Assembly (NCBI GenBank): GCA_963662465.1
Contig: OY759599.1
Location: forward strand, 6,464,001-6,528,000
Origin: Desulfatiglandales bacterium
GTDB taxonomy: Bacteria > Desulfobacterota > DSM-4660 > Desulfatiglandales > Desulfatiglandaceae
Length of the DNA stretch: 64,000 bases
Reading direction: 5' to 3'
Part shown: one piece after another, positions 1 through 64,000 of the stretch
How positions within the stretch are numbered: the stretch's first letter is position 1
Layout of the letters: each line of letters opens with the position of its first letter
Notes under the pieces: model-generated
Seen by the model: the letters and a program-made list of their open reading frames with translations, nothing else
Told to the model about the DNA's origin: nothing
The model's database searches: none
Made by a program: the position numbers and the translations under genes

Positions 1-1
1 T

Positions 2-496
2 TCCGACATGGATGTTGACGAAATTTCCAGACTGACCGGTTTGAGCGCGAAGGCCGCTCGTCTCGCCGCCACGCGGGAATATGATGAGCCCTTTATTTTT
101 GAGGGCGAGACGCCTCCCGATCTACGCCCCCTTTACGAAAGTGCCGCCGGAAAAGGACTGATGATCGTCTCCGGAGGTCGCTTTTACCACCTGTTGGGAA
201 ATAACCACAAGGGAGACGCCATGGCGCGCATTGAGTCCTGGTATAATATGCAATACCATTTTGATGGGCATGGCCGTATTCCGACCGTTGCTCTGGGTGA
301 CAGCCCAAATGATTTTCCCATGCTTATGCGTGCCGACTTTCCCGTACTGATCCGTTCGGATCACGATTTTTCAGATCTCAAAATAAAAATTCCAAATCTC
401 AAAACAACAGAATATCCAGGTCCAAAAGGCTGGAACAACGCTGTTTTAAATATTTTAAGTAAAAATGAGGAGAATCCCGATGCCCGATCGTTTTGA
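2..496 (+). CDS. Mannosyl/glucosyl-3-phosphoglycerate phosphatase (HAD-IIB, MpgP-like), 5' end outside window
   Basis: Motifs REYDEPF, GGRFYHL and ALGDSPNDFPML (HAD motif IV), plus C-terminal GPKGWN; the frame is open from the window start. Confidence 0.85.
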   Translation, partial: SDMDVDEISRLTGLSAKAARLAATREYDEPFIFEGETPPDLRPLYESAAGKGLMIVSGGRFYHLLGNNHKGDAMARIESWYNMQYHFDGHGRIPTVALGDSPNDFPMLMRADFPVLIRSDHDFSDLKIKIPNLKTTEYPGPKGWNNAVLNILSKNEENPDARSF

Positions 497-1712
497 AAAG
501 GAGATTAATCCGGAAAACATCAAAAAAGCGGACATGGTGGTTTGTATCCCTTCCTACAGAGAAGCCGATTCCATCGGCTACCCGACCACCCAGGCCGACG
601 AAGGGTTACAAAAATATTTTGGTGAGTACAGCGCCGTCATTATCAATTGCGATAACAACTCTCCTGACCATACCCGGGAGACCTTTCTCGAGACGGCGAC
701 TAAAGCGCCAAAAATTTATCTTTCCACTGAACCCGGTCTTAAAGGAAAAGGGAATAACTTTAGAAACCTGTTTCAAAAGGTGGTGGACCTTAAGGCCAAG
801 GCCGTGGTGGTGGTGGACGCTGATCTCAAGAGCATCACCCCTGAGTGGATCAAGCACCTGGGTGAACCGTTGTTCAGCGGATTTTCATATGTGGCGCCCC
901 TGTACATTCGGCATAAATATGATGGGACCATTACCAACGGCATTGCCTACCCCATGACAAGATCCCTTTATGGAAGACGGGTCCGTCAGCCCATCGGCGG
1001 GGATTTTGGATTCAGCGGAAAACTGGCGCCGTTGTACCTTGAAAGCAAGACCTGGAGCGAAGCGGTCGCCAATTTCGGAATCGACATCTGGATGACCACC
1101 CTTGCCATAAATCACAAGGCTCAGATCTGCCAGGCGTTCATGGGGCGACCCAAAATTCATCGTACCAAGGATCCGGGATCCGACCTGGGACCCATGTTTC
1201 GACAGGTGGTCGGCACCATTTTCTCCATGATGAAAGAGTTTGCACCCTTCTGGCTCAAGGTGAAATACAGCCGTCCTACCGCCATTTACGGGTTTGGCCT
1301 GGGCGAAACGGAAATGCCGCCGGAGGTTTCTGTGAACCGGGAAAATCTGTTAAACCAGTTCCATGAGGGATTTGGCAAATACAGCGGCATCTGGAAAACC
1401 ATCCTTTCGTCCGATGTTTACCAAAAGCTCCTGGAGATCAAGGATATGAGAGAGCAGGAGTTCAACTTTCCCACTGATTTATGGGCACGGCTGCTTTTCG
1501 ATACCGCCGCTTCATATGGGGAGGTGGGAATTAACGAGGACGACACCATGGATTCCCTGATCCCTCTCTATTTTGGACGTACGCTCTCTTTTGTTAGAAG
1601 GACGGAAAAAATGTCCATCAAACAGGCGGAAGAGGCCATTGAAGATGACTGCACTACCTTTGAGATGGCGAAACCTTATCTTCTTCAGCGCTGGAAAGAG
1701 AGACGTTGGTGA
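480..1712 (+). CDS. GT2 glycosyltransferase, glucosylglycerate/mannosylglycerate synthase-like (Ggs/Mgs type)
   Basis: DMVVCIPSY, GKGNN, VDADL (DxD), RHKYDGTITN, RQPIGGDFG, FGIDIWMT; SD GAGGAG at 467-472 favours the ATG at 480. Confidence 0.8.
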   Translation: MPDRFEKEINPENIKKADMVVCIPSYREADSIGYPTTQADEGLQKYFGEYSAVIINCDNNSPDHTRETFLETATKAPKIYLSTEPGLKGKGNNFRNLFQKVVDLKAKAVVVVDADLKSITPEWIKHLGEPLFSGFSYVAPLYIRHKYDGTITNGIAYPMTRSLYGRRVRQPIGGDFGFSGKLAPLYLESKTWSEAVANFGIDIWMTTLAINHKAQICQAFMGRPKIHRTKDPGSDLGPMFRQVVGTIFSMMKEFAPFWLKVKYSRPTAIYGFGLGETEMPPEVSVNRENLLNQFHEGFGKYSGIWKTILSSDVYQKLLEIKDMREQEFNFPTDLWARLLFDTAASYGEVGINEDDTMDSLIPLYFGRTLSFVRRTEKMSIKQAEEAIEDDCTTFEMAKPYLLQRWKERRW

Positions 1713-1782
1713 AGAGTGAAGCGTAAAGAGTGAAGAGGTGGGGGCTGGTGCTTTTCACTCTTCACTTTTCACCTTTCTTTCA
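1708..1782. repeat. Inverted pair of heptamer arrays, (AGTGAAG)n and (CTTCACT)n, between convergent genes; probable bidirectional hairpin
   Basis: ggtgaagagtgaagcgtaaagagtgaaga ... cttttcactcttcacttttcacc; both flanking stop codons lie at the edges. Confidence 0.8.
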
Positions 1783-3132
1783 TCGAACCAATAAAAGCCT
1801 CACATCCATAACATTCGTATTGGTGGGGCCGGTCACAAGAAGATCCTTGGTTTTCTGGAAGAAGTGGTAGGCGTCATTGTTGTTCAAAAAATCAACGGCC
1901 TCCATTCCGGCTTCCCTGCCCCGTGTGACTGTAAAGGGGTCTACAACGGCTCCCGCCGCATCCGTGGGGCCGTCATTGCCGTCGGTCCCACCGCTTAAAA
2001 CAACCAGCTTCAATGGCAGTTCGGCGATTTCAATGGCCGCTGCCAGGCAGAACTCCTGATTCCTGCCGCCCAGGCCCTTGCCCCGAATGGTTACGGTGGT
2101 TTCCCCTCCTGAAATGATGCAGGCAGGTTTATGAATGGGCCTGCCGCTCCGAACAGCCTCTTTGGCAATGGCGCAGTGGACCCGGGCGACATCCCTGGTT
2201 TCCCCCTCGATCAAAGAGGAGAGAATCAGGGTCTTGTATCCAAACGCCAGGGCCTTTTTTTCCGCCGCTTCAAGGGCCAGGATATTGCTGCCCACGATGA
2301 TGTTAGAGACATAAAGAAAAACCGGATCAGCCGCCTTTGGGGTATCGGGAATTTTTCCCCGGGCGCCCTTTTCGAGGCGCTGAACAATGGCTTCGGGAAC
2401 GCCTTTTAAATCATATTTTTTCAGAATGCCCAAAGCGTCTTCAAAGGTGGAAGAGTCCGGTACAAAGGGGCCTGACGCAATGACGTCCATCTTGTCTCCC
2501 ACCACATCGGACAACATGAGGTTGACCACGGTGGCCGGAAAGGCGGCGCGGGCCATCTGTCCGCCCTTGGCGGCGGATATGTGTTTCCGTACGGCGTTGA
2601 TTTCGTCAATGCCGGCGCCGCAATCCAGCAGCATACCGGTGACGGTCTGTTTTTCTGAAAGCGTAATGCCTTGAGCGGGCCGGCAAAGCAGGGCGGATCC
2701 GCCGCCGCTGATGAGCGAAATGATCAGGTCTTTGTTGTTGGCTTTTGCCAGGAGATTAAGGATTGCTTTGGTTCCCTTGACCCCGTTTTCGTCGGGCAGG
2801 GGATGGCTGGCCTCAACGGTTTGTGTCACTGAGAGTTTTTCGGTGAATCCATACTTTACGTTGATCAGTCCCTTGTGAATCCTGTCGCCCAGAAGTACTT
2901 CCATGGCCTTGGCCATGGGTGCGGTGGCCTTTCCGCCTCCCACGAGGGAAATGCGGTCAAATTGTTTCAGGTTCAGGCTGGTTTGGTCGGTTTCATCCTT
3001 TCCCAGGATGAGTTGGTCGTCCTTGACCCGCACAAAGTTTTTCACGGCGCCGTAGGGGTTCACGGAGCGCAACGATTCCCTGAATATGGCTTTGGCCTCT
3101 GTACGCATTTCTTTTATGCGGTAGTCATCCAT
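1780..3132 (-). CDS. Glycerate 2-kinase (MOFRL family)
   Basis: GGGKAT, ASHPLPD, LISGGGSAL, SDVVGD, GGETTV, GGRNQE, GTDGNDG, TGPTNTNVMD. Confidence 0.92.
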   Translation of the reverse strand: MDDYRIKEMRTEAKAIFRESLRSVNPYGAVKNFVRVKDDQLILGKDETDQTSLNLKQFDRISLVGGGKATAPMAKAMEVLLGDRIHKGLINVKYGFTEKLSVTQTVEASHPLPDENGVKGTKAILNLLAKANNKDLIISLISGGGSALLCRPAQGITLSEKQTVTGMLLDCGAGIDEINAVRKHISAAKGGQMARAAFPATVVNLMLSDVVGDKMDVIASGPFVPDSSTFEDALGILKKYDLKGVPEAIVQRLEKGARGKIPDTPKAADPVFLYVSNIIVGSNILALEAAEKKALAFGYKTLILSSLIEGETRDVARVHCAIAKEAVRSGRPIHKPACIISGGETTVTIRGKGLGGRNQEFCLAAAIEIAELPLKLVVLSGGTDGNDGPTDAAGAVVDPFTVTRGREAGMEAVDFLNNNDAYHFFQKTKDLLVTGPTNTNVMDVRLLLVR

Positions 3133-3247
3133 TTTTTTCTCCTTATTCTGAATCCCATTTCGATATCCGTATTTTTGGAGTTTACCTTATTTTGTTTTGA
3201 AATAAAAGGGTTGCGTTGAAACATTGACCCTCTGTCCGGTTTTCAAC

Positions 3248-3277
3248 TTGACACATGGGTTCCAGTTTATCTAATAT
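3248..3277 (+). promoter_or_regulatory. Candidate sigma70 promoter for carB
   Basis: TTGACA (3248-3253), 18-nt spacer, TAATAT (3272-3277); SD AAGGAG before the ATG at 3324. Confidence 0.45.
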
Positions 3278-3323
3278 CCGCCGATCAAGTTTCAATTAAA
3301 ATGACAATAATAAGGAGCCTCGC

Positions 3324-6300
3324 ATGCCGAAGCGCGACGACATCAACAAGGTAATGATCATCAGTTCCGGACCCATCATCATCGGGCAGGCCTGTGAGTT
3401 TGACTATTCAGGCACCCAGGCCTGCAAGGCCCTTCGGAAACTGGGCTATGAAATTGTTCTGGCCAATTCAAATCCCGCCACCATTATGACCGACCCAGGC
3501 ATGGCGGAAGCCACTTATATCGAGGCCCTCAATGTGCGGACCATGACCGAGATTATTGAAAAGGAGCGGCCGGATGCACTGCTCCCTAACCTTGGGGGTC
3601 AGACAGGCCTTAATCTTTCCTCGGAACTGGCGGAAACAGGCGTTTTGGATAAATACGGCGTCAAGATCATTGGTGTCGAAGTGGATGCCATCAAACGGGG
3701 GGAGGATCGCATCGCCTTCAAGGCTACCATGGATAAATTGGGCATTGAAATGCCCCAAAGCGAGCCTGCATTCAGTGTTGAAGAAGCGGAAAAAATTGCC
3801 GACCAATTGGGATATCCCGTGGTGATCCGGCCTGCCTACACCATGGGCGGCACGGGGGGCGGACTGGTTTATAACGTTGAAGAACTGCGCATCATCGCTG
3901 CCCGGGGCATCTCCGCCAGTTTTGTGAACCAGATTCTCGTGGAAGAGTCGGTACTGGGTTGGGAGGAACTGGAGCTTGAAGTGGTCCGGGATGCCAAAAA
4001 CCAGAAGATTACGGTTTGCTTCATTGAAAATGTAGACGCCATGGGCATCCACACCGGCGATTCCTTCTGCACTGCGCCCATGTTGACCATTGCGCCGGAA
4101 CTTCAGGAAAGGCTGCAGCAATACGCTTATGATATTGTGGACGCCATCAAAGTTATCGGCGGCACCAATGTTCAATTTGCCCACGATCCAGAAACCGGAC
4201 GCGTGGTGGTCATCGAAATCAATCCCAGAACCTCTCGGTCTTCAGCCCTGGCCTCAAAAGCCACCGGGTTTCCCATCGCCCTGGTGTCCGCCATGCTGGC
4301 TGGTGGCCTGACCCTGGATGAAATTCCCTACTGGCGTGATGGAACCTTGGACAAATATACCCCGTGGGGAGATTATGTGGTCGTCAAATTCGCACGGTGG
4401 GCCTTTGAAAAATTTGAAGGTTCAGAGGACAAACTAGGGACCCAGATGCGGGCCGTAGGCGAAGTTATGAGCATCGGGAAAAACTACAAGGAGGCATTTC
4501 AAAAGGCCATCCGGTCCCTGGAAAACGGACGGTATGGTTTGGGGTTTGCCAAAGATTTCAACCAAAAACCCCTGGAAGACCTTATGGACCTTCTGTCTGA
4601 ACCCAGCAGTGAACGTCATTTCATCATGTATGAAGCCCTGAGAAAAGGCGCCGGCGTGGACGCCCTTCACCTGAAAACCCACGTTAAACGATGGTTTATC
4701 GAGCAGATGAAAGAACTGGTGACGCTGGAGGAAAAGATTCTTGATTTCAAAGGGAAGCCATTGCCCGATGATCTGTTGGCACAGGCCAAAAAGGATGGGT
4801 TTTCAGACCGGTATCTCTCTAAAATCCTGGCGATTCCTGAAAAAGAGATTCGGGAAAAGCGTGTGGGCCTGGGGGTGGTGGAAGGGTGGGAGCCGGTTCC
4901 CGTCAGCGGCGTTGAAAACGCGGCCTACTATTTTTCCACCTACAACGCCCTGGATCAGGTGGATATCAGCGACCGACGGAAGATCATGGTGCTGGGGGGC
5001 GGCCCCAATCGAATCGGTCAGGGCATCGAATTTGATTACTGCTGCGTGCATGCGGCCTTCTCCCTGAAGGATGAGGGGTTTGAATCCATCATGGTGAACT
5101 GCAATCCGGAAACCGTCTCCACGGATTACGATACCTCCGACAAACTCTACTTTGAACCGCTCACCGTTGAAGATGTGTTAAGCATCTATGAAAAAGAAAA
5201 ACCGGAAGGGGTGATTGTTCAGTTCGGCGGGCAGACGCCTTTGAACATTGCCTCCGAACTGGCCCAGGCGGGGGTTACGATTATCGGTACGTCCCCTGAA
5301 GCCATCGATCTTGCCGAAGATCGCGATCGGTTCAGGCACATGATGCGCAAGCTGGGCATTCCACAGCCTGAGTCGGGCATGGCCAGCACCCTGGAACAGG
5401 CCCTTGAAATTGCGGAACGGATCGGCTATCCCCTCATGGTGAGGCCGTCCTACGTGCTGGGCGGTCGCGGTATGGAAGTGGTTCACGATGAGGAAATGCT
5501 CAAACATTATGTGATCGCCGCTGTTGATGTGAGTCCGGAACGGCCCATTCTCATCGATAAGTTCCTGGAAAATGCCATCGAGGCCGAAGCCGACGCCATC
5601 AGCGACGGCACGGACGCCTATGTGCCGGCGGTCATGGAACATATCGAGCTGGCCGGCGTCCATTCAGGGGATTCCGCCTGTGTGATACCGCCCATCAGTA
5701 TCGCGGCCAAGCATCTGGATACCATCAACGAATACACCCGCAGGATTGCCATCGAACTGAATGTGGTGGGGTTAATGAATATACAGTATGCCATTGCCGA
5801 CGATACGGTCTATATCATCGAGGCCAACCCCCGGGCATCCCGGACGGTCCCCCTGGTCTCCAAGGTGTGCAATATCTCCATGGCCCGCATTGCCACCCAG
5901 CTTATGTTGGGCAAAAAACTGTCGGACCTGAACATCAAACCCAAAAATATCCCCCACTACGGGGTCAAGGAAGCGGTCTTTCCCTTTAACATGTTCCCGG
6001 AAGTGGATCCGCTTCTGGGACCTGAGATGCGGTCTACCGGGGAAGTGCTGGGTATGGCGGATTCTTTTGGACTGGCCTACTACAAGGCCCAGGACGCTAC
6101 CCAGATGACTTTGCCGGACCAGGGTTCTGTTCTTCTGACCGTATCTGAGGCGGATCGGCCGGCTGTGGGGGAAGTGGCACGGCAGCTTCACCAATTGGGG
6201 TTCAAGATCCTGGCCACCAACGGCACCCATCAGTTTTTAGAGGAATGCGGTATTGAATCCGGAATCATCATGAAGATGCATGAAGGACGTCCCAATATTG

Positions 6301-6524
6301 TGGATGCCATTAAAAACAATGAGATTCAGCTGGTGATCAATACTCCCAGCGGCAAATTGAGCAAGTATGATGATTCTTACATTCGAAAAACCGCTATCAA
6401 GTTCAAAATTCCCTACATTACAACCCTGGCCGCTGCACTGGCCGCGGCGAGGGGAATTGCCGCCCACCGGCGGGGACATGGTACGGTGAAATCCCTTCAG
6501 AGCTATCACCAGGATATCAAATAA
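3324..6524 (+). CDS. carB: Carbamoyl-phosphate synthase large subunit
   Basis: MPKR start, GQACEFDYSG, NSNPATIMTD, HTGDS, second ATP-grasp half (GQGIEFDYC, RPSYVLGG), C-terminal MGS domain; 1066 aa. Confidence 0.98.
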   Translation: MPKRDDINKVMIISSGPIIIGQACEFDYSGTQACKALRKLGYEIVLANSNPATIMTDPGMAEATYIEALNVRTMTEIIEKERPDALLPNLGGQTGLNLSSELAETGVLDKYGVKIIGVEVDAIKRGEDRIAFKATMDKLGIEMPQSEPAFSVEEAEKIADQLGYPVVIRPAYTMGGTGGGLVYNVEELRIIAARGISASFVNQILVEESVLGWEELELEVVRDAKNQKITVCFIENVDAMGIHTGDSFCTAPMLTIAPELQERLQQYAYDIVDAIKVIGGTNVQFAHDPETGRVVVIEINPRTSRSSALASKATGFPIALVSAMLAGGLTLDEIPYWRDGTLDKYTPWGDYVVVKFARWAFEKFEGSEDKLGTQMRAVGEVMSIGKNYKEAFQKAIRSLENGRYGLGFAKDFNQKPLEDLMDLLSEPSSERHFIMYEALRKGAGVDALHLKTHVKRWFIEQMKELVTLEEKILDFKGKPLPDDLLAQAKKDGFSDRYLSKILAIPEKEIREKRVGLGVVEGWEPVPVSGVENAAYYFSTYNALDQVDISDRRKIMVLGGGPNRIGQGIEFDYCCVHAAFSLKDEGFESIMVNCNPETVSTDYDTSDKLYFEPLTVEDVLSIYEKEKPEGVIVQFGGQTPLNIASELAQAGVTIIGTSPEAIDLAEDRDRFRHMMRKLGIPQPESGMASTLEQALEIAERIGYPLMVRPSYVLGGRGMEVVHDEEMLKHYVIAAVDVSPERPILIDKFLENAIEAEADAISDGTDAYVPAVMEHIELAGVHSGDSACVIPPISIAAKHLDTINEYTRRIAIELNVVGLMNIQYAIADDTVYIIEANPRASRTVPLVSKVCNISMARIATQLMLGKKLSDLNIKPKNIPHYGVKEAVFPFNMFPEVDPLLGPEMRSTGEVLGMADSFGLAYYKAQDATQMTLPDQGSVLLTVSEADRPAVGEVARQLHQLGFKILATNGTHQFLEECGIESGIIMKMHEGRPNIVDAIKNNEIQLVINTPSGKLSKYDDSYIRKTAIKFKIPYITTLAAALAAARGIAAHRRGHGTVKSLQSYHQDIK

Positions 6525-6535
6525 GAGGAAATGTT

Positions 6536-8011
6536 ATGGATGGAATTGTGGGGATTTATGGGCCGGATGACGAAGAACTGGTGAGCAAGGCTTTTCTGGC
6601 CACCGGGGCCTGTCAGCACCGGGGAAAAGCCAGCACCGGACTGGCTGTGGGAAACAGCAAGGGAATTTATGTTTATAAAGGCCTGGGTCGGATCGCGGAA
6701 GTCATTGACCGGGATATTGCCAAGACCTTTCAGGACCTGTCGCCCGTGGCCGCCATCGGCAATATCGGATACACCAAGCGGCGAATTCCTGAAAAAATCA
6801 ATGTGGAGCCCATCGAGATTCGGCCGAAAGATAGCTCAGCGCTGAAGGTGGTTTTGACCATGGATGGGTATCTTATCAAGGAAGACGATATCAAGGCCGA
6901 ACTCGAAGCGCATTACCGCTTTCAAACCAATAACAAAACCGAGGTCGTGGGCGCCCTGCTGCATCGATATATGCTTCAGGAAGGGATCAGCTTTGCCGCC
7001 GGCGAGAGGCTCGTTGACAAATTGAGCGGCCGGGGGACCTTTGCCCTGACCGCGCTGGTTCATGACGGCCACGAGACCCACCTGGTGTCGCTGAATGACG
7101 ATAAGGCATTTGAACCTTTCTGTCATGCCATCATTGACGGCGCCTTCGTGGCGTGTTCCGAATCCTGCTCCCACCGACGGTTGGGGGGAACCACGGAAAA
7201 TGAGTACGATGGCGCCGAGATGACCCTTTGTTCATCGGCGGGCATTGAGACCCGGCGTTTGCGGAACAAGCCCATCATGCCGGATATTTTTCAGGGGGTT
7301 TATTTCGGCAATGTGGCGTCAATGTTCCGGGGAAAAGAGATTTTCCAGATTCGAAGGGAACTGGGCCTGGGGTTGACGGAGCAGTATCCCATGTCAAAGG
7401 CCGACCTGGTTATTCCCAATCCAGAATCCGGTTGGGGCGTTACGGTGGGTGTTGCGGAAGGGCTCGATAAAAATCTTCTCCCAGCGCTCATCAAACTGCC
7501 CCAGGCGGTCAGGACCTTTCAGGAAGATGCCCGAAAGGCAAGGTCCCAGGAAGTGGGTCTAAAGTTTGGCGGCATCGATTCCCTTCTAAAGGGAAAAAAT
7601 GTTGCCATGGGAGACGACAGCATTGTGCGGGGGACCGTTAGCGAAGGAGGTTCCGTATGGGTGGTCTACAATGCCGGAGCCAAATTTGTCGAATTCTGGA
7701 TATCCTACGGCCCCATGGTTTTCCCTTCTTTCAAGGAATGGCACAGGGGTCTGGATTGTCTTCACGAACTGGCCGCCAGGCGTGCATTTCCCGACGGCAA
7801 CCCCTATGACAAAAGTCTCGACGAAATCAATCGCGCCGTGGCCGGCTTAATCGGTGTTGATGAGGTTCGGTATAATACCCTTGAAGGCATCAGAAAAGTG
7901 GCCGGTGACGGGTCCTTCCAGTCGTTGGATGCCAGTTATCCCATCGACGAGGCGTTTTGGCCCGACTGGCTTAAAGTCGAGGTTGAACGGTATTATCGGT
8001 ATCGTCCCTGA
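6536..8011 (+). CDS. Amidophosphoribosyltransferase (PurF)-like protein lacking catalytic Cys1 and the Fe-S cysteines
   Basis: MDGIVGI start (canonical MCGIVG), QHRG, RTF, GDDSIVRGT PRPP loop; SD GAGGA. Confidence 0.75.
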   Translation: MDGIVGIYGPDDEELVSKAFLATGACQHRGKASTGLAVGNSKGIYVYKGLGRIAEVIDRDIAKTFQDLSPVAAIGNIGYTKRRIPEKINVEPIEIRPKDSSALKVVLTMDGYLIKEDDIKAELEAHYRFQTNNKTEVVGALLHRYMLQEGISFAAGERLVDKLSGRGTFALTALVHDGHETHLVSLNDDKAFEPFCHAIIDGAFVACSESCSHRRLGGTTENEYDGAEMTLCSSAGIETRRLRNKPIMPDIFQGVYFGNVASMFRGKEIFQIRRELGLGLTEQYPMSKADLVIPNPESGWGVTVGVAEGLDKNLLPALIKLPQAVRTFQEDARKARSQEVGLKFGGIDSLLKGKNVAMGDDSIVRGTVSEGGSVWVVYNAGAKFVEFWISYGPMVFPSFKEWHRGLDCLHELAARRAFPDGNPYDKSLDEINRAVAGLIGVDEVRYNTLEGIRKVAGDGSFQSLDASYPIDEAFWPDWLKVEVERYYRYRP

Positions 8012-9380
8012 AGATATTCCCCGGCGCCATGATGCCCGTTGGGTCCAACTCTTTTTTGATGGCTTTCATGGCATTGATGATGGGCGCCGGATACTGCAAA
8101 AGCACTTGACGGCGTTTCATTTTTCCGATGCCGTGTTCTGCCGAAACGCATCCCCCAAGTGCTACGGCCTTTTGGGCCATGAGGTCGTCTATTTTTGATG
8201 CCGTTATTTTTTCTTCCCCGGTTCCGGCAATAAAATTGAAGTGAGGGTGCCCGCTACCCAGATGTCCGAACCGGGTGACCATTATGTCCCCCAGAGGACG
8301 TCTGATTTCTTCAAAATAGGCAAACAGGTGGTGCAGTCGGTTTTGGGGAACGGCCCAGTCGGTTGAAATTTTGCAGCCACCGGTTTTGACGGCCTTGATG
8401 CTTTCCTCATTGGTTTTTGAGGGCACATGATGCCGCAAGTCGAGAAGATGCTTTTTCTGTTTCCTGCTGACGGCGATCTGTGTGTCATCGGAGAAGGGGG
8501 TGTGCTTTTCGATGAGGGGAAACCATAGATTCAGCCAATGGTCTTTTTCCGAGTCATCGTTATATTCCTGTTCAAAATAGACCATTACGCGTGCATTGGC
8601 GGGTATGGCAATCCCTTTTGCTTTCGGGCGAATTATTTCCAGACAGGCGTGATCCATGAACTCCATGCTTGCGGCTTGATAGGCGGGTGCATAATGGGCT
8701 TCCATGGTAAAATCAACGGCGCTTTTCAAATCCGGGAAAAAGACAATGCCCACAAACACATTCGCGGGCAATGCCGTTAAGGACACTTCAATCCGGGTCA
8801 CAATTCCCAAGGTCCCTTCGGATCCCACAAACAGTTGCGTGGGTCTGTACATGGCGCCGTAACCGGCGCATATCTTTTCAGTCAGACCGTTTTTCACTTC
8901 AAACAACCTGCCTGTTCCATCCACCACCCGCAATTCCCTGACCCAGTCGATGGTACTCCCATACTTGAGGGATCGGGAACCGGAGGCATTGGTGGCCACG
9001 TTTCCCCCCAGGGTGCATTCTTCCGCACTTGTGGGATCCGGCGCATACATGAGGCCTGCGTCTTCCACTGATTTTTTGAAATGGGATAAAAGGATGCCGG
9101 GTTCAGCGACGGCACGCTTTCTTTTGACATCAATATCGATCAGCCGGTTCATCCGTTCCAGGGAAAGGGCGGCGCCTTTTTCACAGATGGCAGCCCCGGT
9201 CAGGGATGACCGAAGTCCCTGAGCGGTCAGGGGTATCTCCTCGGAAACACAGGTCTTTACGATTTCGAGGACTTCCCGATCGGACGTGGGGCGATAGAGT
9301 CTTTCAAATCCTCCTTGAATGCCCAGCGTATCTTCATTATAGGCGGCAAGAATTTCAGGGTCTGTGATCATTTCAGGCAT
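7971..9380 (-). CDS. FAD-binding oxidoreductase (GlcD/D-2-hydroxyacid dehydrogenase family)
   Basis: PDPTS, TLGGNVATNASG, GSEGTLG, FGHLGSGHPH, SAEHGIG, DPTGIMAPG; SD AGGAG favours the ATG at 9380. Confidence 0.88.
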   Translation of the reverse strand: MPEMITDPEILAAYNEDTLGIQGGFERLYRPTSDREVLEIVKTCVSEEIPLTAQGLRSSLTGAAICEKGAALSLERMNRLIDIDVKRKRAVAEPGILLSHFKKSVEDAGLMYAPDPTSAEECTLGGNVATNASGSRSLKYGSTIDWVRELRVVDGTGRLFEVKNGLTEKICAGYGAMYRPTQLFVGSEGTLGIVTRIEVSLTALPANVFVGIVFFPDLKSAVDFTMEAHYAPAYQAASMEFMDHACLEIIRPKAKGIAIPANARVMVYFEQEYNDDSEKDHWLNLWFPLIEKHTPFSDDTQIAVSRKQKKHLLDLRHHVPSKTNEESIKAVKTGGCKISTDWAVPQNRLHHLFAYFEEIRRPLGDIMVTRFGHLGSGHPHFNFIAGTGEEKITASKIDDLMAQKAVALGGCVSAEHGIGKMKRRQVLLQYPAPIINAMKAIKKELDPTGIMAPGNIFRDDTDNTVQPRL

Positions 9381-9433
9381 GGTTAATTTTCTCCTTGAAT
9401 ACTGGCAGGGATTTTCATAACGTATCTGAATGA

Positions 9434-9492
9434 AAGTGACAAGTGAGAAGTGACGCGTAAAGCTAAGAGGGTTCCGCTTGTCACTTGTCACT
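9434..9492. repeat. Inverted heptamer arrays, (AGTGACA)-type and (TGTCACT), in a divergent intergenic region
   Basis: aagtgacaagtgagaagtgacg ... cttgtcacttgtcact. Confidence 0.7.
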
Positions 9493-9515
9493 AATAAAGA
9501 AAAGGACCCGAGATT

Positions 9516-10271
9516 ATGGGGCTTATATTCGATGAAAATACGCTGGGTTTCTATGATTCATGGCGGCAAAGCCATCAAAGCCGGACCATTGACAGGTCCA
9601 TCGAACCGCTTTTGACGTCGTTGCTGGAGCCGCGACCGGGCGACCGGGTTCTGGATATCGGTTGCGGCACGGGAAACCATCTGATCATGTTCAGCAAAAT
9701 GGGGCTGAACGTCAGCGGTGTTGATGCTTCCAGCCAGATGTTGGAAAGAGCCAGGGCCCGGCTGGGGAACAAATCCAACTTCAAAATCGGCATGGCGGAG
9801 GATCTGCCCTTCGATGACAATGAATTTGATCTGGCGGTTTTGATCAATACCCTGGAATTTCTGGATAATCCCCTTTCCGCGTTGCGGGAGGCGGGGCGTG
9901 TGGCCAGAAAGAAGATCTTTATCGGTGTTTTAAACAGCTTCTCCTGGAACGGAGTTTTAAAAACAATCCAGGGCTATTTTGGGGACCCCATTTTTGGACA
10001 GGCGAAACTTTACAATCTCTGGCAGCTCAAATCCCTGCTTCAACTGGCCTATGGTCCGATTCCCATTTCTTGGCAGTGCATCCGAATTATACCATCCTTC
10101 CTTGAAGAGACCTTTTCCGTAAACGGGGACTCGAAGGGCTTTAAACACTCTCCTTTTGGATTTTTTCTGGGTCTTTCCGCTACCCTGGTGTACCATTATG
10201 AGACCGACAACCTTCCGCTGAAAGTCAGGCTCAAGACGGCGAGTCAATCGTTTATGGGGATAGAGACTTAG
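9516..10271 (+). CDS. Class I SAM-dependent methyltransferase (Methyltransf_11-like)
   Basis: VLDIGCGTG, GVDAS, AEDLPFDDNEFD. Confidence 0.88.
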   Translation: MGLIFDENTLGFYDSWRQSHQSRTIDRSIEPLLTSLLEPRPGDRVLDIGCGTGNHLIMFSKMGLNVSGVDASSQMLERARARLGNKSNFKIGMAEDLPFDDNEFDLAVLINTLEFLDNPLSALREAGRVARKKIFIGVLNSFSWNGVLKTIQGYFGDPIFGQAKLYNLWQLKSLLQLAYGPIPISWQCIRIIPSFLEETFSVNGDSKGFKHSPFGFFLGLSATLVYHYETDNLPLKVRLKTASQSFMGIET

Positions 10272-10276
10272 GAGGG

Positions 10277-10311
10277 ATGAAAGGTGAAAGCTGAAAGCTG
10301 AAGGGTGAAAG
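10277..10311. repeat. Five heptamer units (NTGAARG) directly upstream of the amrS SD
   Basis: atgaaag gtgaaag ctgaaag ctgaagg gtgaaag, then AGGAG and the ATG at 10322. Confidence 0.8.
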
Positions 10312-10321
10312 AGGAGCAACC

Positions 10322-11335
10322 ATGAAAGAGGCGTATCTATATGAAAAGCTGAACAACAAAAAAGTGCAATGTCGTCTCTGTAATCATTTCTGTATTGTTG
10401 AGGATGGCGACAGGGGACTTTGCGGTGTCAGGGAAAACCGATCGGGGACTCTCTTCAGCCTGGTTTATGGAAAAATTATTGCGGCACACTGTGACCCCAT
10501 CGAAAAAAAACCGCTGTTTCATTTTCTTCCGGGAAGCAGCTCTTATTCCATTGCCACGGTGGGGTGCAACTTCCGATGTTCCTTTTGCCAAAACGCTGAT
10601 ATCAGCCAGATGCCCCTGGATCAAGCTCGCATCCTTGGGCAGAACACGACACCCGAAGATATTGTGCAGGCCGCTGTTGACCAGGGGGCAACCTCTATTT
10701 CCTATACTTACACAGAACCGACCATCTATATTGAAACGGCGCTTGAAACCGCACGGATTGCGTCAGAGAGGGGTCTATTAAATGTTTTTGTGTCCAACGG
10801 TTATATGACAAGCTCCTGTCTGGAAAAAATGGGTGGCGCCCTGCATGCAGCTAATGTGGACCTCAAAGCATTCAATGGAAAATTTTACCGGGAACAGTGC
10901 GGCGCTAAGCTGGAACCCGTTTTGAAAACCCTGGAAACCCTGAAAGCCATGGGGGTCTGGCTGGAAGTCACCACCCTGCTGATTCCGGGATTAAATGATA
11001 AACCGGAAGAGCTAAAGGAACTTGCCGGGTTCCTGGTGGATCTGGACCCGGGCATTCCATGGCACATTAGTCGATTTCACCCTACTTACCGTTTGGTGAA
11101 TATTCCCTCGACCCCCGTGAAAAGCATTCAACGTGCCAGGGACCTGGGATATGACGCAGGTCTCCAATATGTGTACACGGGGAATATCCATGGGGACGAA
11201 GGGGAAAACACTTTTTGCCATCATTGTAAGACGCTGCTGATCGACCGCACCGGATTTTTCGTGGGTGAAAACAGAATTCAGGGCAATCGGTGCGCCGTTT
11301 GTGAAAAAGAAATTCCCGGCCGCTGGAATGTTTGA
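10322..11335 (+). CDS. amrS: AmmeMemoRadiSam system radical SAM enzyme
   Basis: N-terminal CxxCxxxC...CGVR, DPIEKKPLFHF, GCNFRCSFCQN, YTYTEP, SRFHP, YVYTGN. Confidence 0.9.
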   Translation: MKEAYLYEKLNNKKVQCRLCNHFCIVEDGDRGLCGVRENRSGTLFSLVYGKIIAAHCDPIEKKPLFHFLPGSSSYSIATVGCNFRCSFCQNADISQMPLDQARILGQNTTPEDIVQAAVDQGATSISYTYTEPTIYIETALETARIASERGLLNVFVSNGYMTSSCLEKMGGALHAANVDLKAFNGKFYREQCGAKLEPVLKTLETLKAMGVWLEVTTLLIPGLNDKPEELKELAGFLVDLDPGIPWHISRFHPTYRLVNIPSTPVKSIQRARDLGYDAGLQYVYTGNIHGDEGENTFCHHCKTLLIDRTGFFVGENRIQGNRCAVCEKEIPGRWNV

Positions 11336-11485
11336 TTTTTTTTCTGTTGGGTGTTAAGTAAACATTGGGTGTCGGGAAGGGCTTTATGGGTTCTTTTTTT
11401 CACCAGGATCCCCGCTGAATTATTTTGATGGCCTTCTTCTGTTCAGCGGGGTTCCAAAAAAACGGTGCATGTTTGGAGAATCGCC

Positions 11486-11644
11486 ATGAAAAAAGAAGAT
11501 GAACTCGCGATTAAGGTGACCAAGGAAATTGTGGTTAAATTTATTGAGGCGGGACGGCTGAGCGCCGGCTCCTTTGAGGAAGTTTGGAATGATATTCATC
11601 GCATCGTCAGCCATTCAATGAAAGAGGCTAAAACGGAGGCCTAA
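11486..11644 (+). CDS. Small 52-aa protein, absent from the ORF track (MKKEDELAIKVTKEIVVKFIEAGRLSAGSFEEVWNDIHRIVSHSMKEAKTEA)
   Basis: SD GGAG at 11475-11478 and an amphipathic helical sequence; the KEIVVKFIE.GR.S motif resembles a conserved deltaproteobacterial hypothetical family (from memory). Confidence 0.75.
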   Translation: MKKEDELAIKVTKEIVVKFIEAGRLSAGSFEEVWNDIHRIVSHSMKEAKTEA

Positions 11645-12384
11645 TATTTTACCGTCATGAGGAATAATCCCTGGGGTGGCGCTTTTTTGCCGGCCAATCG
11701 ACGGTCTCTCGATTCCAGGATCTGCTCAAACCGCTTAACGTCCATTCGACCCAACCCCGCGTCCACAAGTGTTCCCACCATGTTTCGAACCATGTGCCGC
11801 AAAAAACCATTCCCCTCTACCACAATACGTAAATCCCCGTCTAAGTCGTTTTTGATGCAGGCCGCCAATATTGTTCTTATGGGGTTGGTATTGCTGCTTC
11901 CAGATGACTTGAAGCAGGAAAAATCATGGGTTCCCTTGAGGAGGTTCAGACACTCGGACATCTTGTTCACATCAAGGGGCACTCTGATATGCCATAGGGC
12001 ATTACGGCGAAAAATATCCGGATATTCTTTGTTCAGAATTCGGTATTCATAAATTTTGCTTTTAGCCCGGTACCTGGAATGAAAATCCAGAGGAACAATG
12101 GCTGCGTCCGTGATGAGAATGTCTGAAGGAAGAAGGGCATTGAGCCCTCGCCAAAGGGAGTCAATGGGGATAAGGGAACGGGTTTGGAAATTACAGACCT
12201 GGTTTAAGGCATGGACGCCTGCGTCAGTTCTACCGGAGGCCAGAAGTTTGACAGGCGATTTTGTCATTATTTGAAGCCTGTCTTCAATCACCTCCTGAAC
12301 GGTCAGCCCGTTTTTTTGCCGTTGCCATCCGTGATATCGGGCGCCGTCATAGGCAACGTCAAGTCTGATATTGCTCACATCCAT
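11641..12384 (-). CDS. truA: tRNA pseudouridine(38-40) synthase
   Basis: YDGARYHGWQRQ, SGRTDAGVHA, GTHDFS, GFLRHMVR, APPQGL. Confidence 0.96.
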   Translation of the reverse strand: MDVSNIRLDVAYDGARYHGWQRQKNGLTVQEVIEDRLQIMTKSPVKLLASGRTDAGVHALNQVCNFQTRSLIPIDSLWRGLNALLPSDILITDAAIVPLDFHSRYRAKSKIYEYRILNKEYPDIFRRNALWHIRVPLDVNKMSECLNLLKGTHDFSCFKSSGSSNTNPIRTILAACIKNDLDGDLRIVVEGNGFLRHMVRNMVGTLVDAGLGRMDVKRFEQILESRDRRLAGKKAPPQGLFLMTVKY

Positions 12385-12392
12385 TTTTTTTC

Positions 12393-12427
12393 AAAAAAAA
12401 AGGGAATCCGGCACAGATTCCCTTTTT
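12393..12427 (-). terminator. Intrinsic terminator after rpsI
   Basis: Minus strand AAAAAGGGAATC-tgtgccg-GATTCCC followed by T9. Confidence 0.8.
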
Positions 12428-12452
12428 GATAAATCATAATATGGATACAAAG

Positions 12453-12845
12453 TTAACGCTTTGAATACTGGTATCGTGCCCTTGCACCAGGCTGACCATA
12501 TTTTTTTCGCTCTTTCATTCTGGAATCTCGGGTTAGAAAACCGGCTTTTTTGAGGGAATCCCTCAATGAAGGATCCGTATCCACCAGTATCCGACTGATG
12601 CCATGACGAATGGCGCCGGCCTGTCCCGCAATTCCACCGCCCTTGACATTGATGTAAACATCAAACTTTTCAGCCAAATCAACCAACTTAAGAGGCTCCA
12701 TAACAGAGTTCTGATCCGCTTCTCTGGGCAGATATTGCTTCAAAGGTCTCTTGTTAATCGTTATCTCGCCCGTGCCGGACTTCATCCAGACCCGCGCAAC
12801 AGCTGACTTTCTTTTCCCAGTGGCGTGAAATAGTTCCTCTGCCAT
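12453..12845 (-). CDS. rpsI: 30S ribosomal protein S9
   Basis: TGKRKSAVARV, GGGIAGQAGAIRHG, ERKKYG, QYSKR. Confidence 0.99.
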   Translation of the reverse strand: MAEELFHATGKRKSAVARVWMKSGTGEITINKRPLKQYLPREADQNSVMEPLKLVDLAEKFDVYINVKGGGIAGQAGAIRHGISRILVDTDPSLRDSLKKAGFLTRDSRMKERKKYGQPGARARYQYSKR

Positions 12846-13274
12846 TTATATCTCCAATGCCTCCAGTTGTTGTGCCTCATGTGGATTTTCAGGGCCGACG
12901 TAAATTTTCAACTTTTTCAGCTGGCGTCTGCCCAGGCTGTTTTTGGGGAGCATGCCCCTAACCGCAAAGCGCAGAACATCTTCCGGTTTCTTCTCTAGCA
13001 GTTTTCGTGCGGAAATCTCTTTTAAACCACCGATATAACCACTGTGTCGATAATAGATTTTTTTGTCCCATTTCTTGCCGGAAAGGGCAACCTTTTCAGC
13101 ATTGACGACGACAATAAAGTCTCCGGTATCCGCATGGGGCGTAAAAATGGGTTTATGCTTTCCCCGCAGTCTCATGGCAATCTGGGTGGCAAGCCTTCCC
13201 AGGATTTTATCTTCCGCATCGACCAGATACCACTTTCTATCGACTTCCTGTTCCTTGGCAACAAATGTTTTCAT
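12846..13274 (-). CDS. rplM: 50S ribosomal protein L13
   Basis: MKTF start, [41 protein letters not shown]. Confidence 0.99.
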
Positions 13275-13309
13275 TTTCTTTATCCTGTTCAACAAAATAC
13301 GAAAAGATC

Positions 13310-13390
13310 TTTTTAGGCCAAATGGGCTTACATGTCAAGGTATTTTTTACGAAAAAAAATGTTGACATGATTTCGATTTCCTGTTAGATA
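13310..13390. promoter_or_regulatory. Back-to-back sigma70 promoters for rplM (-) and the tRNAs (+)
   Basis: TTGACA on minus at 13338-13333 with TAAAAG 17 nt on; TTGACA on plus at 13362-13367 with TG-n-TAGATA 17 nt on. Confidence 0.5.
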
Positions 13391-13404
13391 TTGCCTTCCA
13401 TTTG

Positions 13405-13481
13405 GCGCCCGTAGCTCAGCTGGATAGAGCGCCGGGCTTCGAACCCGTAGGCCGCAGGTTCGAGTCCTGCCGGGCGCACCA
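13405..13481 (+). tRNA. tRNA-Arg(UCG)
   Basis: GCGCCCG/CGGGCGC acceptor stem, D arm TAGCTCAGCTGGATAGAGC, anticodon loop CT-TCG-AA, T loop GTTCGAGTC, encoded CCA; 77 nt. Confidence 0.95.
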
Positions 13482-13499
13482 TGGAGAAAACTATATTAT

Positions 13500-13575
13500 G
13501 GGCCTGTAGCTCAGCTGGCAGAGCAGTTGACTCTTAATCAATTGGTCGAAGGTTCGAATCCTTCCAGGCCCACCA
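13500..13575 (+). tRNA. tRNA-Lys(CUU)
   Basis: GGGCCTG/CAGGCCC acceptor stem, anticodon loop CT-CTT-AA, GTTCGAATC, encoded CCA; 76 nt. Confidence 0.96.
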
Positions 13576-13583
13576 ACGAAATC

Positions 13584-13619
13584 AAGCACTTACGGCATTT
13601 TGCTGAAAGTGCTTTTTTT
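13584..13619 (+). terminator. Intrinsic terminator after tRNA-Lys
   Basis: AAGCACTT-a-CGGCA-ttt-TGCTG-a-AAGTGCTT running into a T tract. Confidence 0.7.
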
Positions 13620-13782
13620 GTGCTTGCCCGTTTTTGTACAGTCTTTGTACAAGATTATGGATTTTACCACAACCCCCCATGTTCCCGAAATCTATTTCGG
13701 GACCTTCCCGGCAAAATAAAAGTTGTCCCTGACTTTCCCCCATGGTAGAATTCAGCATGTTCATTCATGAAAGGGGTTCATC

Positions 13783-14088
13783 ATGGGCACCACCATTACT
13801 TTTGACACTCATGCTTTTGTAAAACAATTAAAATCCGCTGGGTTCAATGACAATCAAGCTGAAGTTCAGGCGCAAACAATCAATCAAGCACTATCTGATT
13901 TTCAGAGCAATCGTTTGAATGAATTGGCAACAAAGGCGGATCTATTGACAGTTAAAGCCGAATTGCAAACAGAAATCACGTCTACAAAGGCTGAGATTGC
14001 CGCATCCAGGTCCGAAACCATCAAATGGGTTGCCGGAATGCTGGTTGTCCAGGCTGGCGTTGTCGCTGCCCTGGTTAAACTTCTGTAG
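13783..14088 (+). CDS. DUF1640/CCDC90-like coiled-coil protein with a C-terminal TM helix
   Basis: FDTHAFVKQLKSAGF, QAE, LATKADL, IKWVAGMLVVQ; SD AGGGG. Confidence 0.85.
   Translation: MGTTITFDTHAFVKQLKSAGFNDNQAEVQAQTINQALSDFQSNRLNELATKADLLTVKAELQTEITSTKAEIAASRSETIKWVAGMLVVQAGVVAALVKLL
13974..14032 (+). repeat. 59-bp direct repeat, copy 1 (inside the DUF1640 gene)
   Basis: 56/59 identical to 15391-15449 by manual alignment. Confidence 0.9.
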
Positions 14089-14653
14089 GTTTCCCACAAA
14101 AACCGGTCCCATTTCTGAAACCGGTTTGGTGTCCCCTGATAATGACGGATTATTCCGTGGCAACACCTATTTCCTGATCCCGATAGGCCAAAGGCTTTGT
14201 CCCTGAGTTCTGACTTCAGGTCCTTGTCAATCCTGTTTCTTCCATACGTTATAAAATGGTGGGCGGCACAACGTTTACCGACTTCCATGCTGTATTTTGC
14301 TAACTTTTTGCGCTGGGTTGTCTGTTAAATAAATCGGTTACGTCACTACATGCCCCGTTTTATAGGACCTCCCAAATGGACTTTTCAGCCACTAAAAAGG
14401 GGGCTGATAACATGACCTGCGCTTTTTTCGGAAACAATTCCGCGCAGTGCGCGGATTTGAAATTGCTCATAAACATATCGGCGAATTTCGCGATTTGAAA
14501 TTTGTAGCAATGTTCATGAACTCCCGGGCCGATCTTTCAGACCACTGAAATCGCGTATTTATCCAATTTCCAAATTGCCCGTGGTGCTGCTTTGATAGGC
14601 GGTCGGCGGTTTTGGGGGTGTCACTTTGATCCCCCGAAAAGTCTCTATCCGCC

Positions 14654-14941
14654 CTACCATGCGCCGCCTTCTTCTCCCGGTTGTAAATTCGCCCCCGGAT
14701 CAGGCTTATCTGGTCCGGCGTCCATCATCGCTGATAGTTCCGGGATCAGGTCCGCCAGGGTGCGTAGGCGTTTGACTGTCGCTATGGATTTTCTGGTTTC
14801 TGTCGCTATGGTTTCCAAGGTATCACCGTGATCCCTTGCCCCACCATGTTCAATCCCCCAAATCTCATACAGTCGCTTGATCGCCCGCGCCATGGAAGAT
14901 GTGGACAACTGCCGGCAATGTGTCTCAAATACCACCCGCAA
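14654..14941 (-). pseudogene. Fragment of a phage-type ParB/Spo0J-like HTH protein
   Basis: RQLSTSSMARAIKRLYEIWGIEHGG...TLETIATETRKSIATVKRLRTLADLIPEL resembles the post-nuclease HTH region; no N-terminal ParB domain. Confidence 0.55.
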
Positions 14942-14959
14942 TGTGAGACATATCCCGGT

Positions 14960-15390
14960 TCAATTTCCTGCGAGTATTCGCTTTTCGATTTCAGCAACCG
15001 TGGCCATCTCTGAAAGCCCCGTCAAAATATCATCCACCAACCCTTGCAGAACCCCCCCTCTGATCTTCCGGCCCCATGCCCACCATGGCGGAAATGGCGT
15101 GATCAGGGACCAACTGGAACGCCGCTTTGGTAACTGTAACCAGGTTCCATAAGGCATCCATGACATCCTGCCTGGGGAGAAGAGCGCCTTTCATCTTACC
15201 AAGCTCGAATTCAAGTTTTTCGGCACGGGCAAGCTCCCATCGCTCCCTTGAATTTGTAATTTCCTTGTTATCTTTTGGGAAAAAGATATTCTCGGACCAC
15301 CATCGAATGAAGGCCCCCAGGTCCCAGGTGTACATGGTATCCGTACTTCCGGCTCTCATGGTCCCTCGCCTGTAGCCCCTTTCCGACATT
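14960..15390 (-). pseudogene. Terminase small subunit (Nu1/DUF1441-like) fragment, 5'-truncated and frameshifted
   Basis: WDLGAFIRWW...RERWELARAEKLEFELGKMKGALLPRQDV; deleting one G from the G7 run (15052-15058) joins ORF 15030-15422 to ...VLQGLVDDILTGLSE. Confidence 0.55.
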
Positions 15391-15449
15391 AATCGCGTCT
15401 GCAAAGGCTGAGATTGCCGCATCCAGATCCGAAACCATCAAATGGGTTG
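15391..15449 (+). repeat. 59-bp direct repeat, copy 2 (orphan fragment of the DUF1640 gene)
   Basis: aatcgcgtctgcaaaggctgagattgccgcatccagatccgaaaccatcaaatgggttg. Confidence 0.9.
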
Positions 15450-15503
15450 GATAATTGAGCTGAAAGCCGTTAGGAAAACCGGCCAATAGGATGTTTTAAA
15501 TGG

Positions 15504-16691
15504 TTAAAATCGGAACTGAAACTGAACGCCGTAGATGGCGTATTTGCCGTTGTTTACCCTGTTATTGAAGGTATCCCGATTGTCATCTCCGTCATTATAC
15601 CATATGAACTCGGGGATCAGTTGGAAACCCTTGGCCACGTTTATGGGAATGCTGATGCCCCAGAACCAGGACTTGTAGGCCATGGGGTTTTTATTGCCTT
15701 CGCTTTTCATCTGCCCATACATCAGGTGCGGCGTTACGCTTCCTAAGCGGTAAGATCCATCCACCCACCAGGCGTAAGTCCTGGTATCATCCAGTTGACG
15801 GTTATAGATGGTGGCGGCGGCGTTTCTTGCCGGTGGACTGACACCCATGCCGCCACCGGTATTGCTCCAGTTCTGCCCCCAGTTGCCTTCGGCGCTCATC
15901 TGAAAGGGACCGAAGGCGGCCATGATCCCCAGTGAACCGATGTAGGTGTCAATGTGATTGTCAATGCCATCGCAATCCGGGTGTTCGGAGAGGAAATTAA
16001 TTTTCCGCCGTTGATAGAGGAAGCTGGGATAAATGCTGATGGGTCCCGCATAAATGGGCAGACCCAGGTCGATTCGGGGCAGTTTGGTGTCGTTTTGATA
16101 GGGGATAATGGCATCTCCATACGGTGCATAATTCCCGAGCGTGCTTCCGTTCGGGTTTACCAGAGCGACGGCAAGGCGTATGGTATTGGTAAAATGGTAG
16201 GTTCCTCTTATCTGTGCAAAACGTCCGGAATAGAGTTCGCCGTAACCCTCGCCGATAATGTTCAGGCTTCCCGATCGGGTGCCGATCATCTGGAAAGGCA
16301 CAAGGGGAGAGATGGGGGTTGTGGTTTTTCCGGCCAGGATCTGAAAGTCGCGGGTGACGTCCCACCAGCCGTAGGCATGCCTGAGTGTAACCCCGTCGCT
16401 GGTGCTGTCGGCAGTGCCGCCACTGATCTGGCCGATGCCCACCTGAATGAACATGCCCACGTTTTCTTCGTTGGTCCATTCGGCATTTAACCGGGTTATA
16501 TTGGGAATTTGCAGGGCCGTGTTGGTAAATGAATTGTCACCGAGCTTTTTCCACTGGGAATTTTCTTTGTTTCTGTCCAGATAGTAGCAGTCCATATAAA
16601 TCCTGCCGCCGATGGTGATCTTGGCCGATGCGGTTTTCGCGGATATATTCAGTACAAACAGAAGCATGCAACAGAAGTATAACCCTTTCAA
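15504..16691 (-). CDS. Outer-membrane porin-like beta-barrel
   Basis: Signal peptide ending TASA, LRHAYGWW and ILAGKT motifs, C-terminal YGVQFQFRF; SD GAGGAGG 8 nt before the TTG at 16691. Confidence 0.75.
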   Translation of the reverse strand: MKGLYFCCMLLFVLNISAKTASAKITIGGRIYMDCYYLDRNKENSQWKKLGDNSFTNTALQIPNITRLNAEWTNEENVGMFIQVGIGQISGGTADSTSDGVTLRHAYGWWDVTRDFQILAGKTTTPISPLVPFQMIGTRSGSLNIIGEGYGELYSGRFAQIRGTYHFTNTIRLAVALVNPNGSTLGNYAPYGDAIIPYQNDTKLPRIDLGLPIYAGPISIYPSFLYQRRKINFLSEHPDCDGIDNHIDTYIGSLGIMAAFGPFQMSAEGNWGQNWSNTGGGMGVSPPARNAAATIYNRQLDDTRTYAWWVDGSYRLGSVTPHLMYGQMKSEGNKNPMAYKSWFWGISIPINVAKGFQLIPEFIWYNDGDDNRDTFNNRVNNGKYAIYGVQFQFRF

Positions 16692-16785
16692 AAATTTGTC
16701 CTCCTCGGAAACGTATGCTAAAACAATGCCGGGGTTATAACCTGGATATTTCAGGAAATCAACGCTGATGCGGCAACATATCATA

Positions 16786-16815
16786 TTGACATTTTGCGTC
16801 AAATACGCATTTAAT
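16786..16815 (+). promoter_or_regulatory. Candidate sigma70 promoter for the DUF362 operon with an overlapping palindrome
   Basis: TTGACA-N18-TTTAAT; TTGAC-N7-GTCAA (16786-16802) overlaps the -35 element. Confidence 0.4.
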
Positions 16816-16865
16816 ACAATCGTCCGAAACCTGAAATCAGCGGAACCCCGCGAACAGGAGGCTTC

Positions 16866-17789
16866 ATGATGAATCGAAGGGAATTTTTAAAGGTTCAGGC
16901 AAAGGGCATTCTGTGCCTGATGGCCGGTGGATCCGGAATATGGTTTGCCGGAAAAGCCCTCGCCGGGTTGTTGCCGGATATTGCCGTGGTTAAGGGGGGG
17001 CCTGCCGCGGCTACCCGGGCCGCCGTGGAACTCCTGGGCGGCATGAAACAGTTTGTGAAACCCGGAAACCGCGTGGTCATCAAGCCCAATATGAGTTTCC
17101 CCACGTCGCCTGAAAGGGCCTCCAACACGCATCCGGAAGTGATTCGGGAACTGGCTGTCATGTGCCGGGAGGCGGGCGCCGGGAGTGTGCTGGTCCTGGA
17201 CCATACCCTGGGCCCGGAAGCGCTTTGCCTTGAAAATTCGGGCATTGTCAAAGGGTGCAAATCCGTCAGTAATGATATGGTGTTTGCTGTTAATGATCAG
17301 CGATTTTACAAGGAAACCGATCTCCCCCAGGGGAAAAGCATGATGCGTACGGATATCGCAAAAGAAGTCCTCAAATGCGATGTCCTCATTGCGGCTCCCG
17401 TGGCCAAGAGTCATTCCAGCACCGGCGTCAGCCTCTCCATGAAGGGGATGATGGGGCTCATTTACAATCGCCGCGTGATGCACGGGCAATTTGACCTCAA
17501 TCGGTCCATTGTGGATTTGTGTACGGTGTTGAAAGCGGATCTGACCGTTATTGACGGCACCCGGGTCCTTTCCACCAACGGCCCCCGGGGACCCGGCAAG
17601 GTTTTGAAAGAGGACACCATTATTGCTTCAAAAGACATGGTGGCCGCCGATGCCTATGCGGTTTCCGCTTTTGAATGGTATGGCAGAAGATTCAAGCCTG
17701 AACAGGTGAAACATATCCATGAGGCCCATAAGAGGGGATTGGGCCGGATGGATGTGGAAAATCTGTCCATCAAGACCGTCCGTTTATGA
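16866..17789 (+). CDS. Tat-exported DUF362 domain protein
   Basis: MNRREFLK twin-arginine signal, VVIKPN, PVAKSH, SLSMKGMMG, DMVAAD. Confidence 0.88.
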   Translation: MMNRREFLKVQAKGILCLMAGGSGIWFAGKALAGLLPDIAVVKGGPAAATRAAVELLGGMKQFVKPGNRVVIKPNMSFPTSPERASNTHPEVIRELAVMCREAGAGSVLVLDHTLGPEALCLENSGIVKGCKSVSNDMVFAVNDQRFYKETDLPQGKSMMRTDIAKEVLKCDVLIAAPVAKSHSSTGVSLSMKGMMGLIYNRRVMHGQFDLNRSIVDLCTVLKADLTVIDGTRVLSTNGPRGPGKVLKEDTIIASKDMVAADAYAVSAFEWYGRRFKPEQVKHIHEAHKRGLGRMDVENLSIKTVRL

Positions 17790-19426
17790 TTCTGTTTCGG
17801 CGGGTCATTCAAGTGTTCAGTCTGGGGCTTTTTCTGCTGTTGCTGGCGATGGCCGCGGCTTCTCTCCATTCGTCCGCCCCCCTTGATCTTTTTCTGCGGT
17901 TGGACCCCGGGCTTACGCTGCTGACGGCCATCAGCGCCGGAACGCTGACGGTCGCTTTTGTTCCGGCGCTGTTGGTTCTGATAGCCACGTTTTTTTTCGG
18001 GCGCATTTTCTGTGGTTATCTCTGTCCCATGGGGGTGACCCTGGATGGGGGGGATAAACTGTTTGCCCCGAGGAAAAAACCTGTTGGGCCAACGGAAAAC
18101 CCCCGGCGTTTGAAATACATGGTCCTCTGTTTTTTGCTGGGCAGCGCTTTACTGGGTGTGTCCCTGGTCTTTCTGGCAGCACCCCTGTCCCTGATTACCC
18201 GCTTCTACGGGCTCCTGGTGCATCCGATTCTGGCTTTTTTCGCCCACCGGTGCCTCGGCCTCCTGCATCCCCTGGCTGAGCAGTTGAACCTCAATGCCAT
18301 TATTTTTATTCAGGTTGCAACCCCGCGATTTGCGACCCTGTTGTTTATCCTGGGGTTTTTCTGTACGCTCTTTGCGTTGGCCCGGATTTCGCCCCGTTTC
18401 TGGTGTCGCAATTTTTGCCCTTCCGGGGCGCTGATGGCTATTTTTTCCGTAAAACCGGTTATCCGCAGATGCGTTTCCGATGCATGCACTGCCTGCGGAA
18501 AATGCATTCGCGCCTGCCCCATGAATGCCATTATAACGGAAAATCCACTGGAAACCCGGCATGAAGAGTGCCTGGTGTGCCGCACTTGTGAAGCCCTTTG
18601 TCCAGAGCAGGCCATCTCCTTTGGTCGAGTCAAAAGAGAACGGACATCCGATAAGGCGTCGTTTTCATCCAGCCGACGTCATTTCGTCTATTCGGGAATT
18701 GCGGGCGTTGTCGTCGCCGCAACCGGGCATACCGGACTCCTTGCGCCCCAAAGTAAATCCGGGCCGGGTCAGGTGTTGCCGCCGAGGCTTCTCAGGCCGC
18801 CGGGCGCGCTCCCCGAGTCGGCGTTTCTTGCCCGGTGTGTCCGCTGTGGCGAGTGTATGGCGGCCTGCCCCACCAACACGCTTCAACCTATTTGGTTTGA
18901 TGCCGGCTTCATGGCCCTTTTCAGTCCGACGTTGACCCCCCGGCGCGGCTATTGCAGCCCTGAGTGTCGCATGTGCGGCGAGGTTTGTCCAACGGATGCT
19001 ATCAGGGCATTATCCCCAAAGGAGCGAATCTGGGCCAAGACGGGCACGGCTGTCATTGATTTCAGTCGATGTCTGGCGTGGGAACAGCAGAAAAGCTGCA
19101 TGGTTTGTGATGAAGTCTGCCCTTACAAGGCGGTGGCATTTCGAAAAGAACCGGGTAATCCGGTTCCGGTTCCCCGGGTGGATGAGAACAAATGCGCCGG
19201 ATGCGGCTACTGCGAGCATTACTGCCCGGTGCAGAACCGGGCGGCCATTGTGGTGATGGCCATGGGGGCGCTCAGATTGTCGGAGGGGTCTTACAGTATC
19301 CAGGGTAAAGCCCAAGGGCTCCAGCTTTCCATCCATGCCGGACCCGGGTACGGCAAACTGCCTGAAAATGCGGGTGAGGAAAACGGATTTGCGCCCGGTT
19401 TCGATGATGCGGCGCCGCCGCCCTAA
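17786..19426 (+). CDS. Membrane polyferredoxin (NapH-like TM domain fused to NapG/MauM-like ferredoxin)
   Basis: GRIFCGYLCPMG, RFWCRNFCPSG, several CxxCxxCxxxCP motifs, LRPPGA, internal SRRHF. Confidence 0.88.
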   Translation: MILFRRVIQVFSLGLFLLLLAMAAASLHSSAPLDLFLRLDPGLTLLTAISAGTLTVAFVPALLVLIATFFFGRIFCGYLCPMGVTLDGGDKLFAPRKKPVGPTENPRRLKYMVLCFLLGSALLGVSLVFLAAPLSLITRFYGLLVHPILAFFAHRCLGLLHPLAEQLNLNAIIFIQVATPRFATLLFILGFFCTLFALARISPRFWCRNFCPSGALMAIFSVKPVIRRCVSDACTACGKCIRACPMNAIITENPLETRHEECLVCRTCEALCPEQAISFGRVKRERTSDKASFSSSRRHFVYSGIAGVVVAATGHTGLLAPQSKSGPGQVLPPRLLRPPGALPESAFLARCVRCGECMAACPTNTLQPIWFDAGFMALFSPTLTPRRGYCSPECRMCGEVCPTDAIRALSPKERIWAKTGTAVIDFSRCLAWEQQKSCMVCDEVCPYKAVAFRKEPGNPVPVPRVDENKCAGCGYCEHYCPVQNRAAIVVMAMGALRLSEGSYSIQGKAQGLQLSIHAGPGYGKLPENAGEENGFAPGFDDAAPPP

Positions 19427-19427
19427 T

Positions 19428-20765
19428 TCACTCCTTTCCCTTTTTTATTTCCCCTTTTTTCATCTTGTACCGCAACACCCGTTCGCTGATGCCCAGGAGT
19501 TCGGCGGCCCGGGTCTGCACCCATCGGCTTTTTTCCAGCGCCGACAGGATCATCTCCTCCTCCACGGCGGACAGTCGTTCGGCAAGAGACCCCTGGGTTG
19601 CAGCCCGGTGATGCCTGATTTCTTCGGGAAGGTCTTTGGGTCCGATGGTCTTTCCCCTTGCCAGGATGGCGGTTCGCTGCACGATATGCTCTAGTTCCCG
19701 GACGTTTCCCGGAAAAGGGTATTTGATGAGAATATCCATGGCATCCGTGGAAAAGGTTACGGGGGATACGGCGTATCGCTCCAGAAAAAAATCGGCAAGG
19801 GGAGGGATATCTTTCCGGCGATGTCTGAGGGGCGGAATTTCAATTTCAAAGACTTTGATGCGGTAGTAGAGGTCCTCGCGAAACCGGCCGTCCTGCGCCA
19901 TTTTTTTAAGGTCCCGGTTGGTGGCGGTGACGAGACGCACATCCACCTGAATGTCTTCCTCGCCGCCCACGGGCGTAATCCGGCCCTGTTGCAGGGCCCG
20001 GAGCAGCTTGGACTGCAGGAGGAGGGGCATTTCGCCGATTTCATCCAGCAGCAGTGTTCCGCCGCTCGCCAGTTCAAAGCGGCCCCGCCGGTTTTTAACG
20101 GCCCCGGTAAAAGCGCCTTTCATGTGCCCGAACAGTTCGCTTTCAAAGAGATTCTCGGGTATGGCCGCGCAGTTGACATCCGAAAAAGGACCCGAATTCC
20201 CCCGTGGGCTCAGCAGGTGAATGAGCTGGGCGGCCAGCTCCTTGCCGGTCCCGGTTTCGCCGAAGATGAGTACCGGCCATGGGGATGGGGCGACTCGCCG
20301 AATGAAGGAGATCACCTCTTTCATTTCAGTGCTTTGTGCGATTATTTTCAGGGGGAGCGGCCCTTCTTCAACCACTTTTTCCACTTGGACCACATCTTCA
20401 TCCACGGCGATTCGTTGCTCGATCCGGTCAATTTTCTCAAGCAGCCGGGACAGGTCCACGGGTTTTTCGAGGAAATCGCCCGCCCCCAGTTTCATGACCT
20501 TGACCGCCGTATCCACGTCGCTGTAAGCGGTGATCATGATGGCCTGAACCAGTGGGTTAATGGCCTTCATTTTGGCAAGGACCTCATCCCCCGTCATACC
20601 GGGCATGCGTTGGTCCAGGAGTACCAGTTGAACCGGTGTGCTCTCGAAAAGTTTCAGTGCCTCATGGCCGTCGGAAGCCGAAAGTGTATGGTGTCCCTGA
20701 TGATCCAGGAAGCCTTTCAGCAGTTCCCGCTGGAGGGGATCGTCATCGGCGATAAGAATTTTCAT
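19428..20765 (-). CDS. Sigma54-dependent response regulator (NtrC/ZraR family)
   Basis: REC domain (ADDD, LDQRMP), [35 protein letters not shown], Fis-type HTH. Confidence 0.95.
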
Positions 20766-20798
20766 GGGTCCGGTTGCCTTTCCTTAAGACTGTAACGG

Positions 20799-22355
20799 TT
20801 ACGGGTTGTCGTTAAAAGGGAGATAAACGGTGATTTCCAGAGCGCCCGGTTCGGGAACCGCTGTTTCCAGGCGCCCCTTGTGGGCCTGGATGATCCGTTG
20901 TGCAATGCTTAACCCAAGACCCGTCCCCCGGGCTTTGGTGGTGAAATAGGGGTCCAGAATTTGAGTCGTTTTTCCTTCGGACAGGGTGAATCCGCCGTTT
21001 CGAATTCTCAAGTATACCGCCTTGCTGTCTCGGTCCACCGTCACATGGATAAATCCTCCATGGGGTTGGGCTTCCATGGCGTTTCGCAACAGGTTTTCAA
21101 TGACCTGACCCAGCAGTTCGGGATCCCCGGAAATGGTCTCCCTGAAATTCAAGCGCTGGTCAACCAAAATCTTCAATTCTGCCAACCGGGGAAGATAAAG
21201 GGCCAGGATTTTTTGAAACAACCGGTCCAGGCGGAGGGGCTTCCGGTTGGGCATGGGCGGTCGCGCGTAATTGAGCAGTCCGCTCACACTGGCGTTGGCG
21301 CGACCCATCGCATCCGTCAGAAGGGTCAGCAGATGCCGGTGATCCGGCGTTAGTTCCTCGCCTTCCAGTTGAAGACGCTGAAGGCCCATTCCCAAGGCAT
21401 TCAGGGGATTTCTGATTTCATGGGCAATGGCCGCGGCTGCCCGCCCCAGAGCGGCGTCTTCCCGCTCTTTGGCGATCCGTCTTTCATAGGATTGAACCTG
21501 TACCAGATGGGACGACTGGTTTCGGTAGAGGATGAAGGAAATACAGATTCCCAAAAACGCAAAAACGGCGCCGAAAACAAAAAAATCACGCCACAGGCGA
21601 TGGATGGATCGATCCAGATGCCCTGTGTCCACTCCCACGGAAAGAATTCCGGACTGAAAAGGCAGTCGGGCTATGGCCACATCCTTTTCTTCAAGGGTCG
21701 TAAAGGTTACGGAAGGATTTTCGGACAATGGCGTTTTTCCGGGAATTGGGGTTTGCATGCGCACCGAATGAATGCCGGGAAGTTCGGACACGGTTTTCAT
21801 CACATGGTCCAGTCCCAGGTTCTCTTGGAGAGCCGCAATCATTTTGTCGCCGATCCCCAGCACGACGCATCCAGCCTCGTTAGGTCGGGGCCATGAAAAC
21901 AGATACAGGCTTTTTTTGTTCCGATGTTCCAGAACGGGTTTGTTTTCGCAGGGAGATGCGCTGATGGGTCGGAATTCGGAAAAACCATCCACCGCGGTCC
22001 CCGTTGATTCTGAGATCAGAATCCCCGCCAGCCCGGATTCTTTGGCAAAGGCGGACAATTCTTCCGGCGTGAAGGGTTCAATGTCGTTTAAGTAATTTAC
22101 AAAACGGGCCGTGTTTCCCAAAAGGGTTTCGAGGAGTGTTTCGGCCGCTTTTTGGGAGGCCATGGCACTCTGGGCGCTTGATTGGATGACCTCCGCCACC
22201 TGCCGCACATGGGTGCGTACATGGGCCAGAAAGTCCTCTTTGGCCTGATGGATCTGCCAGAAAAAATAGGCCACGGCGGAAAGGGTCAGCAGGGTAAACA
22301 GAAGAAGGTTGGTCAGCCAGAGCGGAAACCCTTGCCTATTTTCGGCCATGGCCAC
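20799..22355 (-). CDS. Membrane sensor histidine kinase
   Basis: Two TM helices around a periplasmic domain, AHEIRNPL, ENLLRNA, YFTTK, GTGLGL; the start may be 22349. Confidence 0.93.
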   Translation of the reverse strand: MAMAENRQGFPLWLTNLLLFTLLTLSAVAYFFWQIHQAKEDFLAHVRTHVRQVAEVIQSSAQSAMASQKAAETLLETLLGNTARFVNYLNDIEPFTPEELSAFAKESGLAGILISESTGTAVDGFSEFRPISASPCENKPVLEHRNKKSLYLFSWPRPNEAGCVVLGIGDKMIAALQENLGLDHVMKTVSELPGIHSVRMQTPIPGKTPLSENPSVTFTTLEEKDVAIARLPFQSGILSVGVDTGHLDRSIHRLWRDFFVFGAVFAFLGICISFILYRNQSSHLVQVQSYERRIAKEREDAALGRAAAAIAHEIRNPLNALGMGLQRLQLEGEELTPDHRHLLTLLTDAMGRANASVSGLLNYARPPMPNRKPLRLDRLFQKILALYLPRLAELKILVDQRLNFRETISGDPELLGQVIENLLRNAMEAQPHGGFIHVTVDRDSKAVYLRIRNGGFTLSEGKTTQILDPYFTTKARGTGLGLSIAQRIIQAHKGRLETAVPEPGALEITVYLPFNDNP

Positions 22356-22743
22356 GGGCGCCCCCTTTGGTTCCGGAGATTCCCCGTCCCTTGCCCAGCC
22401 GTCGGCGTACCCCGGTGGGATCCTTGTTGTCTCTCGTGGCGGCTGATAATAAATTGCCGGCCAGAAAGTTTTGGGAACTCCCCGAAAATTTACCCCAAAT
22501 CCGGATAATGTCTCCTGGAAGGAGTCCTTTCGGTAAGTAACCGGAGGTCGTTTGGACGATGATATCTGTTGTCTCTTGATTCCCAGCCCCCTCCCGGGAC
22601 CCTTCCAGCACCTGTCCCGATATTTTTCCGGATGCCTGATCCAGGCTCAGGATGCGCACCAGCAGGGGTTCCTCCCCATAAGCCATGGAAGAAAAGAAAG
22701 GGTGAAGTAAAACCCCCATTAGAAGGACCAGGAAAATCCGCAT
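22336..22743 (-). CDS. Small exported hypothetical protein
   Basis: Signal peptide (AYG), beta-rich core, DPTGVRRRL plus a Gly/Arg/Lys-rich tail; overlaps both neighbours. Confidence 0.65.
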   Translation of the reverse strand: MRIFLVLLMGVLLHPFFSSMAYGEEPLLVRILSLDQASGKISGQVLEGSREGAGNQETTDIIVQTTSGYLPKGLLPGDIIRIWGKFSGSSQNFLAGNLLSAATRDNKDPTGVRRRLGKGRGISGTKGGARGHGRK

Positions 22744-23837
22744 TGAACCACCGTTTGTGAATAAGATTCATAATCCAGGGGCGCTTCGCCGTTTGTAATG
22801 GCCGCCGCGGCGAAAATCTCCAGGGAACCCCAGAAACGACTCACTTCCAACCCCAGGGTATAAATGGTGTTGGTTTCCCTGACGCAGTGCATGCTGTCAG
22901 GCACATGATGATAATCCATCCGATACCACTTGGCTTCCCCCATGACCCGCCATTCTTCAAAGGGTTCCCATGCCAGCGAGAATCCCGCCTCAATCTGCCC
23001 ATAAGACTCCAGATCCACGGATGAATCCAGGTCAGTGTAGCCTCCATAAAGAGATCCGGAAAGGGATGGCATCAAAAACAGATCCATGGTTAAAACCGTC
23101 CGAATCAAAAGGTTGTTTCTGGGGGGCAGGTATTCATTGAGGATGCTCTTTTTGCCGCACCCGTATGCTCCCCCGGACCCCTCTCCGGATGAAAGGCTTC
23201 CCAAACCCTCCCGCACAAGATTTGACAAGGATGACGGCCCTGGTGCTCCACCGCCGCCCTGTCCCTGGATCGGTCGGCCCTGACCCCGTCCCGAAAAGGG
23301 CTGGGCCCAGTTCAGATAATGCTGCCGATTCCAGGTATTCTCCAGGCGCAGGTTGATGCGGCTGTTGACGATCAAGTCCGCCGCAAGGCCTGCCATCACC
23401 TCATTTCTCTCCGCCGCCTCTACCAGATGGTCCCGGTAAACCGCCGCTTCCAGCAAAAGGGCCGGCATGAAGCGCCCATTGGCCAGTGGATATGAGAGGG
23501 CGCCGCCACCCCGCACATCATAATTGTCTTCGACCTGCCAGTAGTCCTGATAATGGGCATTTAAGAAAGTATCGAGGGTCAATGGGTTCTCGAAGCGAAA
23601 CTGTTTCCCCAGTCCTGCTGTGTATACGGAAAAGCCTGAGCCGTCGGCATCAGCTTCGAGGGCCGGGTTGGAATCATACCCAGTGGTTCCTTCCACAAAA
23701 AGATCCAGAACGTCCAGTGCCTCCGCCTGGGGAAGTCCCATGGTTTGACAGCAGAAAAAAGTGACCAGGAAGGCCTGGTAAATTAAAGAAGAAAGGCCCC
23801 TTTGCCGAGGCCTTTCCGGAAAGTCAATGTCAAACAA
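22719..23837 (-). CDS. Outer-membrane beta-barrel protein with a Gly-rich loop
   Basis: Signal ending AEA, GYDSNP motif, amphipathic strands, C-terminal GFSWSF; start uncertain. Confidence 0.65.
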   Translation of the reverse strand: MFDIDFPERPRQRGLSSLIYQAFLVTFFCCQTMGLPQAEALDVLDLFVEGTTGYDSNPALEADADGSGFSVYTAGLGKQFRFENPLTLDTFLNAHYQDYWQVEDNYDVRGGGALSYPLANGRFMPALLLEAAVYRDHLVEAAERNEVMAGLAADLIVNSRINLRLENTWNRQHYLNWAQPFSGRGQGRPIQGQGGGGAPGPSSLSNLVREGLGSLSSGEGSGGAYGCGKKSILNEYLPPRNNLLIRTVLTMDLFLMPSLSGSLYGGYTDLDSSVDLESYGQIEAGFSLAWEPFEEWRVMGEAKWYRMDYHHVPDSMHCVRETNTIYTLGLEVSRFWGSLEIFAAAAITNGEAPLDYESYSQTVVQCGFSWSF

Positions 23838-23846
23838 AACCCGTTC

Positions 23847-24269
23847 CTAACGGTTTCGACCGCCACGCCAGAGTGGCGAACCCGTTTCAGCATCGCGAAG
23901 TGCCATGGTGGATCCATCAACGGTGATGGTCATGACGATATCTCTCAATTCCCCATTGAAGTCCACGGTGTAGCCGGTCGCTGTAATGGCTTCACCCGCA
24001 ATGGGACGATCCACCTCTTGGGCTTCCCAGTACCAGATGGGGCCGATGCCGTAGAGGGTTACATTTTCACTCTCCAGGGCCACTTCCATTCCCTGCCCCG
24101 GAACAATGCCCATCACCGTTCCCGTGTAAGTAAACGGTGTGCCGCTGAGGATATCATGAATGGGACCTGTTCCATTCCCCGGGCCTTTTCCATTCCCCGC
24201 GAAACTCAGTCCCATCCCCACAAACAATACCAGAAGTGCTGCCATCGTACCCGTCAAAATCTTTTTCAT
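23847..24269 (-). CDS. Exported OB-fold-like protein (GPxWY...LRD.xG.P.W motif)
   Basis: MKK signal peptide (SFA) and SD AGGAG; the longer ORF to 24611 runs through the promoter and is not credible. Confidence 0.75.
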   Translation of the reverse strand: MKKILTGTMAALLVLFVGMGLSFAGNGKGPGNGTGPIHDILSGTPFTYTGTVMGIVPGQGMEVALESENVTLYGIGPIWYWEAQEVDRPIAGEAITATGYTVDFNGELRDIVMTITVDGSTMALRDAETGSPLWRGGRNR

Positions 24270-24345
24270 CTGTTGCTCCTCCTTGTTCCTTGAATCCTGG
24301 TTTTCAGGTTCCGGCCTTTCCGCAACCCCTATTGTAGAATGGCTA

Positions 24346-24362
24346 AGCAAGAAGAATGCCAG
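24346..24362 (-). promoter_or_regulatory. Sigma54 (-24/-12) promoter
   Basis: CTGGCAT-TCTTC-TTGCT matches TGGCAC-N5-TTGCW, about 75 nt upstream of the ATG at 24269. Confidence 0.85.
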
Positions 24363-24433
24363 GTTTAAAAAATCAGCAAAATAAGTCAGTTGCCGATCAT
24401 CATCTATTCGGAAGGTCAACAATACGGGTGTTA

Positions 24434-24451
24434 ATCGACAATTTTGTCGAT
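24434..24451. promoter_or_regulatory. Candidate enhancer (bEBP binding site)
   Basis: Perfect palindrome ATCGACAA-tt-TTGTCGAT about 75-90 bp upstream of the -24 element. Confidence 0.65.
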
Positions 24452-24475
24452 AGGCCGGTTTTCGTTGATTCATGC

Positions 24476-24754
24476 CTATTTGGTTCCTGGAAAGACCAGC
24501 ATCCAGATCCCCAGCAGGATAAAGAGAATTGCGGCGCCCATTTTCATGTAAACGGGCGGGATCAGTCGGCTGATGGCGGCGCCGAAAAGAACCGCCAGTA
24601 AAGACGTACACACCAGGGCCCCGGCGGCGCCTAGAAATACCGCCAAACGGGTTTTGCTGTCAGTGGCAAACGCAAAGGTGGCCAGTTGGGTTTTGTCCCC
24701 CAGCTCAGCCAGAAAAATCATTCCAAAAGTCGTCAACATTACTTTCAAATCCAA
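24476..24754 (-). CDS. TMEM165/GDT1 (UPF0016) family, single-domain Mn/Ca transporter
   Basis: FLAELGDKTQL signature, 3 TM helices; SD GGAGG before the TTG. Confidence 0.9.
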   Translation of the reverse strand: MDLKVMLTTFGMIFLAELGDKTQLATFAFATDSKTRLAVFLGAAGALVCTSLLAVLFGAAISRLIPPVYMKMGAAILFILLGIWMLVFPGTK

Positions 24755-24848
24755 AAGATATAAACCTCCCTTTTTTCTCCTCTTCTTCCGCCAGGGAAAA
24801 GGTAATTTCGTTTTCGACTATAAGTATGCGCACTATATCCTGTCGAAT

Positions 24849-26426
24849 TTATCGTCCTATCCCGATATTGAAGCTTAGAACATCCTTTTCTCCCACCCGG
24901 TGTTTTCCGGGTGTGCAGAGTTCACCGACTTTTGTTGCGGGGTCAAAGACGACAATGTAACCCCGGTCCACTCTTTCGGGCTTCAGGTATTTTTCAGTCA
25001 ACTGTTCCAGGGCCTCGTCGATGGTTCCGGAATATCTCTTGATCTTGAGTTCGATAATGTACTTTACCCCCCTGTGAATAAGCAGGATGTCCATAATGCC
25101 AAGCCCGGTTTTGCTTTCGTAGAAGAGGTCGCCATCCCCTTCCGGCACAAACTGATAAAGCCAGGCCGTGAGTTGGAATTTTCCCGTAACCTCCATGGGA
25201 TGACGGGTGGAGTAGAACGCGGCGGCCCCGATCCGGGCGATGTATTTTTCAAAGTCGGCCAGGACTCTTTCCATGTTCAACGTTTCATCGGAGAGATAAT
25301 AGGGCCTGAACGCCGGCTCGACCCTGTTCGCGATATCCCGAAAGAAGGTTTTGGTAAACCGTTTTTTGTAGATGGGGTTGCTGACGCAGAGTTTCTTTCC
25401 TTCGGCTTTGATCAGCCCGTGGGTCAAAAGAAGCGATTGCTCTTCATCGCCGGGGAGATATTCAACACCATCGAAGACCACATCCATGAAGGTCTCTTTG
25501 TATTGTTTGGCTTTCTCGGTAATGTTGTCGAAATGGCTGTTTTCCTCGTACAGGAGCGTCTCAAGGGCATTGTCCACGTCTTCAGCCGTGATGGGCGCCG
25601 TAGTTTCGGGTCGTATGTCCATGGTAAGAATCGTCCCGATTCGGTTCACCAGCCAGGGTTGCCCGGCCGTCTGTTCAAACACCTTTTCCACTGCTTCTTC
25701 CGTAAAAGGCTGGTTTGTTTCCCCTGTATACTGGCCATAGAGATCCCGAACGTTTTCCAAAACAAAGGGCGGCAGTTTCACCTGGTCGGCGATGTTGAAC
25801 GGAGAGACGCCCCCCACAATCAGTTTGGTGATGTTCCGAATCCCCACAAGCCCCACTGAATACAGGGCCTTGTCATCGCGTCCCTTGTATTCCTGGTACA
25901 GTTCCCGCAGGGTGGTCAGAAAGTTTTCCAGTTCCGATTGGGGGATGCCGTCGAATTCATCGATGAAAATGATGATTTTCTTCCTTTCTATGAGTTCGTT
26001 CAACCCTTCAAACAGCTTACGAAGAGAAATATGATTCGCGGTGGGATGCGCTTGCATATAGGCCTTCACATGCTCTAGTTGCGGGCAATCCACAAGGGTC
26101 AGCCTGCCGATGAGCTGCCCTAACAGAGATTCGTGTATGAGGCTGTAGAACTGTTCGCCGGAAATGTTTTTATAGTCCTGAAAGCTTAAAAGAACGGGCA
26201 CATAGGTTGGATCTTTCGCCAGCCTGGAACAAAAATCCCTGAAAAACGTGGTTTTGCCGCTCTGCCGGGGGGCGAATATGGAGAAGTAGCGCCCCATATC
26301 CACCATGGTTTTGATGTCTTGCCTGTCGGAATTGGTTACGTTTTCCAGGGGAACATAATAGGATGCGCCTGGATCGACCACGCCTGATTTTTCAAAATAT
26401 CGTTTTGGTTTTTTATATGGGGTCAT
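24849..26426 (-). CDS. AAA-like ATPase with a C-terminal PD-(D/E)xK-like domain, copy A (525 aa)
   Basis: Walker A APRQSGKTT, Walker B IIFIDEFD, SPFNIA, TAGQPWLV, C-terminal MDILL...IIELK. Confidence 0.85.
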   Translation of the reverse strand: MTPYKKPKRYFEKSGVVDPGASYYVPLENVTNSDRQDIKTMVDMGRYFSIFAPRQSGKTTFFRDFCSRLAKDPTYVPVLLSFQDYKNISGEQFYSLIHESLLGQLIGRLTLVDCPQLEHVKAYMQAHPTANHISLRKLFEGLNELIERKKIIIFIDEFDGIPQSELENFLTTLRELYQEYKGRDDKALYSVGLVGIRNITKLIVGGVSPFNIADQVKLPPFVLENVRDLYGQYTGETNQPFTEEAVEKVFEQTAGQPWLVNRIGTILTMDIRPETTAPITAEDVDNALETLLYEENSHFDNITEKAKQYKETFMDVVFDGVEYLPGDEEQSLLLTHGLIKAEGKKLCVSNPIYKKRFTKTFFRDIANRVEPAFRPYYLSDETLNMERVLADFEKYIARIGAAAFYSTRHPMEVTGKFQLTAWLYQFVPEGDGDLFYESKTGLGIMDILLIHRGVKYIIELKIKRYSGTIDEALEQLTEKYLKPERVDRGYIVVFDPATKVGELCTPGKHRVGEKDVLSFNIGIGR

Positions 26427-28135
26427 CGAAAGCCTCCAGTGTGTATCGAAGAGGGAACAAGGAAACCGTTACCTTTCGTCACTTTTGCGTGTTTCGTGGA
26501 CGAAACGCGTCGGTCATTTCCCTATCCCGATATTGAAGCTTAGAACATCCTTTTCTCCCACCCGGTGTTTTCCGGGTGTGCAGAGTTTACCGACTTTTGT
26601 TGCGGGGTCAAATACGACAATGTAGCCCCGGTCCACTCTTTCGGGCTTCAGGTATTTTTCAGTCAACTGTTCCAGGGCCTCGTCGATGGTTCCGGAATAT
26701 CTCTTGATCTTGAGTTCGATAATGTACTTTACCCCCCTGTGAATAAGCAGGATGTCCATAATGCCAAGCCCGGTTTTGCTTTCGTAGAAGAGGTTGCCAT
26801 CCCCTTCCGGCACAAACTGATAAAGCCAGGCCGTGAGTTGGAATTTTCCGGTAATCTCCATGGGATGACGGGTGGAGTAGAACGCGGCGGCTCCGATTCG
26901 GGCGATGTACTTTTCAAAGTCGGCCAGGATTCTTTCCATGTTCAACGTTCCATCGGAGAGATAATAGGGCCTGAATGCCGGCTCGACCCTGTTCGCGATA
27001 TCCCGAAAGAAGGTTTTGGTAAACCGTTTTTTGTAGATGGGGTTGCTGACGCGGAGTTTCTTTCCTTCGGCTTTGATCAGTCCGTGGGTCAAAAGAAGCG
27101 ATTGCTCTTCATCGCCGGGGAGATATTCAATACCGTCAAAGACCACATCCATGAAGGTCTCTTTGTATTGTTTGGCTTTCTCGGTAATGTTGTCGAAATG
27201 GCTGTTTTCCTCGTACAGGAGCGTCTCAAGGGCCTTGTCCACGTCTTCAGCCGTGATGGGCGCCGTAGTTTCGGGCCGTATGTCCATGGTAAGAATCGTC
27301 CCGATTCGGTTCACCAGCCAGGGCTGCCCGGCCGTCTGTTCAAACACCTTTTCCACTGCTTCTTCCGTAAAAGGCTGGTTTGTTTCCCCTGTATACTGGC
27401 CATAGAGATCCCGAACGTTTTTCAAAACAAAGGGCGGCAGTTTCACCTGGTCGGCGATGTTGAACGGCGAAACGCCCCCGACAATCAGTTTGGTGATGTT
27501 CCGAATCCCCACAAGCCCCACGGAATACAGGGCCTTGTCATCGCGTCCTTTGTATTTCTGGTACAGTTCCCGCAGGGTGGTCAGAAAGTTTTCCAGTTCC
27601 GATTGGGGAATGCCGTCGAATTCATCGATGAAGATGATGATTTTCTTGGATTGAATGAGGCGGTTCATGGCCTTGAAAAAATCATATATCCCGCCATGGT
27701 CGGCAATGTTCGCCGATGTCAGATACGCCTCAACGGCATCCCTTCGGTCGCAATCTATTGATACGAGCCGATCCATCAACTGCTCAAAAAGGGACTCCCG
27801 AATGCGCCCATAAAATGCCGCCGTATTCAGATTTTTCATGAACTGAAAACTGAGCAGAATGGGAATGTAAGTTGGGTCTTTCGCCAGCCTGGAACAAAAA
27901 TCCCTGAAAAACGTGGTCTTGCCGCTTTGCCGGGGGGCGAAGATGGAAAAGTAGCGTCCCATATCCACCATGGTCTTGATGTCCTGCCCTTTCGTATTCA
28001 CCACATGGTCCAGATCTACGTGATAAGCGCTGCCCGAATCCACCATGCCGGCATCTTCAAAGAACCTTTCAGGTTTTTTATATTGGGTCATTGGAAATCT
28101 CCAGTGTGTATTGAAGAGGGAACAAGGAAACCGTT
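24856..28135. repeat. Tandem duplication with a 1665-bp period (24856-26470 and 26521-28135)
   Basis: Near-identical DNA, including a 37-bp upstream leader (ctccagtgtgtatYgaagagggaacaaggaaaccgtt at 26434 and 28099). Confidence 0.95.
26514..28091 (-). CDS. AAA-like ATPase with a C-terminal PD-(D/E)xK-like domain, copy B (525 aa)
   Basis: Same motifs as copy A; start at MTQYKK by alignment with copy A. Confidence 0.85.
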   Translation of the reverse strand: MTQYKKPERFFEDAGMVDSGSAYHVDLDHVVNTKGQDIKTMVDMGRYFSIFAPRQSGKTTFFRDFCSRLAKDPTYIPILLSFQFMKNLNTAAFYGRIRESLFEQLMDRLVSIDCDRRDAVEAYLTSANIADHGGIYDFFKAMNRLIQSKKIIIFIDEFDGIPQSELENFLTTLRELYQKYKGRDDKALYSVGLVGIRNITKLIVGGVSPFNIADQVKLPPFVLKNVRDLYGQYTGETNQPFTEEAVEKVFEQTAGQPWLVNRIGTILTMDIRPETTAPITAEDVDKALETLLYEENSHFDNITEKAKQYKETFMDVVFDGIEYLPGDEEQSLLLTHGLIKAEGKKLRVSNPIYKKRFTKTFFRDIANRVEPAFRPYYLSDGTLNMERILADFEKYIARIGAAAFYSTRHPMEITGKFQLTAWLYQFVPEGDGNLFYESKTGLGIMDILLIHRGVKYIIELKIKRYSGTIDEALEQLTEKYLKPERVDRGYIVVFDPATKVGKLCTPGKHRVGEKDVLSFNIGIGK

Positions 28136-28433
28136 CAGCCAATGCGCTTGAGGTAATGCGCTTGACCCTGGGAGGCCGAATATTCGATATTACACCTGCT
28201 TCATGTCAATGTGCAAGATACAAATTTGATGCACACGCAAGAAGTCAAGCATCTCTCGTTATATAACCATAATCGTTCCGCCACCTGGACGGCGGGCGGT
28301 CGCACGATTGCGTTAATTTGGAAGTCGGCGCGCCTGTCCATGAGATAGCGCTGTTTTTGGGGAGAATTGACAGCCGGATTTGCTCACCGGGGTTGTTGTT
28401 GACAGGGTGTGCGGGGATTGTTAGGATACTTTT

Positions 28434-28454
28434 TTTTAAGTTTTAAGTTTTAGG
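28434..28454. repeat. (TTTTARG)3 heptamer array upstream of gspF
   Basis: ttttaag ttttaag ttttagg; the same family occurs inverted at 62590-62610. Confidence 0.55.
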
Positions 28455-28522
28455 TTAATGTGCGAAAATCCAGACCGCATATGTTCCCTGGGTGTACGTT
28501 TTGAGCCGGAGCGAAGTAAAAA

Positions 28523-29749
28523 ATGCCCGTTTATGAATACCGGGCCCTTGATGGGGCCGGCAAAAGCAGAGACGGGATTATGGATGCCGACAGCCCCATC
28601 GCGGCAAGGCAGAAACTGAGGGAAACGGGTCTTTTTCCGGTCAGCGTTAAGGAATCCGCTTCCTCGGCCAAAGGGTCCTCTTCAACCCAAACAGTCCGAT
28701 GGTCGTTTCTTAACCGGGTTAAACTGACGGAGCTGTCTGTTGCGACACGTCAGCTGGCGATCCTCCTGGGCGCCGGAATTACCCTGGTCGCGTGTCTTGA
28801 AGCCATGTTGCTACAGGTTTCCAATCCGGCATTCAAGCGTGTGTTGGCCCAGATTAAAGAATCGGTGAATGAAGGCAATAGCCTGGCCCATTCCCTTGCC
28901 AATCACCCAAAGGTCTTTTCCAATGTCTATATCAATATGGTTCGGGCCGGGGAGGCATCAGGCTCCCTTGAGCCGGTGCTGCACAGACTGGCCGATTTGA
29001 GCGAGCAGGAGCAGGCCTTGAAGGGGCGAGTGAAGGCGGCCATGGCATATCCGGTCCTCATGTTCGTTGTGGGGGTGGTGGTGGTTTTTTTTCTGGTGGC
29101 CTTTGTGGTGCCCAATGTCACCCGGATTTTCCATGAGATGCATCAGGTGCTCCCGCTGCCGACCCTTATCCTTATCGGGATAAGCGATTTTCTCATGCGG
29201 TTCTGGTGGCTGGTGCTGGCCATGGTGGCGGGCCTCGCGGTTTTGCTCTGGCGGTTAAAAAACACCCAACGGGGGCGTTTTGCCTGGGATCGGCTGAAAC
29301 TTTCCATCCCCCTTGTGGGCGCCTTTAATATTAAGACGGCGGCGGCGCGCTTTGCGCGAACCCTGGGGAGCCTTATTCAAAATGGCGTCCCGCTCCTGAC
29401 TGCGCTGAATATTGTCAAAAATGTGGTGGGAAATATCCTTTTTGCCGAAGTCATCGATGCTGCCATGGGTGCGGTTGAGAAGGGAAACGCCCTTGCCGCC
29501 GCCATTTCGGGAAATCGTTGTTTTCCGCCCATTGCGGTGCAGATGATTTCGGCTGGAGAGCAAAGTGGTCAGTTGGAAGAGATGCTGGATAAAATTGCGG
29601 ATATGTATGAAAGGGAAGTGGAATCACAGGTCCTGGCCATGACTGCCATGCTGGAGCCGGTGATGATTTTGTTTATGGGCGTTACCGTTGGCTTTATCGT
29701 TATTTCGATGCTGCTGCCGATCTTCGATTTAAACCAGATGATCCGGTAG
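28523..29749 (+). CDS. gspF: T2SS inner-membrane platform protein F
   Basis: MPVYEYRA, TRQLAILL, AGEASG, AMAYP, GEQSG, LEP. Confidence 0.95.
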   Translation: MPVYEYRALDGAGKSRDGIMDADSPIAARQKLRETGLFPVSVKESASSAKGSSSTQTVRWSFLNRVKLTELSVATRQLAILLGAGITLVACLEAMLLQVSNPAFKRVLAQIKESVNEGNSLAHSLANHPKVFSNVYINMVRAGEASGSLEPVLHRLADLSEQEQALKGRVKAAMAYPVLMFVVGVVVVFFLVAFVVPNVTRIFHEMHQVLPLPTLILIGISDFLMRFWWLVLAMVAGLAVLLWRLKNTQRGRFAWDRLKLSIPLVGAFNIKTAAARFARTLGSLIQNGVPLLTALNIVKNVVGNILFAEVIDAAMGAVEKGNALAAAISGNRCFPPIAVQMISAGEQSGQLEEMLDKIADMYEREVESQVLAMTAMLEPVMILFMGVTVGFIVISMLLPIFDLNQMIR

Positions 29750-29792
29750 TCTGGAGCAAGGGAGCAGGGGCAACTCAGGAAAGGAATCCAAA

Positions 29793-30236
29793 ATGTGTAG
29801 GAAGCGTTTGAGCGTTCGCGGTTTCACATTGATTGAACTGATGGTAGTGATTGTTATCTTAGGAATCCTGGCCGGTTTGATTATTCCTCGGATCATGGGA
29901 AGACCCGAGGAAGCCAGAAGAATGAAAGCCAGGGTGCAGATGGAGAGCATGGAAACCTCTCTCAGGCTCTACAAACTGGACAATGGGGTCTATCCGTCTA
30001 CGGAACAGGGCTTGCAGGCCCTTGTGGAGGCGCCGACCGCGGGGGAACTGCCCAGGGCCTGGCGAAAGGGCGGTTATCTTGAAAAGGGAAACGTGCCCAA
30101 GGATCCATGGGGCAATGAATATGTATATCTCAGTCCCGGCCTTCATGGTGATTTTGATCTTTTGAGCTACGGGGCCGATGGGCAGCCCGGGGGAGAAGAC
30201 CAAAATCAGGATGTCAACAGCTGGGACCAGGAATAA
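29793..30236 (+). CDS. gspG: T2SS major pseudopilin G
   Basis: GFTLIELMVV, YKLDNG.YPSTEQGL.AL, DPWG, SYGADG. Confidence 0.96.
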   Translation: MCRKRLSVRGFTLIELMVVIVILGILAGLIIPRIMGRPEEARRMKARVQMESMETSLRLYKLDNGVYPSTEQGLQALVEAPTAGELPRAWRKGGYLEKGNVPKDPWGNEYVYLSPGLHGDFDLLSYGADGQPGGEDQNQDVNSWDQE

Positions 30237-30265
30237 CCACGGGAACCGGAGGGCGCTGCGGAATC

Positions 30266-30772
30266 TTGGCCCGGAACCATAAAGGCTTTACTCTGATTGA
30301 GTTGGTGGTGGTGATGAGCCTCATCGTCATGATGATCGGATTGACCATGCCCAAAATTCGAACCACCTTGTTGAGCGATGGGTTGAAACGCACCTCCCTG
30401 CGTATGATGGGGCTGGCATCCAATTTGAGAGACGAGGCGGTGCGTGAACAAAGGACCTATGCCCTTCATCTGGATATGGCGCGCCGGCAATACTGGATCG
30501 GGTTTGCCCACATGACCGAAGAAGAACAGGCCCTTGCGAGAGAAAATGCCGAGAAATTGCCTTCGGATATTCAAATCCTGGACGTATGGTTCAAGGAGGG
30601 GGGCAAGGTGACCGAGGGTGAAGCCGCCATCCTGTTCTTCAAACAAGGGTATGTTCAGCCGGCGGCCATTCACCTGGGCGCGGATGACGGCAGGCGATTC
30701 ACCATTGTGTTGAGTCCTTTCGTGGGAAAGGTTAAAGTGCTGGAAAAGTACGTTGATTTCGAGAATGCGTAA
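30266..30772 (+). CDS. gspH: T2SS minor pseudopilin H
   Basis: GFTLIEL prepilin motif; position after gspG. Confidence 0.8.
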   Translation: MARNHKGFTLIELVVVMSLIVMMIGLTMPKIRTTLLSDGLKRTSLRMMGLASNLRDEAVREQRTYALHLDMARRQYWIGFAHMTEEEQALARENAEKLPSDIQILDVWFKEGGKVTEGEAAILFFKQGYVQPAAIHLGADDGRRFTIVLSPFVGKVKVLEKYVDFENA

Positions 30773-31172
30773 GAAGCCCGACGGGTTTACCCTTCTGGAG
30801 GTCATGATCGCCGTTGCGGTGCTGGCGATTGCCCTGGTGGCCGTGCTGGGGCTCCAGTCCCGGACCCTGACCCTGGCCGCGGAATCCCGGTTCCATACTA
30901 CGGCCGCCCTGCTGGCGCAGGGGAAAATGGCTGAGATGGCGGTGGCCGATTTAAAGGCTTTGTCCTCGGATTCAGGTGATTTCGGCGATGAATTCTTAGG
31001 GTACGCCTGGCGCCTGTCCGTTCAGGATGCCGACTTGCCGGGCCTTGAAAAGGTCAAAGGCCGGCTCAAATGCATTGACCTGGAAGTGACCTGTGGCGAG
31101 GGGGATATCTATCGATATGATCTCAGGCTGTACCGGTTTTTTCCGGTGGAAGCTGTGACAAGTGAAAAGTGA
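30765..31172 (+). CDS. gspI: T2SS minor pseudopilin I
   Basis: GFTLLEVMIA, AALLAQGKM; the stop codon lies inside a heptamer array. Confidence 0.82.
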   Translation: MRKKPDGFTLLEVMIAVAVLAIALVAVLGLQSRTLTLAAESRFHTTAALLAQGKMAEMAVADLKALSSDSGDFGDEFLGYAWRLSVQDADLPGLEKVKGRLKCIDLEVTCGEGDIYRYDLRLYRFFPVEAVTSEK

Positions 31173-31209
31173 AGAGTGAAGAGTGAAAAGTGAAGAGTGA
31201 AGAGTGAAA
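31161..31209. repeat. (AGTGAAR)7 array at the gspI/gspJ junction
   Basis: Seven consecutive units; gspI TGA in unit 2, gspJ GTG in unit 7. Confidence 0.95.
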
Positions 31210-31884
31210 AGTACCGAAGACAGGGGGTTTACGCTGCTTGAGATTCTGTTGGCGATTTTCATGCTGACCGTTGTGGTGTCGACGGTTTTCGGTGCTTTTT
31301 CAGGAACTTTCAAGGTCGTGAACGAAACGGAATCCCAAGGGGAAATTTATGCCATGGCACGGGTAGCGCTGGAAAGGATTTCCGAAGATCTGGCATCGGT
31401 CTATGGGGGTGATTCGTCGAAAACGCCGGCATCTGAAGCGGTCGCCCCACAACAACGGTTTCTTTTTGTGGGAGAAAACCATACCGTGGATGGGCAGAGC
31501 GCCGATACCCTCCGGTTTATGTCCTATGCGCATGTGTCTTTCAAGGCCGGTCGGCAGGACGAGGGGCCGGCGGAGATTGTTTATTACCTGCAGCGCAATG
31601 AAGATACGGGGGAACAGGCCCTGTACCGCTCCGATACCCTGGATTATCTGGAAGCACCGGAAAACGGACAGGGAGGGTTCCTGCTCTGTGATCGTCTCAA
31701 ATGGGTCGATTTTATCTATTATGACGGCAACGGCGAGGCCCGCAATGCCTGGGACACCACGGAGAACACCGGAAAAGAGGCACTCCCTTCACGGGTTGAG
31801 ATCTCCATGGGATTTGAAAATGCCCTTGACCCGGAAAACCCGCTGCAATTCATGACCGGCGTGGCGTTGCCGCCGGTTGAATGA
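31204..31884 (+). CDS. gspJ: T2SS minor pseudopilin J
   Basis: GFTLLEILLA, C-terminal W...LPSRVEI. Confidence 0.82.
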   Translation: MKSTEDRGFTLLEILLAIFMLTVVVSTVFGAFSGTFKVVNETESQGEIYAMARVALERISEDLASVYGGDSSKTPASEAVAPQQRFLFVGENHTVDGQSADTLRFMSYAHVSFKAGRQDEGPAEIVYYLQRNEDTGEQALYRSDTLDYLEAPENGQGGFLLCDRLKWVDFIYYDGNGEARNAWDTTENTGKEALPSRVEISMGFENALDPENPLQFMTGVALPPVE

Positions 31885-32915
31885 GGACGGGTTGCGCGAT
31901 GCCTGGGATTTGCTTGAAACCATGTCCGACGTTTGGGAACCGACAGGGGTTTGCGTTGATCCTGACCCTCCTCATGATCAGCATGATGGTGGTAACGACC
32001 CTTCAGTTTAATCGTTCGGTGTGGTCTGAGCTCTATGGGGCTTCAAACCTCAAGGAGGTCGCTCGACTTCGCCTGGTGGCCCGTTCAGGGGTTGAATGCG
32101 CCATGGCCGTGCTTTCAGAAGACGGAAAGCAGAATAATGTGGATACCCTTCGGGAACCCTGGGCCCAATCCAGGTCACTGTCCCTGCAATCGGCCGCCCT
32201 GTTTGAAGAAGGACATTTTATGGTGGATATTTCGGACCTCTCTGGAAAGATTCAAATCAATCCATTGCTTGATGAGAAGGGAAACTGGCGCCCGGCTCAA
32301 AGAGATCTGTTTCAGCGGTTTCTCCTTTCAGAACCTTTTGGTCTTGAATCGGATGAGGTTGAAGACCTGATGGATTTTATCAAAGACTGGCTTGACCGGG
32401 ATGACGCCGTAACCCGTTTCGGCGCCGAATCCGGCTATTATCAGAGCCTGGAGACGCCTTATGCCTGCAATAATGGCCCTGTAACGTCGTTGGGCCGCTT
32501 GACCCTGATCAAGGGTATGACGGAAGAACTGCTTTACGGCACCACTGAAAAACGGGGAATTCTGCCCTATCTCAGTGTTCATGGGGACGGTAAAATCAAC
32601 ATCAATACGGCGGGGCCTGTGGTCCTGCAATCCCTTTCAGGGGAATTGAATGAGGATATGGTCCGAGACATGATCGCTTATCGGGAGGATCCCACAAATG
32701 ATCTGGCTGAACCCACATGGTATCAAAAGGTGCCGGGGATGAGCCACATTGTTTTTGACGCAGATTTGGCGACCACCGAAAGCCATTATTTTGACATCCG
32801 GTCAACGGGCGTTCTGGGGGCCATGGAACAGCATCTCAGCGTGTCGGTATTTCGGGAGGCGGGAAAGCCCATTTCAATTCTGCAATGGAAAGCCGGCTCG
32901 GAGGATCCGAAATAA
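31881..32915 (+). CDS. gspK: T2SS minor pseudopilin K
   Basis: GFALILTL (no E5), GKIQIN, DWLDRDD, GAESGYY, ININTA. Confidence 0.9.
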   Translation: MRTGCAMPGICLKPCPTFGNRQGFALILTLLMISMMVVTTLQFNRSVWSELYGASNLKEVARLRLVARSGVECAMAVLSEDGKQNNVDTLREPWAQSRSLSLQSAALFEEGHFMVDISDLSGKIQINPLLDEKGNWRPAQRDLFQRFLLSEPFGLESDEVEDLMDFIKDWLDRDDAVTRFGAESGYYQSLETPYACNNGPVTSLGRLTLIKGMTEELLYGTTEKRGILPYLSVHGDGKININTAGPVVLQSLSGELNEDMVRDMIAYREDPTNDLAEPTWYQKVPGMSHIVFDADLATTESHYFDIRSTGVLGAMEQHLSVSVFREAGKPISILQWKAGSEDPK

Positions 32916-34363
32916 TGCGTCCGAACGTCACGGGCATCGATATCAACGACGATTTTTTGACCGCTGTTCAGGTCATTAAGGGGTTCGGTGGGTGGGAACT
33001 CACGGCCTGCGCCCGGATTCAACTGGAAGAGGATGACGGCCTGACCTCGGCGCTTAAGTCTCTCTCCGAATCCATGAACCTGAAGGGGGGAGAATGTATT
33101 GTTTCCATTTCGGGGGCTGGAACATTTTATCGAAATCTGGTGGTTCCCTTCAAGGACAAAAAGAAACAGCGGGAAGTTCTCCCCTTTGAATTGGAACCCT
33201 GCGTCCCCTTTCCCATAGATGACCTGGTGGTTGATTTTTTTTCCACGAATCGGTCCAATAAACCGGAACTTCTGGCGGTTTTTGCCGAGAAGCGGGTGAT
33301 CGGAGCGTTGCTGGACACCTTTCAGGAACAGGGCATCGATCCTGAATTTCTGTGCGTTCGGTGTGTTCCCATGGTCCTATGGCTGCTAAGCCGTGCGGGG
33401 GCGCCGAACAGCGGTATTCTGTTGGACCTGGGAGAAAAAAGAGCGACCATGGTGTTGTGGGAAAACCAACAGATTGTATTGATACGCAGTTTTGTCCATG
33501 GTCTTGATCTCATGCGTTCTCCTGAACCTGCGTCTGGGTGCCAGGCCCTTTTGGATACCGTACGCCATACGATCCATGCCTTCGGTGTCGGGCGAAATGG
33601 GGTCGTGTCTCCCGAAAAGGCGTTCCTGACGGGAGCGGGCGCGACATTGACGGCGGTATCGCAGTTTGTAACGGGGATTCTGGGGGTTCCGACCGAAAGG
33701 CTTGATTTGTGCGAAGATACGCGGGTGCAACTGGGGGAGCATGCGGCGCCGGGGTGGAATCCTTCCCTCATGGACGGCGCCCTTTCCCTGGCATTGGCGA
33801 ATTCCGTAAAGGGATTGGGGCTAAATCTCAGGAGAAATGAATTTGAGATCAAAAAACGATCGCTTTATCGTTCAAAATGGTTTCGAAAAGCAGGGGCCTG
33901 GGCTTTGGTGATCGTTGCGCTCTGGACCGTTGATATGGGGGCGGAGGCCTACCTGCTGAAACAGCGCCTGGCGGTCCTTGACGGACGGATTCTGGCGGTG
34001 TTCAAAAAAACATTTCCCCATGTCTCCCGCATCGTGGACCCCGTCAAACAGGCGCAGATAGAAGTCAATGAGCTGAAACGCACCTCTGCTCCGGGCCAGG
34101 TAGCCGGGATGAGGGGCAAGGCCCTTGATTTGTTGCTGGAAATTTCCGAGCGTCTTCCCGATTCCATGGATTTGCGGGTGTCGCGCCTGGTACTCGATCC
34201 CCTTTCCGTAAGAATCAAAGGCGATACGGATACCTATAATACGGTGGACAGGGTGAAGCAGGGCCTTGAGAAATCTTCCCTTTTCAAAACAACGACCATT
34301 AGTTCCGCCAACCTGGATCGGGGAAAAAACAGGGTTTTGTTTGAAATTAATCTGGGTCGATAA
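32915..34363 (+). CDS. gspL: T2SS protein L (PilM-like cytoplasmic domain, TM helix, PilN-like domain)
   Basis: GIDI start motif, actin-like fold motifs, LNLRR, TM helix; TAATG coupling with gspK. Confidence 0.82.
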   Translation: MRPNVTGIDINDDFLTAVQVIKGFGGWELTACARIQLEEDDGLTSALKSLSESMNLKGGECIVSISGAGTFYRNLVVPFKDKKKQREVLPFELEPCVPFPIDDLVVDFFSTNRSNKPELLAVFAEKRVIGALLDTFQEQGIDPEFLCVRCVPMVLWLLSRAGAPNSGILLDLGEKRATMVLWENQQIVLIRSFVHGLDLMRSPEPASGCQALLDTVRHTIHAFGVGRNGVVSPEKAFLTGAGATLTAVSQFVTGILGVPTERLDLCEDTRVQLGEHAAPGWNPSLMDGALSLALANSVKGLGLNLRRNEFEIKKRSLYRSKWFRKAGAWALVIVALWTVDMGAEAYLLKQRLAVLDGRILAVFKKTFPHVSRIVDPVKQAQIEVNELKRTSAPGQVAGMRGKALDLLLEISERLPDSMDLRVSRLVLDPLSVRIKGDTDTYNTVDRVKQGLEKSSLFKTTTISSANLDRGKNRVLFEINLGR

Positions 34364-34366
34364 ATA

Positions 34367-34888
34367 ATGCAGTTAGGAAAACGGGAAAAATTTTCTTTGT
34401 GGCTGGCAGCTTTTGCGCTGACAGTTTTCTGTCTTCTTCAGTTTGTTGTCTTTCCCATGGCGGAAAATCGTAAACGTCTGAGACGGAGCATCCTGGCCAA
34501 AGAGACCGGTTTGAAGGAAATGGTTCGGCTGTCCGGAGAATATGCGGCCCTGGGACGACAATCACAGACCGTGGAAAGCGTTATTAAGGGGCGGACACCC
34601 GGTTTTACCCTTTTCTCTTTTCTTGAAAAAGCCGCGGGAGAGGCCGGCGTCAAACGCCATATTAAATATATGAAACCCTCTTCTTCAAAGGGTGAAGGTC
34701 CGTGGAAGGAAGCAATGGTGGAGATGAAACTGGATAAAATATCCCTGAAACGGCTCATGGAGTACCTGTATCTTATTGAATTGTCTAACAAAGCGATAGA
34801 TGTCAAACGGTGCGCCGTAACCGAAAACAAAGGATTGACCGGCGCACTGGATGTGGTTTTGCAGGTGGTTGCCTTTGAGTCGCCTTGA
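34367..34888 (+). CDS. gspM: T2SS protein M
   Basis: L.KREK plus an N-terminal TM helix and coiled coil; synteny. Confidence 0.8.
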   Translation: MQLGKREKFSLWLAAFALTVFCLLQFVVFPMAENRKRLRRSILAKETGLKEMVRLSGEYAALGRQSQTVESVIKGRTPGFTLFSFLEKAAGEAGVKRHIKYMKPSSSKGEGPWKEAMVEMKLDKISLKRLMEYLYLIELSNKAIDVKRCAVTENKGLTGALDVVLQVVAFESP

Positions 34889-34890
34889 GA

Positions 34891-34925
34891 AGTGAAAAGT
34901 GAAAAGTGAAGAGTGAAGAGTGAAG
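34891..34925. repeat. (AGTGAAR)5 array at the gspM/gspN junction
   Basis: gspM TGA in register in a degenerate preceding unit; gspN GTG in unit 5. Confidence 0.93.
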
Positions 34926-35798
34926 AAGCGTTTTAAATTTCTGGGTTATGGGCTTTATGCTGTCCTGGTGACGGTGGCCTTGCTCTATTATCGATTTCCA
35001 TCGGATGCGATTAAACAACACCTGATTCAAGTGGTTGGTCGGATGGAACCCGGGGTCATTCTTTCGGCCCGGTCTCTTCATCCGTCGTTTCCGCCGGGAT
35101 TGCAGTTGCTGGAACCTGTTTTTTCCCTGAAAGAACGTCCTGAAACAGCCGTTTTCAAAGCGGAACATCTGTTGGTGAGTCCCGGAATCGGATCGTTGTT
35201 TTGGGGGAGAGTTGCCTGGTTCTTTGACGCCGACGCCTATGGCGGTATTATCAGCGGCCGTATCCAGCTTGGGAAGCGCGGTGAAATGGCCGATCTTTCC
35301 GTGTCCCTTAAGGATGTTCGCATTCATGAATATGGGTTTCCGCCCGACTTGGGCATTGGCGATTTGACGGGAAATCTCAAGGGGGACGTGACCTATAGCG
35401 GACTCATGGACCGGCCCATAACGGGGGTCGGGAACGGAGATATTCTTATTTCAGAAGGGAAAATTGATCTTTTCCACCCGTTTCTGGGTCTTGAAACTAT
35501 CCCTTTTGGAAAATTACGCGCCCAATTGACCCTGAAAAAAGGGATTGTCAATTTGATCTCGATTTCCCTTGATGGAAAAGGATTTCAGGGAACGCTCTCC
35601 GGAACCATCCATCTTAATCGGATGATAGCCCGCAGTCGGCTCAATTTGAAGGGGACCATCGAACCGTTTGCGGCTTACCTCGGGACCTTGAAAGGGGGCC
35701 CGGCACTGCTGAGCCTTTTTCAGGGGGGACGAAACGACCTGAAACGTTCCTTCGTCATTCAGGGTACCTTTATGTCGCCGAAATTTCGGTTTACATAG
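34920..35798 (+). CDS. gspN: T2SS protein N
   Basis: N-terminal TM helix with YYRFP, beta-rich body, GTFMSP end; synteny. Confidence 0.78.
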   Translation: MKKRFKFLGYGLYAVLVTVALLYYRFPSDAIKQHLIQVVGRMEPGVILSARSLHPSFPPGLQLLEPVFSLKERPETAVFKAEHLLVSPGIGSLFWGRVAWFFDADAYGGIISGRIQLGKRGEMADLSVSLKDVRIHEYGFPPDLGIGDLTGNLKGDVTYSGLMDRPITGVGNGDILISEGKIDLFHPFLGLETIPFGKLRAQLTLKKGIVNLISISLDGKGFQGTLSGTIHLNRMIARSRLNLKGTIEPFAAYLGTLKGGPALLSLFQGGRNDLKRSFVIQGTFMSPKFRFT

Positions 35799-35827
35799 GC
35801 AATAGGCGATAGGGCCCATCGCCCATT
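35795..35827. repeat. (ATAGGCR) heptamer mini-array with an inverted partner at the gspN/gspC junction
   Basis: ataggca ataggcg atagg-g-cccatcgcccatt; contains the gspN TAG. Confidence 0.6.
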
Positions 35828-35841
35828 TTTAATAGGAACTT

Positions 35842-36687
35842 ATGACCAGAGTTGCCAACATCCTGTTCAATCTTATGGCCCTGTCCATTGCCGTTTATCT
35901 CGGCGTGGATATCTTCTACCGGTTTGTGGATGTGCAATTAATGCCTGCAAAATCCGTGGAAATGGCGGCAGGGGCAGCTCCGGACCGGGTCCTGGAAAAG
36001 CTGCCGCTCCTGGCCCATTATGGAAAAATCAGCGAACGGGGGCTGTTGGGTGGTCCCGTAAAAGGGGGCATCGAAGCGGAAACGGAAGAAATGGGCGAAG
36101 AACAGATCGCGGCTCTTAAACCCACCAGTCTGGGCATCGTTTTGCTGGGGACGGTTTCTGGTCCTGAACGGGTTGCTTTTGCCGTGATGGAGGAAAAAGG
36201 GAAAAAAATGCAGGGCCTTTACCATACCGGAGACAAGGTTCAAGGCGCCCTGATTAAAAAAGTCTTGAGGGGCAAGGTGATTCTTGAGGTTAACGGGAAA
36301 GATGAAATCCTTGAAATGGAACAGACCAAAACCGGAAAAGGGGCAACCGCCGGGAACCGGAGCCATGGGGACACCATTACCGTTGCTCACGATGATCTTC
36401 AAAAGTCACTGGGTAACATCAACTCCCTCCTGACGCAGGTTCGTATCCGCCCTTTCATCAAAAATGGTCAGCCGGACGGACTGATGCTCTCCCGCATAAA
36501 GGCGGACTCGATTTTTTCCAAGCTGGGCCTTAAGAATGGGGATGTGGTCAAAAAAATAGACAACCAGTTGATCAAAAGCCCCGATGACGCTTTTGCATTT
36601 TACAACCGACTCAAGTCCGGCGCCGAGCTTTCGCTGGAAGTCGCCCGGGGAAGCGAAACGAGAACCCTTAATTACCATTTCAAATAG
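35842..36687 (+). CDS. gspC: T2SS protein C with a PDZ domain
   Basis: TM helix, HR domain (LLGTV...YHTGD), PDZ (LGLKNGDVV). Confidence 0.88.
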   Translation: MTRVANILFNLMALSIAVYLGVDIFYRFVDVQLMPAKSVEMAAGAAPDRVLEKLPLLAHYGKISERGLLGGPVKGGIEAETEEMGEEQIAALKPTSLGIVLLGTVSGPERVAFAVMEEKGKKMQGLYHTGDKVQGALIKKVLRGKVILEVNGKDEILEMEQTKTGKGATAGNRSHGDTITVAHDDLQKSLGNINSLLTQVRIRPFIKNGQPDGLMLSRIKADSIFSKLGLKNGDVVKKIDNQLIKSPDDAFAFYNRLKSGAELSLEVARGSETRTLNYHFK

Positions 36688-36690
36688 ACT

Positions 36691-38247
36691 ATGTATTCGA
36701 CTTTTTTTGGATTTAAGGAACATCCCTTCAACCTGACGCCTGACCCCCGGTATCTCTACTTGAGCCGGTATCACCGGGAGGCGCTGGATCACCTGCTCTA
36801 TGGCATTAACCAGCGAAAGGGGTTTATTGCCATTACGGGGGGGGTGGGCACCGGTAAAACCACGCTGTGTCGTGCCCTGTTGGATCATCTGGATGCGTCT
36901 TGCAAAAGTGCGCTCATTTTCAGTTCTTTTGTTTCGGATATGGAAATTCTGAGGTCTATCGCCCATGAGTTCGGCATCACCATTCCCGTGGAAACGGAGA
37001 GCAAAAACGCCCTGCTGGACGCCATCAACGATTTTTTGCTGCAAGTTTTCAGGGAAGGGGGCAACGCGCTTCTTTTGATCGATGAGGCCCAGAACCTTTC
37101 ACGAACGGTCCTGGAGCAGATTCGAATGCTTTCCAACCTGGAAACGGAAAAGGATAAACTCATCCAGATCGTTCTGGTGGGCCAATCGGAGCTGAAAAAT
37201 GTTCTCTCAGCCCATTCAATGAGACAGCTGGACGATCGCATCACCGTGCGCTATCATTTGAAGCCCCTGGATCGAAAAGACGTTCAGGGGTATGTGGAAC
37301 ATCGTCTGGTGGTGGCGGGGGGACGGGGAGACGTCCATTTCTCCGATGGGGCCTTCAAGCGAATCTACGCCTATTCAGGGGGCAATCCAAGGCGGATCAA
37401 TGCGGTTTGCGACCGGGCGCTTCTTCTGGCGTATACCGCTGAAAAACGGAACATTTCAGGGAAAATGACGGCCAGGGCGATTCTGGATCTTCGCGGCGGT
37501 GTGGATGAGGACGGACGCCGCCCAGCCGGTGGAATGCAATGGCTCCGGGGAAAATGGATTCCGCCTGCGATTCTTGTTTTTATGATGGCGGCCGGCATTG
37601 CCCTATGGTCTTTCGGGGGGAATATCTTTTTGTCGGCGTCCAATGGGCTGTCAGTGGCCCATTCCGTTAAATCCGTTACGGTCCCGTCAACCCATTCCCT
37701 CTTTCTGACGAAAAAAGAGAGCATTGCCGCTCTGTTTGATCTGGCGGAAGGGGCCATATCCCCGGAAGGTGAGGGTGGCGGCGCCCATATGGGCCTGGTG
37801 TCATTTCCTTTGGCGGCCGAATATTTTATGATGTTGAAAAAGCCTTTCAGAATTGAAACGTCAGTCAGTGGGAACGATGGGCAGTTTCGCTATCTTCTGA
37901 TTCATCACGTAACGCCGGGCGGCGCCGTTGCTTTGGATGTGGACGGCAATCAGAGGGAGCTTACGCGGGATTTCATTTTGAAACATTGGGGTGGTCAGGT
38001 CGCGTGGGTGTACCCATACGGCGACAACAGCCTTTTTTTGAAACAGGGAATGCGGTCTTCGAATGTCCTTGCCGTTCAAGAAGTGTTGCGGGATTTGGGG
38101 TACCTGGCGACCCCCAACGGCATTTTTGATCACCAGACCCATGGGGAAGTCAAAAAATTTCAGGATGATTTCGGTCTTAAGGCGGACGGCGTGGTGGGTT
38201 CGAGAACCCTGGCCCTACTTTACCAGATGGCGGATAAACCCATATGA
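36691..38247 (+). CDS. exeA: ExeA/GspA ATPase with a C-terminal peptidoglycan-binding domain
   Basis: MYxxFFG.xExPF.xTPDP, GGVGTGKT, IDEAQNL, G.PRRIN, FQ...GL..DGVVG..T. Confidence 0.9.
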   Translation: MYSTFFGFKEHPFNLTPDPRYLYLSRYHREALDHLLYGINQRKGFIAITGGVGTGKTTLCRALLDHLDASCKSALIFSSFVSDMEILRSIAHEFGITIPVETESKNALLDAINDFLLQVFREGGNALLLIDEAQNLSRTVLEQIRMLSNLETEKDKLIQIVLVGQSELKNVLSAHSMRQLDDRITVRYHLKPLDRKDVQGYVEHRLVVAGGRGDVHFSDGAFKRIYAYSGGNPRRINAVCDRALLLAYTAEKRNISGKMTARAILDLRGGVDEDGRRPAGGMQWLRGKWIPPAILVFMMAAGIALWSFGGNIFLSASNGLSVAHSVKSVTVPSTHSLFLTKKESIAALFDLAEGAISPEGEGGGAHMGLVSFPLAAEYFMMLKKPFRIETSVSGNDGQFRYLLIHHVTPGGAVALDVDGNQRELTRDFILKHWGGQVAWVYPYGDNSLFLKQGMRSSNVLAVQEVLRDLGYLATPNGIFDHQTHGEVKKFQDDFGLKADGVVGSRTLALLYQMADKPI

Positions 38248-38855
38248 GCTACATCCATGAGGCGCTGAAAAAAGCCCAAGATGAACGGGACCTGGGAAAA
38301 GGCTCGTACGCCGGAATAACGGCTCCCCAGGGGAAAAAGCCTCGCGTCGCCCTTCGCAAAACCATTTTGTGGGCTATTCTTGTGTTGATGGTTCTGCTTG
38401 CTTTTGCGGCCTATTCATGGTGGGATCTGAAAAAAATAGGGACGAATCATTATTCGCCCGTGCCGGAAAGCGCTGCGGCATGCTATGAAAAGGCGAGAGC
38501 GTTTAACCGGGAAGGTCGTTTGTCGGACGCCGGAGCATGGTATGAAAAGGTCATCGCCATGGACCCGGGCCATGTTCAGGCGCTCAATAACCTGGGTGTA
38601 CTCCGCCTTCATGAAAAGGACTACCCGGCAGCCCGAAGATGTTTTGAAAAAGCAAGCCACTTGAAACCCGATTATGTGGATCCCTATTACAACCTGGCCT
38701 GTGTTTCCGCGGTCACGGACCAGGCGGATCAGGGGCTTCGATATTTGGAAAAAGCCATTTCCCTGGATCCGAATGTTAGGGAGTGGGCGCGAAAAGATCC
38801 GGATCTGGATGCGTTGAGAGAATCGGTTTTGTTCCGGGAGATGGTTGGTAAGTGA
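38244..38855 (+). CDS. GspB-like membrane-anchored TPR protein
   Basis: MSYIHEALKKAQDER (GspB-type N-terminus), TM helix, TPRs, YNLAC...ARKDPDL. Confidence 0.72.
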   Translation: MSYIHEALKKAQDERDLGKGSYAGITAPQGKKPRVALRKTILWAILVLMVLLAFAAYSWWDLKKIGTNHYSPVPESAAACYEKARAFNREGRLSDAGAWYEKVIAMDPGHVQALNNLGVLRLHEKDYPAARRCFEKASHLKPDYVDPYYNLACVSAVTDQADQGLRYLEKAISLDPNVREWARKDPDLDALRESVLFREMVGK

Positions 38856-38885
38856 AGAGTGAAAAGTGAAGAGTGAAGGGTGAAA
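38851..38885. repeat. (AGTGAAR)5 array at the TPR gene/gspD junction
   Basis: TGA in unit 1; an in-frame GTG for gspD in unit 5. Confidence 0.92.
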
Positions 38886-38900
38886 AAAACGAGAGTAAAC

Positions 38901-40979
38901 ATGAAATATCATAAACTGTTATGCTGCTTTTTTGTTGCTTTGCTGGGAGTAGGGTTCTTTTTGATGCCCTCGTCGGTTTTGGGTGCTCGCGTGACGGGGG
39001 AAGATGGCGTCATCCCTGCCGTTCCTCAAAGCGCATCAGCAAAGGAAAAACCTGTTTCAGTTTCTCCTTCGCCCCTGAAGGGATCGGTCGAGGCCCAAAA
39101 GGAACACGCGCCGGAACCGGATGAATCGGAAGCTGCTGTGACTATCGATTTCGATCAGGTGGATATTCCCATTTTCATCAAATTTATGAGCGAATTGACC
39201 GGAAAGAATTTCGTCATCGACAAAGGCGTCAGGGGCAAGGTGACCATTATTTCCCCCAACAAAATCAGCGTGGATGAGGCTTACAGGGTCTTTGAATCGG
39301 TGCTTGAGGTTTATGGCTATACCACTGTGCCCTCAGGCAACATCATCAAAATCGTTCCCGCGGTAAGCGCTCGCACCATGAGCGTGGAAACCCGATTGAA
39401 GAAAGGCGCTCTGGACCCGGGCGATAAAGTGGTTACCCAGTTGATTCCCCTGCGGTATGCGGACCCTGATGATCTGAAAAAACTGTTTGCACCGTTTATC
39501 AGCAAAAGCAGCGTCATGGTGTCCTATTCCCCTACCCGAACCCTGATTGTTACGGATGTGCAGTCTAATATCAAACGCCTTTTGAGTATTGCCCACGCCA
39601 TTGATGTGAAAGGTGTGGGTGAGGAGATATCCGTGGTCCCCCTGGAATATGCCACCGCCGGCCCCCTGGCCAAGTCTTTGAATACGGTGTTTGAGCGGCG
39701 GGCCATGAAGCGCAAGGGCAGCGCTGATGAGCAGACCGTCACCAAGATTGTGGCCGATGAAAGGACCAATTCGTTGATCGTGGTGGCATCCGAGGACGAT
39801 TCCGCCAGAATCCGGAAACTGGTGGAACTTCTGGACAAGGAAGCGCCCCGGGGCAAGGGCGACATCCATGTGTTTTATCTGCAGCATGCCAATGCCGAAG
39901 ATTTGACCAAGGTGCTGACCGCCCTTCCGTCCAAAAAATCAAGTGGCGAAAACAAGGGGAAGGCCCCCATCCTTTCCAAGGAAGCCCGGGTTGTGGCGGA
40001 CCAGGCCACTAATTCCCTGGTCATCATGGCGGAAAAGGATGACTATCTGGTGCTGGAAGAGGTTATTCAGAAACTGGATATTCCGCGAATGATGGTTTTT
40101 ATCGAGGCCCTCATCATGGAAGTAAATGTGAATAAGGATTTCAACCTGGGTGTGGAGTGGGAGGGGGTCAAGGATATTTCCTATAATGGGAAGACCGGCG
40201 GGATTTTTGGCGGTTCCAAATCGTCAGATTCGGGTACCCTGGGGCCGATGTTGAGTACTGGAGCGCTTCCCAAAGGCTTTTCCATGGGGGTTATCAGCGA
40301 ACTTATCGAGATCGGCGGCATCAAATTTCCGAACCTGGCGGCGGTGGTGAACGCCTACCAGAAGGATCGGGACGTCCATATCCTTTCTACCCCTCAGATC
40401 CTCACCACGGACAATGAGGAGGCGGAGATCATGGTGGGAAAAAACGTGCCCTACCAGGTTCGTCAGGAAACCACGGATGCGCAGTTGAACTACAGTTCCT
40501 ATGAGTATAAGGACGTAGGCGTAACCCTCAAAGTCACCCCACAGATCAGCCAGGAACGGTTTGTTCGCCTCAATATTCATCAGGAGGTGACCCGGCTGGT
40601 CCAAGATTCCGTTTCGACCTCAGACTCAACGACGCGTCCTGAGACCTGGAAGCGTATGGCCCAGACTACGGTGATCGTCAAGGATGCCAACACTGTGGTG
40701 ATTGGCGGACTGATCGGGGATGAGACCACGAATACCGACTACCAGGTGCCCTGCCTGGGAAATATTCCCCTCGTGGGCTGGCTTTTCAAGGGGACCAGCA
40801 AATATCGGGAACGGACGAACCTCTTTATTTTCCTGACGCCTCGCATTGTCCAGAATCCGGCTGAGGCCAGAAAAATTTACCTGGATAAGAAGGACCAGAT
40901 CGAACGGATTAAGGAAGGGGTTATTAAAATGTACCATAGGACCAAACCCAAACCGCTGGAAGTGAAGAGTGAAAAGTGA
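38901..40979 (+). CDS. gspD: T2SS secretin D
   Basis: N0-N3 domains (IDFDQVDI, TGKNFVID, DERTNSL) and secretin domain (STPQIL, DVGVTLKVTP, VPCLGNIP); alternative start GTG 38880. Confidence 0.96.
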   Translation: MKYHKLLCCFFVALLGVGFFLMPSSVLGARVTGEDGVIPAVPQSASAKEKPVSVSPSPLKGSVEAQKEHAPEPDESEAAVTIDFDQVDIPIFIKFMSELTGKNFVIDKGVRGKVTIISPNKISVDEAYRVFESVLEVYGYTTVPSGNIIKIVPAVSARTMSVETRLKKGALDPGDKVVTQLIPLRYADPDDLKKLFAPFISKSSVMVSYSPTRTLIVTDVQSNIKRLLSIAHAIDVKGVGEEISVVPLEYATAGPLAKSLNTVFERRAMKRKGSADEQTVTKIVADERTNSLIVVASEDDSARIRKLVELLDKEAPRGKGDIHVFYLQHANAEDLTKVLTALPSKKSSGENKGKAPILSKEARVVADQATNSLVIMAEKDDYLVLEEVIQKLDIPRMMVFIEALIMEVNVNKDFNLGVEWEGVKDISYNGKTGGIFGGSKSSDSGTLGPMLSTGALPKGFSMGVISELIEIGGIKFPNLAAVVNAYQKDRDVHILSTPQILTTDNEEAEIMVGKNVPYQVRQETTDAQLNYSSYEYKDVGVTLKVTPQISQERFVRLNIHQEVTRLVQDSVSTSDSTTRPETWKRMAQTTVIVKDANTVVIGGLIGDETTNTDYQVPCLGNIPLVGWLFKGTSKYRERTNLFIFLTPRIVQNPAEARKIYLDKKDQIERIKEGVIKMYHRTKPKPLEVKSEK

Positions 40980-40988
40980 AGAGTGAAA
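40961..40988. repeat. (AGTGAAR)4 array at the gspD/gspE junction
   Basis: Encodes the gspD tail VKSEK; GTGA stop/start overlap at 40976-40979. Confidence 0.92.
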
Positions 40989-42736
40989 AGATTTTGGTTT
41001 CTGCAATAACAACGCCTATGTCATCCGGTATTCCAGACGGCCCTTGGGTCCGGCCGTTGGGAGAAATCCTTTCTGAAACCAGTGGGTTGCATGAAACCCA
41101 TCTTCAGCAGGCACTGCAGGTTCAGGAAGAAAAAGGGGGAAGACTGGGAGAGATCCTGATTCGCCGGAAGGTGATTACGGAAGGCGATCTACTCGCTGCT
41201 CTGGGATTGCAGTGGGATTTGCCGGTTTCCATGACCCTGCCCTTTGAAGATCTGAATACGGCTTTTACCGAAAATACGCCCATTCAGTTTCTCAAGAAAT
41301 TTAAACTGGTCCCCGTGGTTACCCGTCAAGGGGCCACTATTGCCGTCAATGATCCTTTACAGTTTCAGGCCCTGGATGATGTGCGGAGACTGCTGGATCT
41401 GGAGGATGCGGCCGTGGTGCTGGCGCCTGTTTCGGCGATTTTTTCAGTCATCAACGCGGCCTACGACGTAAGCGGCGATTCCGCTGAGCGGGTCATCGAG
41501 GACATGCAGGAGGGAGAAGCCGGTCGCATATTATCGGAAATCGAGGAGACAACGGATCTGCTGGAGGATACCAGCGACGCCCCCGTGGTGAAACTGGTCA
41601 ATCTCATGCTGAGCCGGGCGGTCAAGGCCCGGGCCAGCGATATCCATATCGAGCATTCCCAGCGCAAACTGCGCATTCGATACCGGGTGGACGGCATCCT
41701 TTACGACATGCTGAGCCCGCCCAAACATATTCAGTCGGCCCTGATTTCCCGCATCAAGATTATGGCCAAGATGAACATTGCCGAGAAGAGACTGCCCCAG
41801 GATGGTCGTATCAAGATCCGTATCGCGGACAAAAATGTTGATATTCGCGTGTCTACCATTCCCGTGGCATTTGGAGAACGGGTGGTCCTTCGGTTGCTGG
41901 ATAAAACCAACGTGCTGCTCAAGGCAACGGACCTGGGCATGCCCCAAAAGGATTTGACGACCTTTGAACAGCTCATTACCTCCCCCCACGGCATTATTCT
42001 GGTGACCGGCCCCACGGGCAGCGGCAAGACCACCACCCTTTATGCGGCGTTGTCCACCATCAATAAGACGGATATCAATATCATTACTATCGAGGACCCC
42101 ATCGAGTACCAGATCGACGGGATCGGCCAGATCCAGACCAACAGCAAAATTGATCTCACCTTTGCCAAGGGATTGCGCTCCATTGTCCGCCAGGACCCGG
42201 ACGTGATTCTGGTGGGGGAGGTGCGTGATCTCGAGACCGCCGAAATCGCTATCCAATCGGCCCTCACCGGGCATTTGGTTTTTTCCACCCTGCATACCAA
42301 TGATTCCGCCGGCGCTGTGACCCGCCTCATCGATATGGGCATCGAACCCTTCCTTGTTACGTCTTCAGTGACCGCTATTCTGGCCCAGCGGTTGGTGCGG
42401 GTTATTTGCGCCCAATGCCGTGAGGCGTACACCCCGGACGAGGAATCCCTCCGGAAGGTCGGCATCACTCGCGAGATGGCCCAGGGGGCGACCATCTATC
42501 GGGGGCGAGGATGTCCCGCCTGTCTGGATACGGGGTTCAAGGGCCGAACCGGTATCTTTGAGTTTATGGTGCTGGATGAAAAGATCAAAAACATGATTTT
42601 AAAAACTTCCGATGCCAATGCCCTCAAGCGGGCTGCTATCGAGGGAGGAATGACCACGCTGCGCCGGGACGGCGCCCGAAAAGTCCTTGAGGGGGTTACC
42701 ACCATCGAGGAAGTTTTCCGAGTGACCTATCAGTAA
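40976..42736 (+). CDS. gspE: T2SS ATPase E
   Basis: ASDIHIE, RLPQDGR, GPTGSGKTT, EDPIE, RQDPD, STLHTND, tetracysteine motif; alternative start ATG 41018. Confidence 0.96.
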   Translation: MKSEKILVSAITTPMSSGIPDGPWVRPLGEILSETSGLHETHLQQALQVQEEKGGRLGEILIRRKVITEGDLLAALGLQWDLPVSMTLPFEDLNTAFTENTPIQFLKKFKLVPVVTRQGATIAVNDPLQFQALDDVRRLLDLEDAAVVLAPVSAIFSVINAAYDVSGDSAERVIEDMQEGEAGRILSEIEETTDLLEDTSDAPVVKLVNLMLSRAVKARASDIHIEHSQRKLRIRYRVDGILYDMLSPPKHIQSALISRIKIMAKMNIAEKRLPQDGRIKIRIADKNVDIRVSTIPVAFGERVVLRLLDKTNVLLKATDLGMPQKDLTTFEQLITSPHGIILVTGPTGSGKTTTLYAALSTINKTDINIITIEDPIEYQIDGIGQIQTNSKIDLTFAKGLRSIVRQDPDVILVGEVRDLETAEIAIQSALTGHLVFSTLHTNDSAGAVTRLIDMGIEPFLVTSSVTAILAQRLVRVICAQCREAYTPDEESLRKVGITREMAQGATIYRGRGCPACLDTGFKGRTGIFEFMVLDEKIKNMILKTSDANALKRAAIEGGMTTLRRDGARKVLEGVTTIEEVFRVTYQ

Positions 42737-42768
42737 ACGCCAAATTTCTTTATTGAGGCACCCTTTTT

Positions 42769-43407
42769 ATGACTAAAAACAAAGCGCTACGCGCCGTCAT
42801 TTTCGATTGTGACGGCGTCATGTTTGACTCTCGCCAGGCCAACATCAATTTTTACAACCATCTGCTGGCCCGCTTTCATTTGCCGCCCATGGACCCGGAA
42901 GAGATTGATTATGTTCATATGGCCACGGGCCGTGATTCCGTGGCGCATATTTTCAGGAAAACACCCCATTTTGAGGAAGCCGACGCGTACCGGCTGCAAA
43001 TGGATTACACCCCGTTCATCAGGGATATGATGATTGCCCCCGGGCTCAAGGATCTCCTAATAAAGCTGCGGCCGCAATTTCGCCTGGCGGTGGCCACCAA
43101 TCGGAGCAATACCATTCAGGATGTGTTGGAACAAAATGACCTGACCGGGCTTTTTGATATGGTGGTATCTTCCCTGGACGTGAAGAACCCCAAGCCTCAC
43201 CCGGAATCCGTTTTCAAAATCCTGGATTTTTTTGGTTTGGAGAGTACTCAGGCCATTTACATCGGAGATTCATCCGTAGATTATGAAACGGCCAGAGCCG
43301 CTGATGTCTGTTTTGTAGCCTATGGGAATGATCAGTTGGAAGCCGCTTTCAAGGTAAATACCATGGGGGAGGTGGCGGCGGTGCTTCGGGCCTTTGATGG
43401 GTGTTAG
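42769..43407 (+). CDS. HAD-IA hydrolase (phosphoglycolate phosphatase-like)
   Basis: FDCDGV, ATNR, KPHP, IGDS..D. Confidence 0.9.
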   Translation: MTKNKALRAVIFDCDGVMFDSRQANINFYNHLLARFHLPPMDPEEIDYVHMATGRDSVAHIFRKTPHFEEADAYRLQMDYTPFIRDMMIAPGLKDLLIKLRPQFRLAVATNRSNTIQDVLEQNDLTGLFDMVVSSLDVKNPKPHPESVFKILDFFGLESTQAIYIGDSSVDYETARAADVCFVAYGNDQLEAAFKVNTMGEVAAVLRAFDGC

Positions 43408-43411
43408 GACT

Positions 43412-43446
43412 GAGGTCGGAGGTCAGAGGTCAGAGGTCGGATAGCG
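43412..43446. repeat. (GAGGTCR)4 heptamer array plus a degenerate unit between convergent genes
   Basis: gaggtcg gaggtca gaggtca gaggtcg gatagcg. Confidence 0.85.
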
Positions 43447-43457
43447 GAAAGTCGGCG

Positions 43458-44264
43458 TTATTTGATTTCCGTGGCGAAATTCTTCTGGATATAAGAGCCG
43501 GGAACGGCCAGGTTGATGGCGCTGTAGGCCTTGAATCCAAGGCTCACCACGCCGATGAGTTTGCCTTCCTTGTCTACAACGGGTCCGCCGCTGTTGCCCC
43601 CAATCACCGGGGCCGAAAACTGTATCCAATCCCCTTTGTAAGGGGCTTTCATTTTCAGCTCTTTTTTGAAATCCTTTTCGGGGAATATCCGGCTGAAGTT
43701 GCCGCTGGTAACTGTTTCTTTGAAAGCCAGCAGGGGGTTGCCCACAACCCAGACCTGCTCTCCCCGAACCAGCGTGTCGGTTTCCCGGATTTCGAGATAG
43801 GGGGTGGGTTTTCCCACGATGACCTGGATCAGCGCCAAATCGTTCTTTCGGCTTTTTTTTAAAATTTTCACCGAATATTTTTTCTTTTCTCCGGCCAGTT
43901 CGGCCTTCATGCTGTAGGTGGCCCCTGAAACCACATGCTTTGCCGTTATGGCGAGACCTTTATCATTGATGAAAAACCCGGAACCGCCACCTTTCCGGTT
44001 GGTCAGGCGAAAGGTGCATTGGACTGCGTGATCTATGGGGTTATCGGAAATGGCAATGGGGTTTTTTTCGGGGGGTGGTGCTTCCTTGAATTTTCTTTCC
44101 TCAACGTCTCCTCCGGCCTGGTCCGGATGGGGCGGCCGATCGGAAAAATGGACGGTGCCGTCCTTGCCGTGCCATATGTAGGCCTTTCCCGCGATGGCCC
44201 CTGCCGATAGGAAACAGACGTTTCCCAACAGGATGCACAGGACTGTTATGAAATATCGCTTCAT
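43458..44264 (-). CDS. Exported trypsin-like serine protease with an N-terminal DUF4124
   Basis: YIWHGKDGTVHFSDRP, GSGFFI, TAKHVV, DLAL, GNSGGP; ATGA coupling to the upstream gene. Confidence 0.88.
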   Translation of the reverse strand: MKRYFITVLCILLGNVCFLSAGAIAGKAYIWHGKDGTVHFSDRPPHPDQAGGDVEERKFKEAPPPEKNPIAISDNPIDHAVQCTFRLTNRKGGGSGFFINDKGLAITAKHVVSGATYSMKAELAGEKKKYSVKILKKSRKNDLALIQVIVGKPTPYLEIRETDTLVRGEQVWVVGNPLLAFKETVTSGNFSRIFPEKDFKKELKMKAPYKGDWIQFSAPVIGGNSGGPVVDKEGKLIGVVSLGFKAYSAINLAVPGSYIQKNFATEIK

Positions 44265-46138
44265 CGAGTACTCCTTCCCGGTTGCTTCCATACGGCCTGC
44301 TTGCCTACGCCAGGCGAGAAAGGCGCCAGCGTTATCACCCGGTACCCTTTTTGATAGAGAAACAGGGCCACTTCCGGTGGCAGGGCAAGGGGCGTCATGA
44401 AGACGGAATGTCCCTGTTCCGTAAAAAAGATAATGCCGGAGAGGGTCAGCTTGATATTGTTTTTGCGGTTAGGGGCCGTGGAGAAAGTATGGGGCCCCAT
44501 TTTATGTTGCCATCCCAGAAAAGCCAGGGTTTTTGATGCCATGTTCAGGGCATCCGCCTCTTTTGAAAGGGAGAGAACTGAAACGCCCCTCTCTTTTAGC
44601 AGGGCGACAATTTCCGGGTCCAGCCCGCTGAGATCGATCACCCGTTCCTTTCCATGAGATTGCAAATGAAAATCCGCTGTAACGGTCAGTTTGAAATCAT
44701 CATTTTGGCTTTCAAAAGCCGAAATTTTAACTTTTGCGTCATGGGGGTGCCCGGTCAGGGTCAAGAGCATTTCAATCAGGGATACCGGATCCAAGGCTGC
44801 TTCCGGTGCTTTTTGGGGAAGCGGTTTCAGGGTTTCTTCCGCTGAAGGGAATTCGATCAGCACCACATCAAGTTGTTTCAGGAAGGTCTTTATGGTTTGG
44901 GGGACCGCCTGATGTGGGTCGTCAAGAAGGTTAATCACCATAAACCCGGGATATTCGCCTGCCGGGTTTCCGGGTGGAATGACAATCCAGTCCCCGGTAA
45001 TGCTGACCGGGATAGCCCCCGAAAGTTTCAGGGGGTCTCCTTTTTTAAAAATTTTCGGGTATTGAAACGCTCTCAGGATTTCGTTAAAGGCGGATGCCAA
45101 ATCGTCTTTGGGCGAAAGGTGAACAATTCGATAGGTTCCCCAACTGGATTCGATGACCCGGCCCATTCTCGACGGAAGGGAATTATAAAGGTCTACGATC
45201 AGGGTTGTGCCTCCATGGAGTTTGACGATGGGGTAGGCGTCGGCTTTGAGGTTGATGTGTCCGCCCGATTTTATGGGAATAAAGTGTTCGCCTGAATGTA
45301 TCCATTGTTCGCCCATTTGCGGAACAATATCGCACAGGCCCGCGGCAACGGAGGTTATGGTTTGTTGTTTCTGCCCGGAGGAAGATTCTAAATCGGTAGC
45401 GACGACCGGTAAAGTCGCCTGTTTTATGGGCCTTGGTATTTCAGAAACGGGTTTTGGGTTCGGCAGCCGTAGCCTTTTGGAATCGGCCAGGTCCCTCATG
45501 ATAGGGGGCTGCGAAGGCGCTGAGGCAACCGGTTCATGCCATACCGGGGGGTAAAGGGGCAGGTTGACGATTTGCCCGGGAAAGATCCTGTCAGGATTTT
45601 TGATGGATGGATTGCATTCTTTAAATAGGCTCAGATACTCTGTTATAAAAACTTGGACTGTAAGAGGGTATCGTTTGATGGCGACTCGGCAGAGGGTATC
45701 TCCCCTCTGAATTCGGTAGGGTTCGAATTTCAATCCGGGGGAGGACGAAGAAACTTTCTTTGTGGAAACGGTGTTGGTAATTCGCAAGGGAAAGGGTTTT
45801 TCTGTGTGTCCCTGGTTTTCCACTTGCACCTCAGGGGCCGCTTTCACCATGATGATGATCCGTTCCCCCGGCTGTATCAAGTTGAAATCTTTCATGGACT
45901 TGTTGAATTCTCGAAGTATTTCAAGAAGCCTGGGCAGGTTGTTTTCTTTGAGTACCCCTTTTTCTCTCAGAATTTTAGCGATCCAGTCGCCTTCCTGGAC
46001 CACATACTCCTCGGTCTGAAAATCGATGTAGGGCGGGGCTATTTCTTCAGCCGGCGCTGTTAATGGCGCGGCGGCCAGAAAGAAAACCAGGATTCCCAGT
46101 GTCGTCAAGACTTTTTTGAGGGTGACTGTTTTAAACAT
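44261..46138 (-). CDS. Exported protein with two LysM domains
   Basis: Signal peptide, YVVQEGDW...IQPGERI and YRIQRGDTL...NPDRIFPGQIVNLP, Pro-rich linker. Confidence 0.8.
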   Translation of the reverse strand: MFKTVTLKKVLTTLGILVFFLAAAPLTAPAEEIAPPYIDFQTEEYVVQEGDWIAKILREKGVLKENNLPRLLEILREFNKSMKDFNLIQPGERIIIMVKAAPEVQVENQGHTEKPFPLRITNTVSTKKVSSSSPGLKFEPYRIQRGDTLCRVAIKRYPLTVQVFITEYLSLFKECNPSIKNPDRIFPGQIVNLPLYPPVWHEPVASAPSQPPIMRDLADSKRLRLPNPKPVSEIPRPIKQATLPVVATDLESSSGQKQQTITSVAAGLCDIVPQMGEQWIHSGEHFIPIKSGGHINLKADAYPIVKLHGGTTLIVDLYNSLPSRMGRVIESSWGTYRIVHLSPKDDLASAFNEILRAFQYPKIFKKGDPLKLSGAIPVSITGDWIVIPPGNPAGEYPGFMVINLLDDPHQAVPQTIKTFLKQLDVVLIEFPSAEETLKPLPQKAPEAALDPVSLIEMLLTLTGHPHDAKVKISAFESQNDDFKLTVTADFHLQSHGKERVIDLSGLDPEIVALLKERGVSVLSLSKEADALNMASKTLAFLGWQHKMGPHTFSTAPNRKNNIKLTLSGIIFFTEQGHSVFMTPLALPPEVALFLYQKGYRVITLAPFSPGVGKQAVWKQPGRSTR

Positions 46139-46219
46139 TCCGGTACTCCTGGTTTTCTGGGAAAATTAAATCTTGGGGCTGTTACATACTTCCTCAAATT
46201 TTTGAACAGAGCGAAACCT

Positions 46220-46873
46220 TTATAACCCCAGATTTTCATTAATCAGGACCACCTTGATCCGGCCCTTCGGAAAGGACTTCTGCGTAATGGTCCATGAGTT
46301 GCAGATACGGTCAGGGCTTTTGCATTCCTCACACACCGCGGTTTTGGCGCAGGGTGTTTTTTTATTTAGTCGCATGGCGTTTATGGGGGCCACATAGTCT
46401 TTGATGCGGTCCATGGCGGCTTCCAGATCCGCTACGACTTTATTCCTGCCGACCAGTACGACCACGTTTTTGGGGCCGAAGGTAATTCCCGACACGCGAT
46501 TTCCGATCATGTCCAGGTTCACCAGTTCTCCGGTCCGGGTTACGGCATTGGTTCCCGTGATAAACAGATCCACCAGAAGCGATTGCCTTCTCCGCTCCAG
46601 GCTTTCTTCCGGGGATAGGGTTTTATCAAAGGTATCCAGGATGTCGGCGTTGGGATAGGCTTTGAGCATATCATAGAGCTCTGTTGCCACAAACGTCATG
46701 GAGCCCCCCCAGGAAATGGTTTTGGGAGCGAGCTTGGGCAGGATTTTGTCCATCACCATTCGGCCTGCTTCACGGGCGGTTTCCACGATGAAGACCTCGA
46801 AATTGTTTGATTTTAAGGCTTCTTTCAGGTTTTCTAGATGAAGCTGCCAGTAATTTCGAATGGGTTTTTCCAT
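46220..46873 (-). CDS. LUD-domain (lactate utilisation-like) protein
   Basis: WGGSMT, TGTNAVT, NLDMIGNRV, GRNK, PC...C.EC....RIC. Confidence 0.85.
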   Translation of the reverse strand: MEKPIRNYWQLHLENLKEALKSNNFEVFIVETAREAGRMVMDKILPKLAPKTISWGGSMTFVATELYDMLKAYPNADILDTFDKTLSPEESLERRRQSLLVDLFITGTNAVTRTGELVNLDMIGNRVSGITFGPKNVVVLVGRNKVVADLEAAMDRIKDYVAPINAMRLNKKTPCAKTAVCEECKSPDRICNSWTITQKSFPKGRIKVVLINENLGL

Positions 46874-46904
46874 TGACTTTCTCCTTTTCCTTTAAGGTCT
46901 TTCA

Positions 46905-48332
46905 TCAGGGGGTGAAAACCACCCCTTGCTTGTTTCGCATCGCAGTGAATGCCAGGCCCAGGGCCTTGATGCATCGCTCCGGTTCTGCGAATACGGGGTA
47001 ACCCATTGACTCTAAACTGTTTGTTAGGTCGTGCGTCATGGCCATGCTGGGACCGTAAACCCAAGTCGCCAGGGGTTTATGAGCGCTTTCCTTCAGCGCT
47101 TCATACCCTTCGATGTAGGCCTTTGTATTCTTGCCTTCGGCATCCGCCCAAATGACATTAAAAAGGCAGTCCACGTTTTCGTCATTCATAACCGCAGTCA
47201 GTATTTTAGTGTACACGCTGGAAAAATCCTTTACGGATGGGATCATGGGACCGATGTCCACCGGCACGTGACCCAGGCCGGGAAACATTTCCTCCAGCAT
47301 TCGGGATGTATCCCTTGAGAGCCGGGCGCGAACCAGGCCGTGTTTAGCCCCTTCATCCAGTGCCGCGACCCCCACCGCCCCCGTATAACTCACCATGCCG
47401 AAGCGGTTTCCCCGGGGAAGCGGCTGGGATGCAAAAAACCTAGGCATTTCAAAAATTTCGCTGAACTGATCCAGGCGCAGCACCCCGGCCTGGCGGCAAA
47501 CCGCATCAAAGATGTCGTCGTCAATGGCCAGGCTTCCGGTGTGGGAGGCTGATGCCCGGGCCCCTTCCTCCGTGGCGCCCAGTTTCAGGAGCAGAATGGG
47601 TTTTTTTAACGCCACTCGTTTACAAACGTTCAGGAACCGTTTTCCATCCCTGATGCTTTCCACATAGACGCTGATGACCCGGGTGTCGGCGTCGTTTTCC
47701 AGGTATTCCAGGAAGTCGCATTCATCCAGATCACATTTGTTTCCAAAATCGCAGATTTTGCTGATGCCGTAACCCAGATCCCCATAGGGATAGGCCTGTG
47801 GATTGATCATTCCGGTTTGCGAGCAGATGGACACCGTCCCCTTTTTTAATGGGTAGTACCCTGCATCATAGGGGCAGGGATTGAAACCGTTTATGGCATT
47901 GGTAATGCCGGCGGTGTTGGGCCCGACGATTCGAACGCCCAATGTTTTGGCAAGACGCACCACTTCCTCCTGAAGCCGGGCTCCCTCCGCATCCCGTTCC
48001 GCAAAACCGTCCGCCACCAGGATGATGGACTTGATGCCGGTTTCCGCGCAACTTCTGATGACGCCCGGAACATGACGGGCGTTGATCATCAGCATGGCCA
48101 AATCGGCTTTTCGGGGAATTTCCCGAAGGGATAGATAGACCGTAAGGCCCAGAACTTCCTTATAGGCGCCGGGATTGACGGGATAGATGTTCCCCTTGTA
48201 GCCGGCTTTCAACAGGCTTTTGACGACCACATATCCGCCGAAGACCCCTTCCCTGAAAGAACCGACAACGGCCACGCCTTCGGGTTCAAAAAAGGGGGAG
48301 AGATCGTGTTTTTGGGCTTGGTCTTGAAGCAC
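46905..48332 (-). CDS. Acyl-CoA synthetase (ADP-forming) alpha subunit / CoA-binding protein
   Basis: FFEP..VAVVG, YPVNP, GFAE, VGPN, GNKCDL, ASHTGSLA (phospho-His). Confidence 0.88.
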   Translation of the reverse strand: MLQDQAQKHDLSPFFEPEGVAVVGSFREGVFGGYVVVKSLLKAGYKGNIYPVNPGAYKEVLGLTVYLSLREIPRKADLAMLMINARHVPGVIRSCAETGIKSIILVADGFAERDAEGARLQEEVVRLAKTLGVRIVGPNTAGITNAINGFNPCPYDAGYYPLKKGTVSICSQTGMINPQAYPYGDLGYGISKICDFGNKCDLDECDFLEYLENDADTRVISVYVESIRDGKRFLNVCKRVALKKPILLLKLGATEEGARASASHTGSLAIDDDIFDAVCRQAGVLRLDQFSEIFEMPRFFASQPLPRGNRFGMVSYTGAVGVAALDEGAKHGLVRARLSRDTSRMLEEMFPGLGHVPVDIGPMIPSVKDFSSVYTKILTAVMNDENVDCLFNVIWADAEGKNTKAYIEGYEALKESAHKPLATWVYGPSMAMTHDLTNSLESMGYPVFAEPERCIKALGLAFTAMRNKQGVVFTP

Positions 48333-48415
48333 TTTGGTCTTTTCCTCCTCGTCCAGGCATAGGCAGTAGACCCATGCGTCATTCCGGGCAATGAATATGT
48401 TTAATTTCTTATCTC

Positions 48416-48637
48416 TTATTTCATTAATATCCTGGCGCCGGCGAACCCGATGAAAACGGATGATCCGGCCACAAGCTGGTTTTTATCGTAAAACTCAATT
48501 CCAATCAAAACCGCCAGTAAAATGAATAAAAGTCCTATGATTTTGGGCCTTCTAATTTTTTTCAAGATAAAGTCGGAGAGAAACAAGCTGACCCAGAACA
48601 GAACAAAGGCCAGGCCGACCACAATCATCAATTCCAT
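48416..48637 (-). CDS. Small membrane protein (about 3 TM helices)
   Basis: 73-aa hydrophobic ORF, AT-rich, with a weak SD. Confidence 0.55.
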   Translation of the reverse strand: MELMIVVGLAFVLFWVSLFLSDFILKKIRRPKIIGLLFILLAVLIGIEFYDKNQLVAGSSVFIGFAGARILMK

Positions 48638-48855
48638 ACTTCAATCCTTTTCATTCGTTTTTTTTATCAATGCCAAAAATTTTTAAGCAACATAATATCA
48701 GATTGCCGTAAAAAAAACAGCCTTTTCATCCGACCTAGAAAAGGGCTCGCCCTTGCGTTTTGGGAATATGCCGTGATATAAATAAATCGTCCGGCATTGA
48801 ATGGTTCGATGCGGGTAAAGAGTTCCATCAGACCTGATTCTCATTGGAGTTTTAC

Positions 48856-50928
48856 ATGGCCCGGCCGTTTCATTCCATCTATTCTCATGGGTTTATCCGT
48901 TCGGCGGTTTGCGTGCCGGCCCTGCGCGTTGCCGATCCGGTCTACAATCTGAAACATACCTTATCGCTTGCCTACCGCGCTTCCGATCATCATGCCGCAA
49001 TGGCGCTCTTTCCGGAACTGGGGATTTCCGCCTTTTCCAACGAGGATCTGTTTCATCAGGATGCGTTGCTGGAAGCGGTTCGAGAGGCCGTGAGCGAGCT
49101 CATCGATGAAAGCAAAAACCTGTTTCCCGTCTTGCTGGTGGGCGCTCCCCTTCGCTTCCGGGGAAAGCTGTTCAACTGCGCCCTGGTCATCTACCGGGGA
49201 CAGGTGTTGGGGATCGTGCCGAAAACATACCTTCCCAACTACCGGGAATATTATGAAAAACGTCAGTTTGTTTCCGCTCGCCATGCGCTGGAACCGGAGG
49301 TCCGTTTTCAGGGGCAATCCGTGCCATTCGGCAACGATCTGATTTTTGAGGCGGAAAATTTACAAGGATTCGCTCTGCATGTGGAAATTTGCGAGGATAT
49401 GTGGGTGCCCATTCCGCCCAGCACCTACGGGGCCCTTGCCGGCGCAACGGTGCTGGCAAACCTGTCCGCCAGCAACATTACGGTGGGCAAAACCGACTAC
49501 CGGCGTCTTGTTTGTGCTTCCCAATCCGCCAAATGCATTGCCGCCTACCTCTATTCCGCTGCCGGCTATGGGGAATCTACAACGGACATGGCCTGGGACG
49601 GCTACGCCATGATTTACGAGAACAATGTCCTGCTGGCTGAAACAGAGCGCTTTCAGACGGAAGAACAGATTATTTTGGGGGATATTGATCTGGAGCGTTT
49701 GTTGCAAGATAGGATGCGTACTACGAGTTTTCAAGACACGGCATTCGATCATCGCGCACGGGTATCTAAAATGCGGCGGATTCCCTTTGCGTTTAAGCTT
49801 CCCGAAGGGAGTGTTTCGCTCATGAGAAACGTCTCTAGATTTCCCTATGTGCCGGGCGAATCCTCCGTGCGCGATGATCGCTGTTATGAGGTCTACAATA
49901 TTCAGGTCCAGGGTTTGATGAAGCGCATGTCGGCCGCTGGCGTCAAGAAGCTTGTCATCGGTGTTTCCGGGGGCCTTGACTCCACACAGGCGTTGATTGT
50001 GGCTGCCAAAACCATGGATCGCCTGGGTATTCCGCGCACCCACATTCTCGGTTACACCATGCCCGGGTTTGCCACCAGCGACGCCACACGGAACAATGCC
50101 CATGGGCTGATGAAGGCTTTCGGGATTTCGGCCAGGGAAATCGACATTCGACCGGCCTGTCTGCAAGTGTTTAAGGATATTGAGCATCCCTTTGCCGGAG
50201 GGGAGAAGCTCTACGACGTCACCTTTGAAAATGTGCAGGCGGGTCAACGCACGGCGCATCTTTTTAGATTGGCCAATTTTCATGAGGCCATTGTGCTGGG
50301 TACCGGTGATTTGAGCGAGCTGGCCCTGGGGTGGAGTACCTATGGTGTGGGAGACCAGATGTCCCATTACAACGTTAATGGCTCTGTTCCCAAAACGCTG
50401 ATTCATCATCTCATTCGCTGGGTGGTGAAAACCGGCCAGTTCAGCGGAGAAACCGATGATGTTCTTACGGCTATCGCCGGCACGGAAATTTCTCCGGAAC
50501 TGATACCCAACGAAAATGGCGATCAGGCGGAACCTTCACAGAAAACAGAATCCGTCATCGGTCCCTATGCGCTTCAGGATTTCAACCTTTATTATATCAC
50601 CCGGTTCGGATTTCGTCCCAGCAAGGTGGCGTTTCTGAGTTACTGTGCCTGGGGAGACAGAAACTGCGGGATCTGGCCGGGAATCCTGCCGTCGGCTCAG
50701 CGGAATCAATATGACTTGCCCACCATCAAGGGATGGCTTGAGGTATTTCTCTATCGTTTTTTCAAAACCAGTCAGTTCAAAAGATCCGCGCTTCCCAATG
50801 GTCCCAAGGTGGGCTCGGGAGGGTCCCTTTCTCCCCGTGGAGACTGGCGGGCGCCCAGCGATTCGGAAGCGACCGTATGGCTTGACGAGTTGCATGAAAA
50901 TGTTCCCGATTCTCTTAGTGACGAGTGA
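48856..50928 (+). CDS. nadE: Glutamine-dependent NAD+ synthetase
   Basis: Nitrilase domain ([21 protein letters not shown]), SGGLDST, ENVQA, GTGDLSE, SPEL, SQFKRS. Confidence 0.96.
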
Positions 50929-50955
50929 CAAGTATACTACTCATCACTCGTCACT
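50917..50955. repeat. Inverted heptamer hairpin, (AGTGACR) and (CRTCACT), containing the nadE stop
   Basis: agtgacg agtgaca agt-atact-actcatcactcgtcact. Confidence 0.8.
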
Positions 50956-50987
50956 TCAAGAGGGAGTTGAACCGTGAAACATGAAAA

Positions 50988-51779
50988 ATGGAGGGGATGA
51001 AACAAATGACCAGCGACCTTTCAAAAACGCCTCCCATTGTACGCCTGTCGTACCGAAAAGGAGACCTCATCATCAAGGAAGGGGACTACGGTGTTTCTAT
51101 TTATAAAATCATGGACGGCAAAGTAGGGGTTTACAAGGAAGCCGAAGGCAGAGAGATTTTGCTGTCCACCCTTGGACCGGGAGACCTCTTTGGTGAACGG
51201 ACATTTCTTGGCAGGGCCGCGGAAATCCGTTCGGCATCGGTTCGGGCCCTTGAACATACGAGCGTGGAGGTGTGGCATACGGCAAGACTATCCAGTGAAT
51301 ATAAGGAAATGCCGCCCATTATCAAATATATCATCGATCAGGTCTTGGTCAGGTCCACTCGAATGAACAAGCTTATCGTTCAGTTGGTTACGAAGGAGCA
51401 GAAGGAAAAGGCCGCTGGAAAACGATCGGATCCATTGGCTTCGGAACGAAAGTTTTACCGGAAAAATGTGGATATTCCCTGCCGCTATCGACCGTTGGGG
51501 GCATCCAACAAATTCAGTCTTGGCGGAAGGATTAAAGACATCAGTCTCGATGGGCTGGCCATGGTGGTCATGCTCGGGGATACGGCGGGCATTTCCCATG
51601 CAAAGGGGGAAATTTTTGTGGTAAACGTTGTTTTGCCCAACCGGCGGAACCTGGAACTGGAAGCGGAAGTGGTGGCTGTTCAACGAAGTGAAATGCCCGA
51701 AGGACTCGTGTTGAGCATGTCCATCACGGAAATTTCGGCCGGTTCGAGAAAATCGCTGGGGTTTTTTTTAATGCCGTAG
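50988..51779 (+). CDS. cNMP-binding domain and PilZ domain protein
   Basis: IIKEGD, FGE...RSAS; RKFYR (RxxxR) and DISLDG (DxSxxG). Confidence 0.85.
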   Translation: MEGMKQMTSDLSKTPPIVRLSYRKGDLIIKEGDYGVSIYKIMDGKVGVYKEAEGREILLSTLGPGDLFGERTFLGRAAEIRSASVRALEHTSVEVWHTARLSSEYKEMPPIIKYIIDQVLVRSTRMNKLIVQLVTKEQKEKAAGKRSDPLASERKFYRKNVDIPCRYRPLGASNKFSLGGRIKDISLDGLAMVVMLGDTAGISHAKGEIFVVNVVLPNRRNLELEAEVVAVQRSEMPEGLVLSMSITEISAGSRKSLGFFLMP

Positions 51780-51797
51780 GGTGTGGGGGAAAAGAAA

Positions 51798-52220
51798 ATG
51801 GATATAGAACCGATGGTGAGCCCTTATCTGGTCGGTGATGAACTGTATGAATCCGGCGATGTGATTATCGAGGAAGGGAGCAAGGGGGAATGGGTGTACA
51901 TTATTCTCGAAGGGCAGGTCAAAGTTACCAAAAGGACCTCCGTGGGAATGCTTACCATCGATGTCCTGAAAAAAGGGGCCGTCTTTGGTGAAATGGCGCT
52001 TTTTGGAAAAGCGCCGGGGGAACGGAGCGCCTCGGTGATTGCAGCGGATGGCAATGCTCGGGTTGGCGTGTTGGACGCGGGTCAATTGTTTGAGGACTAT
52101 GAATTCCTCTCCCTGGAGTTAAGGTTATTGATCAAGGCTCTGATTATGGGGCTTAAGGAGTCAAATGAGAGGGCAGCTGCGCTGGTTGTGGCCGCCAATG
52201 AAAAGGGGCGTAACGCATGA
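51798..52220 (+). CDS. Stand-alone cNMP-binding domain protein
   Basis: IIEEG, FGEMALF...RSAS; no HTH; alternative start GTG 51783. Confidence 0.85.
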   Translation: MDIEPMVSPYLVGDELYESGDVIIEEGSKGEWVYIILEGQVKVTKRTSVGMLTIDVLKKGAVFGEMALFGKAPGERSASVIAADGNARVGVLDAGQLFEDYEFLSLELRLLIKALIMGLKESNERAAALVVAANEKGRNA

Positions 52221-52260
52221 CGGTTTTACGGCTGAACATGCGGACCACCAGGGAGGAATG

Positions 52261-52641
52261 ATGGCAGGCGTTTTTGAAATATATGTGCAGACCCACTTTT
52301 CCGCAGCGCATGCCTTAAAGGGATACCAGGGAGATTGCGCCCGCATGCACGGGCATAACTGGATCATCGATGTTTTCGTCCGTTGCGGGGAATTGGATGA
52401 TATTGGTATCGGCATTGATTTCAGGGACATCAAAAAAGGCGTAAAGGGTGTCCTCAAAAATCTGGACCATTTCAATCTGAATGAACTGCCGCCATTTCAA
52501 AACGTTAATCCCACTTCTGAGAATATTGCCAGGTTTTTATACCGGGAGTTGAGCCGAAAGCTGAACTCCGAAAATATCACCGTGAGCCGGATCAAGGTTT
52601 CGGAAACCCCCGGCGCCGGCGCCTTCTACTGGGAGGAATAA
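52261..52641 (+). CDS. queD: 6-carboxy-tetrahydropterin synthase
   Basis: FSAAH, C..MHGHNW, IDF, LDH..LN, NPTSENIA, SETP; SD GGAGG. Confidence 0.94.
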   Translation: MAGVFEIYVQTHFSAAHALKGYQGDCARMHGHNWIIDVFVRCGELDDIGIGIDFRDIKKGVKGVLKNLDHFNLNELPPFQNVNPTSENIARFLYRELSRKLNSENITVSRIKVSETPGAGAFYWEE

Positions 52642-52643
52642 TC

Positions 52644-53291
52644 GTGACCCTTCGCGTCAATGAAATTTTCTACAGTATCCAGGGGGAGTCGTCCTATGCC
52701 GGACGTCCCTGTGTGTTTGTCCGGTTGACCGGATGCAATCTGCGGTGTTCCTACTGCGATACGCGGTATGCTTACGAAGAAGGGGGGATGATGGATCTCA
52801 ACCATATTTTCCAGCAGATTTCCCCCATGCAGTGCCGCCTGGTGGAGATTACCGGCGGAGAACCGCTCATTCAGGAAAAAACCCCTGTTTTGATTGAAGG
52901 CCTGCTTGAAGACGGGTATGAGGTCTTGCTGGAAACCAACGGAACCCATGACATCAGTCGGGTAGATGATCGTTGTGTAAAAATTGTGGACTTCAAATGT
53001 CCTTCCAGCGGCATGAGCGATCATACGGATATGGAAAACCTGAATCGGCTTTCGGTTCGAGATGAAATCAAATTTGTTATCGGAACCCGGGAAGATTATG
53101 AATATGCCAGGGAAATGGTGGGGTATATGGCATCCCGATCGCTAACGGCCAACTCAATTAATTTTTCCCCAGTATTCGGTCAACTGGCGCCGGAAATCCT
53201 GGCGGACTGGATCCTGGCGGATCACCTGGCGTGCCGGTTGCATCTTCAGCTCCATAAATATATCTGGGGTCCGGATGTCAGAGGGGTGTAA
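52644..53291 (+). CDS. queE: 7-carboxy-7-deazaguanine synthase
   Basis: [38 protein letters not shown]. Confidence 0.95.
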
Positions 53292-53302
53292 GGGGGGGGG
53301 GG
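53292..53302 (+). repeat. G11 homopolymer filling the queE-queC spacer
   Basis: TAA-GGGGGGGGGGG-ATGATG. Confidence 0.9.
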
Positions 53303-53989
53303 ATGATGGCACTCAAAAAGAAGGCGGTCGTACTTTTAAGTGGAGGGCTCGATTCAACCACCGTGGCGGCCATGGCCCGTTTTGATGGCTATGATATTTT
53401 TGGTCTCAGCTTTCGTTATGGACAGCGCCACGTTGTGGAGCTGGAAGCGGCGAAACGGGTGGCTCATAGCTTGGGGGTGAGGGAGCATCTGGTGATCGAT
53501 ATCGATCTTGGGAAAATCGGGGGGTCCGCGCTCACTGACCATATTGCGGTGCCCAAGGGCCGTAACCGGGATTTGATGGAAAATGAGATTCCGGTGACCT
53601 ATGTCCCCGCGCGAAACACCATCTTTCTCTCATACGCCCTGGGCTGGGCGGAAGTGCTGGGGGCCTGGGATATCTTCATCGGGGTCAATGCCGTGGATTA
53701 CAGCGGCTATCCCGATTGCCGTCCGGAATTCATCGACGCTTTTGAGCGGATGGCGAACCTGGCCACAAAAGCGGGTGTGACGGGGCAAACACGCCTTCGA
53801 ATCAGGACGCCCATCATTAAAATGAGTAAGGCGGAGATCATCAAAACAGGGATCAAGCTGGGGGTTGATTATCGCTTGACCCACAGTTGTTATGATCCGA
53901 CGCCCGACGGGAAAGCCTGTGGCTTTTGCGACAGCTGTCTATTGAGGAAACGGGGGTTTGAGGAGGCTGGAATCGATTGGGTGTCATGA
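53303..53989 (+). CDS. queC: 7-cyano-7-deazaguanine synthase
   Basis: SGGLDS, YGQRH, TYVPARN, YPDCR, SCY, CGxCDSC; the start may be 53306. Confidence 0.96.
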
Positions 53990-54074
53990 GGATCATAAGG
54001 TGGAGAATTTCTGATTCCCCGTCAAGCGTTACTGGGTTTGAGATAAACGAGAATCGAGAGGTGGAGGCATCATA

Positions 54075-54830
54075 ATGGAGACGCAAACAATAGAAGAAAT
54101 AAAACGGGTTATTATGGCTGAACTTCCAGAGCTTATGAGAAATGACCCGGATATGCGCAGTTTTATATTGAATGTCACCCGGGAAAGCTATTCGGACAAA
54201 AGAGAAACGGAAAGCCGCTTTGACCGGATGATGGATGAGTTGAAACGGGATCGCGAAGCCCGCGATAAAAAGTGGGCAGCTCAGGAGAAGAAGTGGGAAG
54301 CCTGGGAGAAGAAGTGGGATAAGGAGCACAAAGTTCAGGAGGAGAAATGGGAAGCCCAGGAGAAGAAATGGGAAAAAAACCAGCAGGTTATCAACGAGTT
54401 ATTGGAATCCGTCAAAAAGCTGGGGCAAAAGCATGACTCTACCCTTGGGGCTTTGGGGGCGAGATGGGGCTTGCATTCCGAATCCGCTTTTCGAAAAGGT
54501 CTGCGGGCCATTCTGGAGGGATCGTTCGGGGTGAAAGTGGAACGGTATGAAGACTACGACCACGAAGGGACCGTGTTCGGTCGGCCCGAACAGATCGAAT
54601 TGGACGTGTTGATCCACAATGGGACCCTGATCCTGTGCGAGATCAAATCGTCCATGAGCAAATCGGAGCTGTATACATTCTGGCGAAAGAAAAATTTCTA
54701 TGAAGAGAAACATGCCCGCAAGGCCAGTCGGGCGATGGTTATTTCACCCATGGTGGATGCGTATGCCCTTGCCGCGGCAGAGCAGCTGGATATCGAGATC
54801 TATGGATATGCTGAAGATGTTAAACCGTGA
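54075..54830 (+). CDS. DUF3782-like coiled-coil / PD-(D/E)xK nuclease-fold protein
   Basis: KKWEAQE repeats, ALGARWG..SE.AFR, ELDVLI...CEIKSS, VISPMV; SD GGAGG. Confidence 0.82.
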   Translation: METQTIEEIKRVIMAELPELMRNDPDMRSFILNVTRESYSDKRETESRFDRMMDELKRDREARDKKWAAQEKKWEAWEKKWDKEHKVQEEKWEAQEKKWEKNQQVINELLESVKKLGQKHDSTLGALGARWGLHSESAFRKGLRAILEGSFGVKVERYEDYDHEGTVFGRPEQIELDVLIHNGTLILCEIKSSMSKSELYTFWRKKNFYEEKHARKASRAMVISPMVDAYALAAAEQLDIEIYGYAEDVKP

Positions 54831-54930
54831 GCAGCGGTGTTGAAATGATAACCTTTGACTTATGACGGAATTGTTTATAAAAAGCAGAGAGATTTTTGTG
54901 AAACAACAAATCAAATTAAGGAGGTAGGTT

Positions 54931-55965
54931 ATGAAAATCGGATTGCGAATTCTTGTGGCGTTCGGGTTGCTGGCTTTTGTGGCGGGGCTTCCGGTCGCGG
55001 CGGTTGCCGGAACTTCGGACAAAATTAAATTCGGTCATGTGGCGCCGCCCTTTCATGGGCAGAGCAAGGGCGTGGATGCCTTTGCGGCCTATGTGAAGGA
55101 AAAAACCAACGGCAGAATCGATATTGCCACCTTCCCAATGGGTCAGTTGGGGGGGGAACGATCCATGGCGGAGCAGGCCCAGAGTGGGACCCTGCAGATT
55201 GCTTCCATTACGACGGCGGTACTCCAGAATTTTGTTCCCGAGGCGGCCATTCTGGATATGCCCTTTATTTTTCCGGATCGAAAAACCGCTTACGCAACCC
55301 TGGATGACCCCGAGGTGCAGAAAAAGATCTTTTCCTATTTTCCGAAAAAAGGATTTATTGCCATCGGTTGGACCGAAAACGAATTCAGGGATTTCACCAA
55401 CAACAAACGGCCGGTGCGCAAACCTGAAGATATCAAGGGCCTCAAGGTTCGGGTTATGAATTCCCCCGTTTATCTGGATACCTTCAAGCAACTGGGCGCA
55501 TCGCCCGTGGGCATTCCTTTTCCGGAAATTTATAATGCCCTCCAGACCGGCGTCATCGACGCACAGGAAAACCCTCTTCTCACATCTGTTCTCATGAAGT
55601 TTACCGAAGTGACCAAGAATGTGACCATCACCAACCACTGCCTTACGGAATGCATCATTGTGGTAAGTCCCGATTACTGGGAAACCCTTTCGCCGGAGGA
55701 CCGGCAGATTTTCAGGGAGGCTGCCAAAGTGGCCATTGACACCAACCGGAAAGTCAATGCCGAACTGCACGAGAAACTGCCGAAAATCGGCATCAGTATT
55801 GCGGAATACTGCAAAAAGAACGGGGTGGAAGTGATTGAATTGACCCCGAGCGAGCGTCAGGCGTTTCAGCAGGCAATGGTTCCTGTATGGAACAAATATC
55901 GCAAAAAAATCGGAAATGAAATTTTTGATTTCATGTTGAGTAAGATCAAAGAACATCAGCAGTAG
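54931..55965 (+). CDS. dctP: TRAP transporter solute-binding protein
   Basis: Signal peptide, GQLGGE, MPFIF, GLKVRV, YNALQTGVIDAQENP. Confidence 0.93.
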   Translation: MKIGLRILVAFGLLAFVAGLPVAAVAGTSDKIKFGHVAPPFHGQSKGVDAFAAYVKEKTNGRIDIATFPMGQLGGERSMAEQAQSGTLQIASITTAVLQNFVPEAAILDMPFIFPDRKTAYATLDDPEVQKKIFSYFPKKGFIAIGWTENEFRDFTNNKRPVRKPEDIKGLKVRVMNSPVYLDTFKQLGASPVGIPFPEIYNALQTGVIDAQENPLLTSVLMKFTEVTKNVTITNHCLTECIIVVSPDYWETLSPEDRQIFREAAKVAIDTNRKVNAELHEKLPKIGISIAEYCKKNGVEVIELTPSERQAFQQAMVPVWNKYRKKIGNEIFDFMLSKIKEHQQ

Positions 55966-55971
55966 CGGGCC

Positions 55972-55999
55972 GTAGGGGCGGACCTTTGTGTCCGCCCCT
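55972..55999 (+). repeat. GTAG-type REP palindrome
   Basis: GT-AGGGGCGGAC-ctttgt-GTCCGCCCCT: perfect 10-bp stem with a 5' GTAG. Confidence 0.75.
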
Positions 56000-56003
56000 T
56001 TCA

Positions 56004-56051
56004 AGTGAAAAGTGAATGGTGAAAAGTCTCTTCACTCTTCACTTGTCACTT
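56004..56051. repeat. Inverted heptamer hairpin between convergent dctP and purQ
   Basis: agtgaaa agtgaat ggtgaaa agt-ctcttcactcttcacttgtcactt; contains the purQ stop. Confidence 0.85.
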
Positions 56052-56873
56052 CTTATTAAAATAGTCCACCGCATTTCGAAAGATGGCAATTCCCCCCCCT
56101 TCTTCTCCTTCAATGCTTTCCCCCCGGCGGGCAAGGGCTAGTTTACGCCGGGGCCAGTCCGGGTGATTGGTGAAATGGTTAAATGCCTCCGGGTGCGGCA
56201 TCAGCCCGAAGATGCGACCCGTTGGATCGCAGATGCCGGCGATATCGGAAAGGGATCCATTGGGATTTGAGGGCCATGCGCCATTGGCGGGGTTTCCATT
56301 GAGGTCGGCGTATTGCAGCGCCACCTGGTTGTTTTGAAAAAGCCGTTCGATGGTATCTGCTGTGGCGTAAAATTTTCCCTCCCCATGCCGAATCGGGAGT
56401 TCCACACGGGTCATGTTCCTGGTGAAGACATTCGGGGAAGCTGGATTTACCTTTAAATTTACCCAGGTATCGATAAAATTCCCCGAGTCATTATGGGCGA
56501 GGGCCACCTGCCGGTCCTCATATTTCCCGTCAAACGCCGGCAGTAACCCTAGATTGACCAGGGCCTGGAAACCGTTGCATATGCCCAGGATCAGATTTCC
56601 CGCGCCAACAAAGTCTTTGAGTTGTTGACCCAGATGCCGTTTCATTTTTGAGGCCATGAGGACTCCCGCACCGTGGTCGTCGGCCCAGCTGAAACCGCCC
56701 CCGAAGACCAGGATTTGATAGCCTTCAAGGGATCTTAAGGAATCGCTGTCGCTGATCAGTTGATTGATGTGCAACCTGTGGGAATCTGCGCCGGCCTGTT
56801 GCAACGAAAAGTCGGTTTCATTATCGCAATTCAGTCCATAGCCGGTGAGGACCATCGCTTTTACTTTTGTCAT
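56046..56873 (-). CDS. purQ: FGAM synthase glutaminase subunit
   Basis: GGFSWAD, GICNGFQ, NDSG.F, RHGEG, NPNGS, MPHPE; ATGA coupling to purL. Confidence 0.94.
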   Translation of the reverse strand: MTKVKAMVLTGYGLNCDNETDFSLQQAGADSHRLHINQLISDSDSLRSLEGYQILVFGGGFSWADDHGAGVLMASKMKRHLGQQLKDFVGAGNLILGICNGFQALVNLGLLPAFDGKYEDRQVALAHNDSGNFIDTWVNLKVNPASPNVFTRNMTRVELPIRHGEGKFYATADTIERLFQNNQVALQYADLNGNPANGAWPSNPNGSLSDIAGICDPTGRIFGLMPHPEAFNHFTNHPDWPRRKLALARRGESIEGEEGGGIAIFRNAVDYFNKK

Positions 56874-59863
56874 ATCAGATCTCCAAAAGGCTGTTTCCAT
56901 GAATCCTTTAAACGGATGATATTTTCCCTGAGAATGGTTCCGTCTCTATCCCCGGTGATGATAAAATCCAGATGTTCAGTGACAACGCCGATCTTAGCCA
57001 GGGTCATTCCGGGGAAAAGTTTTTCAAAGGGCGCTTTTTTCTCCGGCGCCACCGTTAAAATGAACCTGCCGCATGATTCCGAGTAGAGTTTCTGAGCGGT
57101 TGTGAGTTCCTTTGCACAGGGGATCAACAGCAACGAAACGGTCATCCCCAATTCCCCGCCCATGGCGGCGAGCGCCAGGTGAACCGCCAGCCCGCCCCGT
57201 GAGACCGCGTGACAGGATGAGACCAGGTCGCGCTTTATGGCCTGGTGAAGGGCCAGGTATTGGGGAAGAAATTCTTCCGGAAAAACGTTGGGCACGTTAA
57301 GACCAATCTGTTCCATCATCTGGTAATACTCGCTCGCACCCAGTTCATTTCGGGTCTCTCCCAACACATAGACCAGGTCCCCCGGGAATTTGACGTCCAT
57401 GGTAACGGCTGTGGCGATATCTTCCATGACGCTTGAAACGGTAAAGAGCAGGGTCGGCAATCCGGATACCTTGCGCCGTTCCCCGAAGGGTCCTTTGAGG
57501 TTGCCGTCAATATACATGCTGTCTTTTCCCGAAAGAAGGGGGATGCCATATTGAAGACAGGTGTCCCGCAGGGCGCGGTTGGAGCGGACTAGTTGAGCGG
57601 CTTTGTATTTGCCGTCCGGATTGCGAACGGGATCATACTCGATGGTGGGCCAGCAGAAATTGTCCACGCCGGCCAGATGGTTCGGGTCGGCGCCCACAGC
57701 CAGAACCTTTCTGACGGCTTCGTCCATGGTGGCTGCGGTCATGTGGTAAGTATCAATTTTGGAATAGGCGGGATTCAGGGCCTGGGATACGGCAATTCCC
57801 TTCCGGGCCTTCAGTACGGGGCGAATTACCGCCGCATCCGAAGGAACGTCCCGTCCTTTTCCCACCAGGGGTTTGATGACGCTGGTTCCCTGAACTTCAT
57901 GATCATATTGCCGGCTGATCCAGTTGCGGGAGCAGATGTTGGGTCTTTTCAGCATGGCGTGAAGGAGTTTGCCGTGATCCCGGGGTTCCGTGATCACCGG
58001 TTCCGTCAGGCCTCTGATGCCGGGGGGGATCCATTCGGCATCAAACTCCCACTGGGGGAAATCGGATTCCAGGAGGTCCATTCGAATGTAGGCGCAGGTC
58101 TTCTGGTGATATTGCAGGTGCAGAAAACCGGAATCAGTATATTCCCCGATGACCGTGCTCAACACCGCATGCTTTTGGGAGAGGGCCATGAAACGGTCCA
58201 GATGTTCCGGTTTCACAGCAATGGTCATCCGTTCCTGGGATTCGGATATCCAGATCTCCCACTGGTTCAATCCTTCATATTTCAGGGGGACCCTGTCCAG
58301 GTGTACGATGCAGCCGTTGCTGAAACGGGCCGACTCGCCCACGGAGGAAGAAAGACCCCCGCCCCCATTGTCGGTGATATAGTGAATCAAGCCTTCATCC
58401 CGGGTTTCCAGGAGAAAATCGTGCATCTTTTTCTGGGTATAGGGGTCGCCGATCTGCACATGCCCCGCCGGGGTATTTTCGGAGTAGGTTTCAGACGCCG
58501 CCGTTACCCCGTGAATGCCGTCCTTTCCAACCCTTCCGCCGCTCATGATGATGAGGTCACCGGGGGATGTGGTTTTTTCGTGTGACGGTTTATTTTCCAC
58601 CATTGAAGGCATAATGCCCAATGCCGTCACAAAAACCAGGCATTTTCCGGTGAAGGTTTCATCAAAAAGAAGGAGGCCGTAGGGCGTGGGAATGCCGCTT
58701 TTGTTGCCGCCGTCGCGAACCCCTTCGATGATGCCGTCCAGGAGACGTCTTGGGTGAAGGTGGGGTTCAAGGGCGCCATGGTAATCCCTGTGCCCCACGC
58801 AATACCCATACATGCCCAAAATGAGTTTTGATCCTTTTCCGGTTCCCATGGGATCCCGGTAAATTCCCACGATTCCGGTGATGGATCCGCCATAGGCTTC
58901 CATGTTGGATGGGCTGTTGTGGGTTTCACCCGTGATGCAGTAGTAATGGTCCGGGTCGAAGCGGGCCACCCCCGCGTTATCCCACAAAACGGAGACGACC
59001 CAATCCTTCTCTTTCTGGATTTTGAGTGTCGGCGCCTCGATGCAGGTTTTAAAGAGGCTGTCGATGGTTTCCCGGTTTCCGGTGTAAAGGTTGTGATAAT
59101 TAAATTTTCCCCGGAAGGTGTTGTGGTTGCAGTGGTCGCTTCGGGCCTGGGAAATGTATTCCAGCTCCACATCGGTGGGAAGATCCAGCCCCACTTTTTT
59201 TCTTTCCCGCCGGATGTCTTCCCGTAAAAAATAGTTGCGGATGACCGGGATGTCTCGATCCTGAAGCGCCAGATTTCGCTCTTTGGAAATGTGTTTCAGT
59301 GCCTCATTGCTCTCAATGGACAAGGTGTTTACTTCCGGTTCATGGACCAGGATCACCTTGGGTATCAAAAATCCCAGGCCTTCGTCGGGATTCCAGTCCT
59401 CGGTGGAAAAAATTTTCCATTGTTGAATGGCCGCGTTGGCCAGCAGTTCCGCTGCCATGCGGTGGGCCTGGTCTCGTGTGAGGTTTCCTCTGATTTCATA
59501 GCATTTTGAGGTGTAAACCGCCTCCCCGGGTTTAAACGTAACGCCCAGAAGGTCTTCGATGGCTTCACGGGCGGTGCTCCCCGCAGTATCTCGTACGCCC
59601 GGACGGAACCCCACCCAGATAAGCCAGTCAAAATTCCTTTGCATGGGCGAATAGGCGCTTTGCTCGGTGATGGGGTTCGTAAATATATCGTTTTGAATAC
59701 GGTGCAGTTGATCGGTCGAAAAATCGGCGTCAATGGTCAGAACCCGGATGACCCGAACCTCATCCACGTCAAACCCGAAGTACGCCTTCGATTTTTTTTG
59801 AATGCCGGCCCCCGATGCATCCGGGAGCGCGTCTTTCAATCTTATTTCCAGTCTGAATGTCAT
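56870..59863 (-). CDS. purL: FGAM synthase synthetase subunit with an N-terminal PurS-like region
   Basis: SDHCNH, ETHNSP, GRVGKDGIHG, VQIGDP, DNGGGGLSS, SESQERM, QYDHEV, SGKDSM. Confidence 0.95.
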   Translation of the reverse strand: MTFRLEIRLKDALPDASGAGIQKKSKAYFGFDVDEVRVIRVLTIDADFSTDQLHRIQNDIFTNPITEQSAYSPMQRNFDWLIWVGFRPGVRDTAGSTAREAIEDLLGVTFKPGEAVYTSKCYEIRGNLTRDQAHRMAAELLANAAIQQWKIFSTEDWNPDEGLGFLIPKVILVHEPEVNTLSIESNEALKHISKERNLALQDRDIPVIRNYFLREDIRRERKKVGLDLPTDVELEYISQARSDHCNHNTFRGKFNYHNLYTGNRETIDSLFKTCIEAPTLKIQKEKDWVVSVLWDNAGVARFDPDHYYCITGETHNSPSNMEAYGGSITGIVGIYRDPMGTGKGSKLILGMYGYCVGHRDYHGALEPHLHPRRLLDGIIEGVRDGGNKSGIPTPYGLLLFDETFTGKCLVFVTALGIMPSMVENKPSHEKTTSPGDLIIMSGGRVGKDGIHGVTAASETYSENTPAGHVQIGDPYTQKKMHDFLLETRDEGLIHYITDNGGGGLSSSVGESARFSNGCIVHLDRVPLKYEGLNQWEIWISESQERMTIAVKPEHLDRFMALSQKHAVLSTVIGEYTDSGFLHLQYHQKTCAYIRMDLLESDFPQWEFDAEWIPPGIRGLTEPVITEPRDHGKLLHAMLKRPNICSRNWISRQYDHEVQGTSVIKPLVGKGRDVPSDAAVIRPVLKARKGIAVSQALNPAYSKIDTYHMTAATMDEAVRKVLAVGADPNHLAGVDNFCWPTIEYDPVRNPDGKYKAAQLVRSNRALRDTCLQYGIPLLSGKDSMYIDGNLKGPFGERRKVSGLPTLLFTVSSVMEDIATAVTMDVKFPGDLVYVLGETRNELGASEYYQMMEQIGLNVPNVFPEEFLPQYLALHQAIKRDLVSSCHAVSRGGLAVHLALAAMGGELGMTVSLLLIPCAKELTTAQKLYSESCGRFILTVAPEKKAPFEKLFPGMTLAKIGVVTEHLDFIITGDRDGTILRENIIRLKDSWKQPFGDLI

Positions 59864-59878
59864 GGGTATATACCTCTT

Positions 59879-60053
59879 TTAGCTGTTAGCCGTTAGCCGT
59901 TAGCTGTTAGCTTGTGGATAAAACTATTCAATATTCTCTTTATCGCATTGACCTTTCGAACACAATCTCTTATGAATTTATTTTAAATGTCGACCATTAA
60001 CGGCTAACGGCTAACGGCTAACGGCTAACGGCTAACGGCTAACGGCTAACAGC
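59879..60053. repeat. Inverted heptamer arrays, (GTTAGCY)5 at 59879-59912 and (TAACRGC)8 at 59998-60053, around an 85-bp core
   Basis: Seven perfect TAACGGC units plus TAACAGC; complementary to the left array. Confidence 0.95.
59893..59997 (-). pseudogene. Probable internally deleted four-helix-bundle (23S-IVP/TIGR02436-like) gene remnant
   Basis: Minus frame reads MVDI*NKFIRDCVRKVNAIKRILNSFIHKLTANG*; the tail resembles the last helix of this family and ends in the repeat. Confidence 0.55.
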
Positions 60054-60201
60054 TTTCTAACTTGAAACAAAGAGCGTCGTCAACTGACATTTTTTTGCAG
60101 GGCGCTTTGCCGGGCAGCACCCTGAACTTGAAATTAAAATGTCAATGCGTATCTTTTTTAAAATGTATTGACACAGGTTAATGTTAAGGAGCGACTTGCC
60201 A

Positions 60202-62028
60202 ATGGAAAAACTGGAAACAGAAGCGACCGAAAAAAAGAGTGCCGGAAGGCTTCCCAATCAGCGAGAACTTGAAAAAGAATTGGGAGATTATCTTTCAAAA
60301 AAATATGGTGATCGCGTCAAAATTATTTCTCCGTTTGTTCTTCCCAAAAAGGATCCAACAGATCAGAAGAGTCCAAAGTCCGGCCCCGACGGGGCTGATA
60401 TGGATGATTTTTTTATGATGCCCGAGGAAATGGCATCTTACCTGGATGGCTTTGTGGTGAAACAGGATCAGGTCAAGGCCGTCCTGGGAACAAAAATATG
60501 TACGCATTTTAATCGGATCAGGTTTAATCGCCAAAAGGAAGCTGAAAACCTTGGCGGAACCGGTAAAAGGTCCGGCGTCGGGATGATCAAAAATAATGTG
60601 TTGATGATCGGTCCCACCGGCGTGGGGAAGACCTATATCATCAAACTCATTGCGCAGAAGCTGGGCGTTCCCTTTGTCAAAGGCGATGCCACCAAATTCA
60701 GCGAGACCGGTTACGTGGGTGGGGACGTTGAAGATCTCATTCGGGATCTGGTTTACGAAGCGGATGACAACATTGAGTTGGCCGAGAACGGCATTGTTTA
60801 TATTGATGAGATTGATAAAATATCATCCTCCAGGAATTTAATCGGACACGATATCTCCCGGACCGGCGTTCAGCGGGCCTTGTTAAAGCCCATGGAGGAG
60901 ACCGATATCGACATGAAGGTCCCGCATGATCCCATCAGTCAAATTCAGGCCATTGAGCATTACAGGCGTACGGGAAAAAAGGAAAAAAAGGTGGTCAACA
61001 CCAAAAACATCCTTTTTATCATGAGTGGCGCTTTTGGCGATTTGACCGATATCGTTAAGAAAAGACTGCAGCGACAGGGGATTGGGTTCGAGGCCGATGT
61101 GCGATCCACCGAGATTCCGTGGGAAATATTAAAAGAGGTGCGTGCCCAGGATCTGGTTGAATTCGGGTTCGAGTCTGAGTTCGTGGGAAGGCTGCCGGTG
61201 GTGGTGGTGTTTGACGAGCTGACAAAGGACGATCTGTTTGAGATTCTCAAAAATCCGAATAATCCTATTATCATCAGCAAACGGATGGATTTCAGAGCCT
61301 ATGGGATCGATGTTAAATTTGAAGATGATGCGTTGAAACGCATTGCCGAATTGGCGGCAACGGAAAAGACCGGCGCCAGAGGGTTGGTGAGCGCCATTGA
61401 AAAAGTCCTGATTCCTTTTGAAACCCACTTGCCCTCAACAAACATCAAACAATTCCTGGTGACACGGGAAGTGGTTGATGATTCTGACGCGCAATTGTCG
61501 CTTTTGATGGAAAAGTCGGATGATGCGTGGATCGACCGTTTCGAAAAAGCGAAAAAGCATGAAATGGATGAGATCAAGCAGTATATCGTGGAACGGTCTG
61601 AGTATTTCAGCGATAAATTGGGCCTCGATTTTTATGATCGACGGCGGGAATTGATTGCGAGGCTCTATTTGCGGGATGTCACGGATATTGATATGGCCAT
61701 TGAAAAATTCAGAGCCATGTATGAGCAGATCCATGCCGAAAATGACGCCCTGAGGCAAAATCTCGATGTGAAAATCGTCTTTGATGATAGCGCCGTGGAC
61801 GAGATTATCCATCAAGCAGTAGAATCGGGCCAGGATGCCAGGCACCTGACCTTTCAATTGGCCAAGCAGCTTGAGTATGGGCTCAGGCTGGTGAAAGACC
61901 GTGCCGGTATGGCAGAGTTTATCATTAACAGCGCGGCGCTCACGGATATGGAGTCATTTATCAACGATCTTGTGAAGCGGGCATATCATGATCAAGATTC
62001 TCCCACCGCGGAGAAAACGGAAGAATGA
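60202..62028 (+). CDS. ClpX-like AAA+ ATPase lacking the zinc-binding domain, with a C-terminal extension
   Basis: GPTGVGKT, DATKFSETGYVGGDVE, YIDEIDK, GVQRALLK, IGF loop, EFVGRLP, TGARGL; SD AGGAG. Confidence 0.85.
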   Translation: MEKLETEATEKKSAGRLPNQRELEKELGDYLSKKYGDRVKIISPFVLPKKDPTDQKSPKSGPDGADMDDFFMMPEEMASYLDGFVVKQDQVKAVLGTKICTHFNRIRFNRQKEAENLGGTGKRSGVGMIKNNVLMIGPTGVGKTYIIKLIAQKLGVPFVKGDATKFSETGYVGGDVEDLIRDLVYEADDNIELAENGIVYIDEIDKISSSRNLIGHDISRTGVQRALLKPMEETDIDMKVPHDPISQIQAIEHYRRTGKKEKKVVNTKNILFIMSGAFGDLTDIVKKRLQRQGIGFEADVRSTEIPWEILKEVRAQDLVEFGFESEFVGRLPVVVVFDELTKDDLFEILKNPNNPIIISKRMDFRAYGIDVKFEDDALKRIAELAATEKTGARGLVSAIEKVLIPFETHLPSTNIKQFLVTREVVDDSDAQLSLLMEKSDDAWIDRFEKAKKHEMDEIKQYIVERSEYFSDKLGLDFYDRRRELIARLYLRDVTDIDMAIEKFRAMYEQIHAENDALRQNLDVKIVFDDSAVDEIIHQAVESGQDARHLTFQLAKQLEYGLRLVKDRAGMAEFIINSAALTDMESFINDLVKRAYHDQDSPTAEKTEE

Positions 62029-62037
62029 AAGCGAATA

Positions 62038-62081
62038 ACAGCTCACGGCTCACGGTTTTTCAACCGTACACCGTGAGCTGT
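62038..62081. terminator. Hairpin built from (CTCACRG) heptamers between convergent genes
   Basis: ACAGCTCACGG (62038-62048) pairs with CCGTGAGCTGT (62071-62081); inner ACGGTT/AACCGT. Confidence 0.65.
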
Positions 62082-62099
62082 AAAAAAATAGTTGCACCG

Positions 62100-62543
62100 T
62101 TATTTCGTTAAGGAATTCTCATAAGCTTCATCAATTCTTTGTCCCACATAGGAGATGGCGCCTTCGTTGTTTTCGTAAAGGTCAAAACAGTAGCCGTCTT
62201 CACCCAGCAGCCCCCCCGGCACCAGATCCCCTTCTTCGTCGGGATCCGTTACGAGGTCACCGTAAAAACATACTGACAGCCACCGGTTGTCCGGGTCGTC
62301 ATCTACGATGTCGATCATGGTGATCAGTGTTCCCTCTTCATCTTTTGCCTTGGTTCTGGCGCGAAGAGAGTAGCTGATGCCGGGTCTCGGAATAAAAGAT
62401 AAGGTGGCTCCATTTTTTTCCGAGAACCGATTGGCCAGCCTGAGGAAGACACCTTTCATATCCAGTTCATCCCGTGTCCATTTTTCCAGGATTTCTGAGA
62501 GATTAACGAAATCCTCGTGTCTTGAAAACATGTTCTCTTGCAT
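62100..62543 (-). CDS. Conserved hypothetical acidic protein
   Basis: RPGISYSLR, DIVDDDP..RWLSVCFY, DP.EEGDLVPGGLLGEDGYCFD; SD AGGAG. Confidence 0.8.
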   Translation of the reverse strand: MQENMFSRHEDFVNLSEILEKWTRDELDMKGVFLRLANRFSEKNGATLSFIPRPGISYSLRARTKAKDEEGTLITMIDIVDDDPDNRWLSVCFYGDLVTDPDEEGDLVPGGLLGEDGYCFDLYENNEGAISYVGQRIDEAYENSLTK

Positions 62544-62589
62544 TGCTAAACTTTGCTCCTTAAAAACAAGAAATTTATTGACGGAATAA

Positions 62590-62610
62590 CTTAAAACTTA
62601 AAACCTAAAA
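62590..62610. repeat. (CYTAAAA)3 heptamer array
   Basis: cttaaaa cttaaaa cctaaaa. Confidence 0.55.
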
Positions 62611-62617
62611 CCGCGGA

Positions 62618-63925
62618 TCAGGCCTCATCATACGACCCCCGGTCCCGATCCTGCAGGTAAACATGTCTGAATGCGCCTTTCTTCCCCTCCTGAAACCAGT
62701 CCAGACCGGTTTTACGGCAGGCCGGGCAGGCTTCCATGGGAATGTGGACGCCCATGATATGCTGGCCGGTACTGGCGGTTGACGAAATGGCAAAGGTTCC
62801 GGCACAATGGGAACAGCATCTTATTTTTTCATTTTGTCGTTCCTGAATGCCGTCCGTATCATAAAAAATGTCGCGTTTCCGTTCCAGGATATTTCCTTCT
62901 TCATAGGGTATTTTCGCAAGCCCACCCCGTAAAAATAAATTCTTTAGTTCCTCAACCTGTCGTTCAATTTGTCGCGTCACGTCCATGGTTTGAGGGCGAT
63001 AGTCTTTTTCGTAATTGGGTTCCTTTACATGCGATGTGTCCATGCCCGCCATGGCCATGATAATGCCCACATTGACATAGGGCAGGGCATTTTCAATGGC
63101 GTATCCTCCTTCAAGCACGGCAATGTCCGGCTTCAGGCGTGCATTGAGGATTGAATACCCGCGGGCGGAAAAGTTCATATCGGTGATGGGATCGTTGAAG
63201 TGGTTATCCTGGCCCGCGGAATTGATGACGATTTCGGGCTTAAATTTTTCCAGGAGCGGCATGACCAGTTCATCAAGGGTATAAAGGAAGCCCTGTTCAC
63301 CGGTTTGGGGCGGCAGGGGAATATTGATGGTTTTCCCCTGAGCATTGGGGCCGCCGGATTCACGGGGAAAACCGGTTCCCGGGTACAGGGTCCGACCGTC
63401 CTGGTGAATGGAGATGAAAAGCGTGTTGGGATCGTGCCAGTAAATATCCTGGGTGCCATCCCCGTGATGGCAGTCCGTATCCACAATGGCCACTTTTCGA
63501 ATGCCATAATGGGCTCTGATGTATTCGATCATGACCGCTTCAATGTTGATATTGCAAAATCCGCGATTACCGTGAACCACGCGCATGGCATGGTGTCCCG
63601 GCGGACGAACCAGAGCGAAGGCGCTTTCCACTTCCCCTTTTAAGACCGCGTCGGCGGCCACCAGGCAGCCGCCGGCGGATATCAGGTGGCTTTCCGTGGT
63701 GACGGAAGCTTCATTTGGAACACAGAAATGGGTGCGTTGAATGTCTTCATAGGCCGCCGGGCGTACACGATATTCCACAATTCCCGGAATATCCAGCAGA
63801 CCTTCTTCCATGACCTGGTCCTGGGTATAGAGAAGACGTTCCTCACGCTCAGGATGATCGGGGCTGATGGCCCAGTCAAAAGCGGGAAAAAAGACCAATC
63901 CGGTCCTGCGTTGTGCGCGTATCAT
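62618..63925 (-). CDS. Histone deacetylase family protein with a C-terminal CxxC...CxxC
   Basis: HPE, RPPGHHA, GFC, DTDCHHGDGT, SAGQD, LEGGY. Confidence 0.93.
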   Translation of the reverse strand: MIRAQRRTGLVFFPAFDWAISPDHPEREERLLYTQDQVMEEGLLDIPGIVEYRVRPAAYEDIQRTHFCVPNEASVTTESHLISAGGCLVAADAVLKGEVESAFALVRPPGHHAMRVVHGNRGFCNINIEAVMIEYIRAHYGIRKVAIVDTDCHHGDGTQDIYWHDPNTLFISIHQDGRTLYPGTGFPRESGGPNAQGKTINIPLPPQTGEQGFLYTLDELVMPLLEKFKPEIVINSAGQDNHFNDPITDMNFSARGYSILNARLKPDIAVLEGGYAIENALPYVNVGIIMAMAGMDTSHVKEPNYEKDYRPQTMDVTRQIERQVEELKNLFLRGGLAKIPYEEGNILERKRDIFYDTDGIQERQNEKIRCCSHCAGTFAISSTASTGQHIMGVHIPMEACPACRKTGLDWFQEGKKGAFRHVYLQDRDRGSYDEA

Positions 63926-63928
63926 GGG

Positions 63929-64000
63929 TCAAAGGCTCCTTTTCCATTGGGGGATGAGTCCGGGCGTTATGCTCATTTTAAGGCGGATGTTCCGGCCCAC
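63929..64000 (-). CDS. 3' end of an upstream gene, possibly hydantoinase/oxoprolinase family
   Basis: Open frame VGRNIRLKMSITPGLIPQWKRSL* ending 3 nt before the HDAC start; the family is a guess from typical synteny. Confidence 0.45.
   Translation of the reverse strand: MGRNIRLKMSITPGLIPQWKRSL

Follow-up and report, generated by a model that had tools for sequence, protein, structure and literature searches.

A hairpin element in the purL leader of a Desulfatiglandales bacterium as a probable remnant of a heptamer-armed four-helix-bundle gene cassette

The host genome (G000) comprises 8.16 Mb in one contig, and the window, by which we mean the whole stretch of 64,000 nucleotides that was analysed, contains a purL gene and a divergently transcribed clpX-like gene, between which two inverted arrays of heptamers enclose a core. 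The features of this region are the following, in window coordinates.

56870..59863, minus strand: purL, the downstream host gene, whose product, an FGAM synthase, has PurS-like domains at its N-terminus (TIGR01736, E 1.8e-135, under the cut-off of the model).
59872..59876, minus strand: Shine-Dalgarno (SD) sequence of purL, GAGGT (AGGT in the empty allele).
59876..60052, minus strand: whole element, 177 bp, standing in place of 34 bp of the ancestral purL leader.
59876..59912, minus strand: SD-proximal arm, about five units of RGCTAAC, coding for LTANG and a stop (59895-59893); its final G lengthens the SD.
59879-59912: left (SD-proximal) array as delimited by period, 7 nt, 4.9 copies of TTAGCTG.
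59913-59997: core between the arrays, 85 bp.
59913..59961, minus strand: 3' end of a TIGR02436 four-helix-bundle gene with its last helix, VNAIKRILNSFIH, recognised by nhmmer and DNA identity.
59962..59973, minus strand: likely decayed gene start, IRDC instead of MRDF, a 12-nt match to the starts of the family.
59974..59997, minus strand: 24-nt spacer with a spurious MVDI and stop, homologous neither to the 3' part of the gene nor to the empty leader.
59998-60054: right array as delimited by period, 8.1 copies of TAACGGC, 98% matches.
59998..60052, minus strand: promoter-proximal arm, eight units of GTTAGCC on the purL strand; the sister lineage has five units fewer (a 35-bp skip in X4/X5 and X8).
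60054..60083, minus strand: putative purL promoter, TTGACG at 60083-60078 and TAGAAA at 60059-60054.
60181..62028, plus strand: clpX-like gene, the divergent neighbour (NF003745, E 1e-96, below cut-off).

A repeat scan of the window bore out the array positions given in the original prediction, which had furthermore placed AGAGG at 59877-59873, immediately past the left array, where it is indeed found, and had correctly read the minus strand of the core as MVDI, a stop, NKFIRDCVRKVNAIKRILNSFIHKLTANG and a second stop, LTANG and this last stop being supplied by the repeat. Since a short contig assembled from a different sample within this study is identical to the window from 59881 to 60027 (0 differences), it is unlikely that the element is an assembly artefact.

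The element is absent from all eight congeners with a purL leader, six of which have a short plain leader and two another hairpin element, and comparison of the purL-clpX spacer across relatives, as had been proposed, revealed that it varies and that both filled (contigs X4/X5 and X8) and empty (X6) alleles exist. At the junction obtained from X6 and X5, 177 bp are skipped with 34 letters between, and these 34 replaced letters in X6 are the leader sequence of G010, so that the notion of a clean insertion does not hold. The sister lineage, found in two samples (X4, equal to X5, and X8), shares this deletion derivative but has three repeat units where the window has eight, and its core differs from that of the window at 4 of 85 positions, at which the sister base is the one found in the majority of full-length members (6, 4, 5 and 5 of 6), as would be expected of decay on the window lineage. 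The purL gene of G010 is the nearer one (22 differences in 476) and yet its leader is empty, whereas X4 is about 10% divergent and yet filled, which may be explained by recombination having swapped the purL leader between lineages; X4 itself comprises several strains. Four differences in 85 positions at some 10% divergence in purL is slow for neutral DNA and suggests allele exchange or constraint. A metagenome scan for the empty allele gave 0 matches, and a four-helix-bundle match upstream of purL was found in none of 29 relatives, 4 of which had fewer than 200 usable bases. As to other occupants of this position, the purL leaders of L014 (G008) and L017 (G004) contain an unrelated element of about 140 bp with inverted ends just before the SD, an Rfam search of 8 of the 30 purL loci, among them L012 and those with the 140-bp element, gave 0 matches, and in other genera the purL leaders of L037 (G019), L039 (G016) and L023 (G026) contain short tandem arrays of 7- or 9-nt units.

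The relatives with which the core was compared were chosen by TIGR02436 score alone (the best 30 loci), this family having matches in 68 of 81 taxonomic-family genomes. The protein of one of them, L102, ends in VNEVKRMLNSFIQKLTANG and agrees with the window at 15 of 19 residues, or at 10 of 14 if the repeat-encoded tail is left out, and the C-termini of L096 and L095 resemble that of L102. All three loci have TTAGCY arrays upstream of the gene and GCTAAY arrays downstream. The repeat-free core matches L096 in 49 of 61 columns, with a score of 70 where shuffles reached 33 at most, and L102 in 48 of 61 (66, shuffles at most 31), while L095 scored 40 at a shuffle maximum of 41 and L099 and L115 gave no alignment. 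With an nhmmer DNA profile of five full-length members the core is the best hit in the whole genome (E 7.5e-5), spanning 59970-59914 and model positions 305-361 of 362, and the same profile had zero hits on the reversed genome. In addition, 36-38 of the last 45 nt of the core are identical to L224, L187 and L225, as against 32 of 45 in two members without terminal inverted repeats (TIRs), and a broad HMM of 30 proteins ranked the core first among 12,780 window fragments, yet at only 10.7 bits. The claim that the peptide is a four-helix-bundle C-terminus is thus in agreement with both the L096 and L102 alignments and the nhmmer hit. The same is not true of its proposed MVDI start, the ATG of which falls in the 24-nt stretch that has just 6-11 matches in 25 to full-length members; since these first 24 nt have no homology to the gene, MVDI and its stop are spurious. 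The 12 nt that follow match the gene starts of three members at 10 and of two at 9 of 12 positions, as opposed to 3-6 of 12 if read in the 3' register, for which a rough estimate of chance is 0.009, and hence both the start and the end of the gene have likely been retained. The core is the 3' end, and probably also the mutated start, of a TIGR02436 gene, some 20 codons besides this start remaining of an intact ORF of about 120 aa, and the remnant is probably non-coding. The notion that the 5' end of the core is leftover host leader was ruled out (shuffle p 0.14-0.69 against six empty leaders).

The search of the genome and its relatives that was suggested at the outset succeeded only in part, as it was the nhmmer profile and the genes of relatives that disclosed the homology, whereas BLAST and tblastn of core and peptide found nothing significant elsewhere in G000, where the core is single-copy. 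The peptide had no family hit, was below the TIGR02436 and PF05635 cut-offs as an ORF, and, with E allowed up to 10, matched no four-helix-bundle model of NCBIfam; the locus is absent from the 11 PF05635 matches in G000, and no full-length member of the subfamily was found in that genome (best match 33%). A scan of genome contigs for the pattern F-I-x-K-L followed by repeat, which is a weak test, gave 53 loci, by eye three full four-helix-bundle C-termini, about eight truncated ones and otherwise unrelated sequences, and G000 contains other remnants of the subfamily at 2522527-2522571, 6050729-6050792 and 6993566-6993673. It could be argued from the want of a significant tblastn hit elsewhere in G000 or NCBIfam match, and from the richness of G000 in heptamer arrays, that slippage together with template switching generated the arrays on the spot and that the likeness of the peptide is due to chance. 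This explanation is however made exceedingly improbable by the DNA homology to genes with the same arms, which is significant genome-wide and holds in the repeat-free alignment, and by the ancestral leader, which has no seed of the repeat. Indeed, a peptide unlike four-helix-bundle C-termini, genes of this kind without heptamers and an invariant spacer had been named beforehand as observations that would speak against the original prediction, and the opposite was found in all three respects. That the element is an internally deleted, non-autonomous copy, as had been claimed, is likewise supported by the junctions and by the alleles in relatives, and its status as a remnant is hardly in doubt.

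To characterise the class to which the remnant belongs, 55 four-helix-bundle loci were assembled from the 30 top hits, 20 hand-picked from the same list and 5 from G000. Complementary arms scoring at least 12 were present in 48 of the 55 and in none of 75 random ORFs, which upholds the prediction that these genes are framed by inverted heptamer arrays, although the counts are not independent since the loci include kin and near-duplicates. The repeat unit is specific to each subfamily and mostly 7 nt, in some cases 8 nt, long. Several of the PF05635 matches in G000 lie between inverted arrays and some are internally deleted; internally deleted cassettes of a GGTTTTG type, with about 190 bp between the arms, are also seen at 7120643-7120883 and 7124284-7124531 of G000. 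The full gene has a dN/dS of 0.06-0.25 in 8 of 10 pairs, the other 2 being saturated, and is under purifying selection, the transposon-borne family included, which implies that the protein serves either the unit or the host. The protein of the parent L190 scores 134 bits against TIGR02436 (cut-off 24) and 30.6 bits against the Avd model NF033474, a weak match below the cut-off of 80, and a full-length relative matches Xcc0516 (PDB 2gsc) with E 2.7e-20. G outnumbers C in the first arm of 45 of the 48 cassettes, as it does in 30 of the 31 close inverted pairs of G000, a polarity that could stem from common descent or from directional sites for a protein, and that, by way of conjecture, might hide the C-rich arm from Rho. 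No bias towards G·U on the RNA strand was detected in the 48 stems (39 G·U and 45 A·C on the strand of the gene), whereas control tRNA acceptor stems have 11 and 1, respectively; there is no sign of RNA-duplex selection in the stems, but long stems may tolerate either mismatch. The original proposal that the insert is looped out of the mRNA, or its excision by RNase III, thus finds no support here. The unit-by-unit register of the arms is marginal, 10 of 200 shuffles reaching the observed sum.

On the purL strand the RNA of the element has a predicted folding energy of -79.4 kcal/mol (z -8.1), and 0 of 200 shuffles were equally stable. A long arm-to-arm stem, as originally proposed, is thus predicted, but it has 30 pairs and one C-A mismatch rather than about 34 pairs. 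The unpaired probabilities in the SD region are predicted to be similar in filled and empty leaders, and the claim that translation of purL is left intact therefore agrees with an SD modelled to be as accessible as in the empty allele. The predicted duplex with the 16S tail of the genome is even stronger (-7.2 kcal/mol filled, -3.9 kcal/mol empty) because the last base of the element extends the SD. The TTGACG hexamer is unchanged in 7 of 7 aligned congeners and is for this reason a candidate promoter element, in which case transcription would start within the first repeat unit; no purL promoter was reported by a scan for consensus promoters. On the other strand, a promoter-like TTGAAA-16-TATCTT at 60128-60155 of the window lies upstream of clpX in a stretch that is conserved in congeners. 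All in all, the effect of the element on purL is predicted to be small.

Four-helix-bundle ORFs (S23p/PF05635/TIGR02436) are found in the loop of 23S rRNA intervening sequences (IVSs), which are closed by a terminal stem of about 30 bp, and the helix-45 IVS described for Coxiella burnetii has heptamers before its S23p ORF and a 28-bp stem cut by RNase III (PMC4990558). The present element has the same terminal complementary arms in a long predicted stem, and the Coxiella IVS also resembles it in the variable number of heptamers 5' of the ORF and in decay of the ORF, including a large deletion, as reported in that account (PMC4990558). Unlike 23S rRNA IVSs, however, it is located in an mRNA leader between purL and clpX, and unlike the Coxiella IVS as described, both of its arms are heptamer arrays, its gene is almost wholly deleted, and sister copies are dispersed with IS ends. 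The element is accordingly a decayed member of an IVS-like class of cassettes outside rRNA, and no description of heptamer-armed four-helix-bundle cassettes outside rRNA was found in the literature covered, which took in few subscription papers, so that a description may have been overlooked. The resemblance to the RNase III-cut Coxiella stem (PMC4990558) raises the question of whether the element acts as an intervening sequence of the mRNA or as a co-opted leader, its stem being cut by RNase III or protecting the 5' end and selected for tuning of purL. Such a function might account for the stronger predicted SD, the low divergence of the core, the change in unit number between 3 and 8, and the unrelated hairpin element that two congeners have in the same leader. 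It is nevertheless in poor agreement with the six congeners that do with a short plain leader, with the likeness of all four core differences to decay on the window lineage, with the absence of a G·U bias across the cassettes, and with a transcription start that would fall within the first unit and so leave no upstream RNA to be held together as in rRNA, and we regard it as distinctly improbable.

How the cassettes move is best seen in the nearest full-length relatives of the core, which share ends outside their arrays. These ends are found 26 times in G017 and 4 times in G066, the exact end sequence occurring in 5 of 105 taxonomic-family genomes. Eight paired elements could be delimited, 3 of full length, 4 deletion derivatives of 151-246 bp and 1 with a foreign core, and their 8-bp duplications are exact in 4, have one mismatch in 2 and are missing in 2. 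One element bounded by TIR and array and with an 8-bp duplication (L196, G017:C71:3459-3793) has a core unrelated to the four-helix-bundle gene. The ends of the sister cassettes also delimit an IS of 1.7 kb in G068 (L215:470-2367) with two ORFs, a slippery A-run and an 8-bp AT-rich duplication, in which a second outer end lies about 200 bp beyond the first, and the congener G007 has an IS (L262:1450-3129) that is 59% identical to it, has similar ends and is flanked by an 8-bp duplication. The sister cassettes of G017 and G066 thus have the TIR of an autonomous IS, duplications and many copies but no transposase. Since these properties are those of a MITE or MIC moved in trans by its cognate IS as described (PMC3129680), deletion derivatives included, they are alike in kind, with the difference from that description that the passenger carries inverted arms of its own inside the TIRs. 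The window copy itself has neither TIR nor duplication nor near-identical copies, two other remnants in G000 being differently deleted, but it does have filled and empty alleles. The candidate mobiliser resembles the prokaryotic Mutator-like (p-MULT) type of IS (PMC3942029), although its transposase did not reach the cut-off of any family model tried (for the G068 protein, 70.7 of 205 bits with ISKra4 and 58.1 of 200 bits with ISLre2). The AT-rich target of the sister cassettes, for which 40 flanks gave the consensus AAAWWTTT, recalls that of ISH6, given as AANATNTT, and the two ORFs and slippery A-run recall ISMich2 (PMC3942029). The IS protein is present in 3 of 201 genomes of the order, the transposase was not found in G000, G010, G004, G017 or G066 with the query used, and the congener G008 has a 3' fragment that bears a TIR. 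As judged from these sequences, DNA transposition of the IS-ended sister cassettes would be the only route of movement documented. A derivation of the heptamers from the IS end was considered, as the TIR overlaps one unit (GCGGTTA), but was rejected; both autonomous IS are without arrays, and capture at the overlap is therefore the better-fitting candidate.

A credible duplication of at least 8 bp was found in only 4 of 48 stem-bearing cassettes (8 of 600 in the control; a fifth lies inside a repeat), and most cassettes thus show no such route. One of these 4 (L164, G026:C80) has different ends, GTAACTAC, with an exact 8-bp duplication and represents a second kind of transposon end, which suggests that IS ends were captured repeatedly and do not belong to the unit itself. 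A TIR scan of viral contigs gave 7 hits, none of which is within an element. In the window copy no terminal inverted repeat was found, the TIR core having 0 matches in G000 and no array of that genome having a TIR-like match beside it at up to 2 mismatches, nor is there a target duplication, the junctions being those of the 34-bp replacement.

Its route of arrival can consequently be deduced solely from its sisters, in which the IS-type ends, 8-bp AT-rich duplications, many copies and deletion derivatives are demonstrated, whereas core homology, the arm-gene-arm design, absence from congeners and the change in repeat number are demonstrated for the element of the window. The explanation that we consider rather probable combines arrival by a Mutator-like route with near neutrality. 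A cassette of heptamer array, TIGR02436 gene and inverted heptamer array, of which the element would be the internally deleted remnant, was likely brought into the purL leader by a Mutator-like transposase, as its passenger, perhaps at the site AAAATTTT, which is included in the empty G010 leader and would have stood in the ancestral one. Later deletions would have cost it both of its ends and about 100 codons, and the host leader 34 bp, leaving a 5' hairpin predicted to spare translation of purL, and the remnant may have been tolerated because its stem closes on itself and stops right before a slightly stronger SD. It should be mentioned that no fewer than three deletions must be assumed if the window copy came by a transposon.

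Alternatively, the cassette could have arrived by a route of its own, in which a four-helix-bundle pentamer related to Avd binds the heptamer-armed RNA or DNA and an enzyme of the host or of a retroelement exchanges host sequence for the cassette at microhomologies. Forms with IS ends would then be occasional captures. Such a route would be in keeping with the 44 of 48 cassettes that have no credible target duplication, with the replacement of 34 bp and lack of a duplicated site at purL, with the conservation of the protein even in the transposon-borne family, with the weak Avd match of L190 and with the G-rich first arms. Furthermore, of 55 GCTAAC arrays, 16 have an SD and start codon within 40 nt on the strand that reads GCTAAC and 4 on the other strand, the background being 7.4% (arrays outside the 105-bp element described below, paired arms counted twice). 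The absence of a G·U bias in comparison with tRNA, the marginal arm register and the fact that the core is nearest to the TIR-bearing family rather than to members without TIRs do however argue against it, and we find such an arrival unlikely, the Mutator-like route remaining preferred.

Heptamers are by no means confined to this locus, since G000 has 315 arrays of period 7, which is far above chance, and at most 29 of any other period from 4 to 12. With a lower threshold the number rises to 527, and 35 pairs of neighbouring arrays are inverted and no more than 1.2 kb apart. Comparison of 17 distinct array loci of G010 with G000 showed 13 that align without a break across the array, 1 whose site in G000 is empty, 1 for which just one flank aligned and 2 unmatched. 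Some arrays in G000 belong to a dispersed element of about 105 bp (44 arrays, 29 full-length copies) that has TTTAC at both ends and a GTTAGC array inside (e.g. C1:883709 and 1190184), followed by a stretch resembling the RBS and start of the cassette; one copy is filled in G010 (L150, G010:C1:~155790-155900) and empty at G000:C1:5621962, and in the remnant at G000:C1:6993566-6993673 a cassette is fused to the left end of such an element and has a terminal TIR-like vestige. Further arrays in the window, mostly of AGTGAAR type and including three close inverted pairs, are located at 1709-1777, 9434-9492, 10278-10311, 28434-28456, 31155-31212, 34886-34926, 38851-38884, 40961-40990, 43412-43438, 56003-56043 and 62588-62611; that at 10278 adjoins an SD and ATG, and two convergent genes flank the pair at 56003-56043. 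The window also contains a 251-aa ORF (54075-54830, plus strand) in which a 21-nt tandem repeat (54255-54319) codes for a low-complexity coiled stretch. The heptamers of Xanthomonas, whose GGGAATC repeats have been linked to G-quadruplexes in a paper whose available text has no occurrence of a helix bundle, are similar to those described here in their excess of period 7, intergenic location, frequent close inverted pairs and variable length, but differ from them (PMC4692102) in that GTTAGCY, the unit found here, lacks a run of G and is associated with a gene cassette. The BrickBuilt MITE of Porphyromonas gingivalis is likewise intergenic with an internal tandem array, but its unit is 23 nt, it has one direct array, and its abstract names no four-helix-bundle gene (PMC4596501). 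As regards the DGR accessory protein Avd (PMC10053308), the full-length relative is alike only weakly, below the Avd cut-off, and the window contains just a fragment.

Two unexplained matters meet at this locus, namely a large family of proteins that is familiar from the intervening sequences of rRNA, and the excess of heptamers in bacterial genomes, an over-representation that has been described as little studied (PMC4692102). The relic links a gene-less hairpin to the full cassette by sequence, the locus offers filled and empty alleles for direct comparison, and it leads to an identified IS that shares its ends with sister cassettes. Since intact relatives appear to move as transposon passengers, the cassettes are likely one source of the bacterial heptamer excess. 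A more tentative possibility, which we put forward with some doubt, is that the arm-gene-arm unit is a selfish element, the pentamer of which recognises the polarised arms, G-rich arm first. If this were true, insertions in leaders and operons would be made harmless or mobile by the unit, unrelated transposases would merely capture it, and the hundreds of arrays in this genome as well as the heptamer excess of bacteria would largely be its debris.
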